Source: Phycisphaerales bacterium (GTDB lineage: Bacteria; Planctomycetota; Phycisphaerae; Phycisphaerales; UBA5793). Taken from it: DNA of 64,000 bases. Shown here piece after piece: positions 1 through 64,000 of this stretch (the stretch's first letter is position 1; each line of letters opens with the position of its first letter). Where the stretch lies: positions 186,155-250,154 of the forward strand of contig JADZAS010000016.1 in the NCBI GenBank assembly GCA_020852515.1, given 5' to 3'. A program made the position numbers and the translations under genes. The notes beneath the pieces were generated by a model. The model was not told where the DNA came from and did not search any database. It saw nothing but the letters and a program-made list of their open reading frames with translations.

Positions 1-813
1 CCGATTTTCGCTCGGCAGCCCGGCGACAATGTCGCGGCACCTGGCCCACCAGGCTTCGTGTTCCGGCCGGCTCAGATCCTGCAGCCAGAGCACCTCTTCG
101 CGCGTGCGTGCGATGACGCCCAGCTCGACGTAGCCGCGCCTCAGGTCGCTGAGGAAGGCGTCTTCCGTCTGCAGCGACGCGAGCCGGTCCTGCCACACAT
201 CCGGCTCACCGAGGCGATTGAGCAGTTCCCACGCCGCAAGGCGCCACTGCGCGTGAACGACGTTCTCCGGCTCGGTCGCCACCACGTCGAAAACGATCTC
301 ACGGATGTCGTGGCCCGGGTGCAGCGCCTGCAGCGCCAGCCGCTCGGGCCGCGTCTCGTCGTCGTAGAGCGCGCATGGCCGATAGAGCGATCGCACGAGC
401 GAAGGCGTCATGTCCACCCAGCCGCGATCGGCGATGAGTTCGCAGGCCCACTCGACAAAGCCCCACGTCGGGTGCGTGGGCATGCGGTATTCGATGACGG
501 CCTTGGCTTCGGCCGGGTCGTGCTCTTCGAGTTGCTGCCAGGCGGAGGCGCGGTACGCAACGGAATACGACGGGCCGCTGATGATCTCTTTGAGTTGTTC
601 GACGCGGCGGGGATCGTCGGGCGACACGGCGCGGGCCTGCTCCATCGCCGCGTCGCGCTCGCGCGCCGTGAGGCGAGGATCGACCATCGCGGCGACCGGA
701 TCGTCGAATTCGCGCGGTTCGGCGCAACTCACCAGCGCCGCCGCAACGCCACCGTACAGCAGCAGCAAAAGCGCGCGACAGCGTCCTTTCAGGTGTCGGC
801 TGGAGTTCATCGC
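1..813 (-). CDS. hypothetical lipoprotein (runs off window start, so 3' end missing)
   Basis: Not in the ORF track because there is no in-window stop. Reverse complement of 811-813 is ATG. Hand translation reads MNSSRHLKGRCRALLLLLYGGVAAALVSC..., a signal peptide with lipobox L-V-S-C, followed by a diverse non-repetitive sequence. The 58..816 + ORF is its shadow. Confidence 0.6.
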
Positions 814-927
814 TGATTCTAGGAGCCGCCTGCCGCGAGCCTCTCTGGAACCGCGGGCCGCACTCGTTTACCATTGACTGCGGCCGCGAGGAGCCGCCTG
901 ACTTCACTTTCCTGACACGGTTGCACG

Positions 928-1176
928 ATGGCGCAGACTGCCGAACCTTCCCTCTTCGAACAGGTGGAGCGCGTGATCCAGCTCATCCGCCCGGCGATGC
1001 AGGCCGACGGCGGAGATGTGGAACTCGTCGAAGTCACCGAGCAGGGCGTCGTGCGCATCCGCTTCCACGGCGCCTGCTTCGGCTGTCCGTCGAGCACGCT
1101 CACGCTCCAGTCGGGCATCGAGCGCAATCTCAAGCAGCGCCTGCCCGTGATCAAGAGCGTCGAGTCCGTCGCCTGA
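928..1176 (+). CDS. NifU/Nfu-like Fe-S cluster assembly domain protein
   Basis: 82 aa; conserved GAC-x-GCPSS CxxC motif and overall Nfu C-terminal domain pattern. Confidence 0.8.
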   Translation: MAQTAEPSLFEQVERVIQLIRPAMQADGGDVELVEVTEQGVVRIRFHGACFGCPSSTLTLQSGIERNLKQRLPVIKSVESVA

Positions 1177-1240
1177 GCAACCCCTTCACGGACGCCGCCG
1201 CCCACGCACGAATTGACTTGCGGCCGGTTGCGGCGAAGGT

Positions 1241-2887
1241 ATGGGCATGCTCACCACCATTGCCGCCGCCGCCTTGTTCACGCTCCAGCCCGTTCCCCCC
1301 GCCGACGTCGTCATCCAGAACGCGCGGATCTGGAGCGACGGCCTGCCCGGCTTCGCGGCTTTCGCCGCCGTGCGCGACGGCGAATTCGTCTACGTCGGCG
1401 ATGCGGCCCCCGAGTGGATCGGCCCGCAGACGGTGGTCCTCGACGCCCGGCAGCGCCTCGTGCTGCCCGGGCTCATCGACTCGCACGTACACATGCTCGG
1501 CGGCGGCACGGGCCTGGCCCAACTCCAACTGCGCGACGCGGCCGACAAGGACGAATTTATCGCACGCATCGCCCGGTGGTCGGACCAGTTGCGCCCCGGT
1601 AAGTGGATCCTTGGCGGCCGGTGGTCGGTGGAGAGCTGGACGAGCCCGGAAGCGCCGCGCAAGGAGTGGATCGACGAAGTCACCGCCGGACATCCCCTCT
1701 ACCTGCCGCGCATGGATGGTCACTCGGCGCTGGTCAACTCCGCCGCGCTGGAACTGGCCGGCATCACGCGCGACGGCCCCGACGACCCCGAAGGCGGCGT
1801 GATCGATCGCGACCCGCAGACGCGCGAGCCAACCGGCATCCTCCGCGAGTCGGCGATGCGCCTCGTGTCGCGCTTCATCCCCGAGCCGACCGTTGATGAC
1901 AAAGTCGATGCCCTCCGCGCCGCCATGCACCACGCCCTGGCGCACGGCATCACCAGCGTCTCAGACGTTGCCTCCATCGGCGACCTGCCCGCGTATGAAC
2001 TTCTGGCCGCGGATGAGAACCTGCCCATGCGGCTGTTCGTTTACGCGACCGCCGACGACTGGGCCGATGCCGCCGAGATCATCAAGTCTTTTCAGGGTCG
2101 CGAAGACTGGATCGAAGTCAATGGTCTCAAGACGTACCTCGACGGCAGCCTCGGCTCGCGCACGGCGATGATGCGCGATCCCTACCTGGGCAACCGGCCC
2201 GATCAGCCGCAGTGGCGCGGCCTGTTTCGCGAGGGCGTAGAGGACGGCCGCTTCGACGCCAACCTTGCCGCGGCGCAGCGCGCGGGCCTTCAGCCCATCG
2301 TGCACGCCATCGGCGACCAGGCGAATCGCTTCCTGCTCAGCACGTATGCGGCGCACTTCGACCATCTCCGCGCCGCCCGCTGCCGCAGCGAACACGCGCA
2401 GCACCTGCTGCCCGATGACATCCAGCGCTTCGGCGATCTCGGCGTGATCGCTTCAATGCAACCTTATCACAAGGCCGACGACGGCCGCTACGCCGAAGCC
2501 ATCATCGGCCCCTATCGCGCGCGATCCAGTTACGCCTACAAGTCGCTGCTCGACGCCGGCGCCGTGCTCGCGTTCGGCTCCGACTGGCCGGTGGTGTCGA
2601 TCAACCCGATGCTCGGCGTCGAAGCGGCGGTCACGGGCCGCACCCTGGCGGGCGAAATCTGGCAGCCGCAGGAGAATCTCACCGTGGGCGAAGCCCTGCG
2701 CTGCTACACGACGCGGGCCGCGTACGCCATGTTCGAAGACGACCGCCTCGGCCGCATCGCCCCCGGCTACCGCGCCGACTTTGTCATCCTGAGCGCCTCC
2801 CCCTTCGACGCCGAGCCGAAGTGGAGCGAGATTCATCCCGTCGCGGTGTATGTGGATGGGGTGATGAGGTATGAGGCGGGGGAATGA
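1241..2887 (+). CDS. metal-dependent amidohydrolase (amidohydrolase-3 family)
   Basis: 548 aa; N-terminal hydrophobic segment; DSHVHMLGGG metal-binding motif; later HAIGD and FGSDWPV motifs typical of the family. Confidence 0.8.
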   Translation: MGMLTTIAAAALFTLQPVPPADVVIQNARIWSDGLPGFAAFAAVRDGEFVYVGDAAPEWIGPQTVVLDARQRLVLPGLIDSHVHMLGGGTGLAQLQLRDAADKDEFIARIARWSDQLRPGKWILGGRWSVESWTSPEAPRKEWIDEVTAGHPLYLPRMDGHSALVNSAALELAGITRDGPDDPEGGVIDRDPQTREPTGILRESAMRLVSRFIPEPTVDDKVDALRAAMHHALAHGITSVSDVASIGDLPAYELLAADENLPMRLFVYATADDWADAAEIIKSFQGREDWIEVNGLKTYLDGSLGSRTAMMRDPYLGNRPDQPQWRGLFREGVEDGRFDANLAAAQRAGLQPIVHAIGDQANRFLLSTYAAHFDHLRAARCRSEHAQHLLPDDIQRFGDLGVIASMQPYHKADDGRYAEAIIGPYRARSSYAYKSLLDAGAVLAFGSDWPVVSINPMLGVEAAVTGRTLAGEIWQPQENLTVGEALRCYTTRAAYAMFEDDRLGRIAPGYRADFVILSASPFDAEPKWSEIHPVAVYVDGVMRYEAGE

Positions 2888-2984
2888 AAGACTTCGCAGT
2901 TCGCTCCTAAGCATTTTGCTTATCCCCGTTCGCTGCGGATGGGGTGTAGAGTCTCAAATCGTCGGTTTGTCCGACACAGGGGCC

Positions 2985-3317
2985 ATGATGCCGTCGATTT
3001 CGCTCCACGAGGAAATGCCGGGGGCCGAGCTTGTCACGCTCATCGAAGCGCGCGACGCGCCACATCTGCGCGAACTGCTCAAATCGCGGGGCCTGGGCGC
3101 CATACGCCTCCATGAGCGAGGCGACGGCGACACGCTGCACCGATCGCTGACGGTCTGCGCTATCACGGACGCCGACTTCGAGTGGCTCATCGGCAGCGGA
3201 CCAGATGGCTACCGCTGGGCCGCCGCATCGCTCTACGCCGGCAAGACTCCCGGAGTGACCGACGGGTCGCATCAACCATCGGCCTCCCCGGAGTCCTGCT
3301 CGGGCGGTGGTGGCTGA
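2985..3317 (+). CDS. hypothetical protein
   Basis: Internal ATG at 2985 (MMPSISLHEEMPG...). Diverse composition unlike the R/A/P-rich shadow ORFs. Overlaps the 3' end of the convergent ORF 3272..3634. Confidence 0.3.
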   Translation: MMPSISLHEEMPGAELVTLIEARDAPHLRELLKSRGLGAIRLHERGDGDTLHRSLTVCAITDADFEWLIGSGPDGYRWAAASLYAGKTPGVTDGSHQPSASPESCSGGGG

Positions 3318-3634
3318 CCTCCACCGTGGGTCACCGTATTCAAGAGGTCGATCAGCATCCCCTGCACTTCCGCCAGTCTGCGGCACCGGTCCGGCTGCTC
3401 GCCACCGCGTTGGGCGTCGGCCAGGTTGCGCCGATGCTCGACGTAAAGCAGTTGAGACAAACCGCGCTGCACGGCTCCGCGCAGGTGAGCCATTTCGCGC
3501 TCGCTCGCGAGAGTTCCCGCGCCCGGCGGCGGAAAATCGCTCAGCGCTTCGAGGATCGCATCGAGCGTGAGCGCGGAATCGACTCGCGCCTCGGCAAGCC
3601 GATTCCTCGCTACACGCGCCAGGTCGAACGTCAT
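3272..3634 (-). CDS. hypothetical protein
   Basis: 120 aa; N-terminal two-thirds has balanced composition (MTFDLARVARNRLAEARVDSALTLDAILEAL...); C-terminus is Gly/Pro-rich. Confidence 0.3.
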   Translation of the reverse strand: MTFDLARVARNRLAEARVDSALTLDAILEALSDFPPPGAGTLASEREMAHLRGAVQRGLSQLLYVEHRRNLADAQRGGEQPDRCRRLAEVQGMLIDLLNTVTHGGGQPPPPEQDSGEADG

Positions 3635-3759
3635 GGTTCAACTCCTTAGGCGGGCGGAAACTCCCAGTCTATATCGTCATCGACGCGCCCGCCCGATCGC
3701 TTTATGAGGCTTTTGCTCGAATTATTGCCCGGCGGGTTTGCGATTGTCGCCCGGGAGAC

Positions 3760-4044
3760 TCAGGCTTCCGTCTCTTCAGGCGGCTTGTTCGTGCGCCGGA
3801 TCGCGGTGTCTGCAACGGGAGGCGGGGCAGTCACGTTCGCAGCCCGGTAGCCGCTTCCGCCGGAGAAAATCGCTCCCACGATCAGAAAGGAGGCAACCAG
3901 CCACACCAGAGCGACGAAGCCGCCTGCGACCTGAATCAGCCGCCCCCAAAGGGACTCACGCCACTCCGCGCCGATGGCGAGCAACCCGTACGCCGCCAAT
4001 GGAGAACCGACGAGCAGCATTAACCTGCCGATCCAACGCTTCAT
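3760..4044 (-). CDS. small membrane protein
   Basis: Internal start MKRWIGRLMLLVGSPLAAYGLLAIG... with two clear hydrophobic helices. The longer 144-aa ORF upstream of this Met looks non-coding. Confidence 0.45.
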   Translation of the reverse strand: MKRWIGRLMLLVGSPLAAYGLLAIGAEWRESLWGRLIQVAGGFVALVWLVASFLIVGAIFSGGSGYRAANVTAPPPVADTAIRRTNKPPEETEA

Positions 4045-4639
4045 TTCAGACTCCAGAAAAGAGATTTCGCGCTTGCCCTCTGCCGCCAGGCACAGGCGCA
4101 AGCGTGATCCAATGCTACACCTCACTCCGCGTTTCGTCGCCCGCCCGGGAGGTAGCGTGCAACCGAATCCGCTCCGGTCAAGCGACGGCAACAAGCGACT
4201 ACCCCGCCCGCAGCATCCGCACCTCTTCCGCCCTCACCCGCACATCCCCCTCAATCAACCGGCTCACGTTGTACTTCGGCTGCTGCAAAGAACCCGGACA
4301 CAGCGAGAGAGCAGGATGAGCGCCGCCTTGGAATCGCGCCGCGCCGCGCGGGTGCAGACCGGAGGAAGTTGGAATCGAACCGCGCTGCCAACGCGCAGGC
4401 GTTTTCGGACGTCAATCGGGTCGCTTTGCGAGGTCTGCGGACCTGATGGCGCGCTGTTCCCGCAGCGCCGGCCATCGACCGTTCACGGGCGTGAGTCGGC
4501 GATTGCGGCGGCATAATGGCGATGGACCATTGCCGCCGGCCGGCGCGTTGTTCCAGAGAGGCGTTCAAAGAGTTCTTTGGAGCGTTCATTTGACTCGTTG
4601 GAGGCTCCATTTGCGCACGGCGGACCCAGTTATACGTTA

Positions 4640-4800
4640 ATGGAACTTCCGCTTGAAGAAGAGAACGCACTGCGCATGCAAGCGGATCTTCCGCTTGGCT
4701 TTTTCCCTCCTCCATCTATGCAAGCGGGCCCTCGAAGGTGTCCCGCGAAGGTTCCAAGGATCCATCGAAATCTTCCGCTTGAAGATCGCAGCGCACTTCC
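4640..4800. repeat. intergenic inverted and direct repeat cluster (CAAGCGGA-TCT-TCCGCTTG hairpin; TCTTCCGCTTGAAGA x2-3; ATGCAAGCGG x2)
   Basis: Read directly from the sequence at ~4645-4790. Locally lower GC, with no credible ORF. Confidence 0.5.
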
Positions 4801-5196
4801 CGGACCCAGGGCGCCTCGCCAACGTCCGGGCCTCATCCAGTCGTGATCGGACGGCTCCGCGAGCCCACCACGAAATCACATACACCAGCCCCGATCGCGC
4901 CCACTGGTCGGCCCACTGACCCCTCACCCCGGGCCGGACCCGCCCACAAGCCACCTTGACCAAACAGGCTCCTGACAATAGACTGCGCCACGATGGCCAA
5001 ACGGAAAAGCGGCCCGAAATCGGCTTCGCGCGGCAAGGCGGCCGCTGAGGAGGCTGAGTCCTCCTGCTCAGCCGACGCCGACCGCGAAGCGACTGCGTTC
5101 CACAAACGAACGGGTAGAATCATCAAACTCCTCACTGTTCAAGAGATTCTCGATGAGGAGTGGGTGCAGAAGATGTGAGGCAAGTAAGGAATCGCG

Positions 5197-6078
5197 ATGA
5201 GCGTTACCGACTGGTTTCGATCTTTCAATAGTGAACTGCAAGTGACGCGAGCCGACACCATCTCGGATCGGTATAAGGCAATCACGCGACGCCTGAATAC
5301 GGATTATTGGGCGACGACCTCCGATACCTCGCACAGTTTGTATGTCGGCTCCTACGGCCGGAACACAGCCATTCGAGGCTTTAGCGACCTTGACATGCTC
5401 ATGCAGCTGCCTTATGCAGTATACGAGCAATATAATAATCATAGCGGCAACGGCCAGTCCGCCCTTCTGCAGGCGGTAAAGGCGTCGATCGAAAAGACCT
5501 ATTCGACGACCAGCATCAGGGCTGACGGGCAAGTCATCCTTGTACCGTTTACAGATGGAATCACGTTTGAAGTTGTGCCTGCGTTCGAGAACAAGAACAG
5601 CAGCTTCACCTACCCGAACGCGAACGGCGGCGGAAGTTGGGAGACCACAGATCCACGGCGGGAGATCGAGGCAATTCGACTGCGGAATGCTGCCTGTAAC
5701 TCTAATCTCGTACCTCTATGCAAGATGATGCGCGCATGGAAGGGCTGCTGGGGCGTTCCGATCGGTGGATTGCTGATCGATACGCTTGCATATCAGTTCA
5801 TTGAGAACTACGAGCACCGAGACAAGTCGTACCTGTACTATGACTTCATGTGCAGGGACTTCTTTCACTGGATGGCTAATCAAAGCGAGGCGCAAGAGTG
5901 GTGGCGAGCGCCGGGCAGCGGTGCGTATGTCTACGGGAAGGGGCTGTTTCAATACAAGGCCAAGCGTTGCTACAATATCGCGCTGGAAGCAATAGCGCAC
6001 GAGCAGGCCGATCCCAAACGGGAGTGGTCAGCGAAGCAGAAGTGGAGAGAAATCTTTGGATCATCCTTCCCCTCCTGA
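5197..6078 (+). CDS. SMODS-family nucleotidyltransferase (predicted second-messenger oligonucleotide/dinucleotide synthetase, CD-NTase-like)
   Basis: 293 aa. Motif YVGSYGRNTAIRGFSDLDMLM (G-S-x11-D-x-D) followed by ILVPFTDGITFEVVPAF (third acidic residue) is the pol-beta-like minimal nucleotidyltransferase core typical of SMODS/cGAS-DncV-like enzymes. AAGGAA RBS lies 8 nt upstream. Confidence 0.75.
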   Translation: MSVTDWFRSFNSELQVTRADTISDRYKAITRRLNTDYWATTSDTSHSLYVGSYGRNTAIRGFSDLDMLMQLPYAVYEQYNNHSGNGQSALLQAVKASIEKTYSTTSIRADGQVILVPFTDGITFEVVPAFENKNSSFTYPNANGGGSWETTDPRREIEAIRLRNAACNSNLVPLCKMMRAWKGCWGVPIGGLLIDTLAYQFIENYEHRDKSYLYYDFMCRDFFHWMANQSEAQEWWRAPGSGAYVYGKGLFQYKAKRCYNIALEAIAHEQADPKREWSAKQKWREIFGSSFPS

Positions 6079-6643
6079 GCCCATCGAGAGCGCCCGAGGC
6101 GCGCTTGAGGATCAGATTCGAGAGTGTTTCGGGCGAGTGGTTTACTCACATAAGACGCACGAGAAGTGTGCCGACATTCTGCTCGATCGGCTCGGTAAGA
6201 TCAAACTGGCGCAAATTGTACTCTCGGCGCTAGCTGCTGGAGGCTTCCTTGTTATTCTATTTGGGGAGGGGCGGCCAACCGCGATCATTGGTGCCATTAT
6301 CACCACGTCGCTGCTCGTCTTGAACGCGTATACCAAGGATTACGATCTAGGTGAGATAGCTCAAAGACATCGACAGGCAGCGGCTGATTTGTGGCTCGTT
6401 CGTGAAGGGTACTTGTCGCTGCTGACCGATATTCGTGGGCAGGCCGCGGGTCTCGATGTTTGTCGTACGCGACGCGATGATCTCCTGGCTCAATTGCACT
6501 CAGTGTATTCAGGCGCACCGAGCACGATGTGCAAGGCGTATAAAGCTGCGCAAACCGCGCTTCAAGAACTTGACGAACTCACGTTTGACGACGGCGAGAT
6601 CGATAAGTTTCTTCCTCAGTGCCTGAGAAAGGCCAAAGGCTAG
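6056..6643 (+). CDS. SLATT-domain two-transmembrane effector protein
   Basis: 195 aa. Overlaps the upstream gene by 23 nt, suggesting translational coupling. Two adjacent hydrophobic helices (LAQIVLSALAAGGFLVILFG; TAIIGAIITTSLLVLNAY) followed by a soluble helical C-terminal region, the SLATT architecture that partners with SMODS. Confidence 0.65.
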   Translation: MDHPSPPEPIESARGALEDQIRECFGRVVYSHKTHEKCADILLDRLGKIKLAQIVLSALAAGGFLVILFGEGRPTAIIGAIITTSLLVLNAYTKDYDLGEIAQRHRQAAADLWLVREGYLSLLTDIRGQAAGLDVCRTRRDDLLAQLHSVYSGAPSTMCKAYKAAQTALQELDELTFDDGEIDKFLPQCLRKAKG

Positions 6644-6659
6644 CAAACCGGCAGCAGTT

Positions 6660-6960
6660 GCTCGCGTCGGCATCGCGCGCGGCAGCAGCGCGCTGGTGCT
6701 CAGCCCGGGTGACTTCAGCGTGGTCGTGCGCGCCCTCGAGACGGTCAACGATGGCCGATCGCTCAATGTGCCGCGCGTGCTGGTGAACAACAACCAGCAG
6801 GCGTCGCTCAACTCCGTGCTCCAGCAGCCCTTTGTGAGCATCAACGCCTTTGACACGATTGCGACGACTTCGTTCGGCGGGAGGCTGGAAGCCTCGCTTG
6901 ACTACGGCACCCGCACCATCAAAGCACAGCTCGTTGGATTCCTTCGTGCGCGCTTCGTGT
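6660..6960 (+). pseudogene. secretin (GspD/PilQ-like) C-terminal domain fragment
   Basis: Frame reads ...GSSALVLSPGDFSVVVRALETVNDGRSLNVPRVLVNNNQQASLNSVLQQPFVSINAF...GGRLEASLDYGTRTIKAQL. This matches the conserved secretin-domain pattern (alvl-s-gdfsavlraLe...anvLssPrvltlNNqeAs...g...Pf). No N-terminal domains, no start codon; it degenerates after ~6960. Confidence 0.5.
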
Positions 6961-7019
6961 TCTTTGTGTCCTTCGTGGAAAACGTTGCGGTGTACAGCAC
7001 TGCACGCGCCGAGCGGCGA

Positions 7020-8054
7020 TCAGGCGGAGTGCGACACGTCGATGAGCGATTGCAGCGCGGCATTTGCCTTGCCGCTGGCGATCGAGTCGCGCGACATGGC
7101 AACGCCCACTGCAAACTCGGGCGCGAGGTCAGCCACGACCAGCGCCGCCGCTGCGTTGAGCACGGCCATTTCCGCGTGCGGCCCCGGCCGGCCTGAGAGA
7201 ACTTCTGTGATGATCCGGGCTGCGTCGGCCACGTCGGCGGCTGGGGGCGGAGCATCGCTGGGCGCCATGCCCAGCGACGCCGGGTCGCACCTGCCGGCGT
7301 GAACAGCGCCGGCCCGACAGTCGGCGAGTTGATTGGGGCCGGCGGTGGAGAGTTCGTCGAGCCCGCCGCAGCCGTGCACGATCATCGCGCGATGGGCGCC
7401 CAGCCGCGTGAGCGCCTGCGCGAGCAGATCGACAAACTGCGGCGCGTAGACGCCGATGACCTGACGCCGGGCGCCGGCTGGGTTGGTCAGCGGGCCGAGG
7501 AGATTGAAGATGGTGGGAAAGCCCAGCGAGCGGCGGGCGGGCATGGCGTGGCGCGTGGCGGGGTGGTGATGGATCGCAAACGAAAAGCTCAGCCCGGCCG
7601 TCTGCAGGCAGCGGGCCTGGACGTCGGGCGGAGCATTGACGTTGACGCCGAGATGCTCGAGGACTTCGGCCGAGCCGCGGCCGGTGCGCGAGCGGTTGCC
7701 GTGTTTGGCGACGACGGCGCCGGCGCCGGCGGCGACGACGGCCGCGGCGGTGGAGACGTTGAAAGTCTTGGGCGCGCCGCCGGTGCCGCAGGTGTCGATG
7801 AGCCGATCGCGGAGATCGTCGGGCACGGGCACGCGGGTCACGTGCTCGCGCATGACGCGTGCCGCGCCGACGAGTTCATCCACGCCCGGGCCGCGCTGCG
7901 CGAGCACGGTGAGGAGCTGGGCGATCCGCTCCGTCTGGGCCCGGCCGGTCATGATGAGCGAAAACGCCTGATGCGCCTCGTCTTCGCTCAGCGAAGGGCG
8001 GCTTTGCGCAAGGGCAATGAGCGGCTCAAGATCGGCGGCGGGTGCGGCGGACAT
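7020..8054 (-). CDS. trpD: anthranilate phosphoribosyltransferase
   Basis: 344 aa; GTGGAPKTFNVSTAAA, HGNRSRTGRGSAEVLE and other TrpD hallmark blocks. Confidence 0.9.
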   Translation of the reverse strand: MSAAPAADLEPLIALAQSRPSLSEDEAHQAFSLIMTGRAQTERIAQLLTVLAQRGPGVDELVGAARVMREHVTRVPVPDDLRDRLIDTCGTGGAPKTFNVSTAAAVVAAGAGAVVAKHGNRSRTGRGSAEVLEHLGVNVNAPPDVQARCLQTAGLSFSFAIHHHPATRHAMPARRSLGFPTIFNLLGPLTNPAGARRQVIGVYAPQFVDLLAQALTRLGAHRAMIVHGCGGLDELSTAGPNQLADCRAGAVHAGRCDPASLGMAPSDAPPPAADVADAARIITEVLSGRPGPHAEMAVLNAAAALVVADLAPEFAVGVAMSRDSIASGKANAALQSLIDVSHSA

Positions 8055-8160
8055 GATCCGGCCATTCTAGGTGTGCGACCCGAGGAGCACGGGCGGAGGG
8101 TGATGCAACAGGTCGGCGCCGCGGTTCGTATGATCTGACACCCGCCCAGCGGCCGATGTT

Positions 8161-9210
8161 GTGCAGTGCACCCGGAGAAATGCCATGCAGCAGCGAATTC
8201 GAATGATCGCGCTTTGCTTCGCGTCCTGTGTGCTTGTGCTGGCAGGCGGCTGCCTCGAGCGCAAGGAGCGCATCATCGTCAACGCAGACGGTTCGAGCGA
8301 GATCCGGCTGATCGTCGAGGGAGAGGATGAGACTGATCTCAACGAGGGCGACCGACTGCCTCGCAACGGCGGCCAGTGGCTCGTCGAGCGCTCCAAACGG
8401 CAGACGCCTGACGGCGAAACGGTGCATCGGCTCGCGGCGGTGGCGCGCTACCCGGCCGGGTTCGATCTGCCATCCAACTTCGCCGATGTCAGCGACCAGA
8501 TGGCCAAGGCGTATCTGCAGTTTCCGACGCAGGTCACGATGGAGGAGCGGCCCGACGGGTGGTACTACCACTTTCACCGCACCTACGAGCCGCGCGCTTA
8601 CGCGCAGGTCGGCTTTCTGCAGGATGCGGCCGGCGAACAGGCGAGCAGTTTCGCCGCCAAGCAGCAGGCGGGCGAGGAGATCGGCCTGGTCGATTTCAAG
8701 GGCGTATCAGAAGTGCTCGTGAAGGTGGCCATCGGCAAGATCGAGATCTTCGCGCGCGAGGCGTTTCTTGAGACCAACCCGAACACGCCACAGGACACGT
8801 GGCTCGATGTGCACGACGCCCTCGAGGAGTTGCGCAAGGGCGCGAACTACGACCGCATGGCGGTGATTCTCCAGAACGCCGACAAGCAGGACAACTCGCA
8901 ACTCATGGAGCAACTGGCCGAGGAGTTCGATAAGGTGACGACGGACACGATCATCTCGGCGCTGAGCGGCAGCCCCTACGTGCGCGACACCGGCGCGTTC
9001 CGTCAGCGCTTCGCGTTCCACAAGAAGGCGTTCGAGATCACCGAAGACCTCGGGGACGAGCGGTTCGAAGTTTCAGTGCAGATGCCCGGCACGATCGTCT
9101 CGCACAACGGCGACAGCAAGACGAACAACGTCGTGACCTGGACGTTCGCCGGCAAGATGCTCTACGACCGCACGGTGGAACTGCTCGTCACGTCGCGCAT
9201 CGAGCGGTGA
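8161..9210 (+). CDS. hypothetical lipoprotein
   Basis: Signal peptide with lipobox LAGGC; 349 aa of diverse composition. Start may instead be at 8185. Confidence 0.6.
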   Translation: MQCTRRNAMQQRIRMIALCFASCVLVLAGGCLERKERIIVNADGSSEIRLIVEGEDETDLNEGDRLPRNGGQWLVERSKRQTPDGETVHRLAAVARYPAGFDLPSNFADVSDQMAKAYLQFPTQVTMEERPDGWYYHFHRTYEPRAYAQVGFLQDAAGEQASSFAAKQQAGEEIGLVDFKGVSEVLVKVAIGKIEIFAREAFLETNPNTPQDTWLDVHDALEELRKGANYDRMAVILQNADKQDNSQLMEQLAEEFDKVTTDTIISALSGSPYVRDTGAFRQRFAFHKKAFEITEDLGDERFEVSVQMPGTIVSHNGDSKTNNVVTWTFAGKMLYDRTVELLVTSRIER

Positions 9211-9221
9211 AGGTCGACGCC

Positions 9222-9926
9222 TCAGCCGGCTTTCTGGCCGGCGGACACGCGCGGGCCCGACGCGCCGGGCTGGATCGTCTGGTGCCGCACGATCTGGCCT
9301 TCCTGCATGTAGATGATGTCCTCGGCGACGTTGGTGGTGTGATCGGCGATGCGCTCAAGCGCTCGCGACACGCCGAGCATGTGAATGAGGCGCTCGAGTT
9401 CATCGGGCGACTGCCGTATGCCCGACTCGACGCGGGTGTACATCTCGCGGTTGATGGCATCGACTTCGTCGTCGGCGGCGAGCACCTGGTAGGCCAGAGA
9501 CTTGTCTTCTTTCACCATGGCGTCGAGCGTGGTCTTGAGCATCCACTCGACCTTGCCGGACATGGCGAAGAAGTCAAAGGGCATCTTCGTGGGCGGCTGG
9601 TTCGAAAGATAAAACGCCCGGCTGGCGATGTTCGTGGCGAGGTCGCCGATGCGCTCGAGGTCGTTGTTGATTTTGAGCACCGCTACGACGAAGCGCAGAT
9701 CATGGGCCACGGGCTGATGCAGCGCGAGCACCTTGAGGCATTCTTCTTCGAGTTCGACCTCGGCCCGGTCGATCTCGGCGTCGGACTTGATGACCTGCGT
9801 GGCGAGGCGCGAGTCGCGGTTCTGCACCGACAACACGGCCCGGTGGACGCTCTCTTCGACGAGCGCCCCGAGGGCCAGCAGGCGCTTCTTGAGGCGTTCG
9901 ATCTCATGAACAAAGTGCTGCGACAT
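9222..9926 (-). CDS. phoU: phosphate signalling complex protein PhoU
   Basis: Internal Met MSQHFVHEIERLKKRLLALG...; two PhoU repeats with an E/DxxxD pattern. The longer ORF upstream is Arg-rich non-coding. Confidence 0.85.
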   Translation of the reverse strand: MSQHFVHEIERLKKRLLALGALVEESVHRAVLSVQNRDSRLATQVIKSDAEIDRAEVELEEECLKVLALHQPVAHDLRFVVAVLKINNDLERIGDLATNIASRAFYLSNQPPTKMPFDFFAMSGKVEWMLKTTLDAMVKEDKSLAYQVLAADDEVDAINREMYTRVESGIRQSPDELERLIHMLGVSRALERIADHTTNVAEDIIYMQEGQIVRHQTIQPGASGPRVSAGQKAG

Positions 9927-9955
9927 AAGATGACCTCTCGCCCGGCGGGGGCGGC

Positions 9956-10915
9956 TCAGCCAAAGCGGCCCGTCACGTAGTCGGACGTCTCGGGCACATG
10001 CGGGTTCGTAAAGATATCGACGGTCGGCCCATACTCGATCACGTGGCCGAGATACATGAAGGCGGTGTAGTCGCTCACGCGGGCGGCCTGCTGCATGTTG
10101 TGCGTCACGATGAGGACCGTGTACTCGCCTTTGAGTTCGTGAATGAGGTCTTCGACCTTGCCCGTGGCGATCGGATCGAGCGCCGAGCACGGCTCATCCA
10201 TGAGCAGCACCTCGGGCTCGGCGGCGATGGCGCGCGCGATGCACAGCCGCTGCTGCTGCCCGCCCGAGAGGCCAAGGGCCGTCTCGTGCAGCCGGTCTTT
10301 CACTTCGTCCCACAGCGCCGCGCCGCGCAGGCTGCGCTCGCACACTTCGGCCAGCACGCGCCGGTCGCGCTCGCCGTCGATGCGCAGCGAGTAGATGACG
10401 TTCTCGAAGATGCTCATGGGAAACGGATTGGACTTCTGGAAGACCATGCCCAGGCGCTTGCGAAGTTCGATCACATTCACATCGCGTCCGTAGATATCGA
10501 CGCCGCGATAGGACATGGAGCCTTCGATGCGGATGTTGTCGATGAGGTCGTTGAGACGGTTCACAGAGCGGATCAGCGTACTCTTGCCGCAGCCGGACGG
10601 ACCGATGAGCGACGTGACCTTTCCCTCGGGGACCTTCATCGTCACGTCGAAGAGCGCCTGCTTGGCGCCGTAAAAGAGCGAAAAGGCGTTGATGCCCACG
10701 ACTTCGCTCTCGGTCTGCAACTGCTCGTGCGTGTCCGTCTGCACCGCCTCGCCGCGGGCGATGGCTGCGAGAAGCCCCAAGTTCGACGGCTCGGCAGCCG
10801 CGCCGGCGGCGCGCTGAACGCCGCCTGGCTCGGGAACTGCGCGGGATCTCGTGACGTGACTCATGTCAACGGATTGCGGCCGACGTTCTTCCGGGATGAG
10901 CAGCGGTTGTTTCAT
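9956..10915 (-). CDS. pstB: phosphate ABC transporter ATP-binding protein
   Basis: Walker [10 protein letters not shown], signature [14 protein letters not shown], Walker B LLMDEP. Confidence 0.9.
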
Positions 10916-10933
10916 CTTGCTCCATGACGCATC

Positions 10934-11839
10934 CTACGCCGTGGCGAAGCGCTTCGCCTGCAGGCGGTGCACGGCGAGCCGGATGGTGAGATTGACGATG
11001 AAGATGAGAACGATGAGAATGACGATCCCCGCCCACGCCAGCTCCTGCTGGTCGCGGAACGGGCCGGTGGCGAACTGGAACACCGCGACCGTGAGCGACG
11101 GAAACGGCTCGCTCGGATCGAGCGTCATCAGGCGGCTGGCGCCCGCCGTGAAGAGCAGCGGCGCCGTCTCGCCGGCGACACGGGCCACGGCGAGCATAAT
11201 GCCCGTGATGACGCTGCCCGACGCGGCCGGCAGCACCACCTTGAAGATCGTTCGCGCCTTGGTGGCCCCAAGCGCGATCGACGCTTCGCGATAACTGCCC
11301 GGCACGAGCCGCAGCATCTCTTCGGTCGTGCGGGCCACGATGGGCACCATGATGAACGCCAGCGCCATGGCGCCGGCGAACCCGTTGGCGTTGCCGATGG
11401 GCACCACGAGCAGTTCGTAGCCGAGAATGCCCACGACGATGCTCGGCACGCCCGAGAGCACGTCGGCGATGAATCGCGTGGGCGCGCCCAGCCACGAATT
11501 GCTGCTGTATTCGGAGAGGTAGATGCCCGCGAGCATGCCCAGCGGAATGCCGACGCCGCTGGCCAGCGCGATGAGAATGCCGGTGCCGACCAGCGCGTGC
11601 GCCATGCCGCCGGGCGATCCTTCCATGCCTTCGGCGATCTCAACCTCGGTAAAGAAGGCGAGGCTGATGTGACTGAAACCCTTGGAGAGCAGGTAGAGCG
11701 TCACGAGCGCGAGCACGCCGAGAATGAGCACCGTAAACAGAACGCACAGGCTCATAAACACGCGATTGCTCACGCGCAGGTACGCCTGGTAGAGCGGCCT
11801 GGCGTTGCGTTCGTACTTGATGCGACCGGTTGCAGGCAT
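10934..11839 (-). CDS. pstA: phosphate ABC transporter permease PstA
   Basis: Multi-transmembrane permease with an EAA-like loop; lies between pstC and pstB. Start taken at MPATGRIKYE. Confidence 0.8.
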   Translation of the reverse strand: MPATGRIKYERNARPLYQAYLRVSNRVFMSLCVLFTVLILGVLALVTLYLLSKGFSHISLAFFTEVEIAEGMEGSPGGMAHALVGTGILIALASGVGIPLGMLAGIYLSEYSSNSWLGAPTRFIADVLSGVPSIVVGILGYELLVVPIGNANGFAGAMALAFIMVPIVARTTEEMLRLVPGSYREASIALGATKARTIFKVVLPAASGSVITGIMLAVARVAGETAPLLFTAGASRLMTLDPSEPFPSLTVAVFQFATGPFRDQQELAWAGIVILIVLIFIVNLTIRLAVHRLQAKRFATA

Positions 11840-11864
11840 GATGATCCCACCGGGCTGAGAGCGG

Positions 11865-12989
11865 TCAAAACGCCGCCGCGGTTCTCGATCCCTTTCCAAC
11901 GACGAGCCAGCGGGCGACGACGTTGAACAGCAGTGACATGACGAGCAGGATGAGCGCGACCTCGCACAGAGCGGCGCGGTGGATTTCGGTGCTCGCCTCG
12001 GCGAATTCGTTGGCCAGCAGACTGCTCATGGTTTGCGCCGGCGCGAAGAGCGATGGGTTGATCTGGTTGTTGTTGCCGATGACCATCGTGATGGCCATGG
12101 TCTCGCCCGACGCCCTCGCCAGGCCGAGCATCACCGCGCCGAACAAGGCCGAGCGGCTGTAGCGCAGCATCTCCCAGGAACTCTGCCACCATGTGGCGCC
12201 CAGAGCCAGCGTGCCTTCGATCTGGGCTCGCGGCACGCTCCGGAGCACGTCGCGGCTGATGGCCGTGATGATCGGCAGGATCATGATCGCCAGCACGACG
12301 CCGCCCGTAAACATGTCGCTGCCCGTGAGCGGCACTTCGGAGGTGATCACCGTCGAGCCGCGGCGTGCCGTGTTCTCAAACAGCCAGGCGTTGACGCCGG
12401 GAATCCACGAAAGCGCAGCTCGCAAGCCCGGCTCGATGTAGTTCCGCATCGCCGGCCCGAGCACAAAAAGCCCCCACATGCCGTATGCGATCGACGGAAT
12501 GGCCGCGAGGAACTCAACGAGAAAGGAAATCGAGCCGACGAGCCGCCTCGGACACAGACGCACCAGAAACAGCGCGGCGCCGAAACTGAGCGGCACGGCA
12601 ATCAGCAGGGCCAGCAGCGAGCTCACCGCGGTGCCATAGATCACCGGCAGCGCGCCGAAACTCGGCGGAATCGTCTCCATCACGACTTCGCCGTCTTCAA
12701 TGAGGACGCGTCCGTCGGCGCCCTTCATGGGCACATTGAGTTCGTTCGGCCGCCAGTCGGTGGTGACGAGGAATTTCAGGCCGTACTCCTCGATGCTCGG
12801 CCACGCCGCAATGGACAGGACGACGAGCAGCGCTGCGAGCATCAAGAGGACGCTCACGGCGCCCATCCGTGCGAGGCCGGCCATGAGTGCATCGCTGTTG
12901 AGCGGGCTGCGCCTGGCCTCAAGTGGCTTGCGCCGGCGAGCGCCGGGTCGCAGCGCACTGATCGGCGAGGATGAAGCGGCTTGTGACAC
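11865..12989 (-). CDS. pstC: phosphate ABC transporter permease PstC
   Basis: 374 aa multi-transmembrane permease immediately downstream of pstS. Confidence 0.8.
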   Translation of the reverse strand: MSQAASSSPISALRPGARRRKPLEARRSPLNSDALMAGLARMGAVSVLLMLAALLVVLSIAAWPSIEEYGLKFLVTTDWRPNELNVPMKGADGRVLIEDGEVVMETIPPSFGALPVIYGTAVSSLLALLIAVPLSFGAALFLVRLCPRRLVGSISFLVEFLAAIPSIAYGMWGLFVLGPAMRNYIEPGLRAALSWIPGVNAWLFENTARRGSTVITSEVPLTGSDMFTGGVVLAIMILPIITAISRDVLRSVPRAQIEGTLALGATWWQSSWEMLRYSRSALFGAVMLGLARASGETMAITMVIGNNNQINPSLFAPAQTMSSLLANEFAEASTEIHRAALCEVALILLVMSLLFNVVARWLVVGKGSRTAAAF

Positions 12990-13107
12990 TGTTCAGCGGC
13001 CCGATTTCGCTTTGACTTTGAATACAGCGGAGGCGGCAGAGTCGCAATCGCGTACTCTGCCGCTTCCGCGGGATGTTGCACGGTCGCCGTCGGCGCCGGC
13101 TCAGGCT

Positions 13108-14214
13108 TTACTGGCCGACCTTGAGGCGCTCGCCCTTGTAGGTGAGCATCCGCAGGGCTCCTTCGACTTTCTTCTGCACCGGCTTCGCAAGGGGAGCGTA
13201 GTCGAGTTCCTCGGCGAACTTCTGCCCGTCATGCGTGGCCCACCAGAGGAAGTCCACGAGCGCCTGCGCCTCTTCCTTGTTCTCCAGGTTGTTCAGATCC
13301 CGGTAGACGATCAGGTACGTGAACGAGGCGATGGGGTAGGCGTCGCTGCCGGGCTGATTCCAGATGTCTGCGGCGAGGATCGCGCCGCTCATCTTCGAGA
13401 CGGCACCGGCGCCGGCCATCGAGACGCTCTCGGGAGAAGCCTTGACCATGTTCCCGTCGCGATTCTGCACGTAGCCGTAGGCGAGATCGTTGTTGTCGGC
13501 GTAGCCCTGCTCGACGTAGCCCAGCGCGCCGGGCGTCTTCTGCACGACCGCCGTCACACCTTCGTTGCCCTTGCCGCCCTGGCCCAGAGGCCACTTCACC
13601 TGCTTGCCCATGCCGATGGTCGAGGTAAACTCGTCGCTCTGGGTGGCAAGGTAGTTGGTGAAGATGAACGTCGTGCCCGAACCGTCGGTCCGCCACACCG
13701 GCGTGATCGCCGTGTCGGGCAGTTTCACGCCGTGGTTGAGCGACGCGATGGCGCGATCGTTCCACCGGGTGACCTTGCCCATGTAGATCTCGGCCAGCAG
13801 TTCGCCAGTAAAGCGGATGTCGCCCTCGACGCCCGGCAGGTTGTAAGTCGGTACGACGCCGCCGGCGCACGAGGGGATTTCGATAAGGTTGTCAGCGCCC
13901 CCTGCGGCTTCCAACTCCCTCTTGCTCATGGGGGCGTCGCTGCCGGCAAAATCGACGGTCTTGTCGGTGATGTTCTTGATGCCGCCGCCTGAGCCGATCG
14001 ACGCGTAGTCGATGAGGATGTCTGGATGCAACAGCTGGTACTCGGCGACGAGCCTCTTGTAGAACGGAGCAGGGAATGTCGCGCCCGAGCCGGCCAGCCG
14101 GATCTCCGACCCGACGGCCGCTTCCGCCCCAGCCGCACCGGCCGGCATGCCCGCCGCCACAAGCAGAGTCGCGGCACACGCCACCGCACTGGCCCCACGT
14201 GAAATCAGGTTCAT
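13108..14214 (-). CDS. pstS: phosphate-binding protein PstS
   Basis: Signal peptide MNLISRGASAVACAATLLVAAG...; periplasmic phosphate-binding fold motifs (SGSG.. GGGIKNI, TFIFTNY). Confidence 0.85.
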   Translation of the reverse strand: MNLISRGASAVACAATLLVAAGMPAGAAGAEAAVGSEIRLAGSGATFPAPFYKRLVAEYQLLHPDILIDYASIGSGGGIKNITDKTVDFAGSDAPMSKRELEAAGGADNLIEIPSCAGGVVPTYNLPGVEGDIRFTGELLAEIYMGKVTRWNDRAIASLNHGVKLPDTAITPVWRTDGSGTTFIFTNYLATQSDEFTSTIGMGKQVKWPLGQGGKGNEGVTAVVQKTPGALGYVEQGYADNNDLAYGYVQNRDGNMVKASPESVSMAGAGAVSKMSGAILAADIWNQPGSDAYPIASFTYLIVYRDLNNLENKEEAQALVDFLWWATHDGQKFAEELDYAPLAKPVQKKVEGALRMLTYKGERLKVGQ

Positions 14215-14342
14215 CTGCAATCTCCTGTGTGTTTGAATCGCATCTTCAGTCACGCACCAGAGCATAAAGCCGCTGTGTTAGCGTTCGATGAGCGCGTGGA
14301 TAGTTTCGCATAAACCAGCGTCACCGCATGGAGAGCCGCCCG

Positions 14343-15770
14343 TTACGATCGTGCAAGGGGCTGCTGCTCATCGGCTTGCGGCCCGTTGCCCAGGGCTGGC
14401 AGGAACATCTGAAAAGTGCTGCCCCGACCGGGCGCGCTCTGCACTTCGACCCGCCCGCCGTGCGCCTGGCAGATGTGGCGGACGATCGACAACCCCAGGC
14501 CGGTGCTGCCGACCTGCCGGCTGCGGCCCTTGTCCACGCGGTAGAAGCGCTCGAAGATGCGCGAGAGGTGCTGGGGCTCGATCCCCTCGCCCCGATCGAC
14601 GACGGAGATTGCCACGCCCCCATCCACCGCCGCGCCCACGACATGCACCTCGCTGCCCGGCGGGCTGTACTTGATGGCATTCTCGATGAGGTTCACCAGC
14701 GCCTGTTCGAGCAGTTGCCGGTTCATGCGCACGCGCAACTCCGGCTCGCACTCGGTGTGAATCTTCGTCTGCCTCGCGTCGGCCAGCATCTGGCACGCCT
14801 CGACGGCGCTGTTGATGAGTGAGGACACCGCACCCGGCTCAACCTCCAGAGCCGCGCGGCCTTCCTGCTGGTCGAGTCTGGCCAGCGTGAGCAGGTCTTC
14901 GAGGATGGCGAACATCCGGTCCGCATGGCGGCGGATGATCTCAAGCAGTCTCTGCACGTCTTCGGGGCTGTGCTCGGAATGATCAAGCAGCGTCTCAACC
15001 GCGCCCTTGACTGCGGTGATCGGCGTGCGCATCTCATGGGAGACGTTGGCGACGAAGTCGCGACGGACGGTTTCAAGTCGGCGCAACTGCGTGACGTCGT
15101 TGAGCACGAGCAGCGCGCCGATCCGCCCTTCCGCCGCTCCGTGGAGCACGGTCGCCGTCACGAGCAGGATACGTTCGGCTTCGCGGGCTTCGCCGGCTCC
15201 CTCGGCTCTTCGTACGATCACTTCACCCTCGACCGGCCCGGCGGCCGTGAGCGCTTCGGAAACGAGCCGATGCAGCGCTGAACTGCGGACCACGGCCTGA
15301 ATGCTGCGGTCGATTGCCGAGGCCGGCTCGATCCCGAGCAGTTTCGACGCCGCCCGGTTCATGGTCATCACGCGCTCTTCGGCGTCTACGGCGATGACGC
15401 CCTCGACCATGCTCGAGAGGACGGCTTCAAGTTCGTTGCGCTGCCGGACGACCGCCTGGAATCGCTCGTCGAGTTGGGAGGCCATGTGGTTCATTGCTTC
15501 CGCGACCCGGGCCACCGCTTCAGAGCCGATAGTGCTGATGCGTCGATCGAGTTTGCCTCGGGCAAACCGCTCCGCCCCCCACTGCAGCCGCTCGAGGTCG
15601 CGCCGCTCGCGCCGCGCGCGGGCCATCAGCAGGCCCGCGAGCACGATCGCCAGCGCGGCCAGCGCGATGCACGCGACGAGCAGCGAGTCGGCGCCGGCGT
15701 CCGTCACGACCAGCGTGGCGCCGATCTGAGCCGTATTGAGAGTCGCCGGGGCGGGAAACAGGTGAGGCAC
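14343..15770 (-). CDS. phoR: phosphate regulon sensor histidine kinase
   Basis: N-terminal transmembrane helices, PAS-like region, H-box SHEMRTPIT, ATPase G-boxes. Sits 4 nt from phoB. Confidence 0.8.
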   Translation of the reverse strand: MPHLFPAPATLNTAQIGATLVVTDAGADSLLVACIALAALAIVLAGLLMARARRERRDLERLQWGAERFARGKLDRRISTIGSEAVARVAEAMNHMASQLDERFQAVVRQRNELEAVLSSMVEGVIAVDAEERVMTMNRAASKLLGIEPASAIDRSIQAVVRSSALHRLVSEALTAAGPVEGEVIVRRAEGAGEAREAERILLVTATVLHGAAEGRIGALLVLNDVTQLRRLETVRRDFVANVSHEMRTPITAVKGAVETLLDHSEHSPEDVQRLLEIIRRHADRMFAILEDLLTLARLDQQEGRAALEVEPGAVSSLINSAVEACQMLADARQTKIHTECEPELRVRMNRQLLEQALVNLIENAIKYSPPGSEVHVVGAAVDGGVAISVVDRGEGIEPQHLSRIFERFYRVDKGRSRQVGSTGLGLSIVRHICQAHGGRVEVQSAPGRGSTFQMFLPALGNGPQADEQQPLARS

Positions 15771-15774
15771 GACT

Positions 15775-16464
15775 TCACTCCTTGAAGCGATAGCCTACCC
15801 CTCGAATCGTCTCGATGTAGTCCCCGCACTTGCCAAGTTTGCGGCGAAGCGCCACGATCTGCACATCCACGGACCTCTCCGTCACCGGATAATCGTCGCC
15901 GCGCACGGCGTCGATAATCTGCTGGCGTGTGAATACGCGTCCCGGATGACGCGCCAGCCAGGAGAGCACGCGAAACTCGGTGATCGTGAGGTCGAGTCTC
16001 CGCTTCTCCACGGTCACTTCGTGGCGGACCGGGTCGATTTCCAACTGGTGGACACGGACCAGCGCGCTGTCGTCGATGGGCTCCGACTGGCTGTGGCGGC
16101 GAAGCACCGCCCTGATGCGCGCCAGCAGCACCCGCGGGCTGAAGGGCTTGGTAATGTAGTCGTCGGCCCCGAGTTCGATGCCGGCCACGATGTCTGCCTC
16201 ATCGCCCTTGGCGGTGAGCATCACAATCGAGATGTCGCGCGTCTGCGGATCGCTCCGCAGGGCCCGGCAGACCTCCAGCCCATCGGCGCCGGGCAGCATG
16301 AGATCGAGCAGAATCAGATCGACGCGCTTCGACCGGGCGGCGCGCAGGGCGGTCTCGCCGGTCGTAACGCAGTCCACTTCATAGCCTTCCCGCCTCAGGT
16401 TGTACGCCACAAGTTCGAGGAGGTCCTCCTCGTCATCCACCACCAAGATGTGCCCCTTGGACAT
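15775..16464 (-). CDS. phoB: phosphate regulon response regulator (OmpR family)
   Basis: Receiver domain DDEEDLLEL...LDLMLPG; winged-helix C-terminus ...GVGYRFK. Confidence 0.85.
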   Translation of the reverse strand: MSKGHILVVDDEEDLLELVAYNLRREGYEVDCVTTGETALRAARSKRVDLILLDLMLPGADGLEVCRALRSDPQTRDISIVMLTAKGDEADIVAGIELGADDYITKPFSPRVLLARIRAVLRRHSQSEPIDDSALVRVHQLEIDPVRHEVTVEKRRLDLTITEFRVLSWLARHPGRVFTRQQIIDAVRGDDYPVTERSVDVQIVALRRKLGKCGDYIETIRGVGYRFKE

Positions 16465-16566
16465 GTCGGTCTCCCATGTTTCGGTTGCCCAAGTTTAGGG
16501 AGAGTGCGCAACGGTTCGGTTAGGACGCCGTCAGGAATCGGTGTCGCCGGGCGCCCGGCGAGGGCG

Positions 16567-18324
16567 TCACTTATCGCCCGCGACTGCCTCGGCGACGTTG
16601 AGGCAGTGATCCTTGAGCCGGCGGTAATTGAGCAGCATGGTCAGATACGAAGTGCTCACAATCGGCTCGATGCGCGTCGCCGAGAGGCTCGTCAGGTGAA
16701 TGCTGCGCAGGTCCTTGATGCGCTTGGTCACCGCGGCGCCTGCGGAATGGGCCCGGCTGATCACATCCACGCGGTTGTGCTCGAACGCGTCGATTACCAG
16801 CAACAAGTAATCGGAGACGAGCATGTGCAGGCTTTCGAGGTCTTTGCGCTGCGTATCGGTGAGTTCGAACCCGGCGTTGCGGATCTTCAGTTCGGCTTTG
16901 ACGATGACCGCGATGGTGTCGCTGATCGACTCCATTTCGTCCGCAACGCGCAGCTGGCGCCGGCTCTCTTCGATCACGCTGTGCGGCACGCCGCCCGAGA
17001 GCAGATCCGAGAGGAAGTGCACGACTTCGTGCTCCATCGCGTCGAGAACCTCCTCGCGGTGGAAGAGCTTTTCGATTCGCCGGTCATCCTTCTCGTTGGT
17101 GAAGATGATCCGCGCCGCCCAGGTCATCATCTTCGACGCCCCGGCCGCCATCTTGAGAATCTCGGCGTGCGACTGTTCAATGGCGATCAGCGGCGTCTCG
17201 AGCATGCGCACGTCCAGCGACGAGAGATGGGCCGTTTCCTTGGTGGCCTTGGCGGGAACGAGCCGCTCGAGCGCGCGAGCAAACAGCCTGACGAACGGCA
17301 GAAAGAGAATCGTATTGAGTACGTTAAAGCCGGTGTGCGTCGTGGCGATCGCCAGCGTCATCACCTGCTCGAATTCCGCTTCACTCGCGACGCCCTCGTG
17401 CGTGAGGCCCAGGGGGTGATAGCCGGCATCCTTGTGGACGAACCAATCCACGCCCCTGAGGTAGAGCGCAAAAATGGTGGTGATCCACGCCACGCCGATG
17501 ACATTGAAAAGCACGTGCGCGTACGCGGCCCGTTTGGCGTTGGTTGTGGCGCCGATCGACGCCAGCACCGCGGTGATCGTCGTGCCGATGTTCTCACCGA
17601 GCACGAGCGCCGCCGCGGTTTCAAAGGGGATAACGCCCGTGGATGCGAGGCTGATGGTAATGGCCAGCGTCGCCGAGGACGACTGGACGATGAGCGTCAG
17701 CAGACACCCGACCGCCGCGCACTTGAGCACCCCAAAGTACGAGTCGGCGGCAAACCACGCGAAAGCATCGACGAACGCAGGAATCTCGCGGACGGGCTTG
17801 AACCCGTCTTTCATGAGCTCCAGGCCGAAGAACACCATGCCCAGGCCCATGATCGCCATCGCCGCGTAGCGGACGCGCTCTCGCTTTGTGAACAGAAATG
17901 CCAGTGCCGCCGCGCCGAGCATCGGCAGGCCGTACTTGCCCACGTGCAGCACAAGGATCCAGCCGGTGATCGTCGTGCCGATGTTGGCGCCCATGATGAC
18001 GCCGATGGCCTGATGCAGGAGCATCAGCCCGCTGTTGACGAAGCCCACCACCAGCACGGTCGTGATCGAACTCGACTGGAGGAAGCAGGTCACCGCCGTA
18101 CCCGTGCCCACCGCCAGCAGGCGGTTGTCGGTCACAGCGCTGATCATCTTGCGCAGGCTGTTGCCGGCGATGGCCTGCATTCCGTCGGAGAGATTTTTCA
18201 TCCCCAGCAGGAACAGACCGAGCCCGCCGATGACCATCAGCACCAGACCAGCGAGCGCATCCACTTCGCCCTGGGCCAGCGTGAGTAGCGCCATCGCGTC
18301 GCCAGGGGCGGTGCCGGTCAACAT
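16567..18324 (-). CDS. Na+/phosphate cotransporter family protein with C-terminal PhoU-like domain
   Basis: Two NptA-type repeats (QSSSAT.., GENIGTTIT) followed by PhoU-like helices. Start uncertain; M at 18426, 18324 or 18294. Confidence 0.75.
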   Translation of the reverse strand: MLTGTAPGDAMALLTLAQGEVDALAGLVLMVIGGLGLFLLGMKNLSDGMQAIAGNSLRKMISAVTDNRLLAVGTGTAVTCFLQSSSITTVLVVGFVNSGLMLLHQAIGVIMGANIGTTITGWILVLHVGKYGLPMLGAAALAFLFTKRERVRYAAMAIMGLGMVFFGLELMKDGFKPVREIPAFVDAFAWFAADSYFGVLKCAAVGCLLTLIVQSSSATLAITISLASTGVIPFETAAALVLGENIGTTITAVLASIGATTNAKRAAYAHVLFNVIGVAWITTIFALYLRGVDWFVHKDAGYHPLGLTHEGVASEAEFEQVMTLAIATTHTGFNVLNTILFLPFVRLFARALERLVPAKATKETAHLSSLDVRMLETPLIAIEQSHAEILKMAAGASKMMTWAARIIFTNEKDDRRIEKLFHREEVLDAMEHEVVHFLSDLLSGGVPHSVIEESRRQLRVADEMESISDTIAVIVKAELKIRNAGFELTDTQRKDLESLHMLVSDYLLLVIDAFEHNRVDVISRAHSAGAAVTKRIKDLRSIHLTSLSATRIEPIVSTSYLTMLLNYRRLKDHCLNVAEAVAGDK

Positions 18325-18481
18325 GCCAGACGTGTTCCCATCGGTCAGAAAGGGTGAAAGAGGCCGCCATCCACGAAGTCCGCCCGGCGTCCACCCGCCG
18401 GCACGGCCCCGACGCCACGTTAGCATTCGGTTCCGATTCTAACAATCGCCTCCGGCGAGTCATGCGGCGGTCAACTCAACT

Positions 18482-18754
18482 TTGCCCGGACCGATGCCCA
18501 GCCCGCTATCATCGTCTGCCCCGCTTCACCGGGGATGCCTCGGATTGGTCATGTGGCACAGATTCTGCAACTTCATCGGTGGGCTGCTGGCCCTGGCCCG
18601 ATTCGCGACCATGGGCGCGCTGGGCAGGCACAACCGGTACTGGCAGTGGCGCCGGTCAACCGCTTTCGGCGATTTTGAGGTGCCGCCGCGCGAGAAGAGG
18701 CGGGCTCTTCTCGACTACGGCCGGTGGGTGCACATGATGCGGCGCTTTCGCTGA
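18482..18754 (+). CDS. hypothetical small protein
   Basis: 90 aa, divergent from the nptA-like gene. Arg/Trp-rich, weak. Confidence 0.2.
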   Translation: MPGPMPSPLSSSAPLHRGCLGLVMWHRFCNFIGGLLALARFATMGALGRHNRYWQWRRSTAFGDFEVPPREKRRALLDYGRWVHMMRRFR

Positions 18755-18768
18755 TGGTCAGGCGGCGA

Positions 18769-19284
18769 TCAGGAGGCCAGCAGCGCCAATATCCCGACGA
18801 GCGCTGCGGCCCAGGCGGTCCAAGCCGTCGCCCTCTCGCTGCGGCTGAACGAACCCCGGCTGAGCCACGTCAGCGCCGGGCTGCACGCCACGCCAAGGGC
18901 GATCTGCCGCGGTCTGCTGCCCAGCCACTGTTTCGTTGGCTGCAGGCCACGGACTGCCTTATGGGTGATGAACGACGCCAGCAGCGCCAGGGGCACCATT
19001 GCGCCAAGCAGGGCCGTGTTGTCGGTCACGAGGCGGCCCAGAAGCAGACCGCCGACAATCAGCCCCGCCGTCTGCACAAAGCCGCGTTCGAATGAGCCGG
19101 CTTCCCCGACCACGTCGGCCACTCGACCTCGCACGCCGGCCGAACCTGTCGGCGGGACTGGTTCTGACTCGAACGAAAGCGCCTTGGCCATCGCCGTGTC
19201 GATCGCGGCGGCCGTAGGCTGCGGAACGTACTCTCTGCGTCTCATGGGACTCTCCGACTCTGAAGTCTGGGGGCTGAATGCCAC
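18769..19284 (-). CDS. hypothetical membrane protein
   Basis: 171 aa with 3-4 hydrophobic helices; divergent from gpsA. Confidence 0.35.
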   Translation of the reverse strand: MAFSPQTSESESPMRRREYVPQPTAAAIDTAMAKALSFESEPVPPTGSAGVRGRVADVVGEAGSFERGFVQTAGLIVGGLLLGRLVTDNTALLGAMVPLALLASFITHKAVRGLQPTKQWLGSRPRQIALGVACSPALTWLSRGSFSRSERATAWTAWAAALVGILALLAS

Positions 19285-19367
19285 CGTCTCCCCCTTGTTC
19301 CGAGTTGCGCGCCTCCCCTTTCACCGCGCGTGCTGAGCGACCGTAGAATGCCATCAGCCGGGGCCGC

Positions 19368-20411
19368 TTGAGGAAAGAGGTTAAGGTGGAGGATCGTTCT
19401 GCAATCCGCAGGGTCGCCGTCATCGGCGACGGCCAGATGGGCATCGTGCTGGCGATGATCCTCGATTTCGGCCAGGTGCCCGTCACGCTCTGGGGCCGCA
19501 GTGCCGAGCACATTGCCGACCTGCAGCGCCATCGCACATCGGAGCGCCACCTGCCCGGCGTGCGGATTCCCGAGACCATCACCACTACCGCTGATGAAGA
19601 CGAAGCGCTGCGAGACGCCGACCTCGTTGTCTGCGCCGTGCCGACGCAATTCATCCGTCCCGTCTTCAAGCGATTCGCCGGCCGCATTCCGCCCGGCGTC
19701 GGCGTGGTGAGCGCCTCCAAGGGCATCGAAAACGGCACGCTGCTGCGGCCGACCTGCGTCATTGCCGAGGTCATCGGCGACGGTTCGGTTCGGCCGCTCG
19801 CGACGCTGTGCGGACCCACCATCGCCGAAGAACTCACGCGGCGTCTTCCCGCAACGATGGTCGCCGCCTGCGAGTCGCACGACTTCGCCGTGGTCGTGCA
19901 GGGGCTCTTCAGCGCTCCGTGGATGCGCATCTATACGCTGACGGATATGCTGGGTGTTGAACTGGCCGGCGCGACCAAGAACGTCATCGCCATCGCGGCA
20001 GGCATCGTGGACGGGCTCGAACTGGGCTACAACGCCAAATCCGCCTTGCTGGCGCGCGGCCTGGCGGAGATCACGCGACTGGGCGTCGCCATGGGCGCTT
20101 CGGCCGAGACATTCTTCGGCATCGCTGGCGTCGGCGACCTCGCCACCACCTGCTTCAGCCCCCTCGGGCGCAACCGCTCCTGCGGCGAAGCGCTCGGACG
20201 CGGCCGCTCGCTTTCGCAGTATCTTCACTCGACGCAGTCAGTCGTGGAAGGCGTGGCGACGACGCAGTCCGTCACGGCGCTGGCCAGACAGCACGGCGTC
20301 GAGATGCCGATCACCGAAGCGGTGCACGCCGTCCTCTTCGAGCGTCTGCCTCCGAAGCAGGCGATCGCGATGCTGATGGAGCGGGAATCCAAGCCCGAGC
20401 GCATTGGATAG
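19368..20411 (+). CDS. gpsA: NAD(P)H-dependent glycerol-3-phosphate dehydrogenase
   Basis: VAVIGDGQMG Rossmann motif; full-length GpsA pattern. Confidence 0.9.
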   Translation: MRKEVKVEDRSAIRRVAVIGDGQMGIVLAMILDFGQVPVTLWGRSAEHIADLQRHRTSERHLPGVRIPETITTTADEDEALRDADLVVCAVPTQFIRPVFKRFAGRIPPGVGVVSASKGIENGTLLRPTCVIAEVIGDGSVRPLATLCGPTIAEELTRRLPATMVAACESHDFAVVVQGLFSAPWMRIYTLTDMLGVELAGATKNVIAIAAGIVDGLELGYNAKSALLARGLAEITRLGVAMGASAETFFGIAGVGDLATTCFSPLGRNRSCGEALGRGRSLSQYLHSTQSVVEGVATTQSVTALARQHGVEMPITEAVHAVLFERLPPKQAIAMLMERESKPERIG

Positions 20412-20453
20412 CGCATCCGGTGCTGCGGCGGGCATCGCTTCCCGTCGTTTCGG

Positions 20454-21215
20454 TCAGGCCACCGCCGGCTTGCCGTGCTTCTGACCTTCGGCGCCGGGCT
20501 TGCTCGCGAAGGCGTCCTGCTGCATGACGAAGCCGATCACAGCGGTGACGAGGACGATGAGCGGCAGGATCACCGGATTGCCGCTGAAGTCCTGGCGCAG
20601 AGCCGGCTGCCATGCGTCAACCTGCATGAGCAGCGTCACGACCCCAATGACGAGCACCACGGCGCCCGCCACGCACGTCATCGCCACGATCACCACCCGG
20701 TAGAGAATGAATGACAGCAGCCCGAACGTGACGAGCCCGATGAGCGCGCCGGCGTAGTACGTGTCCGGCGGCATGTTCGAGATCGACCACACGTTGGCGC
20801 CGACGAACGCGCCTGCCAGACCGCCGCACGCCGCGATGGCGTACTTCATCAGCGGCCAGGCAACCACCGCTGTAAGCACGCCCACGCACGCGGCGATGAT
20901 CAGGCTGCTCTCCATGGACTTACTGAGTAGAAAGCCCAGACCCATACCCGTCAGGAACGCGACGGTGATGACGATCCACTTGTGCCAGCGATAGCCGTTG
21001 ATCACGCTCAACAGGCCGACGGTGACGAAGATGCCCGCCCAGACGAAGTGCAACTGCTGCAGCACATCGAGCAGTTCATCGGGCCGGCTGAGGATGTCCA
21101 GCCGGTGCATGTTCTCAAGGAAAAGGTGAAACGGGTTGAGCCCGACTTCGGACAGGGATTCGCGCAGTCCGGCGGTCGAACCGGCTGGCGCCGTCGCAAG
21201 CGTAAACAGGTGCAT
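20454..21215 (-). CDS. hypothetical multi-pass membrane protein
   Basis: 253 aa, ~6 hydrophobic helices, diverse composition. Confidence 0.55.
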   Translation of the reverse strand: MHLFTLATAPAGSTAGLRESLSEVGLNPFHLFLENMHRLDILSRPDELLDVLQQLHFVWAGIFVTVGLLSVINGYRWHKWIVITVAFLTGMGLGFLLSKSMESSLIIAACVGVLTAVVAWPLMKYAIAACGGLAGAFVGANVWSISNMPPDTYYAGALIGLVTFGLLSFILYRVVIVAMTCVAGAVVLVIGVVTLLMQVDAWQPALRQDFSGNPVILPLIVLVTAVIGFVMQQDAFASKPGAEGQKHGKPAVA

Positions 21216-21270
21216 GTCTCTGGCCTCGATCTTCGGGTTACCATCGCGGGACTGGCGCCCCGCCCACCGG

Positions 21271-22131
21271 TTACCCTTTATCGGCCTTCTTGACGCCGAG
21301 GCTCAATTGAATGAAGAGCCCGATAACCGCTACCCCCAGCCACAGCGCCAGCGTCATCGCCGCAGACTTGGGCGCGATCGAATCGAGCGAGAGACCCGAG
21401 CGCGTCGCCAGCCAGTAGCCGCTGGTAAGGATAATGAGCGACCCGGCCAGCGAGGTGACGACGCCCGCCGCAAGGGCCGGCGCAAGAATGCCGAAGACGA
21501 TGCCGCCGATCACGCCGCCGGCCGCGAAGAGAATCGTCATCCACTTCTGACTGCCGGGCGCATCGCTCCAGTTCTGCGCGGCCGTCTCGAGGATGAAGCT
21601 AACGGTGTCTTCAAGACGCTGTCGCCACGCGGGCTGCTCGACCTCGTCGACTTGCCCCTCCTCGGTCGCCTCGCGCGCCTTCTTGCGCCGCTCGAGCAAC
21701 TGCTCGGCCGCGCGATCGAGCGTATCGCTAGGCTCGCGCAACTCTTTGAGCAGCAGTTCACCATCGGAAATCGGCGAACCCTGCTGCCCTTCGTACATTC
21801 CAGTCAGTTCGGCATAAGTGAAGAATCCCAGCGGCGCCGCCAGGCCCAGGCTCAGCGCCAGCAGCAGCGCCATCACGAAGCGATACGCGACGATCGAGAT
21901 CAGCCCCGCGACCGCAGCGCCGATGCCCACCGGCCAGAGGATCGACCACTCATGCGGCAGGGCCGCGCCCGCAACGAACCCCACCGCCGCCCCGAGCACC
22001 AGCGCCGCCAGCACGAGCATCGGGCGAAACAGCCGCCGGCCGAAGATCCACACCACGAACCCGGCCAGCAGGGCCAGCGCCACGGCGCCATGCACGCTCC
22101 AGGGCACACTGTCGAGCAGATCGGGGATCAT
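21271..22131 (-). CDS. hypothetical multi-pass membrane protein
   Basis: Multiple transmembrane helices flanking an acidic coiled region. Start taken at MIPDLLD. Confidence 0.55.
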   Translation of the reverse strand: MIPDLLDSVPWSVHGAVALALLAGFVVWIFGRRLFRPMLVLAALVLGAAVGFVAGAALPHEWSILWPVGIGAAVAGLISIVAYRFVMALLLALSLGLAAPLGFFTYAELTGMYEGQQGSPISDGELLLKELREPSDTLDRAAEQLLERRKKAREATEEGQVDEVEQPAWRQRLEDTVSFILETAAQNWSDAPGSQKWMTILFAAGGVIGGIVFGILAPALAAGVVTSLAGSLIILTSGYWLATRSGLSLDSIAPKSAAMTLALWLGVAVIGLFIQLSLGVKKADKG

Positions 22132-22364
22132 GAGGAGCTTCCTTTGTCGCCACCGGTTCGCACGGGCAGCGGCCGGACGATCGTAGCCGCAATCCGGCCC
22201 GACCCGCCCGAGCCGCTGCAGCACAGGCGGGCGGAAAGTCGATGCAATGCCAGTGCTTTGATTGCGTATACTTCATGCAGGATTTCACGCAGCGGCGGCC
22301 GATGTGCCACGTTTCTGCACGGTTCGCCGCCGCCTCGACCGATGGCCAGGAAAGGCGGAAGGTC

Positions 22365-22685
22365 ATGCTCAGCCTCGCTCTGTTCGGCTTGCCCGGCGGT
22401 TCGGAATGGATCGTCATCGGCCTCATCGCCCTGCTCGTGTTCGGCAAGCGCCTGCCCGAAGTCGGCCGCTCGCTGGGCCAGGGGATCGTGCAGTTCAAGA
22501 AGGGCCTCAAGGGCATCGAGGACGAGGTGGAATCCGCGTCCAACCGCCGCGACGAAGACGCGCCGCTCAAGCCCTACGACAAGCGCCTCGGCGGTGATGA
22601 AGCCGAACTCCGCCGCCTCCAGGAGCAAGGCGCCGCCCCCACCCAGTTCAAACAGGAACGTGCCGCCAGCGAACCGTCGGCCTAG
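22365..22685 (+). CDS. tatA: twin-arginine translocase TatA/E family protein
   Basis: Internal Met MLSLALFG.. then EWIVIGLIALLVFGKRLPEVGRSLGQGIVQFKKG, the canonical TatA helix-hinge-amphipathic helix. Confidence 0.8.
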   Translation: MLSLALFGLPGGSEWIVIGLIALLVFGKRLPEVGRSLGQGIVQFKKGLKGIEDEVESASNRRDEDAPLKPYDKRLGGDEAELRRLQEQGAAPTQFKQERAASEPSA

Positions 22686-23106
22686 CGGTCGAACGCCGTA
22701 CCCGGCGGCTCCAGTTGCACGAACTTCACCTTGAGCCCTTTGCCCCGGCTCGCCTTCTTGCTCTCGAGGTAGCGGTCCGCTTCGATCTGCTCGGTGAGGC
22801 TGTGCTGCTCGACGCTGCCCGAGTCGCCGCTCGCCTTGGCGGGGCCTTGGGCGCTCTGTTTGATCGCCTGCTCGATGTCGGACTCAGCCATCCCTTGTCC
22901 TCGTACATTTCGATGAGAACTGCCATGCGCTTGCGCCACCGCCGCTGCCGCTGGGCGTAGGTATTGACCGCGGTGGAAACCGGCCGCCCCTCCAGGTGCG
23001 CCACCCACGCCTCCTGCACCGCGTCTTCACGATCCAGCGCAGGGACAAAGCGCAGCTCGATCACGAGTCGGCCAGGGTGATCCAGAGGTGGATGCACATG
23101 GTCCAT
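22682..23106 (-). pseudogene. hypothetical gene split across two frames (possible frameshift)
   Basis: Minus ORFs 22726..23106 and 22682..23008 overlap and join at ~22890 (...VLIEMYEDKG / MAESDIEQAIKQ...). Confidence 0.25.
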
Positions 23107-23363
23107 CCGTCAGGTACGGACGGATGAAAGGCTCAGGGATTGCGGATGGGGAGGGGTGACGGCGAAGTCGTTACACGGGTAGACGTTGACGAGGAGATCA
23201 GCGTAAAGCGAGGCAGGATTCCACGACGAGACCGGCCTAGCCGCGCAGCAACTGCCGCGAGCAATTGTCGCGGCGATTCGCCGTTAGGGGACATGAGATG
23301 AATGGCGCTGAGATATTGGCGTCGATCCAATCTGCTTAGTTTGACAATGCCCTGAAACAGTCG

Positions 23364-23603
23364 CTATTCCACTTTCTTTGGAAGTCCGGTCCACCCTTTC
23401 GGCAACTTTCCACCGCGGAAGATATCGGAGAGGATTTCAGCGTCGGACTTCCATTCAATCGAATCGCGGGTTTGGCGCTTGATCGTGATTGGATTAAACT
23501 CTCGTCTCAGTGCGCTGAGCGGAATTCCATGATCCAGAGGGATTGAACGAATTGACCGATCTTGGATGATTGAACGATCTGGAATTACCGAGTGATGTGC
23601 CAT
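23364..23603 (-). CDS. hypothetical small protein (low-GC patch)
   Basis: 79 aa, balanced composition, located in the low-GC block 23.34-24.6 kb. Confidence 0.3.
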   Translation of the reverse strand: MAHHSVIPDRSIIQDRSIRSIPLDHGIPLSALRREFNPITIKRQTRDSIEWKSDAEILSDIFRGGKLPKGWTGLPKKVE

Positions 23604-23736
23604 CTTGTGTCCCGTCCAGTTGAATGTAGCCGCAACTTGGAAAAAGTACCCCGTACGGCTTCGATCAGCGGATGGTAACGCCTTCGCGATCTGAAGGAAG
23701 CGCGCAGCCCGCCAATTGGGATGATAAACTTCACCG

Positions 23737-24150
23737 TCATCCGCCGGGCTTCCAATCCTTCGCGAGCGATACGAGCATCGTCGTCATGAACTGTTTCACA
23801 CGATCCACCATCGCCGGGTCATCTTGCCAGTCCTCGTACTGCTCGGTCCCTTTCGGCTTCAGCAGTTTGTGCATCTCTTCTTCGAACCACTTATCCACGT
23901 ATGCCTGTGCCTTGGATCGCTGGCTCGACTCGTCCATTGTGGCCAATTGCTTGATCCAAGCATCCGGGTCTCCGGCGTTGACGCCCGAATTCATAACTTC
24001 GTGTTGAGCGAGCAATGCAGCATGGGCCTTTGCGATCGCGTATGCCTTGTCGTCGTCAACGCGGGAATTCCCGCCCAGCCATGACCAGATTCCACAGCAC
24101 CCGGAGAGCAGGACAACTAGTACGACCCCACCGAGGATGTAGTCCTTCAT
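23737..24150 (-). CDS. hypothetical lipoprotein (low-GC patch)
   Basis: MKDYILGGVVLVVLLSGCCG: lipobox LLSGC. Acidic/Trp-rich soluble domain. The longer N-terminal extension to 24231/24330 is doubtful. Confidence 0.5.
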   Translation of the reverse strand: MKDYILGGVVLVVLLSGCCGIWSWLGGNSRVDDDKAYAIAKAHAALLAQHEVMNSGVNAGDPDAWIKQLATMDESSQRSKAQAYVDKWFEEEMHKLLKPKGTEQYEDWQDDPAMVDRVKQFMTTMLVSLAKDWKPGG

Positions 24151-24381
24151 TGTGACTGGCTTGGACGCCGGGGATTCAGAAGTTGTCGCGGTAGACTCGG
24201 GTTGCTGATCACTGCTGAACTCAGACATCATGGCGGTACCTCCGGGGAGAAAGGCAGGGAACGCTAGCCTGCCTAGAGGGCGGGCAATGACATGGCGTCT
24301 CACCCTGCGGGCCGGCATAGTGAGTCCCAAACTGAGTGAGTGTAACGGGCGTCTTGTGGGATTGCGAGCGGTCCGATCCCC

Positions 24382-24573
24382 CTACATCGCCATCCCGGCG
24401 ATCCGCTCCGTCGTCGTCACTCTTCGCCCGCAGTGCCGACACTCCCGCCTGCGGATCGCTCCAAGTGGAATCCGCCGGGTGTAGATGACCTCGAAGTGAG
24501 CGCACCCGCACTTCGGGCACAAAATCCCACGGGGTTCGGGGTCGCGCTTCGGCCTGGTCGCCATTTCCCTCAT
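24382..24573 (-). CDS. Ogr/Delta-like (treble-clef) zinc-finger small protein
   Basis: 63 aa; CPKCGCAHFEVIYTRR...RRRECRHCGRRVTTTERI matches the C-P-x-C-G-x-AH...R...C-x-x-CG pattern of P2 Ogr/Delta late activators (MqsA-type zinc ribbon is an alternative). Confidence 0.45.
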   Translation of the reverse strand: MREMATRPKRDPEPRGILCPKCGCAHFEVIYTRRIPLGAIRRRECRHCGRRVTTTERIAGMAM

Positions 24574-24811
24574 CGCCGCCCTCCCTGGAGATCAGAGAGA
24601 CGGATGCGGCGGCGTGGCGTCGGTTGCGCGTCGGTGCCACAGAGAACGGCGCCCTGCATCGACGCCGCAACCGCACAACCCACCAGACAGTCGAGCCAGT
24701 GGTTGTCCAGGCCATCGACACGGAGTTTCCGTTCGTCGACCGTCCGCCCGCGGCCTTGCGTCTTGACGCGGTACTCGCTGGTCAGATGTTCGCCAATTGT
24801 CCCTTCACCGC

Positions 24812-26467
<1,656 letters not shown>

Positions 26468-26597
26468 GAGCGGCTCCGCACCAGCGGCGGGCCCTGTTCC
26501 ATTCTACGGACCAGCACACCCGGGCAAGCCAGCCGGCGCCCAAGCCGAGCCAAGCCCGACGTTTGACCGATGTAGCCGCCGCCCTACCATCCCTCAC

Positions 26598-26671
26598 CGG
26601 GCGATTAGTTCAGTTGGCTAGAACGCACGGATCACACCCGTGAGGTCACTGGTTCGAGTCCAGTATCGCCC
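26598..26671 (+). tRNA. tRNA-Val (anticodon CAC)
   Basis: Hand-folded cloverleaf: acceptor GGGCGAT/ATCGCCC, D-arm GTTC-AGTTGGCTA-GAAC, anticodon stem CACGG/CCGTG with loop AT-CAC-AC, T-arm ACTGG-TTCGAGT-CCAGT. No encoded CCA. Confidence 0.85.
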
Positions 26672-26889
26672 ACTTTCGACAAGCTCAGCCGAGCAAAGAG
26701 GTTGCGGGTACCGCTTTGCCATCGCCATGCACGCATGGCGCGGCTCCAGTTTCAGTAGTCTACTGAGAGTTGGAGCTCGCGCCCGTGTCACCGAAAAAAA
26801 CGCAACGCCGATCGATCAATCGCGCAGCGCCGCGCGCACTCCTCACGCGCCTAGCGCGAGGCGCGGTTCCCTTCCTGCAGCCTCCACAA

Positions 26890-27010
26890 GGCCTCCGGCC
26901 AGGCCGTGGTTCGACTCAACGGACACCACCACTACCTCGGACCATTCGACTCCTCAATCAGCCGCGAGCGCTACGCCCGGCTCATCGCTGAGTTGGAGGC
27001 GAACGAACGC
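26890..27010 (+). pseudogene. P4-type integrase N-terminal (arm-binding) domain remnant
   Basis: Frame reads ...VRLNGHHHYLGPFDSSISRERYARLIAELEANERAMP, resembling the LG-x-YP-x-VSLAEARE-x-A...L motif of P4-like integrases. Sits ~220 nt downstream of the tRNA-Val 3' end, with stop and no catalytic domain. Confidence 0.35.
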
Positions 27011-27676
27011 GCCATGCCCGTGCAGCGCGGCTGAGACGCCACCATCGCGCAAGTCATCGACGTTCTGGAGACATGCCAAGTCCTGTTACCGGCGTCCCGA
27101 TGGGACGCACTGGCGGGCATGTTGCGGACGGTACTGGGACACCGAGTGCCGATTCTCATGGAAGATGTGCTGCGTGGCCGCGCGCCGCGCGAGCGACTAG
27201 AGTCGCGGATGAGCACGCCGCCACTGGCAATTCGAGTCGCGCTGGTTTGCGCTCTGGCGTGGGCGGCGATACCTCTCGACGGAAATGGCGCCCGCTCTGG
27301 CGGATGGGCAGTTCGAGGCCTTCGACATCCGGGAGGTAAGGTCACCGGTTCAGCCAAGCCGATCAGAGGGTGACCCAATTCTCCACGGAGAGTGGGCGTG
27401 AAACCTGTCCGCGTTGATGCCCCGCCGCAAGCGCCGGCGGAGGACGACGGCTGCCGTGATTCCCGAGAGCGCCGATGTCAGTCACGCCCTCATTGCCGAA
27501 GTCAGCGACTTCACGCGCTGGGGGGATGAAGGTCCCTGTGCCTGACTTCGGCACGGTCGACGTTGCCGCACTGGCCATCGCGATCTTGGCAGCCAAATGC
27601 CGCGCGATGCATGGCTGGATCGTCACCCTCGCCGCCAACTTTGAGGCGACAGATTTCGCTCGCGGTTCTGATTGGC

Positions 27677-28078
27677 TCATACTCTGATCTGGCGGAGGAA
27701 GCGGCGGCGGTCGATCCACGCGACGATCGCACAACATGCAGAGACCGTCAGCGCCAGAGCGAAGAGCAGGCCGCCGTCGTCATGAACGACGATCCCCAGG
27801 CGGGTGAGATGGCTTGCAATGGCGCCGAGCATGATGCCCAGACCCAGCAGCGCGCCCAGCCACCCCGTGGAGGGAATGAGCAGCAGCACGGCCGCGGCCA
27901 GTTCGGCCACCCCTGACAACCATCGGCCCCACGGCTCCACGCCAAGCGTCGAAAAGATGTACACGCTCTCAGCCGAGCCGCTGAACTTGAAGAAGAGCGT
28001 TTGGAGGAGAATGACTGCGGCAAGGATGCGCGCGACCCATCCCACGACTGCGACAAATCCGTGCGGGGCAGCGGTCAT
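27677..28078 (-). CDS. DoxX family membrane protein
   Basis: 133 aa, four transmembrane helices, typical DoxX pattern. Confidence 0.7.
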   Translation of the reverse strand: MTAAPHGFVAVVGWVARILAAVILLQTLFFKFSGSAESVYIFSTLGVEPWGRWLSGVAELAAAVLLLIPSTGWLGALLGLGIMLGAIASHLTRLGIVVHDDGGLLFALALTVSACCAIVAWIDRRRFLRQIRV

Positions 28079-28490
28079 GACGCGATCATAGGCGATCGCG
28101 TTGTGCCCGCAACTGGACCGACATTCGCCGTCGCGCTTCTATCGCCGCCCTTGCACGCTTTGGCGCGAGACGATCTTATCTTATTGAAGCGGGTGACCCG
28201 ACTCTGGGCGTCATCCTGGATGACTATGGCGAGGTCGTTGCGGTCGAACGGCCTGACCGACGACGATGAATTGCGGAAACGATTCGAGCATGCGGATCAG
28301 CGCCGCGGCCAAAGTCCTCTTCGCAACGGCAGGAAATTCTCAGCGACTTCCAGGTCATCGGCGGCGAGTTCGGTCAGCTTCGCCGACAACGCGCATGAGC
28401 GACGATCCTCTAAAGCCGTTTTCACTTCGAATTCACAGGTGGTTCACGGCTGCAAACTAGCGTCATGGTGAACAAGAGGATCTCAGGGCG

Positions 28491-29585
28491 ATGACGGATC
28501 AAACCGCATTACAAACGAAGCGATCGAGTGCGGCGGGTGCGATGGCTGTGCTCGGCGGGGTCGGTTTGATCGCGCTGTGCGGGATGGCCGTCTGGCGCCA
28601 CCTGAACCGCTACCAATTCGCCGGACGGATCGTGCTCATCGCAGGTGGGTCGCGCGGCCTCGGGTTGGTCATGGCCCGGCAACTCGCCGCCGAGGGCGCA
28701 CGCGTCTGCCTGTGTGCCCGCGACGGCGAAGAACTCGACCGCGCGCACCGCGAACTCAATGAGATGGGATACGAAGTCCTCTCCTGCACGTGCGATATCA
28801 GCGAGGAGCGCGATGTGCGCGAGATGGTGCGCTGGATCGAGCAGAGATGGGGACCAGTGGACGTGCTCATCAACTGCGCCGGCGTGATTCGCGTCGGGCC
28901 GATCGAGGCGATGACGGAAGATGACTACGAATACATGCTCGACGTGCACCTGCGCGGGCCGCTGAACACGATCAATGCGGTCACTCCCGGAATGCGGCAG
29001 CGAGGCGGCGGCCGCATTGTAAACGTCGCGTCGATCGGCGGTCTCATGCCGATCCCCCATCTCACCCCCTATTGCGCAAGCAAGCACGCGCTCGTCGGGC
29101 TCTCGCAGGGCCTTCGACTGGAACTAAAGAAAAACGGCATCGTCGTGACCACCGCCTGCCCCGGCCTGATGCGCACCGGCAGCCAGGCGCAGGCGGAATT
29201 CAAGGGCCAGCACCGGCGCGAGTACGCGTGGTTCAGCATCAGCGCGTCGCTGCCGCTGGCCTCCGAGAGCGCCGAGCGTGCCGCAGCGCAGATCATCAAC
29301 GCCTGCCGATACGGCAAGGCGCGGGTGACGCTCACATTCCAGGCCAAGGTGGCGGCGCTGGCCAACGCGGTCGCGCCCGGACCGACCAGCTGGCTGCTCG
29401 AACTCGTGAATCGGGCGCTGCCCGGCGATGGAGGCATTCACGACCAGGTCGCCAAAGGGCTGGAAAGCCAGTCGGTGTGGTCGCCTTCGCTGCTCACAGT
29501 GCTGGGCGATCGAGCGGCTCGCCGCAACAACGAACTGGATCCAGCCAGGCGGCACAACGGGCGGCGGTGCTTCTCCGTCGATTGA
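28491..29585 (+). CDS. short-chain dehydrogenase/reductase (SDR) family oxidoreductase
   Basis: N-terminal transmembrane anchor, GGSRGLG cofactor motif, NAG, catalytic YCASKHAL (YxxxK). Confidence 0.85.
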   Translation: MTDQTALQTKRSSAAGAMAVLGGVGLIALCGMAVWRHLNRYQFAGRIVLIAGGSRGLGLVMARQLAAEGARVCLCARDGEELDRAHRELNEMGYEVLSCTCDISEERDVREMVRWIEQRWGPVDVLINCAGVIRVGPIEAMTEDDYEYMLDVHLRGPLNTINAVTPGMRQRGGGRIVNVASIGGLMPIPHLTPYCASKHALVGLSQGLRLELKKNGIVVTTACPGLMRTGSQAQAEFKGQHRREYAWFSISASLPLASESAERAAAQIINACRYGKARVTLTFQAKVAALANAVAPGPTSWLLELVNRALPGDGGIHDQVAKGLESQSVWSPSLLTVLGDRAARRNNELDPARRHNGRRCFSVD

Positions 29586-29621
29586 GCGGCGCCCGCATCA
29601 CGAACAGGAACTTCATCATGA

Positions 29622-30023
29622 GAAGAAATCGACGCAGTCGGCCTGGAGGCGCACGGCACCACAATTGACGCCGTCTACGACCGCGTGAAGGTGGGCGCTC
29701 GGCTCGCGACCGATCGGATCCACGTGCTGCGGCAGGCGACCCGGGCCCTCCGCAAAGGCGGAACGCTCTCGGTTCCCGGCGTCTATGGTGGATTTGCGAA
29801 CAAGTTCCCCGTCGGGGCGATCTTCGGCAAGGGAATCAAGATCCGTTGCGGCCAGACGCACGTGCACAACTACATGAAGCCGCTGCTTGAGCGCATCGAG
29901 AACGACGAGATCGACCCGTCGTTCATCATTTCGCATCGGTGTTCGTTGGACGAAGCGCCCGAGGCGTATCACCACTTCCGCTATCAGCCCGACGAGTGCA
30001 CCAAAGTCGTACTCACGCCGTGA
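29622..30023 (+). pseudogene. zinc-dependent alcohol/formaldehyde dehydrogenase C-terminal fragment
   Basis: Only the C-terminal cofactor-binding tail (...IDAVYDRVKVGARLATDRIHVLRQATRALRKGGTLSVPGVYGG...) is present. In-frame stop at 29619; no N-terminal catalytic domain. Confidence 0.6.
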
Positions 30024-30195
30024 CAGCCGGCAGCGCATCCGTGGTTTAATGCAGCAGTAGAGTCATCACGCACCGCAGATGCATCGTCTTGCCGAGCATC
30101 ATCGAGCCGCGAGCATTCCAGGATTTGCGCTCCGGGCGCGATCAGCACCCGTCGTCCCTGCATGAGCAGAGACGGGCACAAGAGGAAGGGAGCAC

Positions 30196-30260
30196 ATGCT
30201 CGTGAAGTGGCACCCGTCGCGCGTTCTGGTTACCGGAGGCGCGGGATTCATCGGATCGCA
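30196..30260 (+). pseudogene. NAD-dependent epimerase/dehydratase N-terminal fragment
   Basis: RVLVTGGAGFIGSHMVD Rossmann start, then the frame degenerates into Arg-rich nonsense. Confidence 0.45.
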
Positions 30261-30379
30261 CATGGTCGATGTGATTCGCCGACCACGCAGTCATCGGCTC
30301 CCCACCCGGCGCCGACGAGTCGGCGCCGGGTGGTGCATCTCCGCCACGAGTGCATCAAGGTCTCTCAATCCTTCGCTGC

Positions 30380-30895
30380 CTACATCACGGCATGTGCAGC
30401 ACTCACGTTGACCGCCGACTCGGCGATTTCGGTCAGCTTCCGATCCGCCTGCTTCTCTTCGTTAAGCGTCTGCTGGAGCAAGTCGGCGACATCATCCCGA
30501 CCGATGCGCTGCGCGAAGTTGCGGGCAGTGCCGTAGCTGGCCATTTCGTAGTGTTCGACGCGCTGCGCCGCCGCGATCAGTGCGGCGTCGCGCACGGATG
30601 GATCGCCCTTGGCCTTGATCATGTGGTCACCCTCCTTGATCAAGCCCTTCATGGCGTCGCAGGTTTCGCGTTCGGCTTCGTGGCCGAGCATCTGGAACAC
30701 CTGCTCAAGTCGACGCACGTGCCCTTGCGTCTCCTGGAGATGGCTCCGGAACGCCGAGGCCAGCGCGGGCGATTGAGCCGCGTCGGCCATATGCGGAAGT
30801 GATTCAACCAGCCGCTTCTCCGCGTCGTACAGGTCGCCGACCTGGTTGATGAGCAAATCCTTGAGACTGTGAAATTCGTCGTTGAAGAGGTTCAT
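30380..30895 (-). CDS. ferritin-like DUF892/YciE family protein
   Basis: 171 aa; LYDAEKRLVESLP...EHYEMASYGTA diagnostic helical repeats. Confidence 0.8.
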   Translation of the reverse strand: MNLFNDEFHSLKDLLINQVGDLYDAEKRLVESLPHMADAAQSPALASAFRSHLQETQGHVRRLEQVFQMLGHEAERETCDAMKGLIKEGDHMIKAKGDPSVRDAALIAAAQRVEHYEMASYGTARNFAQRIGRDDVADLLQQTLNEEKQADRKLTEIAESAVNVSAAHAVM

Positions 30896-31207
30896 CGACT
30901 ACCTCCTTTTCAGTTCTGTCGAACAGCGCGCAGCACCGAGATGCGCGCCTCACGTTCGGGGTCGAAGTGTTTGCAAAGATCGTACCGCGGGGCACCGACG
31001 CCGCTGAACGGCATTTTGCCTGTCCACCCGGCCGCATGGTGCTCAGCAAATTCTCACAAGACGTGGCGCACCGGGGTTGGCGTGTCCTGATCAGGCTGGT
31101 TTGGGACCTGTACTGCCGCACTCGCTCCGGAATAATGAACAACGACGCGTGGCCGCCGCGCCACCCGCCGCAGCTTTCGTGGGAACCGCGAAGAGAGGAC
31201 GTTTGCC

Positions 31208-32794
31208 ATGACCATGATCCTGCTTGCACTGGGGTTTATCGCCGCCGCGGCCATCGTCGTCGGCGCCATCCGCCTTCAGCATGCGCTGCTTCGAACCGCC
31301 GCGCTGCTCTTCGCGCTCATGGTGTTCTTTGTCTTCTTCGCGTTCAGTTCGATCCGCTACGTGGGCGAGAATGAAGTGGGCGTGGTGATCCGCAACTTCG
31401 GCTCAGACCTGCCGCAGGGCTCGATCATCGCCACCCGAGGCGAAAAGGGGCCGCAGGCTTCGATCCTGGGGCCGGGCTGGCACTTCTGGCTCTGGCCGGT
31501 GATCTTCGACATCGAGACCTCGCCCATTCTTGAAGTCGACAACGACGAGGTTGGGCTCATCACCACCGCCGACGGCCACCCGCTCCCGACGGGCGTCGCG
31601 TTTGCAGAGGAGTGGGATGAGGAGCGGTTTCGGCAGATGCTCGACGCAGAGTATTTCCTCACGCAGGGCCAGGGCTTCAAGGGCCCGCAGGCCTCGGTGC
31701 TCAAGCCGGGCAAATACCGCTTCAATCCCAAACTCTACCGCATCGAGAAAGTCGCGGTGACGAACATTCAAAAGGCCACGGTCGGCGTCGTCAAGTCCAA
31801 CGTCGGCGACCTGGCCACCCAGGGCGACCGCACGCTGGTCCAGCAGGGCCAGCGCGGTATCTGGACGACGCCGCTCATGCCGGACAAACTCTACCTCAAC
31901 ACCAAGGCCTACGAGGTGACCGTCATCTCTACCAAGGAGCGCATTCTCCGCTACACCAAGGGCCATGCCGCCGGCGAAGAAACGGAGATTATTGTGCGAA
32001 CGAGCGACGGCTTCACCTTCCCGGTGGACGTTCGCATCAAGTACGCGATCCGCCCCGAGGATGCGCCACTCGTCGTGTCAAAGGTCGGCGATGATCAGGA
32101 GGGCCTGCGCGATGTCTTGAATTCGGCAGTTCGCGCCATCTTCCGCAACAACGCCGAGAGCGTCAAGGCGCTCGACTACGTCCAGCAGCGCAGCCATCAA
32201 GAGCAGCAGTCGATGACCATGCTTCAGGAAGAAATGCGCAAGATCGGCGTCACCGTTTCCTCCGTGGCCATCGGCGACGTGGGTGACGAGGACTCGCTGG
32301 GAAATCTGCTCAAGACTCAGACCGATCGCGAGATCGCGGTGCAGGAGCAGGAGACCTACCGCGAACAGCAGAGGGCTGCCGAGCAGAAGAAGGAGTTGAC
32401 GCGCACCGAGCAGGAAGCCGAGGAAGAACGCCGCCTGGCCACGGCGAGTTATGAAGTGCAGATCGCCGAGCAGCAGAAGGAGCGCCGGATCATCGAGGCC
32501 AACGCCGAAGCCGAGGCGATCAAGATCAAGGCAGGCGCTCAGGCGGACGCCTACAAACTCGTGGCGGCCCAGATCGGCCAGGGCAACGCAGCGCTCGTCG
32601 AACTGCTCCGCATCATCGGCGAGAGCGGCATCAACATCACGCCGCGCGTCATGGTCGTCGGGAACACGGGAATGGGCGCGGGCGCATCGACGGAAACCAC
32701 CGCTCTCATAGGAACGATGCTCGACTCAATGCTCGACAAGACGCCCGAAGCGCCGACCGTCCGCCAGGTGAGCAACAGTGACGCGGGGAATTGA
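31208..32794 (+). CDS. SPFH/band-7 (flotillin-like) membrane protein
   Basis: N-terminal transmembrane helices, SPFH core, long Glu/Ala/Gln coiled-coil (EQKKELTRTEQEAEEERRLA... AEAEAIKIKAGAQADAYK). Confidence 0.8.
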   Translation: MTMILLALGFIAAAAIVVGAIRLQHALLRTAALLFALMVFFVFFAFSSIRYVGENEVGVVIRNFGSDLPQGSIIATRGEKGPQASILGPGWHFWLWPVIFDIETSPILEVDNDEVGLITTADGHPLPTGVAFAEEWDEERFRQMLDAEYFLTQGQGFKGPQASVLKPGKYRFNPKLYRIEKVAVTNIQKATVGVVKSNVGDLATQGDRTLVQQGQRGIWTTPLMPDKLYLNTKAYEVTVISTKERILRYTKGHAAGEETEIIVRTSDGFTFPVDVRIKYAIRPEDAPLVVSKVGDDQEGLRDVLNSAVRAIFRNNAESVKALDYVQQRSHQEQQSMTMLQEEMRKIGVTVSSVAIGDVGDEDSLGNLLKTQTDREIAVQEQETYREQQRAAEQKKELTRTEQEAEEERRLATASYEVQIAEQQKERRIIEANAEAEAIKIKAGAQADAYKLVAAQIGQGNAALVELLRIIGESGINITPRVMVVGNTGMGAGASTETTALIGTMLDSMLDKTPEAPTVRQVSNSDAGN

Positions 32795-32803
32795 CGGGCG
32801 CCG

Positions 32804-33133
32804 TCAGTCACCGCCGACGCTGGCCGAGCCTCCGCAGGCGAGGCACTGCTCGATGGCTGAATCGCGATCCTGAGCCGTGGCGAAGGTGCGGCTGCGGGCG
32901 ATGGGCACGCGGCCGCGCGCATTGAGAGTGAAGAAGAACTGGCCGCCCGGCGCTGCATGGCGCGTGTATTGGGCCCGGACGGCTGCGTTCGTGCAGCACA
33001 GGTCGATACCCTGCCGCACCGAATCATGCGAATCGTGTTCGACGAGGCTCACCAGAAGCACCTCACCGTCGTCGGAAAGAAGACTGAAGTGGAACCGACC
33101 ATCATCCGTACGATTGACAACGTAGTTTCCCAT
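32804..33133 (-). CDS. YegP/DUF1508 family protein
   Basis: Two tandem ~50-aa repeats (GRFHFSLLSDDGEVLLVS / GQFFFTLNARGRVPIARS). Confidence 0.7.
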   Translation of the reverse strand: MGNYVVNRTDDGRFHFSLLSDDGEVLLVSLVEHDSHDSVRQGIDLCCTNAAVRAQYTRHAAPGGQFFFTLNARGRVPIARSRTFATAQDRDSAIEQCLACGGSASVGGD

Positions 33134-33509
33134 GATGGAGCGCTCGCAGAAGCGCGCGCATAACCCGTCTTTCGTTCAGTGTGGATGTCCGCCTGAGGCT
33201 AGATGGAGCCCGTTCACCCGCCACACCGCAAATGCCCTTAACCGATGGAGGCGTTTTGCGATCCGCGGCCTGCGAAAAAGTCGCGCGCTTCGAAGATGCT
33301 TGCCGAAAGCGTGTTACACGTGTCTCGGCGCGGGGCAGCGGCTCGCATGGGTGAAACTGAGGCGGCGAAATGCGCTGCCTCGGGCGCGATGGTCCCTCCA
33401 TCTCGCGCCACAGCCCGCCGCGCTAGGATTCTTTCCGGTGCCCCCGGCCCGGCGGGTACGTCCGCAGCCAGGGCCTGAGCCCATTTTTCCGACGGAGAAC
33501 CCGACCGGC

Positions 33510-35156
33510 ATGCTCACACGCACGAAGGACACGCGAGCCGCAGACGACGCGCTGCGTCAGGCCATGGAGGCATTTGAGCGGCAGGCCGCGGAGATCCGCC
33601 TCGGCGGAGGGCACAAAGCCATCGAACGCCAGCACGAGCGCGGCCGTCTCACCGCCCGCGAGAGGATCGAATTGCTCGTCGATCGGCCCGGCCGCGGCAA
33701 CGGACAATTCGTCGAACTCGGCCTGTTCGCTGCTTGGGGCATGTACCGCGAGTACGGCGGCGCGCCGGCTGCGGGAGTGGTCACCGGCATCGGGCCCGTG
33801 GACGGCCGGTTGTGCATGATCATCGCCAACGACGCCACCGTAAAGGCCGGCGCGTTCTTCCCGATGACCTGCAAGAAGATCATCCGGGCGCAGATGATCG
33901 CCCGGCAGGCGCGCTTGCCGCTCATCTATCTCGTGGACTCGGCCGGCGTCTTTTTGCCGCTGCAGGAAGACGTGTTCCCCGACACCGACGACTTCGGCCG
34001 CATCTTCCGCAACAACGCGGTGATCAGCGCCGAAGGCATCGTGCAGATGGCGGCCATCATGGGCAACTGCGTCGCCGGCGGCGGCTACCTGCCCGTGCTC
34101 TGCGATACGCTGCTCATGACCGACGGCAGTGGGCTCTACCTTGCCGGCCCGGCGCTCGTCAAGGCCGCGATCGGACAGAACGTCGATCACGAATCGCTCG
34201 GCGGCGCCGAGATGCACGCGGCGGTCAGCGGCACGATCGACTACCACGAGAAGACCGACGAAGACTGCCTGCGCCGGCTGCGCTCGCTCATGGAGGCGGT
34301 GCAGAGCGTGAGCCCGCCAGCCGATCCGCCCAACCCCGCTGTCGCGCCGGCGCGGCGCGGCGAGGATGTCTACGCCATCTATCGCGATAGCCCGGCCGAC
34401 CAGTACGGCATGAACGAACTGCTCGACTGCATCGTCGATGCCGGAACGAGCAACGAGTACAAAGCCGAATACGGGCCGTCGATCATCTGCACCTACACGC
34501 GCATCGGCGGTTGGCCGTGCGGCATCGTGGCCAATCAGCGCAAACTGACCAAGAGCGCCAACGTCGGCGCCCAGATGCCCGCCGTGATCTACCACGAGAG
34601 CGCCGACAAAGCCGCACGCTTCATCATGGACTGCAACCAGAAGCGGCTGCCGATCATCTTTGTCAACGACACCACGGGCTTCATGGTGGGGCGCGACAGC
34701 GAGCAGAGCGGCATCATCCGCAGCGGCGCGAAGATGGTCAATGCGATGAGCAACTGCGTCGTGCCCAAGATCGCGCTGATCGTGGGCAACTCATACGGGG
34801 CCGGCAACTACGCCATGTGCGGCCGCGCCTTCGACCCGTTTCTCACCTACGGCTGGCCGGGCGCCAAGTTCGCCGTCATGGGCGCCAACCAGGCCGCCGG
34901 AGTGCTGGCGCAGATCCAATTGGCGGCTCTGGAGCGCCGCGGCGAAATCGTCGATGAAAAGGAGCGCCACGAGGTGCTCGCCGCCGTTAAGGCCAGTTAC
35001 TCCGAGCAGGCGGATATCCGCTACGGCGCCGCCCGCGGCTGGGTGGACCGCCTCATCGCGCCGCACGAGACGCGACGCGAAATGATCGATGCGCTTCGGA
35101 TCGCCAGCAAGTGCCCGATTGATCGTGAATTCAAGACCGGTGTGCTCCAGGTATGA
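33510..35156 (+). CDS. acyl-CoA carboxylase carboxyltransferase (beta) subunit
   Basis: Two crotonase-like CT halves (N- and C-terminal CoA carboxyltransferase domains), propionyl/methylcrotonyl-CoA carboxylase beta-type. Start taken at MLTRTKD (33510); upstream ORF extension is Arg-rich. Confidence 0.85.
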   Translation: MLTRTKDTRAADDALRQAMEAFERQAAEIRLGGGHKAIERQHERGRLTARERIELLVDRPGRGNGQFVELGLFAAWGMYREYGGAPAAGVVTGIGPVDGRLCMIIANDATVKAGAFFPMTCKKIIRAQMIARQARLPLIYLVDSAGVFLPLQEDVFPDTDDFGRIFRNNAVISAEGIVQMAAIMGNCVAGGGYLPVLCDTLLMTDGSGLYLAGPALVKAAIGQNVDHESLGGAEMHAAVSGTIDYHEKTDEDCLRRLRSLMEAVQSVSPPADPPNPAVAPARRGEDVYAIYRDSPADQYGMNELLDCIVDAGTSNEYKAEYGPSIICTYTRIGGWPCGIVANQRKLTKSANVGAQMPAVIYHESADKAARFIMDCNQKRLPIIFVNDTTGFMVGRDSEQSGIIRSGAKMVNAMSNCVVPKIALIVGNSYGAGNYAMCGRAFDPFLTYGWPGAKFAVMGANQAAGVLAQIQLAALERRGEIVDEKERHEVLAAVKASYSEQADIRYGAARGWVDRLIAPHETRREMIDALRIASKCPIDREFKTGVLQV

Positions 35157-38100
35157 CCGATCCGCGCGCGCAGACCGCCCCTCCCGCGAAGGCCCCGCGA
35201 CGCCTGCGGCGCTGGCTCAAGCGGCTGGTGATCGTTCTGCTCTCGCTTGGAGCGCTCACGGTCATCGCCTGGCAGGCGCTCACCAGTTCCTGGTTCCTGG
35301 CTCCGCGTATCGAGTCGATGCTCTCCTCGCTCATCGGGGGCAAGGTGACGATCCGCACGGCCGAACTCGACCTCCACGGCCATCTCCACCTGACGGATGT
35401 GCGACTGCTGGTTCCGTCAATCAAGGGGCCCGCCGGCGAACTCGTGCACGTCCCCGACGTCTCCATGAACCTTGACCGCGATGAACTGCTCGCCGGGCGC
35501 TTTACCGTTCAGGGTCTCACGATCGACGATGCGCTGCTCAGGCTCAGCGAAGACCTCGACTCCGGACGCTTCAACGTCGGCGGCCTGACCATGCCCGCGC
35601 CCACGGGCGCATCGCCGAGCATGGTCTGGCCACGCGTCGAGTTGCGCTCAGGCGTCGTTCAGATCGGCGAGCATCGCGACGGCAAGTTTTATCCGTCCGG
35701 CGAGCTGCGCGTGAACGGCTCGCTCAAGCCGGAGAAGTCGCCGCGGGGCTCAGCCCTTCCCGAATGGTACAGCTTCGATCTGGAGGAGATTCCGGTCCAG
35801 GGGCTGTCGTCCCCGAGCGCCATGCAGATTGCGGGCCGATTCAACATCGCCACGACCGAGGGTTCGTGCATTCTCAGCGGTGTGACGTTTGAACCCGAAC
35901 GGGCCCAACTGCTCCCGCGCGTCGCGCGTCAGTGGTGGAACGCAATCGATCCGAGCGGCTCTCTCGAGCCCATCGCTTTTCAACTCGACTCGGACGGCCG
36001 CTACGAAGTCGAGATCGCCATGGACGGCATCGACTGGTCGCTCCCGGTGCCCAGTTTCGACCCGCAGCGCGACACCAATGCGCCGCGGATGACCGACGTC
36101 CACGGCAGCGTCGTCATTCACGATGGCATCGTCGATCTCATCGGTCTCTCGGGCGCGATCGACGGCGTCCGATACGGCCTGGCAGGCTCGTTCGCCTCAG
36201 TAGACCGCTCGCCCGGCTTCGACCTCACGTTCCAAGTCGAGCGGTTCGATCTCTCGCGCAACTTGAACCTGCTTACCGCGCTGCCCATCTCGGTGCGCCG
36301 GCTCGTGGACAACCAGCTCATTCAACTCGGCGGACCGACCGGACTGCTCGACGCTCACGTCACGCTCACGCGCGCTCCTGCAGGCGAAGACGCCAGCGGC
36401 GGCGAGGCGGGCCGACCGGTGCGCGCATCCGGCCGCGTCGAACTGCTCAACGCCGAGGGGAGTTACAGCGCTTTTCCCTATCCGCTCACCGGTCTCAACG
36501 GCGCCGTCGAATTCGACGACGACGAGATCCGCGTCATCGCGCTTGCCGGTCGCGGGCCGTCGGGCGGGCAGATCTTCGTCTCAGGCACGATCGCGCCGCC
36601 GCTCAACGACCCGCTCGTCAACATCGAACTCTACGCCATCAATGTGCCCGTCGATGACCACCTGCGCCGTGCGCTCGGCGAACGTCGCGGCGGCGCGCTC
36701 GACGAGTTCTTTAACGAAGACTGGGCCCGCCGCCTGCACGACGACGAGTTGTTTCTTCAGATGGATGATGTTCAGCCACTGAGCGACGAAGTCATGACGC
36801 TCATGCGCGAGTACCGCGAACTCAGCGGACCCGAAGGGCAACCCCTCGACGCCGCGTCGCGCCAGCGCCAGGACGTCATACGCGGGCGGATGGAGAGCAT
36901 CGAGCAGGTGCTCAAGCGCCCCACCTTCGAACTCGGCGGGCGCATCAACATCCGATCGACCGTGCGGCGCGATCGCGGCCCGGGCGAGCCGACGCGCGTG
37001 TCGAATCTCATCAGCCTGAGCGACCCTGCGGCACCTCTTGGGATCGTCTACGACGAGTTTCCCTATCCGGTGCGTCTCATTTCCGGCGAGATTCTCATCG
37101 GGTACGATCGCATCGACGTGGTCAAGGATCTGGTCGTTGAGGGCCTGTCAGGCGCCCGGGGCGTGATCAACGGTTACGTCGATCGGGTCCGCGTGCCCGA
37201 GCGCCGCCAGGAACCGCACCTCACGATCCGCGCGGCGCACCTGCCCATCGACACCTACCTGCTTCGCGCCATCCCGGATGCGGATTGGAAGAACCTCGAT
37301 CCAGACTCCACTCCCCTGCTGTCGAAAGGGGCGCGCGTGGTTGCCGGACTCCGGCTGGCGGGCCAGTTGAGCGCCGATGGCGCGATCACCACCGACGAGC
37401 GCGGCAAGGCGGCCTTTGACATCAAAGTGTCAGCCGCCGACACCGCTTCGCTGGATGCGGGTGAGCGAGTGCCTTATGAATCGGAGCTTGAGTGGACGTG
37501 GCCCACGTCGCTGCCACTCTCGCACGTGCAGGCAAACCTGACTGTTCACCGCCGAAGCGTGGAAATCAACGAGTTCAGCGGCGTCAGCGATGCACAGCAG
37601 TTCCGCGCCGATGGAACCGTTGACTGGTCGAGCGGCCAGGCGGCAATCGAACTGCACGTGGATGGTGAGAACATCGATCTCAAGCCGCATCTCATCGACC
37701 TGGCGTCGGCTATCGGGCAAGACGGCGGCGTACAGGAGATGCAGCGGTTCTGGGATCGCTTCCAGCCACAGGGAACTGCTGATGCGGCCCTCACCTATAC
37801 CCAGGCCAACGACGGCGCCACCGGATTCGACCTGCGCCTCGTGCCGCGAGCCGGCTCGGTCCTGATCAGCGAGCACCGCGTCGAGATCGCCAATCCCATC
37901 GGCTCGCTGCACTTCGTGCCTGGCTCGGTTACGTTTGATGCGCTGCGCGCCGACGCGACAAGCGGCGGCGTGAATGCAGGTCACATCGCGCTCGATGGCC
38001 CCCTGGCGTGGGCTCCGACACTCGCCACGAGTCTTGATGCGCAAATCGAGGGCGGAAGTCTCGAAGCGCCGGTGTACGCCATGTTTTCGGAAGGCGTATC

Positions 38101-39526
38101 GCGCCTGTTCGCCGGCGCCAAGCCGGATGCCGTCTCCGCGAGCGGCGTCTTCGACGCGTCACTCAAGTACTCCCGACCTGCCGGCGCGGAACGGCCGGAT
38201 TATGTCGTCAATCTCCGGCCCCGCACGCTCGATCTGTCGCTCAGTGGCGAGCGCTTCGAACTTCGACGGATCGAGGGCAGCGCCATTATCTCACCCGAAG
38301 CCGTGCAGATGAGCAATCTCTTTGGCGCCTATCAGGATGGCCTGATTCACCTCGACGGGGTGGTCAAGCGCGGCAGCGGCATCGATGCAGCGCTGCGCCT
38401 GAGTGTGTCGTCGCAGACGATTACAAACCGCGTGCGCGTGCTCCTGCCGCGCGCCGCCAACCAGCTCATCGACGCCATCGATCTCGAGGTCGGCCAGAGC
38501 GTCGATCTCAGCGACGCCGAAATCCACTACACGCGCCAGCCGCAGCAGGACGCCCAGCAGGCTCCCCTTGAGTCGCTCTCATTCGACGGACTGCTCAACG
38601 TGCGCGACGCTTCGGCGAACCTGTCGATCCCGATCACCGAACTCGACGGCTCGCTTCATCTGAAAGTGCAGCGCCGCTCCGATGAACCCTGGCTGCACGG
38701 CGAAGTGTCGATGACCGTGCCGCGTATGCTCGTGCTTGGCCGCCTCGTCACCGGCGTCCGCGCTGATCTGATCGCGGGCACGCAGCCGAGCGTCATCGAG
38801 ATGCCGCGGCTGACTGGCGACTGCTACGGCGGACGCGTCTCGGCGGAGGGCTGGCTCCGCGTGCCCTGGAAGGGCGAACCCGGCCAGTATGAGCTGAACC
38901 TGGCCCTGGCGCAGGTCGCCGTGGCGCCCGTCCTGCGCCGATACCCGACCGCGTCCGCTGAAGCCAATGGCGACGCCGGCGCCAGCAGCACACCGCCCCC
39001 GCCCACGGCGCGCCCCGGCCGGCTCGAGGCCAGCCTCTCCATCGCCGGCCAGTTCGGCGAGGCGCGGTCGCGCATCGGACGCGGCGTCATCCGCGTGCGG
39101 GATGCGGAGCTGTACGATGTGCCGCTGGCCATGTGGGCTTTGCAACTCAGCGCGCTCACGCTGCCGGTGTCCACGAGCTTCCGTGAGGCTGAGATCGAGT
39201 GTTTCGTCGAAGGCAGCGAGGTGGTCTTCGAGCGCCTCGTGCTCGATTCGCCTTCCATGTCGCTCGTCGGGCGCGGCGTTCTGAACTACGAAACCAAAGC
39301 CCTGGACATGCGATTCAACACGGCGTCCAAACTGCGCGCCCCACTGCTCACGCCGCTGTGGGAGGCCTTGCGCGATCTGTTCATGAGCATCCACGTCACC
39401 GGCACGCTCGAACGCCCTCACGCCAGGCTCGAGGCGCACGCCGACCGGGCCGTCTCGGCCGCCCGACCCGCCGGCGCCGCCTCGGCGCGCGAGGGCACGG
39501 CGATAGTGCGGCCCCGGCCGGAGTGA
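35153..39526 (+). CDS. AsmA/TamB-like large envelope protein
   Basis: 1457 aa. N-terminal signal-anchor helix (LVIVLLSLGALTVIAW), then a long beta-rich repetitive body with a DUF3971/AsmA-like feel. Start overlaps the upstream stop (ATGA). Confidence 0.55.
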   Translation: MTDPRAQTAPPAKAPRRLRRWLKRLVIVLLSLGALTVIAWQALTSSWFLAPRIESMLSSLIGGKVTIRTAELDLHGHLHLTDVRLLVPSIKGPAGELVHVPDVSMNLDRDELLAGRFTVQGLTIDDALLRLSEDLDSGRFNVGGLTMPAPTGASPSMVWPRVELRSGVVQIGEHRDGKFYPSGELRVNGSLKPEKSPRGSALPEWYSFDLEEIPVQGLSSPSAMQIAGRFNIATTEGSCILSGVTFEPERAQLLPRVARQWWNAIDPSGSLEPIAFQLDSDGRYEVEIAMDGIDWSLPVPSFDPQRDTNAPRMTDVHGSVVIHDGIVDLIGLSGAIDGVRYGLAGSFASVDRSPGFDLTFQVERFDLSRNLNLLTALPISVRRLVDNQLIQLGGPTGLLDAHVTLTRAPAGEDASGGEAGRPVRASGRVELLNAEGSYSAFPYPLTGLNGAVEFDDDEIRVIALAGRGPSGGQIFVSGTIAPPLNDPLVNIELYAINVPVDDHLRRALGERRGGALDEFFNEDWARRLHDDELFLQMDDVQPLSDEVMTLMREYRELSGPEGQPLDAASRQRQDVIRGRMESIEQVLKRPTFELGGRINIRSTVRRDRGPGEPTRVSNLISLSDPAAPLGIVYDEFPYPVRLISGEILIGYDRIDVVKDLVVEGLSGARGVINGYVDRVRVPERRQEPHLTIRAAHLPIDTYLLRAIPDADWKNLDPDSTPLLSKGARVVAGLRLAGQLSADGAITTDERGKAAFDIKVSAADTASLDAGERVPYESELEWTWPTSLPLSHVQANLTVHRRSVEINEFSGVSDAQQFRADGTVDWSSGQAAIELHVDGENIDLKPHLIDLASAIGQDGGVQEMQRFWDRFQPQGTADAALTYTQANDGATGFDLRLVPRAGSVLISEHRVEIANPIGSLHFVPGSVTFDALRADATSGGVNAGHIALDGPLAWAPTLATSLDAQIEGGSLEAPVYAMFSEGVSRLFAGAKPDAVSASGVFDASLKYSRPAGAERPDYVVNLRPRTLDLSLSGERFELRRIEGSAIISPEAVQMSNLFGAYQDGLIHLDGVVKRGSGIDAALRLSVSSQTITNRVRVLLPRAANQLIDAIDLEVGQSVDLSDAEIHYTRQPQQDAQQAPLESLSFDGLLNVRDASANLSIPITELDGSLHLKVQRRSDEPWLHGEVSMTVPRMLVLGRLVTGVRADLIAGTQPSVIEMPRLTGDCYGGRVSAEGWLRVPWKGEPGQYELNLALAQVAVAPVLRRYPTASAEANGDAGASSTPPPPTARPGRLEASLSIAGQFGEARSRIGRGVIRVRDAELYDVPLAMWALQLSALTLPVSTSFREAEIECFVEGSEVVFERLVLDSPSMSLVGRGVLNYETKALDMRFNTASKLRAPLLTPLWEALRDLFMSIHVTGTLERPHARLEAHADRAVSAARPAGAASAREGTAIVRPRPE

Positions 39527-39613
39527 TGGCGCTCAGAAAAGGACGAACCGCGCCGACGTCCGGATGAGCGAGCGGCGCGGTCGTCTGAAATGTGCAGTCA
39601 CACGGCGCTGCCA

Positions 39614-42600
39614 TCAGCGCGAAGGCACCTCCTGAGCGGCAAAGAGCACCCGCGGCCGATCGGACGGGCTCTTCACGCTGGACCGATCGAACACGACCAC
39701 GTAGCGCTGCTCCATCGACGCCTGCAGCCGCGTCAACTTCTGAACCGTGCTGCCGCCGGGCGCATCCGCCCGCTGAATGTCGCCAGGAGTGAAGCCCACG
39801 AGCGTGATGTAGGCGATGAACACGTCGCTGCGCGTCGAGACGCAGTTGCGAATAGCCCGGATGAGCGCCAGGTGTTCGGTCGGGTCGTCCGAGGGGTCGA
39901 AACTGCCTTCCCACGTTGCATCCACACTCAGACCGTTGGGGTTCAGCGGCGAATACGTGAGATTTCCAGTATCGCGTCCGGTCCAGTAGGCCGACTCGCC
40001 GGGCTGCACGCCAGGATCCACCTGGTAGGACACGCCACTGCTGTCCGGCGTCCAGGCTGTGGCCAGGAGCAGTTCGCCAAGCGAAGTGAAGCCAGGCGCC
40101 CGATCGTTGACGGCCAGGCCGCGCGAGGCGGCATCGTCGCGCAGGCCGGAGTTGTTGCCGCCCACGAGCAGATTGCTCACCTCGTAACGAGGTGCGCTCG
40201 ACCAGTCCACGGACTGCATCGTGAAACTGCCGCGGTCCCGGTACGCCCGCAGCGACTCGGCGATACGGAGGTTGTTGTTGGTGCGATCGGGAATCGGCCC
40301 CGCTGCAAAGCGCGGGTGCAGAAACGGCAGGGCCTGGAGCACGCGCAATGGCGCGGTGTTGATGTTGATGCGCCCCTGCGCCAGGGGCACGTTTGAATCG
40401 ACCGAGACGGTGTCGAAGGCGTCAATGATGCGCGTGGCCAGCGGCACGGCGCAGGTGGGCATGGCGAAGTTGCCGCTGCGGGGAATGAAGCGCGTGAAGT
40501 CGAGACGGCCGACGAAGCGGTTCGCAGCGCCGTTGGAGTGCTGGCGGAAGTCGGCGGGATAGCCCACGACTCCGCCCGTCGGCGTCGCCGGACGAATGAT
40601 GTCAGCCAGCACGGCCGCGTTAGCCACGCCGGCGTTGCTCAGTTCCTGCACCATCCGGCCGCGCAGCGATTCGTCGCCGAGCAGTTCGCTCGCGGTCACG
40701 TAGAAGTGCTTCTCAGCAAAGTTGGGATCGATGCCAGGCACCTGCTGGCAATGAATCGTGCCAACCGACGAGAGCAGAAGGAGATCGACGGATGAGCGGA
40801 AATTCTCGTCGGTCTCATCCGTGTTGCCCTGAAGGTCGCCGACAATGAGTTCGAAGGGGGCGAAGATCGGAGCCGCCGCATAGCCCTTTGAGTCACTCGA
40901 GTCGTTGATGAATTCACCCGGACTGCCAAGTCCGGCGCCAATCAACCCGATTGGAATATTGCTTCCTCCGAATGGATCGTCCTGGCGCGCGTCCTTGGAT
41001 CCTCTGCCGCTTGTGGCGATCGCGACAGGTGACTGGAAGAGATATCCGGGCATGCTGTTGCCACTGGCGCCCTTGTCGCTGTAGCGTCTGATCGAGCCCA
41101 CACGAACCGTGAACTCAGATTCGCCAGGGATGTGAGCAGGGTTGGAGACGAGTTCACCGCTCAGCGGAATGATGTTCGGGAAATCGTCGTTCGACGTGGC
41201 TGGTCGAATGCGGTCGATCAAAACTTCCACCGGCGTTCCCGGCGAGCCGTAGGAGGCCGTCCGCCAAAGCGTCACTTCGTCGAAATCCGTGGCGCCGTTC
41301 GAGAATTCGAGGTGCGTGCTGTCATCGCCAATTCGCTGCACCGTCCAGCCGCGCCGACCACTGACGGCGGTCACCCAATCGCTCACGCCGTTTGCCTGTC
41401 CGGACGGGTTGTCCTGAGCAATGTAAAGGATGACGCCCTCTCCGGGCTGGATGTCGGGCGTGCCAGCGGGAATCGTCCATGAGTTGAGCGGGTCATCCCC
41501 GTACTTGATTTTGAATCCGCTCGACACCTTGACCGGGTGTGGCCAGGGGTTGCCCAGTTCGATGGCGAGGATGCGCACCATCCATTCGCCCGCGTCCCCT
41601 TCGACCGGATCGTAATTCCAGAACTCATTGTCATCGATATTGCCGTATACGTTCACCGACGACACTTCGCGAATAAACGGCTGACGCTCCAGGCCCATGA
41701 GTGTGATCGTCGCGCCGCGCTGGTTGCCGCTGGGGCCGGGCAGCGTGGTCGGGATCTTGCCGTGCTCGAACGTGCCGATGATCTCCTTGCCCTGGCGATC
41801 GGTGCCTTGGATCGAGTAGTCGCGATCCATGACGAGCGTGCGGATGGTCGGCGCGCTGTCCTCGTCGTAGGAGTCGATGGCGTTGAGCGCGAGCAGAGCA
41901 GACTTGTAAAAGGCGTAGCCGGCGTCGCCGTCGCCATAGTGCAGCTGCTCGTTGGGGTTGGTGGGCGTCCAGACGACGGGCGAGTTGAAGAGGTTGTAGC
42001 CGCTGTCATTGCCGCTGCCGTCGCGCATGCCGACGTCCACGGCATAGGGGGCCAGGGCCCACATGAACGCGCCGGTGAGCGACTGGGCCGTCGAAACGCT
42101 GTTGGATTCGAGCAGCGCGTTAAGATTGATCGCCGACGAAGGCGAATCGGACTCGGCATAGCCGCGGTTCCATGGCCGCACCGGCCTGCTTCCGTTGTAG
42201 GTTGTCAGCAGGTGGCGCGCATCATCCTGAAGCGTCGCAAGATCGGGCGTGCCCCGGTAAAGATCGACCCGCTCGGTGGAGACAAATCGGTTCCGGAGCG
42301 GACTGTGCCATGTGCGGAAGTCGGCGGGGTCAAAGTTGAGCCCGTCGAACGTCTGCTCGAGGCGCGATGTCGCGCGGTCATTGATGCCGAACATGAAGGT
42401 GCGCAGTTCCATCTCGTCGGCGACGCCGTAGGGCGAGAAACTGCCGCCGGGCCGGTACGGGTTGCGCGCGTATGAGGTCCAGAACGCTTCGCGCTGCTCG
42501 CGCGTGGATCGCTTGAGCGGCGCATATGGCTGGGTGCCGAGAATGCCGGACTGGATCCCCGTGTCGAAGAGGTGCTTCTTGAAGCCCGGCCGGCCGCTCA

Positions 42601-43648
42601 TGGCGCCGTTAATAAACGCGTCGTCGTTGTTCGGTCCACCCCAGTCCTGGAACGCATCGAACAGCAGCGTGTAGAGGTCAACGTCAGCAGGAGTGCGGCC
42701 GAGGCTCACGGCGTCGGTGAATTCGTCAGGGCTGCTGGCGCCCAGTTCAAAGTTGGCGTTGAGGTTGAGCATCGCCGAGGCGTCGACGATTCGGAACGCG
42801 CCGAAGATGCGCATTTCCTTGGGCAGGCCCCAGACGTCGGGCAGTTCGGTCCAGCGGGCGTCGATGCGGCCGTCGCCGTCGGTGTCGGCGCCGAGCATGC
42901 GGTCGGCCCAGGTGACGATGGAATCATCAGCCTCGCCAAGAAACTGCCGACCCATCTGCACGGAGTAATCGAACGGATCGGCGCGATTGGCATTGGTGTA
43001 GGTGTCGAGGCGGTAGGGATTCGCGTTGCTGCCGCCGATGTAAAGATCGGCGTAGAAGCCGCTGTTGTTCCCCAAGCCGCGCGCACCGCTGAAGAACCCC
43101 GCGAGCGACACGAAGCGACCCTGCGGATGCACGTTGGAAATGTGCCGCCAGATGTCCCAGATCCCATCGCCATCGGAATCGACAGGTTCAAGATCAGCCA
43201 GCCATGGGTCGGCGAGCACGTTGAACTGCGACGAATTGCCGGGCCGCGTGTAGGGATAGTCCCAGCGCTCGCCGAGATACAGCTTCTGGAAACCGAGGTT
43301 GTCCGTCAGATCTTCGAAGGGGAATCTCGCGCCGGGATCGCCACCGAATGGGTCGTACGCAATGATCTGGCCGACGTAATCGACGGCCTTGGCCGCCACC
43401 GCGTCGCGGTGGCTCTTCATTTCGCTGGCCGAGGCCGCGAGTCGCTCCTGCTGGCCGACGCCGACGTAGACCGCGGCCGAGATGGCCAGAAGGACCAGTA
43501 CGCCGACCACGAGGATGAGCACGCTGCCGCGCCGGCTCGAGGCCGGCCTGGCGCGATGCCTGCTGGTCTTGTTCTTTCGCCCGTGCATGGTCAATCTCCT
43601 GTGCTGCTCAGGTCCTGGCGCGTCACCGCGCGGTGTGCATCGCCTCAA
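39614..43648 (-). CDS. giant GspK-like minor pseudopilin-domain protein
   Basis: 1344 aa; N-terminus RRGSVLILVVGVLVLLAISAAVYV mirrors the GspK N-terminal helix. Start ATG overlaps the stop of the upstream pseudopilin gene (ATGA). Confidence 0.55.
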   Translation of the reverse strand: MRRCTPRGDAPGPEQHRRLTMHGRKNKTSRHRARPASSRRGSVLILVVGVLVLLAISAAVYVGVGQQERLAASASEMKSHRDAVAAKAVDYVGQIIAYDPFGGDPGARFPFEDLTDNLGFQKLYLGERWDYPYTRPGNSSQFNVLADPWLADLEPVDSDGDGIWDIWRHISNVHPQGRFVSLAGFFSGARGLGNNSGFYADLYIGGSNANPYRLDTYTNANRADPFDYSVQMGRQFLGEADDSIVTWADRMLGADTDGDGRIDARWTELPDVWGLPKEMRIFGAFRIVDASAMLNLNANFELGASSPDEFTDAVSLGRTPADVDLYTLLFDAFQDWGGPNNDDAFINGAMSGRPGFKKHLFDTGIQSGILGTQPYAPLKRSTREQREAFWTSYARNPYRPGGSFSPYGVADEMELRTFMFGINDRATSRLEQTFDGLNFDPADFRTWHSPLRNRFVSTERVDLYRGTPDLATLQDDARHLLTTYNGSRPVRPWNRGYAESDSPSSAINLNALLESNSVSTAQSLTGAFMWALAPYAVDVGMRDGSGNDSGYNLFNSPVVWTPTNPNEQLHYGDGDAGYAFYKSALLALNAIDSYDEDSAPTIRTLVMDRDYSIQGTDRQGKEIIGTFEHGKIPTTLPGPSGNQRGATITLMGLERQPFIREVSSVNVYGNIDDNEFWNYDPVEGDAGEWMVRILAIELGNPWPHPVKVSSGFKIKYGDDPLNSWTIPAGTPDIQPGEGVILYIAQDNPSGQANGVSDWVTAVSGRRGWTVQRIGDDSTHLEFSNGATDFDEVTLWRTASYGSPGTPVEVLIDRIRPATSNDDFPNIIPLSGELVSNPAHIPGESEFTVRVGSIRRYSDKGASGNSMPGYLFQSPVAIATSGRGSKDARQDDPFGGSNIPIGLIGAGLGSPGEFINDSSDSKGYAAAPIFAPFELIVGDLQGNTDETDENFRSSVDLLLLSSVGTIHCQQVPGIDPNFAEKHFYVTASELLGDESLRGRMVQELSNAGVANAAVLADIIRPATPTGGVVGYPADFRQHSNGAANRFVGRLDFTRFIPRSGNFAMPTCAVPLATRIIDAFDTVSVDSNVPLAQGRININTAPLRVLQALPFLHPRFAAGPIPDRTNNNLRIAESLRAYRDRGSFTMQSVDWSSAPRYEVSNLLVGGNNSGLRDDAASRGLAVNDRAPGFTSLGELLLATAWTPDSSGVSYQVDPGVQPGESAYWTGRDTGNLTYSPLNPNGLSVDATWEGSFDPSDDPTEHLALIRAIRNCVSTRSDVFIAYITLVGFTPGDIQRADAPGGSTVQKLTRLQASMEQRYVVVFDRSSVKSPSDRPRVLFAAQEVPSR

Positions 43649-45273
43649 CTGCCCAGCGAATCGGGCGAACCAGGCAGGTTGAAGACGAATTCAAACTGGC
43701 GACCACCCTGGATGCGGCCCTGCGGATCGTGGAGCGTGGCGCGGATGCGGATGAGTTTGGGCCACGGCCAGGCCGCGCTGCGGCTCTCGTCGTTGTCGCG
43801 CGGCACGAAGGCGCCGAACACGGCGTAGTACAGATCATCGTTCTGCGCTTCGACGTTAGGCACCGTGGTAAACGAATCGGAAATGCCGGAACTCGGCGGA
43901 AGCGCCTCCGTCATGAACCACGACCGCGCATCGGGCGGCGTTTGCTCAGCCACATCCTGGTTCGTCTTGCCGGGGTGGAAGGCGTACGGATTGGCGGGGT
44001 TGTTGATGTCGTACCAGACGAGATCGCCTTCGGGATAGTTCACCTGGCCCGTGCTCCACGCGACTTCGAAGTTGCTGCAACCCTGCATGAGCGTCGCGTG
44101 CGTGAGCATCTGGTCCGACCGGCTCGGCGAGGGTACCGCGGATTCGACGCGGATGCGGCCGGTTGAATACATCATCCGGTAACGCTGCTGGCGCGCCCAC
44201 CGCTCGTTGATCGTCTCCAGTTGAGTGCGATCGAGGTTGTCGGAGATGTAGTTCGGCGGGGCATCGACGAGGGCCATGTCCTGCCGCCAGTCCAGACCAC
44301 CCAGCGAGCCGGTGAGCCCCGGGAGAACGATGTCGAGCGGATCGGGCACGCGCTCGAGCAGGCCGGTCTGTCGATTGCGCAGCCATCCGTATTCGGTCAC
44401 GCCGGCCATGACGTCTTGGAGCGACATGTCGATGATGTCCACGTAGCCGGCCGAGAGGCGCCGCCTCGGGTCGCTGGCGCCGAGCGGACAGGGGTAGAAG
44501 TACTGGTTGTCGAACCAGTACGGATCGACTTCGTTGTAGATCTCGATGGGGCTGAGCGCGAAGTTGAGTTCCAGTTCGCTCGTGGAGTTGTCGCACCCGG
44601 CCTGGGCGCGGGTGTAAAGCAGCGCCGGCTGGCGGGCGAGCACCCAGTCCTTGACGTACCGATTGGCGGTGTCGGCGCCGCCCACGCCGCCGGCGGTGCG
44701 GTCCTGGGCGAAGTAGGCGTTATAACCGTTGAGCCCGGTGCCGATCTTGATGCCGTCCACGCCGTCATTGACATTGGGATCGCGCAGTCCGTGCCCCCAC
44801 CACACCCGCGCGACGGCGGAGGCTTCGTTGCGCGCGATGATGTTCTGCTGGCCGAAACTGGGATTCCGATATTGATAACTGGCCTGGTCGCCGCCGGTGA
44901 AGAAGACGATCTGGTCCAGCCGGCGCGTGCCAAGGTCGCGCCCGGCCTGCTCTTCATCCTGGTCGAAATAGATGCCGCGCCGCCTGTTGAAGCGGGTGCG
45001 CACGTCGTTTCCGCTGCCGAGCCGCTCGTTGCGGATGACCATGTACGCCTGGCCGTTGCGGATGATCGAGCCAAAGTCGTCGCGCAAGAGGCGTTCGAGC
45101 GTGCGGCCATACTGCGTGAGTTGCGCCGACGCCTCACCGGTGGAGATGGTGGTGCGGGTGGTGGTGAAGATGCGCCCCACGCCGACGATGAGCAGCAGTG
45201 CCACACCGACGGCCACGATGAGTTCGGCGATCGTGAACGCGCGGCGCGAACGAGGCGCGAATGGATGATGCAT
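43645..45273 (-). CDS. prepilin-type N-terminal cleavage/methylation domain pseudopilin (large)
   Basis: ...RRAFTIAELIVAVGVALLLIVGV: class III signal (G/A-F-T-I/L-E). Confidence 0.7.
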   Translation of the reverse strand: MHHPFAPRSRRAFTIAELIVAVGVALLLIVGVGRIFTTTRTTISTGEASAQLTQYGRTLERLLRDDFGSIIRNGQAYMVIRNERLGSGNDVRTRFNRRRGIYFDQDEEQAGRDLGTRRLDQIVFFTGGDQASYQYRNPSFGQQNIIARNEASAVARVWWGHGLRDPNVNDGVDGIKIGTGLNGYNAYFAQDRTAGGVGGADTANRYVKDWVLARQPALLYTRAQAGCDNSTSELELNFALSPIEIYNEVDPYWFDNQYFYPCPLGASDPRRRLSAGYVDIIDMSLQDVMAGVTEYGWLRNRQTGLLERVPDPLDIVLPGLTGSLGGLDWRQDMALVDAPPNYISDNLDRTQLETINERWARQQRYRMMYSTGRIRVESAVPSPSRSDQMLTHATLMQGCSNFEVAWSTGQVNYPEGDLVWYDINNPANPYAFHPGKTNQDVAEQTPPDARSWFMTEALPPSSGISDSFTTVPNVEAQNDDLYYAVFGAFVPRDNDESRSAAWPWPKLIRIRATLHDPQGRIQGGRQFEFVFNLPGSPDSLGS

Positions 45274-45284
45274 GGCAGCCCTTC

Positions 45285-46562
45285 TCACAATTGCACCTGC
45301 CGGGTCGTCGCCAGCAGCGGGCGAATGCGCCACACGCCGATTTCCTGACCCTGCTCGCTGAACGCCTTGATCGTCGTGGGCATGTACCAGAACTCCACGC
45401 TGCCCGTCATCGGCTCGGCCACGCCGTCCGGACGCACGCGCATCGGCGGGCCTTCGAGTTCAAACCACGGCGAGGCGCCCGTGCTGGGGATGGACCGGCG
45501 CACGCGCAGCACGCTGGTGCCGTCAATGGGCAGCAGCCATGAGCCGGCCTCGAGTTGCTGGGCCATCCCGGTGCCGCGCGTCTGCAGTTCGTACCGGCCT
45601 TCGCGGCTGTTGTAGACCACCAATGCGAAATCTCTTCGCAGCATGCCCGACTGTTCGTTGTTGGAAATACTCCAGCGGCCGGGAATCTCCGGCTCGAAGG
45701 GCGCGTTGAGCCCGTCGAAGCGGTACACAAAAGTCGTGTACTGCATCTGGCCGTCGGCATTGCGGCGGAAGGCCATGTCCCACGCATAGCGCGGCGACGC
45801 GGTCGGATAGGTGCGATCCGGGTGCGAGACGATTCGGTCATTGAGCCAGCGGTACTCGACCGTCACCTGCTTCACAACTTCGTTCACGCCGAGATTGAAG
45901 TAGAACTGGATGCGCCCGGTGAGGAAGTTGATCCGATTGGGCCCCTGCTGGCCCGACAGCCACCCGCGCGCATTCTCGCCTTCGATGAACTGCGGATTGG
46001 TCGGCGCAGACGGGTCGGGAACCAGAGTGAAGTATTCATCCACCGGCACACCGGAGCGCTGATAGATCACCCGCACCAGCAGGTCGCCCGGCTCGCCGTC
46101 GTTGGCAATGGGCCGATACGGCAACTGAACGTCGTACTCGTGATGCACGCCCGGGCTGCCCGAGCCGATCTCGAACGTCGCGTCCTCACGCAGGCGCAGA
46201 TCGGGAAACGGCGGCCGCCACGGCGTCTGGAGGTAGAAGTTGTCGTCGCGGCCCTCGGCGGCGTTGATGCGGTACCACGACGTGCCGAGCAAGTTGGCGA
46301 CGCCCTCGTCGTTGAGCCGCTCGCGCAGCGCCGGCAGGCGCGTGGCGAGCACGCTGTCGGCCGTGGCGCTGACGGAGACCGCCGTCGTGAGGTCATTGGC
46401 CGACTGCTGCTGGCTGATGACGGCGGGAAACACCGCGGCCAGGCCGATCAGGCCGATCGCGAGGATGATCGCGGAGATCAGCACTTCGACAAGCGTGAAG
46501 CCGCGACTGCGGCGCCAGCGAAAGCCGGATGATTCAGAATGTCGATGCGGATCCCTGTGCAT
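45285..46562 (-). CDS. prepilin-type pseudopilin (large)
   Basis: ...SRGFTLVEVLISAIILAIGLIGL class III signal. Confidence 0.7.
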   Translation of the reverse strand: MHRDPHRHSESSGFRWRRSRGFTLVEVLISAIILAIGLIGLAAVFPAVISQQQSANDLTTAVSVSATADSVLATRLPALRERLNDEGVANLLGTSWYRINAAEGRDDNFYLQTPWRPPFPDLRLREDATFEIGSGSPGVHHEYDVQLPYRPIANDGEPGDLLVRVIYQRSGVPVDEYFTLVPDPSAPTNPQFIEGENARGWLSGQQGPNRINFLTGRIQFYFNLGVNEVVKQVTVEYRWLNDRIVSHPDRTYPTASPRYAWDMAFRRNADGQMQYTTFVYRFDGLNAPFEPEIPGRWSISNNEQSGMLRRDFALVVYNSREGRYELQTRGTGMAQQLEAGSWLLPIDGTSVLRVRRSIPSTGASPWFELEGPPMRVRPDGVAEPMTGSVEFWYMPTTIKAFSEQGQEIGVWRIRPLLATTRQVQL

Positions 46563-46565
46563 GGA

Positions 46566-47582
46566 TCACCTCTTAATATCGCGCATGAGTTCGCCGGTGA
46601 ACCGGTTGAAGGAGATCGAGTTGGCGTTGAGTTCAATCCAGTCGTTGATTTCGAGTTGATCCGCCCGGCCGTTGGCGTTTGCATCCCACCGGTCCTGCTG
46701 AAAATCGGGGCCGAGCACCATCCAAGGCTGGCGCACTCCAATCGCATCACTCATCTCAAAAAGATCAACCACCGCCAGCATCGGCACGCAGCGCAACTGG
46801 TATTCCGCATGCACTGACTTCTCTCGCGCGTTATTGAAGTTACCCGTCGTCACCTTGGGCTTCCAGACGCGGTATTCGGTGCTGTCGGGCTCATCGAGAT
46901 CGAGGAACGAGTCGCCGCCGTTGGCCAGGCTGCCGAGTTCTTCCGCATTTGAAACGACTGAGCCGTCGGGGCTGAACCGGATGATGAACGTGTCGAGCAT
47001 CTCGACATCCGGCGTTGTGGGTTCGCTGTCTTCGGCGAACACGCGCACGTCGGTGCGCGGCTGGAGCCAGGGATCAACAGGATACGCCCCGCGGAATTCC
47101 GGAATCGCGCCGAGATCTTCGTACCAGTTGTGCGAATCGATGCCGCCGCTTCCGCGCGAGGCGCCGTAGCCGTAGCCGAACACGCCGGCGCCGCGGGGCA
47201 GGTCCACGGGCGCCTGGCCCTTGATCGCCACGAAAACGGTCGCGGCATCCATGCGGCCGCTGAGGCGATCGGCGTCGTACACCGTCGCCTCCGCGCGCAG
47301 CACTTCCATCGAACACACCTGCCGCACCGTGTCGAAGCGGAACATCACCGCCACGTCGCGACCCTCGCGCACCGCCTGGGAGCGGGCGTTGTTGAGCGTC
47401 GTCGTCACCGCGTTGATCGCGCCGGAAAGGCGGCCGGACTTCTGGATTGACCGAAACGCGGGCAGCGTCGTCACCACCAGCACCAGCATCACGCCCATCA
47501 CCACGAGCAATTCGACGAGCGTGAACGCACGCCGCAATGCGGCGGGGCGCTTCGATTCGCGGTTGTGGGTCATGATCTGCAT
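46566..47582 (-). CDS. prepilin-type pseudopilin (large)
   Basis: ...RRAFTLVELLVVMGVMLVLVV class III signal. Confidence 0.7.
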   Translation of the reverse strand: MQIMTHNRESKRPAALRRAFTLVELLVVMGVMLVLVVTTLPAFRSIQKSGRLSGAINAVTTTLNNARSQAVREGRDVAVMFRFDTVRQVCSMEVLRAEATVYDADRLSGRMDAATVFVAIKGQAPVDLPRGAGVFGYGYGASRGSGGIDSHNWYEDLGAIPEFRGAYPVDPWLQPRTDVRVFAEDSEPTTPDVEMLDTFIIRFSPDGSVVSNAEELGSLANGGDSFLDLDEPDSTEYRVWKPKVTTGNFNNAREKSVHAEYQLRCVPMLAVVDLFEMSDAIGVRQPWMVLGPDFQQDRWDANANGRADQLEINDWIELNANSISFNRFTGELMRDIKR

Positions 47583-47627
47583 ATCCCGATCCTCACTTGC
47601 CTTGGGGGCGCCGACGTTCTGCCGGGC

Positions 47628-48272
47628 TCAGCCCCGCCCCTCGCGAGGCTTGTCCACCTCGTAGGAGTAGATGTTGTCGTCCAGCGTTTCGTATTCGCCG
47701 TCCGGGCCGGCGGACATGAAGTACGGCCGCTCGTTGAGCGGCTTGCCGAAGGCCTCGAATGCCTTTTCGTTCTCTTCAGTTGGATGGATGTAAAGAATCT
47801 CCATCCCCCACGGATCGCGCACCGACGCGCGATCGTCGCTGCTCACGCGTCCGGCGTATGGGTACCCGGCAAGATCCGTGTAAATCTGCTGGCGCTTCAC
47901 GAGGAAGGACGAATCGATCGTGGCCAGCTGCTTGTCGATGCCGGTGAACCCCTGCACCTGCTCCAGGTAGACCGCGATCTCTCGCCGCACTCTCGCCTCG
48001 CTCGCTCCGATACCCGACGGCGGCATGTAGGCGCGGACCTGGAACGGCGGGATGCCGCCCCGCTCCGCCTGATACTCCGTCAGCGTGGCATCGAGCGTCT
48101 GCAGCACCTGCCGGCACTGATCGACCTTCGCCTTGCCGACCACGCTGCGGCCGACCACCACGGTGATCACCGCCAGCAGAACCACCAGCCCGATGACGAT
48201 CATCATCTCGATGAGCGAGAATGCCGGCCGGGATCCAGCCAGGGAGATTGGGCGTGCGTTGGCCGCCGTCAT
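47628..48272 (-). CDS. GspG-like pseudopilin
   Basis: ...RPAFSLIEMMIVIGLVVLL; C-terminal SAGPDGEYETLDDNIYS resembles the GspG Ca-binding tail. Internal Met at 48272 sits directly after the upstream stop. Confidence 0.65.
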   Translation of the reverse strand: MTAANARPISLAGSRPAFSLIEMMIVIGLVVLLAVITVVVGRSVVGKAKVDQCRQVLQTLDATLTEYQAERGGIPPFQVRAYMPPSGIGASEARVRREIAVYLEQVQGFTGIDKQLATIDSSFLVKRQQIYTDLAGYPYAGRVSSDDRASVRDPWGMEILYIHPTEENEKAFEAFGKPLNERPYFMSAGPDGEYETLDDNIYSYEVDKPREGRG

Positions 48273-49189
48273 GACTGCGCCCTCACGATGTTGTCTCGGT
48301 TCTCTGCCGCGTCGATGTCGTCGTTCTTCGCCTTCGTATCCGGGCCCTCGGACATGAGCACGTACTCGACGCTGCGCGCCTGCATGCGGAAACTCTCGAC
48401 CTGGTCCGCCGCCAGCGAGCCGAACCACACCGGCACGTGGTCCTCGAGTCGCTCGCCCTGAGGCAGGACCTTGGGCCAATTGCGGTAGTAGCGGATCGAG
48501 CCGCCCCAGAAGTCATTGATGACGAACAGCGGCCGCACGTCGCGGTCGAAGGGCACGCCGGCGCGGTTCTTGCCGATAGCCACCTGCCGATCGCCGCTGA
48601 CCTGGACATACGGGCCGTAGGTCTTGCCGGGGATCTGCCGCTGCTGATTGACCACCTTTTCCTTGCTCGCCCAATAGGCCGCGCGGCCGTTGCCGTTCGT
48701 GCCTCTGTAGGAATAGCCCCACGCGCGGTCCGGGCCGGGTTCGCGGAAGCCGGCGCCTTCGAGTCCGTCGTCGTATTGGTCGACGTCGCCGTCGCCATTG
48801 AGATCGCCCACGCCCATGAGATACGGCGCCAGCGTGAGCGCGCTGTAGTAATCGATGTCGTCGGAGCGATCGACGGGATATGGCTGCAATTCGCCTCCGC
48901 CGCCCGTGCCGATGGTGTCATCGAGCAGCGGCGGAAAGAAACCGTGGTCGGCGTTGAACTGCGAAAGCCCGGCATCGATCGACTGCATGAGCTTCTCAGT
49001 CGAGGCCCTTTCGCCGGTGCCGCGCACCTTGTTCAGCGCGACGATGAGCAGGCCGACGAGGACCGCGATGATGGCCACCACCATGAGCACTTCGATGAGG
49101 GTGAATCCCCGTCGAATCCGTCCGTTGGCGACGTGCTTGCGCGTTTTGCGTTGCGTCATCGCGGCCTTCCTTTCATCCCGGCGCCGCAC
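48269..49189 (-). CDS. GspG-like major pseudopilin (large)
   Basis: ...RRGFTLIEVLMVVAIIAVLVGLL; C-terminal ...SEGPDTKAKNDDID. Confidence 0.7.
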   Translation of the reverse strand: MRRRDERKAAMTQRKTRKHVANGRIRRGFTLIEVLMVVAIIAVLVGLLIVALNKVRGTGERASTEKLMQSIDAGLSQFNADHGFFPPLLDDTIGTGGGGELQPYPVDRSDDIDYYSALTLAPYLMGVGDLNGDGDVDQYDDGLEGAGFREPGPDRAWGYSYRGTNGNGRAAYWASKEKVVNQQRQIPGKTYGPYVQVSGDRQVAIGKNRAGVPFDRDVRPLFVINDFWGGSIRYYRNWPKVLPQGERLEDHVPVWFGSLAADQVESFRMQARSVEYVLMSEGPDTKAKNDDIDAAENRDNIVRAQS

Positions 49190-49211
49190 CGGTGTCGGCT
49201 GGCGAACCGCA

Positions 49212-50495
49212 TCATTGGTTGCCCACCGACTCGATCATCGTGACCAGCGGCATGAACAGCGCCACGACGATCGTGCCGACGATCACGCCGAGAATCACGA
49301 CCATGAGCGGTTCGAGCAGGGAGATGAGCGAGCTGACTGCGACTTCGACTTCTTCGTCGTAGTTGTCGGCGACTTTGAGAAGCATCGCATCGAGGTCGCC
49401 GGTCTCTTCGCCAACGTCCACCATGTTCACGACGATCGCATCCACGACCTTCGTTTCGCGCAGCGGGTTGGCGAAGGACTCGCCTTCGCGGATCGAGTCG
49501 TGCACTTTCGTCAGCGCCTTCTCATACACATAGTTGCCCGACGTGTCGCGCGTGATCATGATCGCTTCGAGGATCGGCACGCCGGCCGAAATGAGCGTTC
49601 CAAGCGTTCGCGTGAATCGCGCGACCGTCGCCTTCTTGATCAGCGGCCCGATCAGCGGCAGATACAGCTTGATTCGATCGACCACCGCCCGGCCCGGCTC
49701 GGTCTTGCGCACCAGTTTGATGAACAGGAACGCAATGAAAGGCGAGAAAATAACCCACACGGCGCCAGGGATCGTCTGCCCCGGATCGGCCGCGGCCATC
49801 CATCGGCTGGTGTCGATGAGCCACACCGTCAGGCCGGGCAGCTCAATCTCGAAGTCGATGAAAATCTCCTGGAATTTGGGAATGACGAACACCATGATGC
49901 CCGAGACGATGAGCACCGCGATGCTGATGACTGCCGCCGGGTAGATCATGGCGCCGCGAATCTTCGCCCGCAGCCGCTGGGCCTTTTCGAGAAAGTCCGC
50001 CAGGCGCTGAAGGATGAGGTCGAGCACGCCGCCGACCTCGCCGGCCGCCACCATCTTGACGTACAACCGGTCGAACGCCTTGGGCTGTTTGGCCATCGCG
50101 TCTGAAAGCGTGCTGCCGCCTTCGACGTCTTCGGCGATTTCGCCGATGATGTTCTTCATCATGCCCGGCTTCTGCTGCTGCTCGAGCACCTGCAGCGAAC
50201 GCAGCAGCGAGAGGCCTGCGTCCTGCAGCGTGGACAGCTGCCGCGTGAACTGCGTGAGCGTCTTGACCTTCACGCGGCCGATGTTGATGCTGATCTCGCC
50301 CTTCTTCTTCTTGCGCTTGGTCGTTTTGGCGGCTTCGGTCTTGGGCCCGCCCTTGCTCTTGCGCTCGCGCACCGACGTGGGGAAGAACCCCTGGCTCTTG
50401 ATCTTGGTGATCGCCTCGTCGCTGGTGCCGGCGTCAATCTCGCCCTTGCGAGGCTTGCCGGACGCGTCGAGCGCTTCATACGCGAATGTGGGCAT
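49212..50495 (-). CDS. type II secretion/type IV pilus platform protein GspF/PilC family
   Basis: 427 aa; two GspF repeats with three transmembrane helices. Confidence 0.85.
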   Translation of the reverse strand: MPTFAYEALDASGKPRKGEIDAGTSDEAITKIKSQGFFPTSVRERKSKGGPKTEAAKTTKRKKKKGEISINIGRVKVKTLTQFTRQLSTLQDAGLSLLRSLQVLEQQQKPGMMKNIIGEIAEDVEGGSTLSDAMAKQPKAFDRLYVKMVAAGEVGGVLDLILQRLADFLEKAQRLRAKIRGAMIYPAAVISIAVLIVSGIMVFVIPKFQEIFIDFEIELPGLTVWLIDTSRWMAAADPGQTIPGAVWVIFSPFIAFLFIKLVRKTEPGRAVVDRIKLYLPLIGPLIKKATVARFTRTLGTLISAGVPILEAIMITRDTSGNYVYEKALTKVHDSIREGESFANPLRETKVVDAIVVNMVDVGEETGDLDAMLLKVADNYDEEVEVAVSSLISLLEPLMVVILGVIVGTIVVALFMPLVTMIESVGNQ

Positions 50496-50594
50496 GGTGG
50501 CTGCTCCGAATGCCGATGCGGCGATGCTCGCCGCCTGTCTGATCTTCGTTCAACCGACCGTCGCCCGCGGCGACGCGCCGATCACTCCCCGCCT

Positions 50595-52328
50595 CTAATC
50601 CTCTTCACTGATCGTTTCACGGATCACTTCGTCGATCGTCGTCTGTCCTTCGTAGATCGCGTTCAGGCCCGACTCGCGCAGGCTGCGCATGCCGCGCTTG
50701 CGGGACTCGGCCCGCAGCACGCCCACGCTCGCCTGCTTCATGATCATCTCGCGGATGTCGTCGTCGATCGTCATGATCTCGAAGATGGCCATGCGCCCCT
50801 TGAAGCCCGAGTTGTTGCACGCTTCGCAGCCTTTGCCGCGGAAGAACGTGCGGCCGCGCACGTCTTCGGGCCGCAGGTCGAGTTCCATCAACTCGGCCTC
50901 CGACGGGTTGTACTGCTCCTTGCACTTGACGCAGATGCGCCGCACCAGGCGCTGAGCCACGATCGCTTCGATCGTCGCCGTCAGAAGGAAGGCCTCGAGT
51001 CCGAGGTCCAGCAGACGCACAATCGAACTGGGCGCGTCGTTGGTGTGCAGCGTCGTGAACACAAGGTGGCCCGTGAGCGACGCCTGGACGGCGATCTCCG
51101 CCGTCTCCTTGTCGCGGATTTCGCCCACCAGGATGATGTCCGGATCCTGACGCAGAAAACTTCGCAGCGTTCGCGCGAACGTGAGGCCGATTTCGGCGTT
51201 CATCTGCACCTGGCACAGGCCGTCGATGTCGTATTCGACCGGGTCCTCGGCCGTGAGGATCTTGACCTCCGGCGTGTTCAGGGTGTTGAGCGCCGCGTAG
51301 AGCGTGGTCGTCTTGCCGCTGCCGGTCGGACCGGTCACGATGATGATGCCGTTGGGCTTGTTGACGAGCTGGCGGAACTTCTGGAACTCGTCCTGCCGCA
51401 GCCCGATCTTGTCGAGGCTCAACTGCACGTTGGAGCGGTCGAGCACACGCATGACCACCGACTCCCCGAAAATCGTCGGGAGCACCGAAACGCGCAAGTC
51501 CACCGGATTGCCGCCGACCTGCAGTTCGATGCGGCCGTCCTGTGGCAGGCGGCGCTCGGCGATGTCCAGGTTCGACATGACCTTGATGCGCGAAGCGATC
51601 GGCATCGCCAGGTACGTCGGCGGAGGGATCATCTCGTAGAGCACGCCGTCGATGCGGTAGCGCATCTTGAATTCATCTTCAAACGGCTCGAAGTGGATGT
51701 CCGACGCGCGGTCTCGGATGGCCTGGAGCAGAACGAGGTTGATCAGTTTGATGACTTGGTTGTCGTGCGCCGCCGCCGCAATCTCGCTCAGGTCGATCGA
51801 ATCACCGCGGCCCTGGAACTGGGCCAGGTCCTCGCGACCGGCAAGTTCGTCGTACATCGACGTCAGGCCGGTATCCGCAGCGGAATAGTGCTTCTTGATG
51901 AACTCGGTTACCTGCTTTTCGGGCGCCAGCACAGCCGTGACCTTGAAGCCCATGAGCAGTCGCAAGTCATCGACCGCCGAAAAGTTGTCCGGCGACTTGA
52001 TGGCGACGGTGATGTGCCGGCCTTTGGCCTCAAAGTCGATCGGAGCGACCTGGTAGGCGTTGGCCGATACGGCAGGCAGCGCCGCGATCGCTTCTTCGTT
52101 CACCGGGAGCGACTCGAGATCCACCAGTTCCATGCCGGCCTGGTAAGCGAGCGCTTTGAGGATGTCATCTTCTTTGATGTAGCCAAGTTCGCAAAGCGCC
52201 TCGCCGAGCCGGCACTTGCGCTTTTTCTGAAGGGCAAGACCCTCGTAAACCTGCTCGCGGGACACCTTGCCCATCTTGGTCAGGACGCGTCCGAACTTCC
52301 GTCCTTTGTATTCTGAAAGATCTGCCAT
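50595..52328 (-). CDS. type II/IV secretion system ATPase (GspE/PilB family) with N-terminal T2SE_Nter domain
   Basis: Walker A TGPTGSGKTTT; Asp/His boxes; C-terminal tetracysteine CVKCK...CEAC. Confidence 0.85.
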   Translation of the reverse strand: MADLSEYKGRKFGRVLTKMGKVSREQVYEGLALQKKRKCRLGEALCELGYIKEDDILKALAYQAGMELVDLESLPVNEEAIAALPAVSANAYQVAPIDFEAKGRHITVAIKSPDNFSAVDDLRLLMGFKVTAVLAPEKQVTEFIKKHYSAADTGLTSMYDELAGREDLAQFQGRGDSIDLSEIAAAAHDNQVIKLINLVLLQAIRDRASDIHFEPFEDEFKMRYRIDGVLYEMIPPPTYLAMPIASRIKVMSNLDIAERRLPQDGRIELQVGGNPVDLRVSVLPTIFGESVVMRVLDRSNVQLSLDKIGLRQDEFQKFRQLVNKPNGIIIVTGPTGSGKTTTLYAALNTLNTPEVKILTAEDPVEYDIDGLCQVQMNAEIGLTFARTLRSFLRQDPDIILVGEIRDKETAEIAVQASLTGHLVFTTLHTNDAPSSIVRLLDLGLEAFLLTATIEAIVAQRLVRRICVKCKEQYNPSEAELMELDLRPEDVRGRTFFRGKGCEACNNSGFKGRMAIFEIMTIDDDIREMIMKQASVGVLRAESRKRGMRSLRESGLNAIYEGQTTIDEVIRETISEED

Positions 52329-52704
52329 GATCCCGCTTTCACAGTTGGGCAACACGGGAGTGGTCCGGCACGCTGTGCCTCGCACCGGGCCACCCCCGGC
52401 TACCTAGTTCCATTATTGCCGCGAATCCAGAGTCCAACAACCCACAAAAACGAATTGAAACGTTATTTCTCGTAGATTTCAGTGCTCTTTTGTGGTTTCA
52501 AAACCAAATTGATCCGCCGGAGGTCCTTTTCCGCGCCACGTCCGGCGCGCCGGAAGAGGCTCGAAACGGCTCTGAACTTGCCGTGAATCGCCTCCTCCCG
52601 ATGAACAGCGTGCGCGGACGGTGGCTGAGTTCCATCACCCGAAAGAGTGAGTCCGCAGCAGTTACGCAGGAGAAAGTTGATCCGCGCTGGCCCGATCGTC
52701 TGGC

Positions 52705-53814
52705 TCACTCTTCCGACTCGTCGAGTTCGGTCCGACCCACCACCCCGCCGGAGCGGTGCACTTTTTCCGTCAGATCGCTCGGATTCTTGCCCTTGTCGAT
52801 CATCTCGTCGGCCGAGATCAAACCTCGCTCGTAGAGGGACCAGAGGTGGTCGTCGAGCAGCTGCATGCCGAACTTCTTGCCGGTCTGGATGGCCGAGTCG
52901 ATGCGGAAGACCTTGTTCTCGCGGATGAGGTTGGCGATGGCGGGGGTGACGACAAGGAACTCGTATGCAGCCACGCGGCCGGGCTTGTCCACCCGCGCCA
53001 GCAGCGCCTGGCTGAGGATGCAGATCAGGGTGACCGACAACTGAACGCGCACCTGCTCCTGCTGGTTGGTCGGGAAGGCGTCGATGACGCGGTTGATCGT
53101 GCCCGCGGCGCCGGTGGTGTGCAGGGTGGCAAAGACCAAGTGGCCGGTTTCGGCGGCTGTGATGGCCGCTTCGATCGTCTCCAGGTCGCGCATTTCGCCG
53201 ACGAGGATCACATCCGGGTCCTGACGCAGCACGCGCCGGAGCGATTCGGAGAACGAGGGGACATCCACCCCCACTTCGCGCTGGTTCACGATCGATTTCT
53301 TGTGCGGGTGGTAGTATTCGATCGGGTCTTCGATCGTCACAATGTGGTGGTCCATGTTGACGTTGATGTAGTCAATCATGGTCGCCAGCGAGGTCGTCTT
53401 GCCCGAGCCGGTCGGCCCCGTCACGAGAAACAGGCCGCGCGGCCGGCGGATCAGTTCCTTGCAGATCGGAGGCAGGCCGATCTGCTCGAACGACATGATC
53501 TTGTTGGGAATCTGCCGAAGCACCAGCGAGAGCGAGCCCTTCTGGCGGAAGACGGAGACGCGGAAACGCGCCTCCTCGCCGTAGGCAAAGCCGAAGTCGC
53601 AGGTGCCCTCTTCCTGCAGTTCCTGCTGGCTGCGCTCGGAGGTGATCGACTTCATCAGCGCCATGGTGTCGTCGGGGCCGAGCATCTTGGTGTTGAGTTC
53701 GCGCAGGCGGCCGTGAAGGCGGATGGTTGGCTTGCGGCCCACGGCCAGGTGCAGGTCCGAGGCGCCCTGGCGAATGACGGTTTCAAGCAGTCGGTCGATC
53801 TGAAGCGTGGACAT
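52705..53814 (-). CDS. type IV pilus retraction ATPase PilT family
   Basis: 369 aa; Walker A GPTGSGKTT; PilT signature AIRNLIRE-like (AIANLIRENK); no N-terminal extension. Confidence 0.85.
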   Translation of the reverse strand: MSTLQIDRLLETVIRQGASDLHLAVGRKPTIRLHGRLRELNTKMLGPDDTMALMKSITSERSQQELQEEGTCDFGFAYGEEARFRVSVFRQKGSLSLVLRQIPNKIMSFEQIGLPPICKELIRRPRGLFLVTGPTGSGKTTSLATMIDYINVNMDHHIVTIEDPIEYYHPHKKSIVNQREVGVDVPSFSESLRRVLRQDPDVILVGEMRDLETIEAAITAAETGHLVFATLHTTGAAGTINRVIDAFPTNQQEQVRVQLSVTLICILSQALLARVDKPGRVAAYEFLVVTPAIANLIRENKVFRIDSAIQTGKKFGMQLLDDHLWSLYERGLISADEMIDKGKNPSDLTEKVHRSGGVVGRTELDESEE

Positions 53815-53892
53815 TGGCGTTTGCTTTCTTCAGGAGTCCGGGGCCCGGCGCGGCGAGCCGATACGCGATTTCAACACCAGGGCGAAGGTCCC

Positions 53893-55620
53893 TTATTCCT
53901 CGACGATACCCGCTACCTGGGCCACGCGCGCGATCTCGGCCGGCGTGGTGACGCCGCTGAGGATCTTGATGCGGCCGTCGCCCAGCAGCGGCCGCATGCC
54001 CGACGCGAGGGCCTCGGCTCGAATGGCGGCCAGCGACTCGCGCCGGAAGGCCATGTCGCGCAGCGTGGAGTTCATCAGCATCATTTCGAAGATGGCCTTA
54101 CGGCCGCGGAAGCCGGTGCCGCCGCAGTTGGCGCAGCCGACCGCCTTATAGATCGTCTTCGTCTGGCGATCCTGGGCCGTGATGCCGCACAGATTGAGAA
54201 ACTTGGGATCGGGCTGGTCGTCGGCCGCGCGACACTTGGGGCAGAGCACGCGGATGAGCCGCTGGGCCATGACGGCCTGGATGGAACTGGCCACCAGGAA
54301 CGGCGGCACGCCCATGTCGATTAGACGCGTGATCGCCGAAGGCGCGTCGTTGGTGTGCAGCGTGCTGAACACGAGGTGGCCGGTAAGGGCGGCCTGGATG
54401 GCAACCTCCGCCACTTCGCGGTCGCGGATTTCGCCCACGAGCACAATGTTGGGCGCCTGACGGAGCATCGATCGGAGAATCGACGGGAAGGTCAGGCCGA
54501 TCTTCTCTCGCACCTGGCACTGGTTGATCCCGGTGAAGTTGTATTCGACCGGGTCTTCGGCCGTGATGATCTTCTTGTCCGGCCGATTGAGCACTGACAG
54601 CGCCGAATAGAGCGTGGTCGTCTTGCCCGAGCCGGTCGGGCCCGTTACGAGGAAGATGCCATTGGGCCGGCGGATGATGCGGTTGAAGACTTCGAGATTG
54701 TCTCGCTCGAAGCCGAGACTCTCGAGGCCGATGCGCACCGAATCGGGGCGCAGAATACGCAGCACGATCGACTCGCCGTGGTACGCCGGACATGAACTGA
54801 CGCGGAAGTCAATCATCGCGTTGTCCACGTTCATTTTGATGCGGCCGTCCTGCGGCAGGCGCTTCTCGGCGATGTTGACGCCCGCCATGAGCTTGATGCG
54901 AGCCAGCACCGCGTTCTGCATGCGCTTCGGAAGATCGTCGCGGATGTGGCACACGCCGTCAATGCGATAGCGCAGGCGCACGCGATCGACGAAGGGCTCG
55001 ACATGGATATCCGAAGCGCGGCTGCGCACGGCCTCGGTGATGATGCGGCTGACCAGTTTGATGACCGGCGCATCCTCGCCAGCCGCGATGTCGATCGACG
55101 AGTCGACCGACTTGTCCATCGTGACGTCGATGGACTCGGTGACGAACGAGCCGGCCTCTTCGAACATCGACTTGCCCGCGGCGGGCCCGCCGAGGCGATT
55201 GTCGATGTAGGCCTTGATGTCGCTGCGCGGCGAGACCTTGGTGTCGATCTCGCAGTTCAGGCGGAAGCGCAGCATGTCAAGCAACTGCAGATCCATGGGA
55301 TCGTGAATCAGCAGCTTCAGTCGGCCGTTGGTCTTGTTCAGTGGCAGGACAAAGTGCTTCTTGATCAGGTCCTCCGGGAGCAGGTCGAACTGGACCTTTT
55401 CAGTGGCGCCCGGGGCATTGAGATCGAAGAATTCGAGGCCGAACTGCTGGGCGATCGCCTTGGCGCAGTCCGATTCCTGGACGAACCCGAGATCCACGAG
55501 GGTGTCGCCGAGCCGCTTGCCCTGGCCCTTGGCCACTTCCAGCGCTTGTGCGAGTTGTTTGTCGTCGAGTTTGCCCTCTTGAACGAGGAGCTCCCCGAGT
55601 TTGAGGCGCTTTCTGGCCAT
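53893..55620 (-). CDS. type IV pilus assembly ATPase PilB/GspE family
   Basis: N-terminal T2SE_Nter domain; Walker A GPTGSGKTTT; C-terminal CPKC...CANC zinc motif. Confidence 0.85.
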   Translation of the reverse strand: MARKRLKLGELLVQEGKLDDKQLAQALEVAKGQGKRLGDTLVDLGFVQESDCAKAIAQQFGLEFFDLNAPGATEKVQFDLLPEDLIKKHFVLPLNKTNGRLKLLIHDPMDLQLLDMLRFRLNCEIDTKVSPRSDIKAYIDNRLGGPAAGKSMFEEAGSFVTESIDVTMDKSVDSSIDIAAGEDAPVIKLVSRIITEAVRSRASDIHVEPFVDRVRLRYRIDGVCHIRDDLPKRMQNAVLARIKLMAGVNIAEKRLPQDGRIKMNVDNAMIDFRVSSCPAYHGESIVLRILRPDSVRIGLESLGFERDNLEVFNRIIRRPNGIFLVTGPTGSGKTTTLYSALSVLNRPDKKIITAEDPVEYNFTGINQCQVREKIGLTFPSILRSMLRQAPNIVLVGEIRDREVAEVAIQAALTGHLVFSTLHTNDAPSAITRLIDMGVPPFLVASSIQAVMAQRLIRVLCPKCRAADDQPDPKFLNLCGITAQDRQTKTIYKAVGCANCGGTGFRGRKAIFEMMLMNSTLRDMAFRRESLAAIRAEALASGMRPLLGDGRIKILSGVTTPAEIARVAQVAGIVEE

Positions 55621-55881
55621 GAGGCTCCGTTCCAGTCCGTCAGTGTTCGCCCGGTCTCATCGAAAGAATCACAGCGCCCGGCCCGAAAATGGGTCGACTG
55701 GACGCCGCGATCGCATCACTGACATTATCCTCAAATGGCGGGAGTCGCCACCGATGACCCCGATGTGAGTGCGCAAAATGCGAGGTACAGGCCCCAACCT
55801 GCCCCCGTCGCGCGATCATCCAGCGAGTTCCAATTCGCGTGATCACCCTCTCCGGTTCCATGCCATTCACCGGGTGCCGCT

Positions 55882-56814
55882 CTACGGCTCAGCTCCGCGC
55901 GAATCCGCGTCGAGCGCGATGCTCGGCTCCCAGGTGAGCCATTCATCCTCCGCTTTCGCGGCCAATTCAAAGACATGCCCGTTGTGGACGGGATCGCCTG
56001 TTTTCTTGTCCGGGGTGGCGAAGGCGACTCCGCCTGTGAGGATCGATTCGAGCGAGTCGGCTCGGAGTGTCAGTCCGCCGAACAGACCGAAATCAACGCC
56101 CACTCCGCTGGCGTTCCAGAATTGCGAGTTATCGCGCACGAGCGGCACAAACGCCGGCTCGATGGCCGCCAGAACCTCCACGCGCGTGGAATCCGGACTC
56201 AGCCGAACGTCAATAACGCGGCCGACCCGCATGTCGCGGTAGGTCACCGGCGCGCCGATGGTCACCGAGCCGCGGCGCGTAGCTTGCAGCACGATTTCAA
56301 GCGTCCCGGGCAGCAACTTGCCGATCGGCGGCGGCGATTCGAGACCCTCGAAGCGCGTCTTTCGAGGCGAGCCGACCTCGGCAGGCGCCACCTCGATGTA
56401 GCGCGGGCCGAGCAGCGCATCCAAACCCGTCACGCCCTTGAGGCTGACTTCCGGCCGCACGATCCAGTACTGCGTGCCTTCGGCCGCGAGCGGCTCGGAG
56501 TCTGGAAACAAGCGCACGCTGACAATGACGCCTTGGAGGTCTCCGTCGAGACGCACGCGCTCGACGACGCCGACCTGAACGCCGCGGCAGTTGACGGGGT
56601 CGTTGGCGGAAATGCCGCGCCCGTTGGCAAAGGTGATCTGAATGGGCAAGCCTCGTTCGCGGATCGCCTGGTAGGCCAGCGCCGCAACGGCAACGAGAGC
56701 GATGGCCGGCGCCAGCCACGCCCAGGACCCCCACGCCCGGCGCGGCACGATGCGAGCTTCGGGCAACGCGTCGGTTGCCGCAGGTTCGCGTTCCGGATCG
56801 GCCGAATCGCTCAT
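55882..56814 (-). CDS. PqiB/MlaD-like MCE-domain protein
   Basis: Internal start MSDSADP whose ATG overlaps the pqiA-like stop (ATGA). Transmembrane anchor then two MCE-like beta domains. Confidence 0.65.
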   Translation of the reverse strand: MSDSADPEREPAATDALPEARIVPRRAWGSWAWLAPAIALVAVAALAYQAIRERGLPIQITFANGRGISANDPVNCRGVQVGVVERVRLDGDLQGVIVSVRLFPDSEPLAAEGTQYWIVRPEVSLKGVTGLDALLGPRYIEVAPAEVGSPRKTRFEGLESPPPIGKLLPGTLEIVLQATRRGSVTIGAPVTYRDMRVGRVIDVRLSPDSTRVEVLAAIEPAFVPLVRDNSQFWNASGVGVDFGLFGGLTLRADSLESILTGGVAFATPDKKTGDPVHNGHVFELAAKAEDEWLTWEPSIALDADSRGAEP

Positions 56815-57428
56815 GCAGATTCCTCCTCCTGCCAGATGGCTTCCGGATCGAAAACGGCCGAGGCGAGCAGACTGAGCACGACGACTCCAGCGAACGCCGC
56901 GGCACCCGGCCCGGGATGGACGCGCAGCCAACTGCCGAGTTTCACGACGGCCACGAGCAGGGCGACGAGCAGCACATCCACCATGCCCCAGCGGCCGATC
57001 CATTCGAGCATGCGATAGGTCATTGCTCGGTGCCGGCCATGCAGGAACATCTCGCCCGAACAAATCAAAAAGGTGGCCAGGATCTTGGCCAGCGGGATGA
57101 CGATGGAACAGAGCAGCACGATGACGGCGACGAGTATGGAACCCTCGGCAAGCAGATCGACTACGCCGGACCAGATGGTCGCACCATGCGTGTGCCCCAT
57201 CTGTTCGATCTCGATGACGGGCAGGAGCATCGCGGCTGGATAGAGAATGAGAGCCGCCAGTGCGAAGGCCGCAGATCGCGCCATCGACTTAGGCGCAGCC
57301 GGTCCTCGCAGGCGCGCATCGCATCGGTGGCAGCGGGCCTCAAAGCCCTCGCCGTGCGCCGCCGCGCGCTGAATCAGCCCGCAACATCGACACGAACGCA
57401 AAGCGCCCAGGGGGGGGTTCTCACTCAC
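56811..57428 (-). CDS. PqiA-like paraquat-inducible protein A family membrane protein
   Basis: N-terminal CxxC...CxxC zinc ribbon then four transmembrane helices, PqiA half-domain architecture. Confidence 0.65.
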   Translation of the reverse strand: MSENPPLGALRSCRCCGLIQRAAAHGEGFEARCHRCDARLRGPAAPKSMARSAAFALAALILYPAAMLLPVIEIEQMGHTHGATIWSGVVDLLAEGSILVAVIVLLCSIVIPLAKILATFLICSGEMFLHGRHRAMTYRMLEWIGRWGMVDVLLVALLVAVVKLGSWLRVHPGPGAAAFAGVVVLSLLASAVFDPEAIWQEEESA

Positions 57429-57508
57429 GCCAGAGTGTAGAACGAGCCGGCGTCGCGGTCGGCTCGGCGCGGGTGCCGCCGCGCCGGCGAAACCTCTAGA
57501 ATCGCCCT

Positions 57509-60094
57509 GTGAACCGTCTCACAGGCGCATCTGCCGGCGTGGCATTGGCCCTAGCGCTCAGCGGCCTGTGGCTGCTGGGCGTGCTGGCGCCGCTGAGCGC
57601 GCTGACGTGGACGTTCATCGTGTCCGGCCCGGAGGCGCTGGAGCGGCTGGCGTCGAGTCCGCTGTGGTCTTGGGCGGCTGTGCCGGCGCTGCTGGGCGTC
57701 ACCTTGGGCTGGTCGCTGGCGATCACGGTCGCGGCCACGCTCATCGGCGTTCCCGTGGCGCTGTGCCTGGCGAGAACTGGCCCGCGCGGCTCGACGTGGT
57801 GGACGGCGCTGTCGGTGGCCGTGCTTTGCATCCCGCCCTATCTGCTCTACTGGGTCTGGGGGCTGCTGCAGTCGCCGGACTCGCCGCTCACCCGCTGGGC
57901 AACCAACCATCCGCAGCGTGCCTCGGCTATTCAGATCTGGCAACTCTGGTGGGGGCTGACGTGGTGGACCTGGCCGCTGGTTGCGCTGGTCGTCACCGCG
58001 GCGCTGCGCCGGCGGCCGCGGGAACTCGATGAGATGCTCGTCATCGATGGCGCCGGAGTTTGGCGAAGACAATGCGCAGCGCTCATGGACGTGCGGCCGG
58101 CGATGGCCTTGGGCGCGGGCGTGGCGCTGCTCTCGACGCTGCTCGGTTTTGCCGCGTTTGATCTCGCGTCGGCGAGTCTGCCCGTTGCGGATACCTACGG
58201 GAGCGTACTGAGGCGGATTCGGTTCGAAGCGGGCGCCGAGGCTGCGATCATCGCGGCCGGCCCGCTCATCGTGGTCAGCCTTCTGCTCGCCGGCCTCGTG
58301 GCGCTTGGAGCGCGAACCGCGTTCGCAGCTGAATCGGAGGACTCGCGGCCGGGCCGGGCCGAAGCGCACATCGGTGCAGGAGTGGCACTGAGCATCTCGA
58401 TCGCGGCGCCGGCGGCGATCATGGCTCTGCAACTCGGCGGCCTTGAGCCGCTGACGCGACTGGGACCGCTCGAGGGACGGGCGATCGGCGAGAGTCTCGC
58501 TTGGGCTGCGTCTGCGGGGCTGCTGCTGGCACTGATGGCGCTGGGCCACTGCTACGGCTGGTCGCACCGCGCACCGGCTGTTCACCGGCTCACGACGCTC
58601 TCAGCCGCGGGCTGGGCCGTCGTGGGGATTCTGCCCGCCGCCACACGAGGAGCGGCGCTTCTGCAGTCACGCGCGATCATCGCCGACCGTTTCACTGACG
58701 GGGTTTATCCCGAGACGCTCTGGATTCCCCTGCCCGGCGCGAGGTACATCGCCTGGCCCGTCGTGGTGATCGTCGGCTATCTCGCTACCTACGGGTTACT
58801 GAGCGTGCTGATCGGCTGGTGGATGGCGCGAAGCGAGGATGAATCGCTTCGCTCCGCCCGGCTGCTCGACGGCGCCACCGGGCTCGTGAACTGGCTGCGG
58901 GCGCGTGGCTGGGGGGTCGGCGCCGCCGCCGCGATGGCCGGAGTCCTCGGAGCGGCCTTGTCGCTGGGCGAGGTTTCGACGACAATGATCGTGCTGCCTC
59001 CCGGTCCGCACAGTCTGACGCAGAGTCTGCTCAACAAGATGCACTACGCGCGCGAAGATTCCGCTGTGGCCACCTGCCTGATGCTGCTGGCAATCGTCGT
59101 TCCGGCCGGCTTTGTGGCGACGATGATCCTCGCCGCGTTGCGCCGGCGCGCTGCGCGCGCGGCACCGGTGCTTCTGGTGCTGGTCAGTGCTGCGTCGGTG
59201 GTGAGCTTGAGCGGTTGCGAGAAGCCGGCCAGCCTCGATGAGGCGCCGTTCGAGCCGGTGATGATCATCGGCTCCACGGGCCGCAGTCCGGGCCAGTTCG
59301 TCTATCCGCGCGGAATGGCCCTGGATCAGGCCCGGCGCCTGTTGTGCGTGGTGGATAAGACCGGTCGCATCCAGCGCTTCGACGCGGCGGGGAAACTCGT
59401 TGACGCGATCGTGCTGCCCAGCTTCGATCGCGGGTTTCCCACGGGTCTAAGCGTCGAGCCGGAAACGGGTCGGCTCTTCGTCGCCGACACCCACGAACAC
59501 CGCGTGCTCGTCTACGACGCGGATGGCCGGCTGGAGCGCACGTTCGGCTCAGAAGGTCAGGAGCCGGGCCAGCTGCTCTATCCGACGGACATCGCATTCG
59601 GGCCAGATGGGGTCTGCTTCGTCTCCGAGTACGGCGGCAATGACCGGATCCAGGCATTTGACGCCGAGGGACAGCCGCTGTACATGTTCGGCGAGTTCGG
59701 CTTTGGAGACGGCCAGTTCAATCGGCCGCAATCCGTCGAGTACGACGCGCAGCGCGATGAACTGGTCATCCTCGACGCCTGCAATCATCGAGTAGTGGTA
59801 ACGGATCGCGAGGGCCGCTGGAAGTTCACCGTCGGGCGGCCTGGCAGCGCATCAGGTGAGTTGAACTATCCCTACGGGCTCGTGCTGCAACCGGACGGGT
59901 CGTTTCTGATCAGCGAGTTTGGCAACAGCCGGATCCAGCACCTCGCCCGGGACGGCCGGTGTCTGGGGATCTACGGCACGCTCGGAGACGACCCAGGCTG
60001 TCTGCAGACGCCCTGGGGTCTCGCGGCCGACGCGCAGCGCCTCTATGTCGTGGACAGTCGCAACGACCGTGTTCAGGTGCTCAAACGCCCTTGA
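57509..60094 (+). CDS. two-domain ABC-type permease reading through in-frame into an NHL-repeat lipoprotein
   Basis: Residues 1-540: 12 transmembrane helices with two EAA-like loops (EMLVIDGAGVWRRQ; ESLRSARLLDGATG). From 59123: RRRAARAAPVLLVLVSAASVVSLSGC, a lipoprotein signal with lipobox, then six NHL repeats. There is no stop codon between the two modules. Confidence 0.5.
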   Translation: MNRLTGASAGVALALALSGLWLLGVLAPLSALTWTFIVSGPEALERLASSPLWSWAAVPALLGVTLGWSLAITVAATLIGVPVALCLARTGPRGSTWWTALSVAVLCIPPYLLYWVWGLLQSPDSPLTRWATNHPQRASAIQIWQLWWGLTWWTWPLVALVVTAALRRRPRELDEMLVIDGAGVWRRQCAALMDVRPAMALGAGVALLSTLLGFAAFDLASASLPVADTYGSVLRRIRFEAGAEAAIIAAGPLIVVSLLLAGLVALGARTAFAAESEDSRPGRAEAHIGAGVALSISIAAPAAIMALQLGGLEPLTRLGPLEGRAIGESLAWAASAGLLLALMALGHCYGWSHRAPAVHRLTTLSAAGWAVVGILPAATRGAALLQSRAIIADRFTDGVYPETLWIPLPGARYIAWPVVVIVGYLATYGLLSVLIGWWMARSEDESLRSARLLDGATGLVNWLRARGWGVGAAAAMAGVLGAALSLGEVSTTMIVLPPGPHSLTQSLLNKMHYAREDSAVATCLMLLAIVVPAGFVATMILAALRRRAARAAPVLLVLVSAASVVSLSGCEKPASLDEAPFEPVMIIGSTGRSPGQFVYPRGMALDQARRLLCVVDKTGRIQRFDAAGKLVDAIVLPSFDRGFPTGLSVEPETGRLFVADTHEHRVLVYDADGRLERTFGSEGQEPGQLLYPTDIAFGPDGVCFVSEYGGNDRIQAFDAEGQPLYMFGEFGFGDGQFNRPQSVEYDAQRDELVILDACNHRVVVTDREGRWKFTVGRPGSASGELNYPYGLVLQPDGSFLISEFGNSRIQHLARDGRCLGIYGTLGDDPGCLQTPWGLAADAQRLYVVDSRNDRVQVLKRP

Positions 60095-60225
60095 AAGGCG
60101 AGTGAGACATGCGCAGAATTCGGGAAACGCTTCTGCAATAGTCGCATCGGGCTGGGCGTTGGAGAGATGACGGCCGGCCGGAGCCGCCGGCGCCGGAGTA
60201 CCCAATCCCGCCAGGAGAGACTGAC

Positions 60226-60552
60226 ATGACTCGAAATCTGTTGACCATCGTGCTGACCGTTCTTGCGCTGCTCGCGTTTGCCCCCACCCAGACGGCCAAT
60301 GCCGCCGAGCCTGTTCGACTGAGCGGGGTGATTTCTGCCGTGGGCGATCACGGCATCGCGCTGCATACCGATCGCGGCGACATCCGGATTCACGTCACCG
60401 AGCACACCCGCATCACGCTCAACGGCGAGCCCGCCCGGCTCCATTCCCTCCAGCGCGGCGATCGCGCCCACGTTCTGGCTGAGTGGCATCGCACCCGCGG
60501 CGGTCGGATGCTCGTCGCGATCCGCATCGAGGCGATGCGCCGGCACCGCTGA
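60226..60552 (+). CDS. small secreted hypothetical protein
   Basis: Signal peptide MTRNLLTIVLTVLALLAFAPTQTANA; 108 aa; followed by a terminator. Confidence 0.55.
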   Translation: MTRNLLTIVLTVLALLAFAPTQTANAAEPVRLSGVISAVGDHGIALHTDRGDIRIHVTEHTRITLNGEPARLHSLQRGDRAHVLAEWHRTRGGRMLVAIRIEAMRRHR

Positions 60553-60588
60553 CGCAACGATCAGCCGAACTCTGATTCGATTGTGAAG

Positions 60589-60630
60589 GAGCGCTCCTCT
60601 CGTGCTCAAGAGCCGAGAGGAGCGTTTTTC
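60589..60630 (+). terminator. rho-independent terminator
   Basis: CGCTCCTCTCG-(11 nt loop)-CGAGAGGAGCG followed by TTTTT, read directly from the sequence. Confidence 0.7.
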
Positions 60631-61801
60631 ATTCCGCTGACCAGTCGAAGGTGTTCAGCGCGAACACGAGGCGATCAACCTGCTCTTCCGTTAAGCCGCA
60701 GTGCAGGCTGAGCCGGACCCGGGCCGTATTGGGCGCGACCGTCGGCGGGCGGATGGCCGGCGCGAGGATGCCGTGCGAATCGAGGTGCGCGGCGAGCACC
60801 AGCGCGCGCTGTGCAGATCCCACGTGGATTGGAATGATGGGCGTCGGATCCATTTGCATCGTCAAGCCGAGGCTGATCAGTCGATGGCGAATCGTCTCGG
60901 ACAGTTCGGCGAGGCGATGGCGCCGCTGCGGCTCGCGCTCAATCACGTCGAGCGCGGCGTCGATCGCCGCCACCTGCGTGGGCGGCGCCGCAGTGGTGTA
61001 GATGAACGATCGGCCGGCGTTGACGAGGCAGTCGATAACGACACGCGGCCCGGAGACGATGCCGCCCAGCGAACCCAGCGCTTTACTCGCCGTCGAGATC
61101 GTCACGTCGGCAACGCCTCTGCTGTCGAGCCCCTGGCCGCACGGTCCGAGCACGCCCGTCGCGTGGGCTTCATCGACGATGAGGCACGCGTCATGGGCGT
61201 CGCGCGCGGCGGCGAGCCTCGGCAGGTCGGCTGCGTCGCCGTCCATCGAGAAGACCGAATCGGTCACAATGAAGCGGGCGGCGTTGGGGTGGGCGCGCCG
61301 GTGGCCGGTCAGCAGCGCATCGAGCCGCTCGTAACGCAGATGCGGAAAGGTGCGGACGGCTGCGCCCTGCGCGGCGGCGAGGCGGGCGCCGTCGAACAGG
61401 CTCGCATGGCAGAGTTTGTCGAGGACGATGATGTCGCCGCGCTCGGCCAGGGTCGAGAGGACGGCGAGGTTGGCCATGTAGCCGGTTGGGAAGAGCAGCG
61501 CCGCCTCGGCCTTCTTGAATGCGGCGAAGCGCGCCTCGAGAGCGGCGTGCGCCTGCCGCGTGCCGCCTGCCAGCCGGCTCGATCCGCTGCCCACGCCAGA
61601 ACACAGCGCCGCCTTTCGAACGCGCTCGATCAGAAGCGGGTGACTGGCGAGCCGGAGGTAGTCGTTGCTCGACAGATCGATTTCAAACGGTTCGGACCCG
61701 TCGCGTCGGACCTGCAGCGAGCGCCACAAGCCGGTTGTCTGCCGCTCGTCGAGACGTTCAGTGAGTCGATCGAACCAGGGTCTGGAGCGTTTGGCGGACA
61801 T
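60629..61801 (-). CDS. bioF: 8-amino-7-oxononanoate synthase (alpha-oxoamine synthase family)
   Basis: Class II aminotransferase fold; PLP lysine context (TISTASKALGSLGG); overall BioF-like blocks. Start taken at MSAKRS (61801); longer ORF start is Pro/Arg-rich. Confidence 0.8.
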   Translation of the reverse strand: MSAKRSRPWFDRLTERLDERQTTGLWRSLQVRRDGSEPFEIDLSSNDYLRLASHPLLIERVRKAALCSGVGSGSSRLAGGTRQAHAALEARFAAFKKAEAALLFPTGYMANLAVLSTLAERGDIIVLDKLCHASLFDGARLAAAQGAAVRTFPHLRYERLDALLTGHRRAHPNAARFIVTDSVFSMDGDAADLPRLAAARDAHDACLIVDEAHATGVLGPCGQGLDSRGVADVTISTASKALGSLGGIVSGPRVVIDCLVNAGRSFIYTTAAPPTQVAAIDAALDVIEREPQRRHRLAELSETIRHRLISLGLTMQMDPTPIIPIHVGSAQRALVLAAHLDSHGILAPAIRPPTVAPNTARVRLSLHCGLTEEQVDRLVFALNTFDWSAE

Positions 61802-61889
61802 GAACGAGTGATGGCGCGTCCCTGAGCGGCGCCAGCGGATCAGGCGCGCTTCATCTGGCCACTGGACCGGCGGGGGGACGAGTAGAGAT

Positions 61890-62276
61890 CTAAAGCCGGG
61901 CGGGACTTCGGGCGCCTGCGGTTTGAACGATGGGCGCGCCGGGCCCGGCAACGCGCCCATCGCGGCCGTCGCGATCCGGCGACGGGGCATCGCCGAAGTC
62001 GACCTTCTCTTTCATGAGGCGGCCGGGCTTGAATTTCACGGAGCATTTCGCCGGAACGTCGACCTTGGCGAGCGTCTTGGGGTTCTGCGCGACGCGCGGG
62101 GCGCGGTGTTTGACTTCGAAAACGCCGAAGTCGCGCAGTTCGATGCGGTTGCCGTTGCCGAGTTCTTCGACGATGAGGTTGAGGAACTCCTGAATGATGC
62201 CCTTCACGGCGACTCGCTTTTCTTTGGTCGTCTCAACGATGCCATCGATGAGATCCTTCTTGGTCACGTTCGGCAT
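61890..62276 (-). CDS. HU/IHF family DNA-binding protein with C-terminal extension
   Basis: MPNVTKKDLIDGIVE...RIELRDFGVFEVKHRAPR..NP.T : HU fold including the beta-arm. About 36 extra Gly/Asp/Arg-rich residues at the C-terminus. Confidence 0.75.
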   Translation of the reverse strand: MPNVTKKDLIDGIVETTKEKRVAVKGIIQEFLNLIVEELGNGNRIELRDFGVFEVKHRAPRVAQNPKTLAKVDVPAKCSVKFKPGRLMKEKVDFGDAPSPDRDGRDGRVAGPGAPIVQTAGARSPARL

Positions 62277-62600
62277 GTGATGCGCCCCCTTCCAGGGATC
62301 CGAGTCGGCAGCCACCCCGACTCTGATTTGGGCTCGCACTTCTCTCTCCTCGGCGTGGAAGAGTGACATTGCTCACCCACCTAGGAGAAACACCTGAATG
62401 ATCGCGACGACCTCCACCGCGCCGGGGACACTCCAGCCGGTGCGCCAGCGTCGGACGCAACCACAACTCCTGTCAGTATGGCGTGTTGGATCGAATCCGT
62501 CAAGGGGCAAAGCGGAGAGAAAACAGGTAATCTGCAGATTTGTCCGCTCAGAAAACCCCACGAATTTTTCTGGAGAGGCGGCCTCGCTGGTCGCGGCGAC

Positions 62601-62997
62601 TCAGCGCGTGGCCCCGCCCTGGATCGATCGGACGGTCGTCTGCGTGCTGCTGCGCGGCCGGCCGGAGAAGTCATACAGCCGGTCGTACTGCGTAATCTGA
62701 AAGGCCCCAAATGCGGAGCGCGGCGGAGGAGCCCCGACCGAGAGCCGCGCGTCGTTGCGGCTGTACTCCCAGTCGTCCCAGGTGAATCCCGGTGCAAGCC
62801 AGCGCGCGGCGAGCATCTGGCGCACTTCGGGCGTGGCAAAGGCGAGTGCGGGGTCTCGATGTGCTCCCTCCGGCGGCGCAGCCGCTGACGCCGGGCGCTG
62901 CGCCGAGCGTGAAAGGCCCTGCGGCTGGGACGAGGCGCACCCGGACAGCAGCGCGGCGATCGCGCAGGCAATGACTGCTCTTGAGTTCATGATCATC
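62601..62997 (-). CDS. hypothetical lipoprotein
   Basis: MIMNSRAVIACAIAALLSGC lipobox; 132 aa. Confidence 0.5.
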
Positions 62998-63090
62998 TTC
63001 TCCTGCCGCAATTGTACAACCGGCGCGCCGGGGCCACCGCACGGCATTTGGACGATAAATGGGCGGCACGCCGCCGTCGCGCCTTGCAGG

Positions 63091-63981
63091 ATGTTGCCGG
63101 GCGAGCACACCGCTGAGGCGGCGGCGCAGCATGGCGGGCTATTGTTGGGCATGGAACTGCCGGTTATCGGAGGGCGAGGTGCGGCGACCATTGAGGCCCT
63201 CGTGCGCGCCGTGCGCAAGGGGAACCTCGAATTGAGCCGCGCCCTTGCGCCGCAGGAGACGCCCCTCGAGGGGGCGCTGGCGCTGTGCAATCAGAATCTC
63301 AGCATGTGCCCAGCGGCCTGTTGCGCTCGCGACGTCCACGTCCCGGCGGGCAGCGATGCCGAGGGCGTGCTCAGCCGAATCGAAGCGCACTTTTCAGCCC
63401 AGCACGCGACGTGTCATCTTCTCGCCCCGACTGCCGCAGCACTCGACGACTCGTGGCACGAGCCACTGACGCGGCGGGACTACACCACGCGCCACCAGGC
63501 CCTTCTGATGCTGGGAACGACCGTTCATTCGCCAAGGCGGCCCGAAGGTTATCAGGTCGTGTCGGCCCGCGCTGTTGTCCCCGGCTACTGCGCGTTTCTG
63601 GATCGCTGGGCGGCGGCGCGCTCCTGCGCTGCCGACTCCTGCCTGGCGGTGTGCGAAGCCGGGCTGCTCGATTCCGATGCGCTCGATGTGTTGGCGGTTC
63701 GCAAGGACGGTCAGGTGGTCGGATGCGTCGGCGCGCTGACCGTCTCCGAGATCGGCATCCTTCGGGCCTTGCGCGTGGACGACCACGCCGACCTCGACGC
63801 CACGGTGGATGCCCTGCTCTGGCACGTGGTCGATCTCGCCAAGCGATCGCAGTTCCGGCAGATTATCGCGGCGGTGGACGAGACGGATGAAACATCAACA
63901 GAAGCGCTGGGCCGCATCGGGATGACGCGCGTAGAAGTCATCGAGCATTACGTGCGCGATGCAGGCGAGGCGGCCGGGTGA
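63091..63981 (+). CDS. hypothetical protein with GNAT-like C-terminal region
   Basis: Start at ATG 63091 (MLPGEHT). C-terminal VLAVRKDGQVVGCVGALTVSEIGILRALRVDDH resembles the acetyl-CoA-binding core of GNAT acetyltransferases. Confidence 0.4.
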   Translation: MLPGEHTAEAAAQHGGLLLGMELPVIGGRGAATIEALVRAVRKGNLELSRALAPQETPLEGALALCNQNLSMCPAACCARDVHVPAGSDAEGVLSRIEAHFSAQHATCHLLAPTAAALDDSWHEPLTRRDYTTRHQALLMLGTTVHSPRRPEGYQVVSARAVVPGYCAFLDRWAAARSCAADSCLAVCEAGLLDSDALDVLAVRKDGQVVGCVGALTVSEIGILRALRVDDHADLDATVDALLWHVVDLAKRSQFRQIIAAVDETDETSTEALGRIGMTRVEVIEHYVRDAGEAAG

Positions 63982-64000
63982 CGGCCCGAACGAGAGTCAA

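What the first reader, a model, noticed from the sequence alone, without database searches (positions are those of the whole stretch)
5090..6650. Compact low-GC island encoding a SMODS nucleotidyltransferase plus SLATT two-transmembrane effector: candidate minimal CBASS-like abortive-infection system
A ~1.55-kb block at roughly 50% GC sits in a roughly 68% GC chromosome and contains exactly two genes that overlap by 23 nt, which implies translational coupling. Gene 1 carries the minimal pol-beta nucleotidyltransferase signature of SMODS/CD-NTase enzymes: G-S-x11-D-L-D and a downstream acidic residue in FTDGITFEVVPAF. Gene 2 is a ~195-aa protein with two adjacent transmembrane helices and a helical soluble tail, which is the SLATT architecture. 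SMODS-SLATT pairs were predicted computationally (Aravind-lab SMODS/SLATT nomenclature) to act as a sensor or second-messenger synthase plus a membrane-disrupting effector. To my knowledge this standalone pairing has little or no experimental characterisation. This is the best candidate in the window for a defence system of unknown mechanism. There is no cyclase-associated sensor domain, no cap (E1/E2/HORMA/TRIP13) gene and no nuclease. Any trigger sensing would therefore have to reside in the SMODS protein itself, whose C-terminal ~150 aa are unassigned.
Basis: partly seen in the sequence, partly recalled or inferred. Interest (0 to 1): 0.8.

Follow-up and report, generated by a model that had tools for sequence, protein, structure and literature searches.

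The report
Two-gene type I CBASS defence module
This is an intact two-gene type I CBASS anti-phage module, a signal-making enzyme plus a small membrane "suicide" protein, picked up by horizontal transfer; its kind is already catalogued and partly tested in other bacteria, so it is real but ordinary.

Summary
Window 5197..6078 (+) encodes a 293-aa SMODS/CD-NTase cyclase. Window 6056..6643 (+) encodes a 195-aa SLATT_4 two-transmembrane protein. The genes overlap by 23 nt in the lowest-GC block of the window (54.0% against 64.4%). Profile matches are end to end (Pfam E 4e-54 and 1.5e-65; PADLOC CBASS cyclase 1.5e-141 and 2TM effector 2.3e-76). The pair is adjacent in 78 of 89 related loci from more than 20 phyla, and no third gene recurs. 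That is the definition of a type I CBASS.

The kind is known. RefSeq annotates a copy with 72% cyclase identity in 47 complete E. coli genomes, inside a lambdoid prophage. Type I CBASS operons with SLATT effectors have been shown to block phages. The cyclase's "unassigned" C-terminal half is the normal CD-NTase helical lobe.

New details from this work:
- The 23-nt overlap, with an internal GGAG and mostly a TTG start, is conserved in 65 of 77 loci.
- The nearest solved structures are all clade D cyclases, but the Lid-2 residue is an invariant Glu, so the product cannot be predicted.
- In at least 16 relatives the pair is an integron gene cassette. The window copy has no attC site.

How SLATT senses the signal remains unknown.

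The parts
5100..5185 (+). Leader of about 84 nt just upstream of the cyclase ATG. It marks the left edge of the transferred block. Its function is unknown, and it overlaps the 3' end of a non-conserved 61-aa ORF (4993..5178).
   Evidence: DNA homology with the nearest relative (L101-L103) starts at window 5103-5116. The element occurs twice in L101, each time directly before an ATG. It occurs once in the window. Its hairpin is no better than shuffled sequence (z +0.39), and it has no Rfam match. GC drops from 0.68 to 0.48 between 5000 and 5100.
5197..6078 (+). CD-NTase (SMODS) oligonucleotide cyclase gene, 293 aa. Catalytic residues are G51-S52, D64, D66 and E125. Lid 1 is T151 and Lid 2 is E156.
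   Evidence: Pfam SMODS PF18144 E 3.8e-54, profile 1-164/164. PADLOC Cyclase PDLC00786 E 1.5e-141, 1-293/293. NCBIfam CBASS_cyclase_b E 1.5e-34, below its cut-off. Family profile against the PDB: PaCdnD 6p8u E 3.6e-20 over the full length, and BcCdnD 9sa5 E 5e-8.
6044..6049 (+). Shine-Dalgarno-like GGAGAG inside the cyclase codons W283-R284-E285, 8 nt upstream of the SLATT start codon.
   Evidence: Read directly from the sequence. The equivalent TGGAG(A/G)GA is present before the SLATT start in most of the 65 loci that keep the 23-nt overlap; a minority, including the E. coli prophage copies, have TGGCG instead.
6056..6078 (+). 23-nt dual-coding overlap: the cyclase C-terminus (…IFGSSFPS*) and the SLATT N-terminus (TTG-start MDHPSPP…).
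   Evidence: The overlap is exactly 23 nt in 65 of 77 related loci from many phyla, with a TTG (most loci) or ATG start. PGAP annotates the same overlap in E. coli. The homologues' N-termini (M/L-E-x-H-S-Q) align with the window's MDHPS.
6056..6643 (+). SLATT_4 two-transmembrane effector gene, 195 aa. Parts: cytosolic N-helix 17-48 (the most conserved region), TM1 about 49-69, loop GEGRPT, TM2 about 76-93, cytosolic helices 94-172.
   Evidence: Pfam SLATT_4 PF18186 E 1.5e-65, 1-165/165. PADLOC Effector 2TM PDLC00696 E 2.3e-76. NCBIfam SLATT_4 E 4.2e-37, above its cut-off. AlphaFold2 model with pLDDT 76, all helical. Hydropathy. Conservation by region.
6645..6900 (+). Right flank, not part of the system: a truncated secretin gene fragment that abuts the SLATT stop. 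It marks the right edge of the transferred block.
   Evidence: Translation. Pfam Secretin E 0.0075, profile positions 1-38 only. Homology with the nearest relative ends at 6631. Metagenome contigs break at 6743 and at 6830.

Best explanation
The block is a horizontally acquired, intact type I CBASS: a cyclase-effector operon with no ancillary genes.

**Shown here**
- Gene 1 is a CD-NTase of the SMODS type with a complete catalytic set (G51-S52, D64, D66, E125). It is most similar to clade D enzymes.
- Gene 2 is a SLATT_4 inner-membrane protein with two TM helices and cytosolic helical N- and C-terminal parts.
- The two genes form one unit. They share a conserved 23-nt overlap with an internal ribosome-binding site and a weak TTG start. 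This fits coupled, low-level translation of a toxic effector.

**Inferred from studied CBASS systems**
1. In uninfected cells the cyclase is held inactive.
2. A cue from phage infection switches it on. Other type I systems respond to a structured phage RNA or to virion-assembly proteins.
3. The cyclase makes a cyclic oligonucleotide from NTPs. A cyclic trinucleotide is the best guess from clade D relatives and the VGSY acceptor motif. The invariant Glu at Lid 2 leaves the product open.
4. The signal binds the conserved cytosolic helices of SLATT_4.
5. SLATT_4 then oligomerises or opens. This collapses the inner-membrane barrier or ion gradients.
6. The infected cell dies or stops growing before phage progeny are released.

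The module reached this Phycisphaerales genome by horizontal transfer. In other lineages the same module travels as an integron gene cassette, in prophages and on plasmids.
For: **Identity.** Pfam SMODS E 3.8e-54 and SLATT_4 E 1.5e-65, both full length. PADLOC CBASS cyclase E 1.5e-141 and 2TM effector E 2.3e-76, end to end. NCBIfam SLATT_4 above its cut-off.

**Catalytic residues.** The family profile aligns D64/D66 with PaCdnD D62/D64. The mutant chain 6p8j reads N-I-N at that position. E125 aligns with the Asp of the D-x-V-P strand (VDAVP in PaCdnD, MDVVP in BcCdnD). All are invariant or nearly invariant in the family.

**Operon unit.** SLATT_4 lies directly downstream in 78 of 89 loci. The overlap is 23 nt in 65 of 77 loci. 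No other gene recurs in the flanks. Window neighbours are an amidohydrolase, TrpD and ORFs with no Pfam match, with no Cap2/Cap3, HORMA/TRIP13 or nuclease.

**Effector swap.** In five loci cyclases of the same family (39-76% identical to the window's) pair instead with SLATT_6. This is typical CBASS modularity.

**Horizontal transfer.** GC is 54.0% against 64.4%, the lowest block in the window. Homology to the nearest relative, which sits in another genomic context, is limited to 5116-6631. Cyclases that are 65-77% identical occur in more than 20 phyla. Relatives carry attC sites at the module borders, sit in an E. coli lambdoid prophage, and occur in 936 plasmid records.

**Function of the kind.** Type I CBASS operons with SLATT6 gave at least 10,000-fold phage restriction (10.1101/2023.05.21.541620). 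A type I CBASS with a SLATT PF18186 effector was confirmed as anti-phage in Lactococcus with an Abi-like phenotype (PMC11381338). Membrane proteins including SLATT4 are listed as the most abundant CBASS effector class (PMC12480259).

**Intactness.** No frameshift or internal stop. The identical cyclase is found on 8 contigs from several samples.
Against: - Nothing has been tested in this organism or for this exact subfamily. Product, trigger and killing are inferred by homology.
- NCBIfam CBASS_cyclase_b scores 119.9, below its 200-bit equivalog cut-off.
- The third catalytic acid is Glu rather than the clade D 'LDL' Asp. Lid 2 is Glu rather than His or Gln (PMC13424991). Chemistry and product may therefore differ.
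- SLATT_4 has no recognisable nucleotide-binding domain, no sequence match in the PDB, and only generic helical-bundle fold matches. Direct ligand binding is therefore an assumption.
- The cyclase structure model was too poor to check the active-site geometry (pLDDT 50).
- No promoter stands out (1 site found against 0.8 expected).
Confidence: 0.85

Rival explanations
1. Same parts, different effector action. SLATT_4 is a nucleotide-gated, ion-selective channel that causes growth arrest or depolarisation. It would not be a non-specific pore or membrane disruptor that lyses the cell.
For: The 2TM-SAVED effector Cap14 of a type I CBASS was shown to be a 2',3'-cGAMP-gated chloride channel. Its authors propose that TM effectors of unknown function may broadly be nucleotide-gated channels (PMC10402079). 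SLATT_4 is small and all helical. It keeps invariant polar or small residues in and next to the TM helices (G63, G79, N90, Y92, K94).
Against: SLATT_4 has no SAVED domain and no homology to Cap14. No fold match to any channel was found. Nothing here tells a channel from a pore.
Confidence: 0.3
2. The module is a stranded passenger that no longer works in this genome. It would be a former integron cassette or mobile-element cargo left without a promoter or trigger, kept only by chance.
For: No attC site, integrase or other mobility gene is adjacent. The attC model finds nothing in the 64 kb. The module sits next to a broken secretin gene and a stretch of ORFs with no family match. No convincing promoter was found.
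Against: Both ORFs are intact, and every family-invariant residue is kept. The ribosome-binding site and the overlap are intact. The identical protein occurs in contigs from several independent samples. The nearest relative (85% and 76% aa identity against only 75% DNA identity) shows changes concentrated at silent sites, which indicates purifying selection.
Confidence: 0.08
3. The pair mainly serves mobile elements. It would act as an addiction or competition module that stabilises a cassette, prophage or plasmid or excludes rival elements, not as a host anti-phage system.
For: Relatives are carried in integron cassettes, a lambdoid prophage and many conjugative plasmids. The module combines a potentially lethal membrane protein with an enzyme that controls it.
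Against: Nothing like an antitoxin or an unstable partner is present. Tested type I CBASS operons protect against phages when expressed alone. In the window the module is chromosomal and has no element around it.
Confidence: 0.05
4. The nucleotidyltransferase is not a signal synthase. It would modify a macromolecule, for example by nucleotidylating a protein or RNA as MenT-like toxins do, and SLATT would have an unrelated membrane role.
For: NCBIfam equivalog cut-offs for CBASS cyclases are not reached. E125 and E156 depart from the motifs of characterised clade D enzymes.
Against: The full-length alignment to PaCdnD includes the C-terminal lobe and the W-R-x-I/L-F-G-x-x-F-P end motif, which is shared with PaCdnD and BcCdnD. 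The best PADLOC hits are all CBASS cyclase models. The obligate pairing with SLATT effectors, and the swap between SLATT_4 and SLATT_6, is the CBASS pattern.
Confidence: 0.03

Closest known systems
Type I CBASS operons with SLATT effectors that have been tested: EcCdnF04-SLATT6 and EcCdnF05-SLATT6 from E. coli, and the lactococcal plasmid operon pUCCL631_167/168 (SLATT PF18186 plus CD-NTase/AGS-C)
   Same: Two-gene architecture with a CD-NTase plus a roughly 190-aa SLATT 2TM effector and no ancillary genes. The lactococcal effector belongs to the same Pfam family (SLATT_4, PF18186). All were shown to restrict phages.
   Different: Those cyclases are clade F or carry a C-terminal AGS-C Ig-like domain (408 aa in the lactococcal operon). 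The window's cyclase is a bare 293-aa enzyme nearest to clade D. Gene order differs in the lactococcal operon. This exact subfamily has not, as far as I found, been tested.
The homologous pair annotated in RefSeq E. coli genomes (WP_000521772.1 SMODS domain-containing nucleotidyltransferase and WP_000371964.1 SLATT domain-containing protein)
   Same: Same subfamily: the cyclase is 72% and SLATT about 56% identical to the window's. Lengths are close (293 aa, and 193 aa against 195), the overlap is the same 23 nt and the order is the same.
   Different: It lies between the replication and nin regions of a lambdoid prophage in 47 of 5426 genomes. Its start codon is ATG instead of TTG. The window copy is chromosomal and has no element around it.
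PaCdnD (PDB 6P82/6P8J/6P8U) and BcCdnD (PDB 9SA5), clade D CD-NTases that make 3',3',3'-cAAA
   Same: They are the best solved-structure matches of the family profile (E 3.6e-20 over the full length, and 5e-8). Shared features are the G-S-Y acceptor motif, the D-x-D pair, Lid 1 Thr and the C-terminal W-R-x-I/L-F-G-x-x-F-P motif (PMC8096243; PMC13424991).
   Different: Those enzymes belong to type III (HORMA/TRIP13) and type II (Cap2/Cap3) systems with nuclease effectors. The third acid is Asp in both, against Glu here. Lid 2 is His in both, against an invariant Glu here. The first residue of XGSX is Thr or Ser, against Val here.
Cap14 (Saf-2TM plus SAVED) and Cap15 (2TM plus beta-barrel), characterised membrane effectors of type I CBASS
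   Same: Small inner-membrane effectors encoded next to a CD-NTase. They kill or arrest the cell by acting on the membrane (PMC10402079).
   Different: Both have a recognisable soluble ligand-binding domain (SAVED or beta-barrel). SLATT_4 has only helices and no known sensor fold.
SLATT_5 effectors of DRT10 (UG17) reverse-transcriptase defence systems
   Same: Same superfamily of 2TM effectors, also tightly coupled to the upstream or downstream enzyme gene by overlapping stop and start codons. How SLATT is activated is stated to be an open question (10.64898/2026.04.29.721553).
   Different: The partner there is a reverse transcriptase plus a ncRNA, and the proposed activator is cDNA, not a cyclic oligonucleotide. 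The SLATT family is also different.

Membership tests
Type I CBASS | A CD-NTase (cGAS/DncV-like, SMODS) cyclase gene | tested here: met
   Pfam SMODS E 3.8e-54 over the full profile. PADLOC Cyclase PDLC00786 E 1.5e-141 over 1-293/293.
Type I CBASS | Intact pol-beta catalytic set: G-S, [DE]-x-[DE] and a third acidic residue | tested here: met
   G51-S52, D64-L-D66 and E125 are present. They align with PaCdnD D62/D64 and with the Asp of the D-x-V-P strand (VDAVP in PaCdnD, MDVVP in BcCdnD). All are invariant or nearly invariant in the family. Geometry could not be checked because the model had pLDDT 50.
Type I CBASS | An adjacent effector (Cap) gene in the same operon | tested here: met
   SLATT_4 overlaps the cyclase gene by 23 nt. 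It is adjacent in 78 of 89 related loci. PADLOC Effector 2TM E 2.3e-76.
Type I CBASS | No ancillary genes: Cap2/Cap3 E1-E2/JAB (type II), HORMA/TRIP13 (type III), QueC/TGT/OGG-like Cap9/Cap10 (type IV) | tested here: met
   Flanking ORFs are an amidohydrolase, TrpD and ORFs with no Pfam match. No neighbour recurs across 89 loci.
Type I CBASS | Synthesis of a cyclic oligonucleotide that activates the effector | not testable with these tools
   Needs enzyme assays. Only motif-based hints are available: VGSY, T151 and E156 against the rules quoted in PMC13424991.
Type I CBASS | Protection against phage, with an abortive-infection phenotype | not testable with these tools
   Shown only for other type I operons with SLATT effectors.
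CD-NTase clade D | Groups with reference clade D enzymes | tested here: inconclusive
   The ten PDB matches whose clade I could establish are clade D: PaCdnD (three chains), BcCdnD (two chains), CdnD 9ntn, SeCdnD 7ljm, and cAAG-synthase chains 7d48, 7d4u and 7ljl, which share sequence numbering with the EcCdnD entry 7D4U. The eleventh match, cAAG synthase 7to3, was not identified. No match at E < 0.01 could be assigned to another clade. No tree with the reference set was built, and clade F has no structure to compare with.
CD-NTase clade D | Active-site motifs 'PDVDI' and 'LDL', with Lid 2 His (cAAA) or Gln (cAAG) | tested here: not met
   The window has S-D-L-D-M, F-E-V and Lid 2 = E156 (invariant). 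Lid 1 Thr and G-S-Y are kept (motif rules from PMC13424991).
SLATT_4 (PF18186) | Full-length profile match above the curated cut-off | tested here: met
   220.4 bits against a cut-off of 27, residues 17-181 = profile 1-165/165. NCBIfam SLATT_4 127.4 bits against 55.
SLATT_4 (PF18186) | Two adjacent transmembrane helices | tested here: met
   Hydropathy peaks at 49-72 (19-residue window) and about 76-92 (hand count of the shorter segment), joined by the loop GEGRPT. AlphaFold2 helices 10-69 and 73-96. Membrane insertion itself was not tested.
Integron gene cassette | An attC recombination site (R''…R' boxes with an imperfect hairpin) at the 3' end of the cassette | tested here: not met
   In the window, the attC covariance model R1 gives no hit at E <= 1 in 64 kb. 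Region 6638-6728 folds no better than shuffles (z +0.89). Only GGCTAGCAAAC recalls the R'' box GGCTAAC. In at least 16 relatives sites are present at the module border (E 1e-12 to 0.1), on both sides in 9 loci.

The most novel reading that the evidence does not exclude
The most novel reading not excluded has two parts.

1. This bare clade-D-like cyclase subfamily may make a signal not yet described for clade D. Its Lid 2 is an invariant Glu, its third catalytic residue is Glu, and its acceptor motif is VGSY.
2. SLATT_4 may sense that signal directly through its invariant cytosolic N-helix (L-E-x-Q-x-R-E-C-x-G-R-V-V-Y-S-H-K-T-H-E-K-C-A-D) packed against the C-terminal helices. That would be a new, minimal all-helical nucleotide receptor that gates a two-TM pore.

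The window would be one intact example of a module streamlined for life as an integron cassette.
Probability: 0.25. Interest if true: 0.55.

Novelty: new member of a known kind. Interest (0 to 1): 0.25.

Why it matters
For the window itself it matters little. It adds one more type I CBASS, in a Phycisphaerales (Planctomycetota) MAG, to a family with thousands of members.

The family is more useful than the single locus.
- It is one of the smallest complete CBASS systems, about 1.45 kb.
- It is unusually well conserved. Cyclases that are 65-77% identical, nearly all 293 aa long, occur in more than 20 phyla.
- It is present in E. coli, so it is easy to work with.
- Its effector has no recognisable ligand-binding domain. 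The family is therefore a clean model for an open question: how SLATT-type two-TM effectors, the commonest class of CBASS effector, read a nucleotide signal and kill the cell.

The conserved 23-nt overlap with a weak start codon, and the stop codon built into the attC R'' box of cassette-borne copies, show how a toxic two-gene system can be packed into an integron cassette.

Tried and rejected
1. **Cyclase structure.** AlphaFold2 on 40 homologues (75-85% identical) gave pLDDT 50. The alignment was too shallow, the model was not used, and no active-site overlay was possible. Both prediction jobs were then spent.

3. **A third gene.** The 61-aa ORF 4993..5178 is not conserved as an ORF outside the same organism. 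Only its last 80 nt or so are conserved, as DNA. It was rejected as part of the system.

4. **Flanking repeats or target-site duplication.** None was found. No tRNA is nearby.

5. **A relic attC after the SLATT stop.** MAFFT aligned 6638-6725 with real attC sites at both ends. However, the fold is no better than shuffles, and the covariance model gives no hit. The stretch also reads as part of the secretin fragment. It was rejected as a functional site, and a decayed remnant cannot be shown.

6. **Home-made attC scanners.** Two scanners using AAC…GTT boxes plus arm folding were no more specific than shuffled DNA genome-wide. Only the positional clustering at the gene borders was used, and it was then confirmed with the covariance model.

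7. **The 84-nt leader as an attC or a structured RNA.** The hairpin is not significant and there is no Rfam hit.

8. **Locating the intact secretin gene.** No other copy lies in the window, and no useful hit was found in plasmids.

9. **Literature look-ups.** Millman 2020 and the published Richmond-Buccola 2024 paper were not held. The E. coli accession was not found in any paper.

10. **Pycsar.** It was considered and rejected, because the enzyme is a SMODS pol-beta nucleotidyltransferase and not a PycC-type cyclase.
Full report
**1. What is in the sequence**

They share 23 nt (sequence). The block is the most AT-rich stretch of the 64 kb. Its GC is 54.0% over 5197-6643, against 64.4% for the window. 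The mean of all 1447-nt windows is 64.4% with sd 2.5%, and this block is the minimum. GC3 is 0.66 and 0.56, against 0.84-0.86 in the flanking trpD and amidohydrolase genes.

**2. Identity of the two proteins**

Protein 1:
- It matches Pfam SMODS (PF18144) over the whole profile (E 3.8e-54).
- It matches a PADLOC CBASS cyclase model end to end (PDLC00786, 1-293/293, E 1.5e-141).
- NCBIfam's CBASS_cyclase_b is the best NCBIfam hit but stays below its equivalog cut-off (119.9 against 200 bits).

Protein 2:
- It matches Pfam SLATT_4 (PF18186, E 1.5e-65, 1-165/165).
- It matches the PADLOC "2TM" CBASS effector PDLC00696 (E 2.3e-76).
- It matches NCBIfam SLATT_4 above its cut-off.
- Hydropathy shows two hydrophobic helices, about 49-69 and 76-93, joined by the six-residue loop GEGRPT.
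- An AlphaFold2 model (pLDDT 76) is all helical. One long helix, 10-69, runs from the cytosolic N-terminal part into TM1. TM2 is 73-96, and further helices follow at 98-128, 133-153 and 160-172.

The PADLOC model and the solved enzyme PaCdnD align over the whole length (2-292 against 3-298). This includes a C-terminal W-R-x-I/L-F-G-x-x-F-P motif shared with PaCdnD and BcCdnD.

**3. Surroundings**

Upstream lie an amidohydrolase gene (1241..2887) and about 2 kb of ORFs with no Pfam match. Downstream lies trpD on the other strand (7020..8054). There is no Cap2/Cap3, HORMA/TRIP13, nuclease, integrase or transposase next to the pair. There is also no nearby tRNA and no flanking repeat.

Directly after the SLATT stop the + strand reads as a short fragment of a secretin gene that lacks both ends.

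The source is a Phycisphaerales MAG, and the identical cyclase occurs on 8 contigs from several samples.

**4. Related loci**

The cyclase family is very large: 6310 proteins at E <= 1e-10. The top hits are 75-85% identical, nearly all of them exactly 293 aa long, and come from many phyla.

I fetched 80 loci from one-genome-per-species contigs and 9 from viral contigs.
- A SLATT_4 gene lies directly downstream of the cyclase in 78 of these 89 loci.
- The cyclase is better conserved (49-77% identity in the loci that also carry SLATT_4) than SLATT (42-63% over full-length matches).
- Clustering all flanking ORFs shows no third gene that recurs across lineages.
- Five loci that lack SLATT_4 carry a SLATT_6 gene (PF18169, E 2e-52) just upstream of the cyclase, which is 39-76% identical to the window's. 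This is the effector swapping typical of CBASS.

**5. The overlap is a conserved design feature**

In 65 of 77 loci the overlap is exactly 23 nt. The SLATT start is TTG in most and ATG in the rest. In most of them it is preceded by TGGAG(A/G)GA, which lies inside the cyclase codons K-W-R-E-I-F-G; a minority, including the E. coli prophage copies, read TGGCG there. In the window GGAGAG is at 6044-6049, 8 nt before the TTG at 6056. Homologues' N-termini (M/L-E-x-H-S-Q…) align with the window's MDHPS…, which confirms the start. PGAP annotates the same overlap in E. coli.

I infer that the effector is translated by coupling to the cyclase, and that a weak start codon keeps a toxic membrane protein scarce.

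**6. Which cyclase**

A profile of 30 diverse family members finds the following in the PDB:
- PaCdnD (6P8U/6P82/6P8J), E 3.6e-20, full length
- BcCdnD (9SA5), E 5e-8
- a CdnD from a type IV CBASS study (9NTN), E 3e-7
- cyclic AMP-AMP-GMP synthase chains (7LJL, 7D48, 7D4U, 7TO3) and 7LJM, E about 5e-4 to 1.5e-3

The papers confirm that these are clade D and that PaCdnD and BcCdnD make cAAA (PMC8096243; PMC13424991).

From the alignments:
- D64/D66 correspond to PaCdnD D62/D64.
- E125 corresponds to the catalytic Asp of the D-x-V-P strand (VDAVP in PaCdnD, MDVVP in BcCdnD).
- T151 corresponds to Lid 1 Thr.
- E156 corresponds to Lid 2.

By the rules quoted in PMC13424991, the XGSX motif here (VGSY) resembles cAAA makers (TGSY, SGSY). 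Lid 2, however, is an invariant Glu rather than His (cAAA) or Gln (cAAG). The enzyme is therefore "nearest to clade D", and a cyclic trinucleotide is the best guess, but the product cannot be predicted. My own structure model of the cyclase failed (pLDDT 50), so geometry was not checked.

**7. The effector**

SLATT_4 has no sequence relative in the PDB and no meaningful fold match. Its most conserved part is not the membrane helices. It is the cytosolic N-helix 17-48, with 18 of 32 positions invariant: L-E-x-Q-x-R-E-C-x-G-R-V-V-Y-S-H-K-T-H-E-K-C-A-D. Next come helices 94-128 and 140-172. These are the obvious candidates for signal binding or oligomerisation, but that is inference.

A 2026 preprint on DRT10 states that how SLATT detects its signal is a central open question.

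**8. How the module moves**

Homology between the window and its nearest relative (85% and 76% aa identity; loci L101-L103) covers only 5116-6631, plus a leader of about 80 nt. That relative sits in another high-GC host with different neighbours. This sets the borders of the transferred block and agrees with the GC step.

**Integron cassettes.** In many other relatives the SLATT stop codon is embedded in a box GGCTAAC. This box opens an imperfect hairpin that ends in GTTAGCC or a similar sequence, and a similar site ends 14-27 nt before the cyclase ATG. These are integron attC sites.
- Three of them fold far better than shuffles (z -3.8, -5.1 and -2.0).
- A covariance model built from 12 sites finds 35 hits at E <= 1 in 86 sources.
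- 34 of the 35 hits are on the strand of the CBASS genes.
- The hits form arrays in L006, L021, L022, L033, L063 and L064.
- Sites lie on both sides of the module in nine loci.

**Prophage.** In E. coli a copy with 72% cyclase identity sits between the replication and nin regions of a lambdoid prophage in 47 of 5426 complete genomes. It is annotated [quoted passage not shown].

**Plasmids.** More distant relatives occur in 936 plasmid records.

That integron cassettes carry streamlined defence systems is already reported (10.1101/2024.07.02.601686).

**The window copy.** It has no attC site. The model gives no hit in 64 kb, and the region after the stop folds no better than shuffles. How it arrived is therefore unknown.

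**9. Comparison with what is known**

A two-gene operon of a CD-NTase plus an effector, without ancillary genes, is the definition of type I CBASS (PMC10419184; PMC10402079).
- Type I operons mostly use clade D, E and F cyclases with 2- or 4-TM effectors. Clade D type I enzymes lack AGS-C domains (10.1101/2023.05.21.541620).
- Operons with SLATT6 effectors gave at least 10,000-fold restriction.
- A lactococcal operon with a SLATT PF18186 effector was confirmed as anti-phage.
- SLATT4 is counted among the membrane effector classes that together are the most abundant in CBASS.

The finding is therefore a new member of a known kind. It remains fair at the level of mechanism.

**10. Mechanism, shown and inferred**

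Shown here:
- The two families and their full-length matches
- The intact catalytic residues
- The two TM helices
- The conserved operon unit and overlap
- The absence of ancillary genes
- The foreign composition

Inferred from characterised CBASS systems:
1. A cue from phage infection activates the cyclase. Other type I systems respond to a structured phage RNA (PMC10686824) or show escape mutations in virion-assembly proteins.
2. The cyclase makes a cyclic oligonucleotide.
3. The signal acts on SLATT_4.
4. SLATT_4 breaches the inner membrane or lets ions through.
5. The infected cell dies or arrests before progeny are released.

Rivals:
- A gated ion channel rather than a pore, as found for Cap14
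- A stranded, silent passenger
- A role in the maintenance of a mobile element
- A non-signalling nucleotidyltransferase

The report's own fields weigh each of these.

**11. Verdict**

The system is real, intact and foreign to its host, but it belongs to a catalogued and partly tested class. Its interest is low for the window and moderate for the family as a model for SLATT activation.

Noticed in passing
window 6645-6900 (+): A secretin gene fragment that lacks both ends starts right after the SLATT stop (Pfam Secretin E 0.0075, profile positions 1-38 only). Metagenome contigs from five samples all end at 6743, and others all start at 6830. The piece of about 6714-6859 therefore behaves as a separate assembly unit, either repeated elsewhere or a polymorphic junction.
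   Followed up: partly
window 5100-5185 (+); L101 4979-5062 and 5306-5389: An element of about 84 nt just before the cyclase ATG is shared (80-87% identity) with the nearest relative. There it occurs twice, each time directly before an ATG: once before a 77-aa ORF and once before the cyclase. It contains the inverted repeat ACTCCTCA…TGAGGAGT, but the fold is no better than shuffles and it has no Rfam match. Its function is unknown.
   Followed up: partly
L006, L007, L014, L017-L019, L021-L023, L027, L031, L033, L061, L063, L064, L068: In these relatives the SMODS-SLATT pair is bounded by integron attC sites. The SLATT stop codon lies inside the R'' box GGCTAAC. Same-strand arrays of sites flank neighbouring cassettes. 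34 of the 35 covariance-model hits are on the gene strand.
   Followed up: yes
L009, L015, L060, L067, L084: Cyclases of the same family (39-76% identical to the window's) are paired with a SLATT_6 protein encoded just upstream instead of SLATT_4 downstream. Two SLATT families are apparently interchangeable behind closely related cyclases.
   Followed up: partly
L100 (E. coli NZ_CP027355.1, 1253063-1254503) and L086-L094: A copy of the pair with 72% cyclase identity sits in a lambdoid prophage between the replication genes and the nin region (DUF968, RusA, antiterminator). It is present in 47 of 5426 complete E. coli genomes.
   Followed up: yes
window about 23050-24500: This is the second-lowest GC block of the window (56.8%). 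Its ORFs of at least 110 aa have no Pfam match.
   Followed up: partly
window 42677-42764 (+): ARAGORN calls an 88-nt tRNA-Val(cac) here, but Rfam's tRNA model does not confirm it at gathering score. Only the tRNA at 26599-26672 is confirmed.
   Followed up: partly
L072 6001-7467: In this Chloroflexota locus the cyclase reading frame shows no stop before the end of the SLATT region. This may be a frameshift, a fusion or an assembly error.
   Followed up: no
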